A stretch of DNA of 64,000 nt from Balanoglossus misakiensis (Eukaryota > Animalia > Hemichordata). The notes beneath the pieces were generated by a model, which searched no databases, was not told the DNA's origin, and saw only the letters and a program-made list of their open reading frames with translations. Below are positions 1-64,000 of the stretch, in pieces; the first letter of the stretch is position 1, and each line of letters starts with the position of its first letter. The stretch is from the NCBI GenBank assembly GCA_040954595.2, contig CM082596.2, positions 6,212,791 to 6,276,790 on the forward strand, given 5' to 3'. Position numbers and translations under genes: made by a program.

Positions 1-2320
1 TCGAAAGAAATGTCCCTGGAACGCACCTGCCCGCGGAAGAAAATAGGACACTATCTCCTCCTGTCCTTCCCCCTCGCCCTCTCTCTGATCATACCCTGTG
101 ATAATGTGACCAGTTCCCCCCTAAAATTTCCCAATGACGTCATCGTAATTTAAGCTCATATGTTCGCGTAATTTTGTGTTGTTGTTGCTTTTAGTGTCTC
201 ACACGCGTAATTGCGATTGTTAACATCCCTATGAAGTTTGGGGTCGGCGGGTAAAAATTGTGTATTTCAGATTGTAGGAACCACACTGTTTTCTGTCCGT
301 TTTTACCACGACCAGAAAACAAGAATATTTGCTGTGAGCGTTTGTGGCACGACTGTTGTCGTATAAAGGTTTTATACAAATGCACAGCGTTGCCAGTTAC
401 AAAATATACCTCCCTAACTTCTGAAATATTTTGTAAACATTTTCCGCTCAGCGAATTGTGTAATGTACCAGGTAACGCACGCTTTACGGTTTAACTGGTA
501 TTCAAAATTGCTTTTCTCAAAACGAGGTACAATTTGCATAATTGCGTTCCTGAGTCACTCACGCCGCATTGATAGACGGGCAGACGAGTTTTATTCACAA
601 TTTTCTAAAATCATCATTTCTCGCTGCAACCATCGACTTTTGAAATGGTCACAAAAGAAGCCCCGTTTGATTGACAGGTTGGGTCAACACATCAATCCGT
701 CTATTTCCTTAGCGCTATTCAACATAATTGCTCGCAAAATTACCTTTATTTTTGTTAGATGTCAATTACATTCCTCGTTGGGCTCAAATTTTCTCTTTTC
801 ACCGAGTGAGAACAAAACAACTGCACCACCAAATGAAAATGATAAAATCGAGGCGATTGAAATTACATTCGGTAAATTGTCGTGTCGGGTTTCCAGCACA
901 CGGGCGGAATTTGATTTGCGGGCTTTGTAACGTCTTTATCGCCCGAACACAAGAGGTACTTTCAACCTCGCCTCTCGTCTAAAATTGAGATATTGAGTTA
1001 GAGATTGTGTCAAATATTCCCGCCGTGTATTGAATTCGTCATTACTTGTCCGCTTCAGTTTTTTTTACTGACATCGATAATCGAGCAATAACACTGCCGT
1101 AATATTTTCCTCGTGTGTGCTGTATTGAAGAATATATTTACCCCGGGTAACGTTTTTTCTCGCATCGATTATCGCGAGATAACAATGCAGACGTCTTGAT
1201 TAAACATTACATATCGGGCGTGCGAATTCCTGAAGCGAGAAATGGACGCGTTACAGATGCACTCCGCGGCTTGGCTATAAGTTCTGGAATACAACGATAT
1301 GTTTTCCCGAAACAAGAAAGAGATTGTAATGTTACTCTTTGCCGATTAAACCACCGTATGCTCGAAAAACATATAGTTATGTTATATGCATATTCATGTT
1401 CTTCCATATTCATTTAACATATATGACACCAAGATATGTACCTGTCCATGGGGCTTTTTTATGTCGAATACAAAAATTGGACCATTTATACGAGATTTCC
1501 AACACATCGATCGGCCAGGCCACATATAAATGTCTGTCCGTTTAATTATCTTTAGAGGTATTTATTTAACCACTATTTCTAGTCAAGTTTAGCTGATCTA
1601 GTGTTCTAATCAAAATACATGTATGTGTTAAATGCGCGAAATCAGACTACAGCATTTACAGTTTAGTTTTACTGTGGAACGAAGGAATGAAAGGTTCGAT
1701 GGCTGGCAATATCGCAATGCCCACCCAAGGAACAAAACACCCCACTTGTGCGCATCTGTTGTATTTTCATCGAAAATACTTCCAGGTTAAGTGTACCACA
1801 AGAGAGCGCTCAAGTATTATTGTTGCACAAATATTTACCACCACAGTTGGTGAAAAGTGACAGTTCGAGGCGATGGCTAGATTCGGCGGGATTATCCACT
1901 AGACCCATTGTCGCCGGCGGGCCGCAGATTGACTCCAACAACGCACTTAAAACGGGCGGAATTGGTATACCTGTTTGGAAAATATCTCAAGCGAAAATGC
2001 CGCTAAGCTTCTGTAATGGTTTGGGCTATTTTAATTAGGAAAACGATATAAACCATAAGATTAAGTCGAATGTAAGTTGTTGGTAGAATTATTTGAAATG
2101 TCACCCTGGGCTTAGGAGGCGCTGTATTCTCTCTTGTCGGTCAATGGATTATAGGAACTTCCAGACATGTCACAATGGATGAGGAAATAGATAGACAGAG
2201 TTGATAATGAGGCATCAGTACAATAAATCTATCAGCATTTATTACATGAATGTATATAGATTCTTTATCCACTCTCATACATGCATACATAGTCTCTTCA
2301 CTACTATCAATGATACATTC

Positions 2321-2542
2321 ACATACATACATACATACATACATACATACATACATACATACATACATACATACATACATACATACATACATACATACAT
2401 ACATACATACATACATACATACATACATACGCACGCACGCACACAGACGTCGACAGACAGACAGACAGACAGACTGACAGACACACACACACACACACTC
2501 ACTCACTCACTCACTCACTCACTCACTCACTCACTCACACAC
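2321..2542. repeat. Compound microsatellite (ACAT)n-(GCAC)n-(GACA)n-(AC)n-(TCAC)n
   Basis: Read directly; explains the YIHT/MYVC repeat ORFs. Confidence 0.97.
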
Positions 2543-5360
2543 AGAAATACACAAGAAAGCCTTGAGTGCGACAATTCAGACGTCAACTCAAAATATACAA
2601 GACACTTCGTTTTCCCCAAAACAGTTCTCACGGCTGCATGTAACTATCCAATTTTCTTAAATTTATTAAAGACGCGGTGATTAAGATTTTAAGATATCTG
2701 AGGTCTTCTTGGCATGACAAAAATTCCAAGATTTCAATTAAAGACGGCAAGGAAAGTTGAAGCTATGTGTTAGGAAATGCTTCCCGTTGCGTTTATACAG
2801 ATTTGTCCCATGTTCGGCTGGTTGTCAATGAAACCGAAAAGGGGCCACTTGAGTTGAAAAATCCTCTCCGTCGCTTAGAAAGAAATATATTTTTAACATT
2901 GTTTACGCGCACGGTCTCTCGTTACACGGTCACTTTGCATTGTTTACGGTTGTCCAAGTGTTCGGTATGGTCTGGGCGCGGTACGGGAGACCAAACGCTC
3001 CATCCGCGGAGTCCGGCTTCAAAAGTCGCGATAAAACAACGCCGAATTCCGCACGTGTTTGTTGATAACGCCGTGGGCCTTTGCCGAGGATGTTATGACT
3101 GAGCCGTGTGGTGGTGGCTGACGCAAAGTGCTGCGATGTCTGCGCCGTTTCCAAGCTGATAAAATACTCTGTGTGTCGTATATACTTTCTTTTATCTGCA
3201 AGTGTTGTCTGGAATATTAAAGCCATGGTTTTTACTTTTAGCAGACGTTCGTCACAGCTGTGCGTGTAGTTTGCTTTCATATTTTCACAATATGGTGCTT
3301 TTCATAAACTTGGTAGGGCTGCAGCGTTCTTCGGGAAGGCGGTTGAGGCCTACTGTTAAATTTATAATCCAAATTCCGGGGTGTTTCTTTTAATAAAAGC
3401 ACATACAGTATAAAATCACGTGATAACATGTATAATAGCTATGTCAGATAGTTACACAAGTGGGATCACTAAATAGTCACGTGTTCTTGTGAAATACACT
3501 CGTAAAAATTCAGCCTCCGGGGCACGGCAGTATTTCAAGAAATCCTTCCGCTTTCACTCGGTGATTAGGCGAGATCCGGGCGAGTTTACTGACCAGATCC
3601 ATATATTAAAATCGCGCACCCTCTCCGGACAACGCCCAGGCTGCTGCCGTAAAAGAGGGCAGTAGCTTACGGCGATCGGCTGTTTTCTTACGCTCCATAG
3701 ATCACACAGCCACTACCATCAGTGATAATTGATCCTTAGAATATAAACACCCCGTATGGAGAAGAACTGATGGGCTAGTTGACCAATAAACCACAAGTAG
3801 GGAAGGCCGGTGTTGTGTTTCATCTACCTACATCTATGAGCCGTATTGAATTACTCTCTTTGTTTTTTTTTAACTGCTGAGAAACACGTGAAGCAAATAC
3901 ACACACACACCCTATAAAAAGCTGAATTGAAGTAAGGGATTGTACGAATATAATCAGAGGGAGGGTTGGAGTAATAAAGGGGATGTCATTTCAGTAAGTA
4001 TCGCGCTGGGGGGGGGTGTCAATTTCAAGTGTTCAGTGAGAATCTTACTTTCTAAACACTTTGGGTCATTTTAATGATCGGGATTTTTTTTTTGCAATGC
4101 GCTCCGACATCATTTTCCAAAATACAATGTAAAACTGACAGTTAGAAAAGCTGGTGATATATAGTATACTCTTAAGAAAAATACAGTTTAGTATGGAAGG
4201 GTAAAATCAACGAATTTCCCTGTCTGGGCATATCCACCACGAGGAGGCGCTGTTGATTCAACTACAAGTGATACTGATAGATACCAGCTGCGTGGGATGA
4301 AGGCACAGATACCACAAACAAAAGTATTCGAGAGAGTCCTTTGTCTGAACATTTGTATAGATGCGTCCGGGTCAAGGGTCAGTTGTTTTGTGAAATTCAC
4401 TTTTTACGTAACAGCAGGGTCACTTACGAGTTAATTGCAAAAGGGCAAACTTGAACCCCACACGAGGAAAAAAACTAAAAGGGGCTTGGTTTCTTCAAAA
4501 GCGGAATTTGTGGAACACTCTGAGGTAGAAGTGGATGAAGGTATTTGGATAATTTTCCGATTTTTTAAGTGTATCTTTCTTCCAGGGGGCGACGCATTCC
4601 CGTCGATGTTTTTCAACGCTTTTAACGGAAACGTGAACTGTCTGTATGGGTGTGTGTGTGTTTACTCTGTCCACTTAGAGAAAGCACTCTCGCCTCCGTC
4701 GGCAAACATCGCTGAAGGGTTCCGCTCAGTGGCTCAAAACAGTGGCAAATTGAACACGCCACTTGTGGAAGTGTAACTTCATTTCGGGCCAATCATGTCA
4801 AATATGTCCGCCGGTCCATCGACACAGATTCCTTCAAGGGGTGTTCAAGTTATAAAATGACATCGTGGCCTGTATCGTGTGTCGTGTAAATTTGCCAGCG
4901 ATGGCCGCCATTATATATACGTAGTTGTTCACAAGTGTTTTACATTGAAAATATACTTTTGTTTCGATACGTGTAAATACTAAACTGATGAAATTTACCG
5001 ATAGTTTTGTCTCACAGTACCATTTTTGTTGTGAGAAAACAGTATTCTCGGACAGACATGAAATAGCGGCTGTGTGTTATTTCTTCAATCACGTGTAACA
5101 AGTATTTTCCCACACAAGGGGCCCGCCTGTATCTCATACATATACAAGACTTTGGGGGGGGGGGGGATATGACGTTTGCAAAATAGTTGGTAGACATCTA
5201 TTTGACTGTTTGCAAATTTCATACTGAAGCTACGCATGCAGCAATGTGCATCGATATAGATGGAATGGACACCTTTTTATTTGATTCTTATTAGCATAAC
5301 AATGTACATTCCATGATCCAACAGGGGCCCGGAGGTGTGTACATGTACATGTAACCGGCC

Positions 5361-6453
5361 ATGGATACCGAATTCGATCTCCGCGCAGGCGACCTGAGCA
5401 CCCTTCCCATGGTGCTTTTCAGGACGACGTCCAAGAAGATCGTCCAACTGGACCTCAGCGTCAACCGCCTCACCACGCTGCCATGGCAACTGTCCGACTT
5501 CACCCGGCTCCGCACCATCCTTCTGCGCTGCAACGAATTCCGAGAAATTCCACCGGTGCTGTTCAAAATGGCGGATCTGACTCACCTGGACGTCAGCAAC
5601 AACCGCCTGACTTCTGTCCAGGATTTCATAGCCTGTCTGAAAAACTTACAAGTGCTCAACTTGAGTTTCAATAAAATAGGCGACTTGCCGTCGAACTTTG
5701 GCGGCAGTTTCGCCAGGATGAAGACGCTGGACCTCAGCAACAACGAGCTGAGCGAGATCCCGGAAGACCTGTGCGAGATCAAAACTTTGGAAGTTTTCAA
5801 CATCGGTAACAATAACATCACGAAGCTTCCCGAGGACCTCGCGAAATTGGCCAATCTGAGAGTTCTTGGAATTGAAGGGAATGTGCTCATGGACTTCCCC
5901 GAATGCGTCTGCAGGCTGTCAAATCTCACAGAACTGAAAGCAAGCAATAACAGTTTCCAGTCCATCCCTGATCACTTCGGGAAGAACTTGTCGCGCCTGG
6001 AGGAGTTGTTGCTGAGCGACAACAACCTGAAGACTCTCCCGGACAGTATCTGCGATCTTGTGAATCTGACGACGCTGGACTTGCGAAATAACAAACTTCG
6101 GAGGCTACCGGCGAATTTCGGAAACCTGGAAAACCTGGGGAACGTCGAGGACAGTCATTTCAGCGTGGAACACAACCCTCTGGAAGACCCGCCCCTGGAG
6201 ATCTGCCTGCGCGGCATCGACGTCATCCGCGAGTACCAATCAGGCAGCGGCTTCATGGCGCTGCGCAAGAAGGTGGCGGAGAGGCAAAAACTGAAGAGGT
6301 CCGAAGTGACGTCAAGTACCTTGTCGCTGGCGTCCAACGCGTCGACCGTGTGCGACAAAGAGTACAGCATGGAGCGAAGGCTGCGCGGGATTGCAATTCT
6401 CATCGATAACTTGGGAGTTTACAACACTGTCACTGGAAACGAGTCTGACTCCG
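5361..6453 (+). CDS. LRR-caspase coding exon 1 (LRR array, linker, start of caspase p20)
   Basis: ATG in GCCATGG context; GC-rich coding composition; ends at GTAAGA donor, phase 1. Confidence 0.9.
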
Positions 6454-7186
6454 GTAAGACAATCAACAGGTGGTTGCCATCATGATTCAGCCGGACCATT
6501 TTCCGCGCAGCTGCCCGAAATTTTTTGCTTCAAACTTGCTTTTCTGTGCATTCTCTTTTTCTTCCGCTCTTATCAATTTTTTTAATAATATTATTTACTT
6601 ATTTCTCTTTACAGAAAAGCTGTTTCAAGTGTTCACTAAGCTTGGATTCGTAGTTCGCCTGTACACAGACAGAACCTCGGAGGAAATCAGCCACATAATG
6701 GAAGTGGTTGGCATGGAGGACCACTCCCAATTCGACAGCATGCTGGCGTGCTTCATCTCTCACGGCTCCCCGGACATGATCTTCGGCTACGACTCCCTCC
6801 CCGTGCCCTTCCTGGACCTGGTGAAGCCGGTGACGGCCCGGCGGTGCCCGTCGCTCGCCGGGAAGCCCAAGATATTCCTGTCGCACCTCTGCCTGGAGGA
6901 GCAGAGCATCGACGACATCATCGACATGACCCCGGAAGTCCAGCTCCTCCCGAAGTCGAAGAACTGGGAGGACTTCATCTTCTGTTTCAACATCTTCTAC
7001 CAGCTGGGGTCGCTGCAGAGGACCGTGTACATGGAAAAGCTGGTTTCCTTCTTACAAGAGCATCCTCCGGACAAGGACTTGAAGCAGACCTTGCGTGACG
7101 TCATCGATTCGGCGGCCGAAGAGACGACGTCACGACTCGTCTTTGCCCCGTTTTCGACACTGAAGAAGAAAATCATATTGAAGTAA
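5361..7186 (+). CDS. LRR-caspase fusion protein: ~11 LRRs plus a divergent caspase-8-like peptidase C14 domain, 554 aa, join(5361..6453,6615..7186)
   Basis: ORF 5361-6485 has repeated LxxLxLxxNxLxxLP units and an NPLEDPPLEICLRGIDVIREY cap. The donor TCCG|GTAAGA (6453/6454) and acceptor TTTCTCTTTACAG|AA (6614/6615) form a phase-1 intron joining it in frame to ORF 6470-7186. The spliced C-terminal part reads YSMERRLRGIAILIDN..GNESDSEKLFQVFTKLGFVV..DHSQFD..ISHG..CPSLAGKPKIFLSHLC..DFIF..STLKKKIIL, i.e. caspase p20+p10 motifs in order. Confidence 0.9.
6615..7186 (+). CDS. LRR-caspase coding exon 2 (caspase-like catalytic domain)
   Basis: Pyrimidine-rich acceptor; SHG at 6758-6766; candidate catalytic Cys codon TGC at 6890-6892; TAA stop at 7184-7186. 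Confidence 0.9.
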
Positions 7187-9629
7187 AAATCAAGAGTTTG
7201 TATCGGAGCTAGTGGAATGGGAAACAGATAATCAAGCGTTGGTAAACTTAAATTATCTCTCCAGTACCAGCCAAACTGACAATCAACACTGACGGGTCGT
7301 ACGATGCTGTATACATAATACATGTATGATGCACGACTGTGGGATTTTAAACATAAAGCCTTGAAAATTAATTAAATCGTTTACAAGTTATTTTAGTGCA
7401 GAGAGTGTGATTTTAATGAGGGGTAAATCACGTAGAGACGAGATTAACAACTCTTTACTAAAATATCTGATGGAATATATGGTTCTTAACAAGAAATTTA
7501 CTTAATGAATAATTAATTTGTGCGGATTAAATTAAAGTAATGAAAGTCAGATGCAATTGATTAATACGAGAGAATATTCGTAGTGAGTCCAGTTTTTTGG
7601 ATACATGTAATTTGATCATGTATTTCATAATGCAATCATTTGAGATTTGTAAATGATTACAAGTAAGCGAGTGTATGCATAACTTGCCAAGGAAAGCAAC
7701 TGTTTCTCCCAGTCACTGACAGTGAACGAACGTGGTGGCTGAAAAATAATAAAACTGACAGCTGTCAATTGTCAAATAACAATTTCATGTATGATATTTA
7801 TTATTATACGCAAGTGGGACATGTCAAGTTTCGTATAACTTGTGTTAATGTTGAAGAATGTAGACATATTACAAACAACTGACATTTCAAAACCATTGAT
7901 AGAGGGCGCTAAGTGATTATCATCAACGTGAGTTATAGTGCGCATGTCTGTACGAGCACCACATTTTCAACATCGTAAAATGTTTACATTTTTGTTCGTT
8001 CGTTGACAGTCAATTTTTAGTTTTTTTTTTCGATAAATGTGTCTGTGGTTCCACTATAACCGCGCTATTTTATCAGTTGGATAAATTAATTTGAGTATGT
8101 TTCAAAAGCCGTACCAACCGCGTTGGAATTGGAACGGTCTGTTGCCAGCTGGATTTTAGGACCAAGCCAGGAACATGGAAGATGGATGCGTGTGTGTCCG
8201 AGTCCTAGGTGTAGTTGTAGTTAGACTAGACGAGTTTACTGCGATATTCAAGACTAGGGAAGCAAGGTTAGTAGGTTAGACTCTGCGAGTCATTAACCGA
8301 CGCTTGCGAGCATCTTTTTTGTGCGAACCGGGAGTGTGGACGACTTGAACAGCTGACAGGTGTTCGCGTATGACCTACACTGTATATGTTGTGATTGCGT
8401 AATGTAGGTGGGTACCTGGGGCATGAGATGTTGGACCATCACCAGAAACCGACCGTATTTGCGTGTTATTGTGTCTATTCTATCATTTTTAAAGGTTCTT
8501 ATTTAGTTTTTTATAAACTCGTTTGAAATTTTGATTATTTTAAAAGTTGTCAACGTGTCGTCAAATACGGGATACGAAATTTGTCAGGCAACAAACAGCG
8601 CATGCTTTACATAGAAGTGAACGACTCGCGAATTTTTAGTGTGTAATGTTTGTTCATTTTACACCGTTTTCAGTTTTTACAACGTACGCCTGATCACGTC
8701 GCACAAAATTGAGATGAAGTGTTGTGAAGTGATGCAGATCAACATTTATTCTATCATGTACATTGCTTGCACGTGAAAGACATCACATTTGGTAAAAGAA
8801 AACGGATTCGCAATCACATATGCGGTTGATAATATGAGCATGATAAACAAAATAAATTTCAGAAGTGTGTCTGAGGGCGCCATGTTACCATCATCCCCAT
8901 CCTTCAAAGATAATTATGCTAAATACAACTAATATTCTGAGTTTTAGATACATAATACATTACTGTAAGTACTCAATACTCTAAAATAGGTTTTCGATAT
9001 TAAATTAACTCATGCAACTTGGTCTTGACCATAATACATAATACCCAAAGAAAAAACATTAGAAAACGGTCCTACCGATAATTATCAACTTTCTACATAA
9101 TCACTAGCTAACCAAAAATGGTGGGAATGTAAGCTGAAAACTCCCATTGAAAGTTCAGCAAGAAACAAACTTTCTATTTACAAAATATCTATGTCTCTGA
9201 CAGCATATGATATGCAAGTCCTAAATCTGTTACACATTCGGAGCTGACAAAATAAAGAAAATGTCCATATGAGTCCGGGCCCTGCAGCTTAGAGTCAAAA
9301 TATCTGACACTTCTGGAGTCCAATATCCATTTTAGTGTGCCACTTGAGTTAGTTTTGAAAACCATCACAATAGTAAATATAACGAATATCCATTATTATT
9401 AATCCAATAGACAATGTCTTCAGGCATGGTAACCTCTCGTCTTTTGTCCAAAGCCACGAACAAGTTGAGAAAAAAAACGCCACTGGAAATCCCTTCGACA
9501 GTCTTGCTTGGTGCTGAAGATGTCTCGCAGGTATGTGATTTTCATTTCTCTGTGTACCACCATGACAGCTTCGCATTTTCTGAGCATCACAGAGGGTTGA
9601 CCCAGTCACGAGAACACACAGTTTCAACA

Positions 9630-9849
9630 CTACCTCAGCGTCGTGTCCTGTCTTTTCAGTTTCATTCTCAACCAGTTGGTGGGTGCCACACAGTGAATTG
9701 TAAATTCCCTTGAGTAGGGTCCATTGAAAGAGTTGCCAGCCTGCAGTAGACAATCACAGTGAAATAGAACATTTTTTCGCTGATCAGTCAGTTTGATTTG
9801 CATACAATATTCCATAGTCTTCTTCATCATCATTGATATAATCACTACC

Positions 9850-9885
<36 letters not shown>

Positions 9886-12800
9886 GACTTTATATAATCA
9901 ATCACACGATTTTTTTATTACCATAATTATTATCAATACAAAGATATGTACAAAAACTACCTTATTATCAAAACTTGAATTGTTATGGGGTGAGAGTTTC
10001 CACGACACTCGCTTGTGGTCCCGCTGCAGTTCTTCATCCAGTTTTCTCTCAAAACTATTCACAGACTCTGTCATTCGAAGTTTGGGTAATTCCCTGTAAT
10101 AGTAACATATGAATTGAACATCTAAGAAAAGCTGGAAATGGAAAAATTATTTCTGTCCCACACAATGTACATGAACATGTACTTGAGGATACCACATTAA
10201 CAGAGCAAAAACATTGCAAATTTTGTTTTTAGTACTGAAAATGTGTACCTTACAGTTTGACAGATATATAATGCAGAGGTCTGTCTTAACTGCAGTCGCA
10301 GTGAGAGCCAAGCTTTGACCTACCAGCACTCACAGCCTACACTCGTGCAAATCGATCAGCAGACTCACAAACATTCCACACAACTCCATAAAACATTACA
10401 GCCATTAGAAATAGAATTAAGTACTACACAGAGCATTTATTGGTTTTTGCAATAACCAGTACAGTCGCTGCCCACCACCGAAGCCCCACAGTCATATCAC
10501 TCATACAGACATGTTGACTCTGCCAATACATACTCTAATACTTTGATCACACTGAAGGACTCTCTGATATTCAGTACAATTGAGACTGTGAGCAAACTTT
10601 GCACAGTTCAAAACATGGATAAATCAATATCTGTATTTGTTTAATGCATTACCAAGGTAAGGGCAACCACTTAGCTGTTCAAGCCCATAATTGGAATTCA
10701 AGTCTCTCAGTGTACGTTGTCTAAACATGTTTTCCTTCGATATAACATAATGTACAAATACAAAGAGACAGACTGTCTGCCCAGGTCTCTCAACGATAAT
10801 TACAGAATTATATGCTTGTCTTATGTACACACACAGTTGTACATGTGTAAATGTCTGACTACAGCTGTCTGAGTATGGCTGGGTTAGCACTTCATGGGCT
10901 AACCCACAGGTCATGGGTTGGCCCGAAGCTAACCAGAAACAGCTTTTTGTCCTGTGCTGCATCACTGTGTAACTGACATCTCTCCATTGTTATCAATTGT
11001 TTCTTGGACCTGGGAATTGTTTGCCTTGATTTGATGCCATATTCCGCCCAACTTACCCCCGGAATCTGTATCTGTACTCTACATCGCTGGAGCTTGCCAG
11101 CGGCGCCAGATGGGCACTCCTGAAGTTGGGCACCATTAAATTGCTGGCCCGGTGAAGTTGTGCTATCGTGTGTGGTGGCTGTAACATGTTTCTCCTGTGC
11201 CGCACATACTGTACGAGATGATTTGATCTGCGAATAATACACATGAGAGTTATAAATCACGTGTGATTTCAAAATTTATCCCTGTTTTGGGGTGGGGGGG
11301 GGGGGAACATGAATTGATTTCTTTAAGATGAGATGAGCAGATTTCTTGAAGATGGTGGTTAGATTAGCAAATCACAAATATCTTTAGTTTTCAAACCGAT
11401 TCAGGACAATTCTAAACATGGTAAATCATAATGCACCGTAGATTAAAATATTTCTTTAGACAGTTACTTGCAGTTCCGTGTTTAGAGAAGCAGTTTAGAC
11501 AAGAACGCCGTATCATGGACGAAGATCACCTTCAAAAATGTCCTTATCAGATCAGAAACATTCGAACATAATCCGTCTTTGTTTTGTGACGTTTGTCCAC
11601 CCACAAATTATCAGTCCATAAAACCAAGTTATGCCAGATTAATAGGTCTCCAAGTAGACAACTTAATCCTTCGCACATGACGGTATTTTTATCAGCGCCT
11701 GTACTTGCCAAAGTACAATATCGAACCTACTGTAAATCAATATAGCATGACCGCAGCTTCAACTTACAAATTTACACCAGGTTCTATCGACTATGAAATT
11801 AGGTTTTAAAATGGTATAATTTGCACCGCAATGATACTAATAATTTTTAACAGTAACTGAATGAATCTTCTGATATACTTCGGACAACGATTTATTCTCC
11901 GTGACTACATGAATACATGTACTTGTAAAAGACAGGAACGAATGTGTTTGTACATCCTCTTTCCGGGTCACTGGCAAATTTCAATCATGAAATATTCCTT
12001 CAGGCATAAAGACGCTGACCGCACAAGTACTACCAATATACATGTATGCCAGTTAACATAAACGTGCCCCTAGGGTCATCTGTATCAGCACGCCCCCCTG
12101 GTGTATTGATTGTATTGATTTTTGTCTTGGCAAACAGACGCCACTCTTCAGTTCCAACCCACAGACCTGTGACAAATTGACTGAAGCTCAGGTACACTGG
12201 GGATGTGAAATGTCCAGTACAGGAGATTTCATTTCAGCCTGAAATTTCATGGCAACTGTGCGTCACACTGCTTCTCCCTCTAAACCCTCAGGTGCAGTTT
12301 AACCTGCATTAGCGATAATGACTATGCCCCTGGGCAGGGAAATGGTGCGTCCAACCATGGTAACTGTGTTTATACATTCAGGAGTTCTTCTCTGAAAGTG
12401 GTAAACAAGTTTTAGTTGGGCTGATAACCACTCAAGATAGTGTTCAAATTGTCTTATAGTTGTATTAGGACATATTTGGTTTTGGAGGGATTGTCTGTCA
12501 GTTTAATAAGGAGATGAGAACTGCTAGAATATTCTAGAGACTCTCATACTGTCTCCTATTCGCAGGGGCATAACCCAATGTAAAGAGTTCACAGAATGGA
12601 CTTTTATTAACCACACAACCATGGTTTGAATCTTACCTTCTGGAATCGTCATCTATCTTGTAAAGCTCTTCCAACCTAAGTGTGGCTGGATTTACCATTG
12701 AGGTATTGCTGGCGGCCAAACTTGGCAGTCTGTAAGGTGTGAGTCCCGCACCAATTCTGTTGGTGATCTCCATCTCTTCTCTCTGATCCTCCTTGGAGGG

Positions 12801-15800
12801 CAGTATCGGTAGACTTTTACTGGTGGCAGCCCCCCTGCCCCTGTAGAACAGAGATATATAACAGTCAGAAAGTTTCTACTGGGAGCGAATGGACTGGTGA
12901 TGTGTTGAGATGAATGACTGGCTCTCTGAGTATCATAATGTGGTGTGGGAAATGTTTGTTATGGCATAGACAGCTTCTCCACTGTCCATGGTTATGGCTG
13001 GATTAACAACAGTATAGGCAGGTGTTAAAAATTACAAGTAGGTGGCTGGTGCACAGCACATTCCAACTGCAGCAGGAGGGTGTTCGTTTGGGATGGGGGT
13101 AGTTTCTATGCAACAGACATTTTATATAAGTACATGCACAGTACATAGTAATGTTTGTCCACATTTTCAGCACATATGCTCAAAACACATTATACATACT
13201 CATGACATGCTCATTCCAATACATGCCAGCAATAAAAATGTGCACAATTGTGTTTATTTCACTGTTAAAAGAAAAAAGAAAATCCAATCCACTTAAATTA
13301 CTGTGCCAATAGAATTTTAATCATACATAACAGTATTAGTGCAGATAAATCCAGTGTTGTACAATTCAATGGTTTAGCAAAGGTGCATACCTGAACACTA
13401 GCTACTAAAACATGCTTCTTAATCAAGGTATAGCGCTAAGCAAGCTAATACTGGATGCACAGTGTTTGTCATGCTACTGGGGGTTGCAATGGTAACTGTA
13501 ATCAGAGTCAGGCCGGTTGTGGACACACACACATTTCAGGTTAAACACCTATACACATGTAGGCATGCAGTACGATACAGGGGATTGTGTGGGCCTCACT
13601 TAACATGCCACTGCACGGATATATACAATACATTGAATGTGGTATTATTCCCATAGACGCTTTAGTCTAGGGTCAATCTCGCTACATTCATGTAACTGTC
13701 TACTGCCCTATGCCATTATGCCATGGGTGAAGTGCTTTTGTAGTTTTCATATTAAACGGGCATGGGATGTAACGTTTCCTTGTAATTTTTTTAAATGAAA
13801 CATTTTCAGTAATGCATTTCTTTAATTTTATATTGAGTAGGGGACGTTCAGAGCACCAATCTCAGTGCAATCGACTAGTGCACACGGAACTCAGTAAAGG
13901 AGAATTAAGTCATCCTTGGTTACTTGGCTATGAAGTCTTTATAATTCAGTGGTGCAATACTGAAGTGGCTGCAAGCAATCTATTAACAGGCAAGCTTAGC
14001 TCACGGAGGAAAGTTTAATTCCTTTCCATTCAGCATGAATTAGAAAGGTGATTTCCAGCACCAAAGAAAGGACCACTTGTGAGGTTTCTTGTGATGCAAA
14101 TGCGGTCGATGGCGAGGTATCGATTGATACTGTGTGGTTCTATCGGCATGCTTTTGTCTCGGCCGTGTATAGCAACCCTGAAGTATGCGTGGAACAGTCT
14201 ACTTGTAACACCTGACGTGGCAGGTTTCCAGACTGCACCATTGTTTGCGGGGTGAGATGGCAATCTGATGGTCGCGGTGTTGCGTGCGTCCATGGCTTTT
14301 AAATTCACGCCAGAATCAAGTATTGATTTTATGCGTTGTTTGTTAAGTACAATGAGGAAGTCATGGTAAAATTTCCATGAAATGAACAAGTGCAAATATC
14401 CTTTGCAACCTACCTAACAATTAAATTAACAATAATAATGTCCATCTATTAAAACTTTTAGTATGATTATTGGAAGGATTTCCCCTCAATGGGAAAGTTT
14501 GATTTGATAGCGATACATGAATCAAAATCTAGACTTATCCAACGGCAAGACAATATTTAACCCTTTCACCCCCAGTTCCCTCTTCAGAGGTCCAACCCTA
14601 CCATAGAAAACAATGGGTTTGGACCGAACCATGGTGGTGAAAGGGTTAAAAGTGTGACAGTTTGAGCAGTACATGCTGTGCATTGCACACACATGACACA
14701 AGGCTAAAGACATTAAGCATGCTGTAAGTCTGATACCTTAAGTGGTTAGTCTCCGACGGAACAGGAAATGTCACACTGTAGGTGAAATAGAGTCAATGAG
14801 AAAAAGACATGAAATGAGAACTGTTAGTGACAAAACAATCCACAACAAAACACACTACAAGTTTACGAACAAACAATGAATGTTTAAAGTGCATGCATTC
14901 GTTTTAAAAGGTGAAAAATTTATGCAGAAGACAATAAAATGTATACTTTGATGCTAAGGGACAGTGAACATGGATGTTTAACTATTTAGGTAGGACGTGT
15001 GAGAATACAGATGTTTGGAGACAGAGAATTTAAATAAGATATAATTAATCCTTATTTTTGTCTTAAAAATAATTTACTTCCGGTATTTGACAAAATACAT
15101 CCTAAAGTGCCAGGTGTAATTTATTTGGAAGTCAATTTCTTACATTACAAGGAGAATGTTCCAAATTTTCAAATCTAAATGCAATAAATTAATTGCTATA
15201 GGATATGTGTCTTGAAGGGTGAGGTGGGATGGGGGGGGGGGGGGGTACAAAATACACAACAAATTACAGTGACCTGACCAGTCAGCTCTGCATAGTGATG
15301 ATTGAGGTGCACACGAAAACAGGGCATTCTGCCTGTGAATGCATGCATCTGTACAGCTGGTGTACACATGGTGAAAGTTCTACCTGTGCGGATTGTGAGA
15401 AACCAGACACCTGTGAAACACTGAGGAAAACAGACCATTTAGGGGGATGACATGTACCTTCACAGGCAGTCAATATGCATGTACTGTCAAAGTTTTTCTG
15501 AAATTATTAATCATTGGTAACGATAATGTCACTGAGATATTATGCATGCGTTTTCATGCTCTGCGGTTGGTTTAGTCAAATTCACTTCAATTCAATGATT
15601 GACATACCCATCAACTTTCACTACATGTGTACACTGCTGTATCAGCTTTTTAAAAACTAAAAATCAAGCTGTGGCCTTTGGTGGACAACTGAGTCCCTCC
15701 ACAGTGTACCTTTTCACTGGTTTCCTTGGGTGGACTTGAATATCGACATGAATTGGAGGAAATCTGTTAGAAAATGAACAACAGCAATGAGAGAAGTATA

Positions 15801-17870
15801 CAGTACATGAAAACAGTGTTACAACCTTTACACCTTAAAGAAAGTGAGAGAATGTGGGTGTAACCCAGCCCCAGTAACCAATTCTTGCAAGGGGTAATGA
15901 TCACACATTGTACGTGTAGATGTATGGCAGTGTAATGTACATGTATGTGCACACATAGGTTAATTTCATACTCAACACAGTATGCTGTGTTGGCGCACAA
16001 TTTTGGACCCGTGCCATGTACAACGCACCTGAGGGCAATGAAAAACTGCACTCAGACGTGAGACAAGGAACAATACAATGGTCAGCAATGTAAAGTAGCT
16101 GATAAATAATTACAATATCAAATACTGGGGACCTTTTAATGTCAATTTGTACCTAATTTATTATGTAAACCCAGCTGAATTACTCACTAGATACATAAAT
16201 CATTCAGGGAATGCGTCTGAACATTTAAAATTCATGAATCCAGTGGTCGGGACAAAAAACCATGTATCTGGGGAACTGTCCACACATATGTGTTGAATTT
16301 CACATGGACATAGATCGTCATGTGCACTGAAGACCTGATGATTGTCTGTAGTCAATAAAACTGGTAGTTAGTGTATGTTATTGGGACACTTAAAAATATC
16401 CCTGTGCACACAATGAAGTGATTCGAGTGTTGACGGCTGAAAGGACACCATGGTAGAGGGCGATTGTTGTTGTAGACAAAGGGCTTTTAGAGATTCAAAG
16501 GGAGTCCAGGATACTTTACAGGATGATGCATTGGGTATCGAAGGTTATGCCCCGACTGTATTGCAAATATGGCCCCCACGTAAATGGGTAAACATCCTAA
16601 CCCTGTTTGCATTTATGGTAACATTCTAATCTTTGCGCTAGTAGCATATTTCAATTATTCAAAATGTTCTACCATCTTCTGCAGATATAATACACTTTTC
16701 CATTTTCCTGACCCCTTTCAGGTTGACCAGTTCACTACTTATATATAGCCACAATTTGGACAGATTGAGTATCACGTTGTACAATTTTCTCTTTGTCCGA
16801 AAAATCCAATATTCACAATTCAAAACCCTTCTAAGCTGAATTCAAATATATGTCTACCAATGCTCAAATAGAATTTCCTGCTAAATGGCCATCCTGGATG
16901 TCACACCACCTCCCTCCCCAGCCCGACCAAGAACGTAATCTCTCTCCTGTGCTCTCATGATTAAACCACTTCACAACCAGGATGTAGTTTATGTAACGAA
17001 TGATAAAATGAACAAGTACCGGTATAGTTGTTTGCTGGATATCACCATTTTGTGGTTACAATCAAAATACAAATGAATCTAATATTAACTGTTTGGTGAC
17101 AGTCTCAGCATGATCGAAGGGAAAATGTTGAAGAAAATAAGCGTACAGAAAAAAAAAAAACGTGTCGATTTCTGTCTCTTTGACATACCCCTGTAAATTT
17201 TATGGCCGATATAAACATTATGATGATGTCTCTTACAATAACATTGGCAGTTTAGACATTTCGCCGGCATTTTTGGACCAGGGCTTTCAAATGACTGTAC
17301 TGAACTTGTAACAATGTAACAAAAACTGCTTGAAATGTACATTTCATGGGAAAATTGCTCTGTCGGTTCCCATGATTATTGTGTCCCTGTAGGCCCACTA
17401 ACTGTGAGAAGAAATGTTGTGTTAAAAATGGAAATAAGGGTTTCTGAGCCTATATTTCGTAGTGTTTTGACGACAAAGTCGGGTTTCGCAAAACAACAGG
17501 CGTTGATATCGCTGATCAGCCGGTTGCGACAGCAGAAAACCGATCCTGTTCATATCGGATCGCGGATACAGACATCGATACCTCGTTGATTTCGGTTAAT
17601 GGGAACAGGTTTTGTTCGACTTGATCGAAGCGATCCGTTTTGAATACCCGTGTGACTGTCGGGACTTTATTTGGAGAACGATTCCCAGCTTTCTAAAACG
17701 CAGTTTCCGAGCGTATCAACCGGGAACGATGAAAGAGACGAGGCAGGTGATCACGAGTCGAGCTGATTACAGCGCATCGCATCGGGCCAACGGCGGCGCG
17801 TCAACATATGTACCCCGGTATCTTACCTGCTTTCACGTCGCAGTTCTAAAGACGACGTGGACTTCGGCAT
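9630..17870 (-). CDS. Uncharacterised 220-aa protein, 5 coding exons: complement(join(9630..9740,9961..10093,11057..11227,12637..12840,17827..17870))
   Basis: All four introns are GT-AG (donors GTAAGA, GTAAGA, GTAAGT, GTAGTT) with phases 2,2,2,0, giving one open frame MPKSTSSLELRRESRGRGAATSKSLPILPSKEDQREE...YRLPSLAASN...HLAPLASS...ELPKLRMTESVNSFERKLDEELQRDHKRVSWKLSP...FTIHCVAPTNWLRMKLKRQDTTLR*. The first exon lies in a CpG-rich promoter-like region. No domain recognised. Confidence 0.7.
9850..9885. repeat. (CAT)n microsatellite, intronic
   Basis: Read directly. Confidence 0.95.
14561..14645. mobile_element. 85-bp piggyBac-like MITE, copy 1
   Basis: TTAA on both sides (14557-14560, 14646-14649); TIR CCCTTTCACCCCCA / TGGTGGTGAAAGGG (13/14 match). 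Confidence 0.7.
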
Positions 17871-17964
17871 GATGACAGCTATCCGGGCGGCCAAAACATC
17901 TCAGAAATTATACCTTTAAACCAAATGAATCTACGTTAACCAAGCGATCGCCGTCTTCTTGCTT

Positions 17965-18040
17965 TAAACTTCCGCCATATTGGTCGTCACGTATCGCTAT
18001 GTGTGTTTATGTGTGTAAGCCGAGTGGGGTCACGTGACAG
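17965..18040. promoter_or_regulatory. Putative promoter of the - strand gene (possibly bidirectional)
   Basis: CpG-rich; ETS-like ACTTCCG (17968-17974) overlaps YY1-like CCGCCATATT (17972-17981); palindromic E-box GTCACGTGAC (18029-18038); ~100-170 bp upstream of the ATG at 17870. Confidence 0.5.
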
Positions 18041-18394
18041 ACAATAACAATACGCCGTGATAAATTTTTAATAAAGCGTGTCTTGGAAACTCTAAAAACA
18101 CCTGCATATAAACACTCTGGTGAAAAAAGTAGAACTGGTACCACACTGTCTTATATAACAAATATGTATCTTTGAAACATTGCCCAACAGTCACTTCACA
18201 AAAATTAACACAAGTTCGACAACTTCACCATGTTCATTTCACATGTGCCTGTGAAATAGTTTGTTTAGGGATAGGTCTGTTTCCCCATTAATATTAATAA
18301 AATTAGTCATGTAACATTTAAATATTTTCTTTACGTTATGTTTGTGTTATGAAATGACCACGATTTATTGACAGCAAAATAAAACGAAGATGTG

Positions 18395-19159
18395 ATGACG
18401 ATGGTATTACTTGAATTGAACTTTGAAATTGAACATAAAAACAAATTCTCTGGATTGTTTTTGCTGTCGCTGGCGGCGTGCTGCGCATATCCCGATTGGC
18501 CGCACATGGACTTATTTTTCCCGTCTCTCTCTGCAAATTATCCGCGACAGCAAGTATATTCTCACACGTACAATTCCCACTTCTTGTCGCCTTCCATGCT
18601 TCGCGTCACCGAAGTGTACAACCGAGAACGCTCTGGCGACTGGAGTAGGTAATGACTCCGTGGAAGAAAGACCACGATCAAAAGTCGATTGAACGCTTTA
18701 TCGACAACGCCGAAAAAATCGATGAGATAAACAAAAAAGCCGACAGCGCCAAAGAAGAAAACTGTTACTTAAGTTATAGATACTGCAAGTTCCCACTATG
18801 AACTGGGAATTGATTATCAATTACAGAGAAAAGGCTGATCGATTTTTTTGTATTATACTACTAATCCGCCGAAATCTAATTTACTTGGGTAAACTAGTAC
18901 TCTCCACGTCCATGGTTAGCTTGGTAGAGGTCGTTTCTCCCATATCATACTAGATCCCGAAGCATTTTTCATTAAAGGCTCGTCAAAATGATTTTTTTGT
19001 TCGATTCTACAGGTGGAAGGTTATATTAAAAGGCCGTACTGGATATTTGCGTGAACTTCATTCCTATTTTGAACTTGAAGTGACGCGGGAGCATGCTTGC
19101 GTTTCGGTACGTATTGTCTTGATTTGAAGGGGGAAAAGATGATGATGATGATGATGATC

Positions 19160-19231
<72 letters not shown>

Positions 19232-19446
19232 AACGAAAATTAAAAGGCAGCCCCTATGTTAACTGATTAGTCAAGTAAATAGCTTTTCAGAAACTCAATG
19301 AATAGCACATATGGGTGTGGCCCAATGCATAACATAATGCATCTCTACCATATTCGATAATTTTCCAGGTGATGGACGTATCTACGGGACGTACCAAGGA
19401 AAACAGACGAAACGTTTTGTATACAATTACCATGGACAACCACTAG
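18395..19446 (+). CDS. Tentative small, possibly secreted protein or pseudogene, join(18395..18648,19013..19106,19369..19446), 141 aa
   Basis: Hydrophobic stretch GLFLLSLAACCA|YPDWP resembles a signal peptide. Donor AG|GTAATG, acceptor TTCTACAG, donor TCG|GTACGT and acceptor TTTTCCAG chain in phase (2,0). No homology recognised. Confidence 0.3.
19138..19230. repeat. (GAT)n microsatellite
   Basis: Read directly; one interruption (GATCGAT). Confidence 0.95.
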
Positions 19447-21084
19447 CTACCGATGTCACAAGACAACTGCCGTGGATCACAGTTCATCTGAGGAAACGAC
19501 TGGCTTCACTTGTACATCTACGGAGGTGGAAAAAAGTGTCGGTAGGCGTACGTAGTATTTCTCTGAAGTTAAAATGCTTACCTCCTTGTCGTCTAACAGA
19601 GAGCTATGCGACATTTCAGGTTCACCGAATTTAGCGCGTTGCTAACATGGCAAAGTCTATCAGTGCTCAGAACTAATAATTTTTATGGCTTAATCAATAT
19701 ATTGTGGGGCGCCGTGGATTATTTTAGTGGGAAAACAGGGAATCACTGAAACAAACTTCTGGCAACCGGAAAATGTTGAAATATACGGACAATTCACCGT
19801 CATGAGATAAAAGCTAGGTACAAAAGTTCATGGATTTGCACTTTTGGGGGGAATAGTGCGTACTGCACGCAGACTCGCAATCAGCAAAACCGTGGTGCGT
19901 TTTTTGGACTTCTGGTAATCCGTTATAAGTTAGGCCTATACGCCATTCTGAAGACAGCGCTGCGGTGACAAGTCGAGTCTGAAATATGAATTGAAGACAC
20001 GAAGTTGACATAACTAGGCCTCGTGAAATTTTTTTTTCCAAAGACAGGTAAGATGCTTTCAGTCTATTTTTTTGATGAGTTGTCACTTCTTAAGTCCATG
20101 AATAGGAGAAACGTTTGAATAAAACCACTTTTTCGGAATATTTTGAATTAAATACTCACGCGAACCCCAGTGCTCTTTCTTATTTTATAAAAACAAAATC
20201 CTGTCTTCCAACAAGAGTTGAAGAGAGAGGTTACCACACCGAGATGGAGATCGTTATTGTTAGCAATAGCGCCACCATCCAAACACAATCAAAATATCTT
20301 TGTTTTTTTTCACCAGCAAGGACGTTACATGTACATGCCCCATGGCCCACTGGCAGTCACCAATGGAGGTGGAGATCCAGTCAGGCGCAGATTTTCACTT
20401 GGGTGGCCGAGCAAAAAGATACGTGAGTATATGCCAATCAGAGTTGGGTGGTTTTGGTGTTTGAGAGGATGGAAGACTTTGACACGCCCTTTTGATCATG
20501 TATGGGTGATGACGTTTAGATTTGTACGGTAGAGCAGTGATTCAAGAAATATTTTATGTACGGCAACCTTGTGTCGAGGTTAATGGGGAAACGCACGCTG
20601 TTAACGAAATATGGGCGTAACAAAAATAAAACGAACAGAATCGTTATAACCTTGGGGCGTTTTGAGCAACTTGCATTGGGCCAGTAATCAAAATCAAAGC
20701 ATCGTGTGTCCTTCAACGTTACAGATACGCAATAAACATTGCATAAACGATAAATGGATGAACGTAAGCACTTCCCGTTTGGGTGGATTATTTATTTATT
20801 TGTGCAGGCAATCATTAAGATAAGATTGTCGCTTGCTATAAATATTTACATTCCATGTTATTTCCCTGAGAGCGTTAACGTTTTACGTGAAGGAGATATC
20901 AACTTTACTTTTGAAATACTTTCACCGCATTACGAGAAACGTTTACAAAAGGCTTGCGTGTGACTTGCTTGCTAGCAGTGTTTTTTTTTTCAAGAACAAT
21001 GCCAAACTAAATAGTTGCGCTTTTTTGCAGAATTTCTCAAACAAAGTGGACTGGACTGAACTCAACTGGAGCGGAAAGAAATCG

Positions 21085-21155
21085 ATTTTGTGACGTAATG
21101 CCACAAACTTTTCCTTATTTACATGAATTATGCTAATGAGGAAGATGGCGCCCTC
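21085..21155 (+). promoter_or_regulatory. Putative promoter of the PFTAIRE kinase gene
   Basis: CRE-like TGACGTAA (21091-21098), octamer-like ATGCTAAT (21130-21137) and YY1-like AAGATGGCG (21142-21150), in a CpG-rich stretch just upstream of the first coding exon. Confidence 0.45.
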
Positions 21156-21263
21156 GATTCAAACGGGAACTTTATCGCAGTGTTGACAGTCCGTGTTCAT
21201 GTTCTCTGGACTTTTACCGTGGAAACTATTTATCGTCGACTGTGGAGCGATCGGAGGAGAGAT

Positions 21264-60822
<39,559 letters not shown>

Positions 60823-61971
60823 GTAAGTTTTCTCAGTTGAATTTAATTCAAATTTATGCAGATGTGAGTCATCAAGTTTGAGTCAGAGGTTGGTTAGTTA
60901 TCAACATTGATGACGGTGGTGATGAGTGCCGTGTTACAAATACAGTTTCTTGGTTTTGAGTTGTGGGTATAAAGGTAATTTGTGCGTGTAAACGCTGGTG
61001 AGGTTTTGCGAAATTTGTGCATTTCAGTCTCATTAGACTGTCCCATTTCTTGTTGGAACATTCTTCGCATAGATTGGAAGTCTGTACCCTGTTGAAACAC
61101 CTGCACACATGACACCCCTCGGAATAGCACTAACGTAGAATATTCCGCTTTTATGTGAATAGAAATGTGGGCCGTACCATTGTGAGCGCAGGGGTGAGAT
61201 GCTATTATCACATGTGTGATGATCATAAATCATTGTAGACATTGGTATGTCATTTATGTGTGACATATCAGATAATACCCGATATTGAGATGTCAACAGC
61301 CAAAACACAGTAACAATCGCTGGGATGAAATTGATAATATTAACTGTTGATGGTGCAATTTTATCCCCTTTCATCCCTAGATGCGATGGCTGATGGATTT
61401 TTATGTGGCTGTAATTGAAATATAAGTTTTCTGTTGTGTTTCGTGACACTATCAATCTCTCGCCGAGATAAACTCGTGAATAAGACCATTGTTGTGGTGT
61501 AATATATTTCATGTGATTTCATTCATCCACGGTATTGGCCGAGCGAGCGGTGGTCCTTTGCGATCTCAGAACAAACATTCCGCAATTGTATTGGCATAAA
61601 ATGGAGTGTCATCGCATCTCAAAGGCATATTGCCAACATTGTAAGATGTGTTATATAGAATTGCATACATTAATGTGTTAGAAAAACATCAGTGAATTTT
61701 TTTTTTAATATCTTTTATCCTGTCAAATTCAACTGGTCTGTCATACCGCGTATGCTATGCAGCGAGAATTGGCCTTCATGATAATAATAGATTGAGATGA
61801 GTAAAAACCATTTCTAGCACAACTTAAGTCACTTGACAAACAAAGACATTCCTCTAAATAATATGTAGTCTTAGATTAAAACGAAACTGTTTTTGATATT
61901 CCAGATTTGACAGTACCATTATTATAATCAAATTGAATTCCCTGTATTCATTCCTTTTTTTGGTTTCCAAG

Positions 61972-62123
61972 GAGACCGATGTCTTAATATTTTTACAATT
62001 TACATTCTAAGTCACGAGATGGAGAAGAAAACAGTGTTGGTTTCCATGACAACAGACTGCGCGACTCCCACACAGCACACCGCGATGCCGCCTTCCTCTG
62101 AAATGACCTTTAGAAAATCATAA
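61972..62123 (+). CDS. Candidate terminal coding exon of CDK14 (tentative)
   Basis: Acceptor TTCCTTTTTTTGGTTTCCAAG; phase-1-compatible open frame (R)DRCLNIFTIYILSHEMEKK...TFRKS*. NIFTI loosely resembles the SIFTV tail of CDK14. The true exon may lie beyond the window. Confidence 0.25.
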
Positions 62124-64000
62124 TTTCGTTTTTTGTCTGAGACTCAAGGCATGTTTCATGTTAATCTAATAATATTACCCAGCCCTGTAATTGGGTTAAA
62201 GATTCCCCCCTTCTCTCGCCGGCAGGTAGGGCAAGTCATTAAGAATCCATTTTGGAAGCGCAGCATTTGTAGCAGTACACGTTTAATGAGATCAAATTCA
62301 ACGTTATTAAATTGGGTATGGATCACAGAACACGATCCTGCACCCACTGGTTTGTAACAACACCGACTGACCCCGGTCTTCTAGAAGTCTCCGCGTCGAG
62401 CAAATTTTTCTCCCCCGAAGCCGATCTACAAAAATATTACAGCAGGGATAATATATAGCGTGATACTGATAATGTTCACATCGCAGTCTTGTAGAAGTGA
62501 CTGTATGTTACAGTACATTGTAGAAATCATGGGCATAGTTCTGAGGTTGGTACTCTGATTTTAAAGGGGCGTATGTTATACACAGCTGACCCCTTGTTTC
62601 CCCTTTATTTTCCAATAAACAGTTTCCCGCAAACCTCAATAAATATGGGCCTTTAAACTACTGGGTAAATTGACATCAGTACATGCACTGAGTTTTCTAC
62701 TGGCTTCGAATAATTTGTAAAATTCCTGCTTTAATTTGATTTGAGCATGAGTCAGGACTCCATGCTATAAACCTGATTACTGTATCTTGATGTGAAATAT
62801 TTTGAGGAATTTCCTTTTTACTAGTAAAAATGCAAAATATACTGCTTTTACGAAAAACCAAACAAAAGCTCCTTACCCATAATTCCTGGTGTGGTTCAGT
62901 GAAAAGTTAAAGATTAAAAGAAGTACCCATGATTCAAATTACATATTTTCAAAACCGTTACTTGGCTTTCTTACCATTGTTTTTGTGATTAAGATGTATA
63001 ATAACAAGAAACTTTGCCTGTCATAACACAATAAATCACAAGACATGTTTTCAAAACATGTCAGCCTGCTCATAGAGATATTGGGTTGCTATCTTTTAAT
63101 GTTGTTTCGGAGATATCTGTGTTTGGTAAGGAAAGTTGATGCTGTGCATTCTAGTAAAAGTTGAACTGTTAAGTGTGGGCAGATTTCAGATAAATATGGT
63201 TCCCAGTAATCCGCAGTGACCTCTGATATTTTTCCGGGATTTTTGCTCAAGGATAGAGTAAAGCTTCCAAGAGCAAAATATTAGGAGAAGTTTAATACTG
63301 ACTCTCAATGTATCTTAGAAAGTGAGATTACAAGTCTTACTAATCTGTCATTAGAGTTTGTAGATCTGACTTCAACGTACTCCCATGATGAAATGAAATG
63401 TGAAACCTCACCAAGGAACTGTACTGCGGGTATTAGAACTACCGGTGCTGTTTTTTCCTAAAGAATAATCTGCATTGCCATTTATCTCCAATAATCGAGG
63501 GAAATCGGAAAAATAATTACTCCGTATAATCAGGTGAAGTTAATACCACAACAACCAGATAAATAAAACCGGGGTAACCAGGGGAGGTCACGAAGGAAAT
63601 GCCAAGTGTTATCTGAAAATGTCATTCTGTAATCGATGAATCTGTCACCCGATGATGTCATGCTATCAGGGTTCACGACCTTTCCCCAAAGCTGATTTGT
63701 ATCGCGGAGTAAAAAATATTATCATGAAAAAAAAAAATACCCATAGTCTCGATCTCTCGAATGGAAATACACATGACACCCTCAGGCGCGTATGATATTT
63801 GTAATCAGTTAACGCAACAAGGACTTTGTGAAAGCTTATCCCCCCAAAAATAGCCGAGTAATTCTCCTGGTGGACGTGGGACGGCAAAGTACATAAAAGG
63901 TGTAATCTTCATCATCCAGAATTTCAAAACGCTGATTTTTTTCCCCCTGATGAAGAGAAATCTGCTTTTCTTTGCTGTTGCTATGGGAAACTGATTAACT

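Follow-up and report, generated by a model that had tools for sequence, protein, structure and literature searches.

An acorn-worm gene joining leucine-rich repeats to a caspase domain stripped of its aspartate-pocket residues: a candidate pseudo-caspase

When leucine-rich repeats (LRRs) stand where the death-fold prodomain of a caspase would be, is the product a sensor and protease in one chain, or something else? The question is raised by a gene of the acorn worm Balanoglossus misakiensis, lying in a window of 64,000 nucleotides (the whole stretch of DNA analysed here; all positions count from its first letter). An earlier note had read the locus as an LRR sensor fused directly to a caspase-8-like domain, a candidate immune receptor-protease without known precedent as an animal architecture.

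Gene structure, orthology and constraint

The note had joined two open reading frames through a canonical 161-bp phase-1 intron, and this holds. Translation of the spliced frames gives an open coding sequence of 1665 nt, exons 1 and 2 joined with no intervening stop, for a protein of 554 residues. The RefSeq protein XP_070570976.1 of Ptychodera flava (612 residues) aligns across the full 554 residues at 82% identity, and the alignment is gap-free at the junction. A real and conserved two-exon gene is confirmed by gene model and orthology, with the following parts.

5361..6453, forward strand: coding exon 1, which holds codons 1-364 and one further nucleotide and encodes the LRR array, the linker and the beginning of the caspase domain
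5439..6239, forward strand: LRR array, 10 canonical repeats at residues 27-246 and a C-terminal cap to residue 293
6240..6359, forward strand: linker, residues 294-333; the modelled P. flava orthologue has a basic helix here and then a low-confidence stretch rich in Ser and Thr
6360..6453, forward strand: first caspase strand and loop L1, with Val357 (6429-6431) in the Arg179 column
6454..6614, forward strand: GT-AG intron of 161 bp, phase 1, placed by splice-site sequence and the P. flava model
6615..7186, forward strand: coding exon 2 (remaining p20, 26-residue inter-subunit linker, p10, dimer strand and TAA)
7748..7753, forward strand: candidate polyadenylation signal AATAAA, placed by motif; ATTAAA also occurs at 7371 and 7526

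The donor reads CCG/GTAAGA at 6454 and the acceptor TTACAG/, after a pyrimidine tract, at 6614. Among 18 frame-keeping GT-AG pairs nearby, the junction 6453/6615 scores highest against the P. flava model. Exons 1 and 2 have GC contents of 0.53 and 0.55 and GC3 values of 0.73 and 0.82; the GC content of the intron is 0.37. The ATG at 5361 lies in a GCCATGG context, with an in-frame stop 6 nt upstream and no AG between that stop and the ATG; the first AG, at 5387, falls within the conserved start MDTEFDLRAG. This effectively excludes a death fold encoded in a coding exon further upstream. We rejected a missing exon of this kind, encoding a DED, CARD or NACHT domain, because it would remove conserved N-terminal residues.

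The orthologue shares both the junction and the degenerate caspase motifs described below. A search with residues 255-364 returned one match among 61 candidates, the P. flava model, whose cluster contains XP_070570976.1; when exon 2 was compared with longer proteins, there were 12 matches among 283 candidates, without the orthologue, which sits under a 299-residue cluster representative. XP_070570976.1 differs in having 60 extra N-terminal residues of low model confidence. Identity begins at Met1 of the B. misakiensis protein, and no credible match for the extension was found within the 64-kb window. Its automatic name, "MFHAS1 homolog", reflects the LRRs only, since Roc and COR are absent by Pfam; we rejected membership of the MFHAS1/ROCO group because a caspase domain, not Roc-COR, follows the LRRs.

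Between the two species, identity is 86-89% in the caspase domain versus 79% in the LRRs (110 of 124 residues in p20, 62 of 73 in p10 and 232 of 293 in the LRRs). A second version of the locus, either an allele or a close copy, is also present on contigs from a single DNA sample, which may be the source of the window itself. Variant classes were taken from the 40 of 119 differences listed, which correspond to the difference counts of two long exon-1 contigs; one at 6158, a compensated one-base shift that is probably one further replacement, was omitted. Among the differences listed, codons 1-323 hold 20 silent and 3 replacement codons (pN/pS 0.045) and codons 324-554 hold 13 silent and 5 replacement codons (pN/pS 0.11, p 1e-5). 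None of the replacement variants listed for the caspase part falls at any of the five key residues (His, Cys, Arg179, Gln283 and Arg341 columns). These differences show that purifying selection acts on the LRR and caspase parts alike.

A decaying pseudogene, or unrelated frames joined on paper, is extremely improbable as an account of this locus. A broken relative does exist, in that P. flava XP_070570938.1 is out of frame after residue 282. Against decay stand the gap-free junction, the identity across 554 residues and the purifying selection in both parts, and on these grounds of orthology and selection we rejected it. Against a paper join stands the position of the intron, which lies within the caspase domain and not at the border between LRRs and caspase, so that neither exon alone yields a whole domain. 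XP_070570938.1 itself is otherwise near-identical to XP_070570976.1 and has a late start; it may be a duplicate that has been broken, or an artefact of assembly or annotation.

The repeat array and the aspartate pocket

Pfam detects both of the families expected, LRR_8 in exon 1 (E 1e-36) and Peptidase_C14 in exon 2 (E 2e-19), and finds no CARD, DED, Death or NACHT family in either exon at E<=0.1. The absence of these domains had been claimed and stands; taken with the exclusion of an upstream exon, it leaves the LRRs where a death-fold prodomain would be, in one polypeptide. No NB-ARC domain was found by Pfam, so the protein does not count as an NLR receptor. The count of about 11 LRRs is close to the 10 canonical repeats plus C-terminal cap counted here, and the description of the linker as basic and Ser/Thr-rich agrees with its composition (8 K/R, 4 D/E and 11 S/T in 41 residues). 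In the full-length model (pTM 0.58), the mutual placement of the LRR and caspase parts is not fixed. XP_070570976.1 gave no usable feature match in the ESM Atlas, with LRR proteins as its only structure neighbours, and exon 2 falls there in generic caspase clusters.

By structure matching, the closest solved LRRs are Leptospira LIC11098, LRRD1, plant GSO1 and SHOC2, and the array appears similar to those of cytosolic type, LRRD1 and SHOC2 among them. Its concave positions are identical between the species at 37 of 50 sites versus 97 of 132 elsewhere. The label of immune sensor fares poorly on this evidence, as the LRRs are strongly constrained and their concave face has no excess of change. 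Within the limited power of two species and one haplotype pair, the constraint seems to suit a conserved partner more than a microbial ligand that changes fast.

The same observations suit a non-catalytic scaffold outside cell-death control, in which the LRRs would bind a conserved host protein, much as SHOC2 does, and the dead caspase domain would serve only as a dimerisation or docking module. The low pN/pS of the LRRs (0.045, from 20 silent and 3 replacement codons among the differences listed), the lack of concave-face diversification and the presence of LRRD1 and SHOC2 among the close solved structures all point this way. Sensors of conserved ligands may likewise be under purifying selection, however. 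The nearest relative of the protein is moreover an intact LRR-caspase, and known pseudo-caspases act on caspases (PMC13545259; PMC11121540, in the portions available). We regard the scaffold as unlikely.

The positions that bear on catalysis lie mainly in exon 2.

6761..6763, forward strand: His414, the catalytic His in an SHG motif, kept (alignment column)
6884..6898, forward strand: HLCLE in place of QACxG, with His455 for Gln283, Cys457 (6890-6892) kept and Glu459 for Gly287
6923..6925, forward strand: Asp468, candidate inter-subunit cut site, in a D-x-x-D context in both species
7016..7018, forward strand: Gln499 in the Arg341 column of the caspase-domain alignment

The fold itself is a complete caspase p20 plus p10, as the earlier note had stated. 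Beyond the Pfam match, the model of the orthologue's caspase domain (pLDDT 88, pTM 0.87) matches caspase-7, -9, -8, -3 and c-FLIPL, tied at Z 26-27 with an rmsd of about 2 Å; the c-FLIPL match, 3h13, has Z 26.2 and rmsd 1.9 over 195 aligned residues. "Caspase-8-like" is apt only for the best PDB sequence match; in the trees, the protein lies outside the vertebrate caspase-8/10 clade. The tandem DED prodomain of the caspase-8/10 subfamily is also absent, by Pfam and with an upstream coding exon excluded.

We aligned 200 caspase domains from 228 fetched proteins with a match, dropping 28 in which fewer than 170 profile positions were covered. Most of them have the catalytic residues (His237 in 197, Cys285 in 191) and the S1 residues (Arg179 in 186, Gln283 in 191, Arg341 in 185). 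The latter three residues form the pocket for a P1 aspartate, according to the available portions of PMC2064784. In the B. misakiensis protein and its P. flava orthologue, they are replaced by Val, His and Gln, respectively, with His and Cys kept, and the QACxG motif reads HLCLE in the first and HLCLD in the second. Overall, 24 of the 34 columns that are at least 85% conserved are kept; the other 10 are mostly substrate-groove loop positions, one of them being an alignment gap. The protein is likely a pseudo-caspase, because all three aspartate-pocket residues are lost with the fold, His and Cys kept, and the term receptor-protease is not supported for this copy. Two points speak against this assignment. 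Both His and Cys are retained, unlike in cFLIP-L and in the Cys-less brittle-star proteins described below, and Arg500 adjoins the Arg341 column, one residue past it, in both species; in the model, this Arg opens the following helix.

Intact and degenerate relatives

Similar unannotated models had been suspected in invertebrate genomes, and hemichordate and brittle-star LRR-caspases were indeed found. Five with an intact QACxx motif occur across three hemichordate genera.

Ptychodera flava XP_070533318.1 and XP_070569985.1: His, Cys, Arg179, Gln283 and Arg341 kept
Glandiceps talaboti XP_077999233.1 and XP_077985432.1: His, Cys, Arg179, Gln283 and Arg341 kept
Saccoglossus kowalevskii XP_006816015.1: His, Cys, Arg179, Gln283 and Arg341 kept

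Like the B. misakiensis protein, these combine LRRs with Peptidase_C14 and have no death-fold family by Pfam, and four of the five have an LRR C-terminal cap like its own, or part of one; they are merely 26-33% identical to it. An Asp at Cys +12 is present in three intact relatives, close to the Asp468 position (Cys +11), which the P. flava orthologue conserves. Their automatic names (caspase-7-like, scribble homolog, uncharacterized) are misleading. By their residues, these five would be better candidates than the present gene for an adaptor-free sensor-protease.

Of 2088 representatives, 150 were listed, and at least 4 have LRRs besides the caspase domain. A profile search scored 7986 candidates, and both Pfam families were present in 5 of the 120 listed among its 502 matches, three of the five being new. 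Pfam scans of 10 family members found LRRs and Peptidase_C14 in every one and a death-fold family in none. The 150 representatives and 120 profile matches listed include no amphioxus LRR-caspase, which is a limit of the search and does not indicate absence.

Careful trees were built from two sets of 25 and 28 chosen caspase domains. In the two taxon sets, the B. misakiensis protein and its orthologue group with XP_070533318.1 and a short caspase, P0072, at 98/97 and 96/99; direct sisterhood with XP_070533318.1, also the top-scoring intact domain (340 vs 262), has support of 87/54 and 83/77. The stem of this protein and its orthologue is about 2 changes per site long, and with this long stem branch the placement is uncertain. 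A FastTree of 200 domains leaves the protein unplaced, the LRR tree has support of 37/20, and although both careful trees put the protein outside the vertebrate caspase-8/10 clade, their deeper backbone is without resolution. The LRR-caspases as a whole do not form one clade in the free tree, yet the AU test does not reject a single origin (p-AU 0.196), in a set without an amphioxus member. Long branches weaken all of these placements.

Degenerate relatives occur in brittle stars: XP_072025769.1 of Amphiura filiformis and two further sequences, P0177 and P0284, carry LRRs and a caspase domain without the catalytic Cys. Like the B. misakiensis protein, they also lack Arg179 and Arg341; they keep Gln283 and lack the Cys, the reverse of what is seen here. 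In the free tree they fall apart from this protein, yet a common origin is not rejected by the AU test (p-AU 0.114). P0177 and P0284 are 71% alike to XP_072025769.1 and are complete on contigs of roughly 2.2 kb, so that these contigs may be transcripts.

As an alternative to a pseudo-caspase, the protein might be an active protease of altered, non-aspartate specificity, in which LRR-driven dimerisation activates the His414-Cys457 pair and the rebuilt groove accommodates a P1 residue that is neutral or hydrophobic, or else a single dedicated substrate. Along a stem of about 2 changes per site the S1 residues were replaced but His and Cys were not, and the rebuilt motifs are near-invariant in two species. 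Besides P0177 and P0284, seven domains in the 200-domain alignment lack the Cys, and this protein is none of them. There is also a precedent in para- and metacaspases, which shifted their P1 preference through replacement of the same three S1 residues (PMC2064784, in the portions available). The replacements described there are acidic and form a new pocket, however, whereas those here are Val, His and Gln. Gly287 has become Glu or Asp, the modelled domain of the orthologue has a helix directly after the catalytic Cys, and the intact relatives have an L3-L4 loop about 4 residues longer. Retention of His says little, because the Cys-less relatives also keep it. We consider this alternative unlikely.

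The architecture is not new. Amphioxus gene models with a direct LRR-caspase link, named LRRs-caspase, were published in 2008 (Zhang et al., PMC2575513) and put forward as a shortcut by which pathogen recognition leads to apoptosis, so that the novelty suggested by the earlier note, and the idea behind it, are anticipated in the available portions of that paper. Compared by this published description, the amphioxus proteins have the same direct LRR-to-caspase join, but all members carry QACXG and were judged active, in contrast to HLCLE here; LRRs-caspase is in none of the 16 cDNA-checked rows of supplement 5 in the available portion of the source. We found no later test of the shortcut in the literature searched, which left most subscription journals outside its scope, and within the same scope no account of LRR-caspases from hemichordates or brittle stars, nor of any degenerate member. 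PMC2575513 was the only relevant paper found there for the term LRRs-caspase, and the available portions of PMC3196919, PMC8662601, PMC2858798, PMC7836458 and PMC8195603 do not mention the fusion. Architecture and shortcut are thus already in print; what is new is the hemichordate and brittle-star family and, alongside an intact relative, a conserved member whose aspartate pocket is, judging by its residues, dismantled.

A single-chain sensor-protease, in which a microbial ligand drives adaptor-free dimerisation, cleavage after Asp and cell death, is very improbable for this copy. It has the right architecture and the His-Cys pair, and the idea would suit the five S1-intact hemichordate relatives and the amphioxus models (PMC2575513, in the portions available). 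Here and in the orthologue, all three S1 residues are lost, and the LRRs have no sign of diversifying selection.

A possible regulator of an active relative

The reading we prefer, to which we give about an even chance, is that of a pseudo-caspase which, like cFLIP, forms a heterodimer with an active relative, here an LRR-caspase, and regulates it. An intact LRR-caspase gene would have duplicated in the hemichordate line, and the substrate groove of one copy would have been remodelled fast, along the long stem (about 2 changes per site), before coming under strong constraint. Through its LRRs this copy would be drawn to the cytosolic partner or platform that the intact copy also joins, and its last strand would pair with the caspase domain of the intact copy. 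Such a mixed dimer, with one working site, may damp or redirect signalling, and the intact partner may cut the linker at Asp468. The ligand-gated decoy offered by the earlier note as an alternative is closer to the evidence than its protease headline.

A mixed dimer of two P. flava caspase domains, that of the orthologue and that of XP_070533318.1, was predicted with a score of 0.56 versus 0.00 for the best of 3 controls, with 100% contact agreement between runs and a partner pLDDT of at least 79. Of 78 solved complexes, 5 reached a weak pass of this kind; of 180 mismatches, 4 passed, every one of them at this weak level. The caspase-8:c-FLIPL complex has been solved, so the prediction may reproduce known structures and indicates likeness at most. 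It lends weak support to a mixed dimer with XP_070533318.1, a candidate partner known from P. flava.

Known pseudo-caspases offer partial parallels. cFLIP-L lacks catalytic residues and pairs with caspase-8 (PMC13545259). As here, a predicted-inactive caspase fold stands beside an intact paralogue of the same architecture, and the fold match to cFLIP-L (Z 26.2) is tied with those to active caspases. The two differ in that cFLIP-L is without catalytic residues and is recruited by DEDs, whereas this protein has His, Cys and LRRs and no DED, and it groups with a different caspase than cFLIP-L does. The prodomain of caspase-12 is a CARD. Mouse caspase-12 has one S1 change compared with three in this protein, and it was called a pseudocaspase on Arg341>Lys alone; it has been suggested to modulate a paralogue, a role that is disputed (available portions of PMC11121540).

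More broadly, hemichordates and echinoderms may possess an adaptor-free LRR-caspase death switch on which an LRR-pseudo-caspase brake evolved at least two times, or, more boldly, the acorn-worm copy may be a non-aspartate caspase. This is a tentative and rather doubtful proposal. If true, it would parallel caspase-8 and cFLIP with LRRs replacing death-effector domains, and if the retained His-Cys pair is active, the protein would be an animal caspase with a new P1 preference. The locus offers a constrained gene, an orthologue, five intact hemichordate relatives and degenerate brittle-star relatives. With these, it becomes testable whether LRRs can substitute for death folds in caspase activation, and whether cFLIP-type pseudo-caspase control has re-evolved on another scaffold.

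Several smaller features accompany the gene. The same DNA sample holds a second divergent caspase-like gene, with loose ends matching the window at 6839-6871. This sequence reads like P0130 and P0077, which are LRR-free and caspase-like, with SRG for SHG and no catalytic Cys, and which appear to be a separate pseudo-caspase lineage. There is also a short match at 5996-6032 to another LRR-coding sequence from the sample. Elsewhere in the window, simple repeats at about 2300-2520 (tetranucleotide) and 19100-19260 (trinucleotide) give rise to spurious low-complexity frames. An exon-like frame with high GC3 lies at 55722-56168 on the forward strand, with a donor-like site at 56151. A further exon-like frame, at 22157-22275 on the forward strand with a GT donor at 22275, may resemble the N-terminus of PCTAIRE/PFTAIRE-type CDKs.
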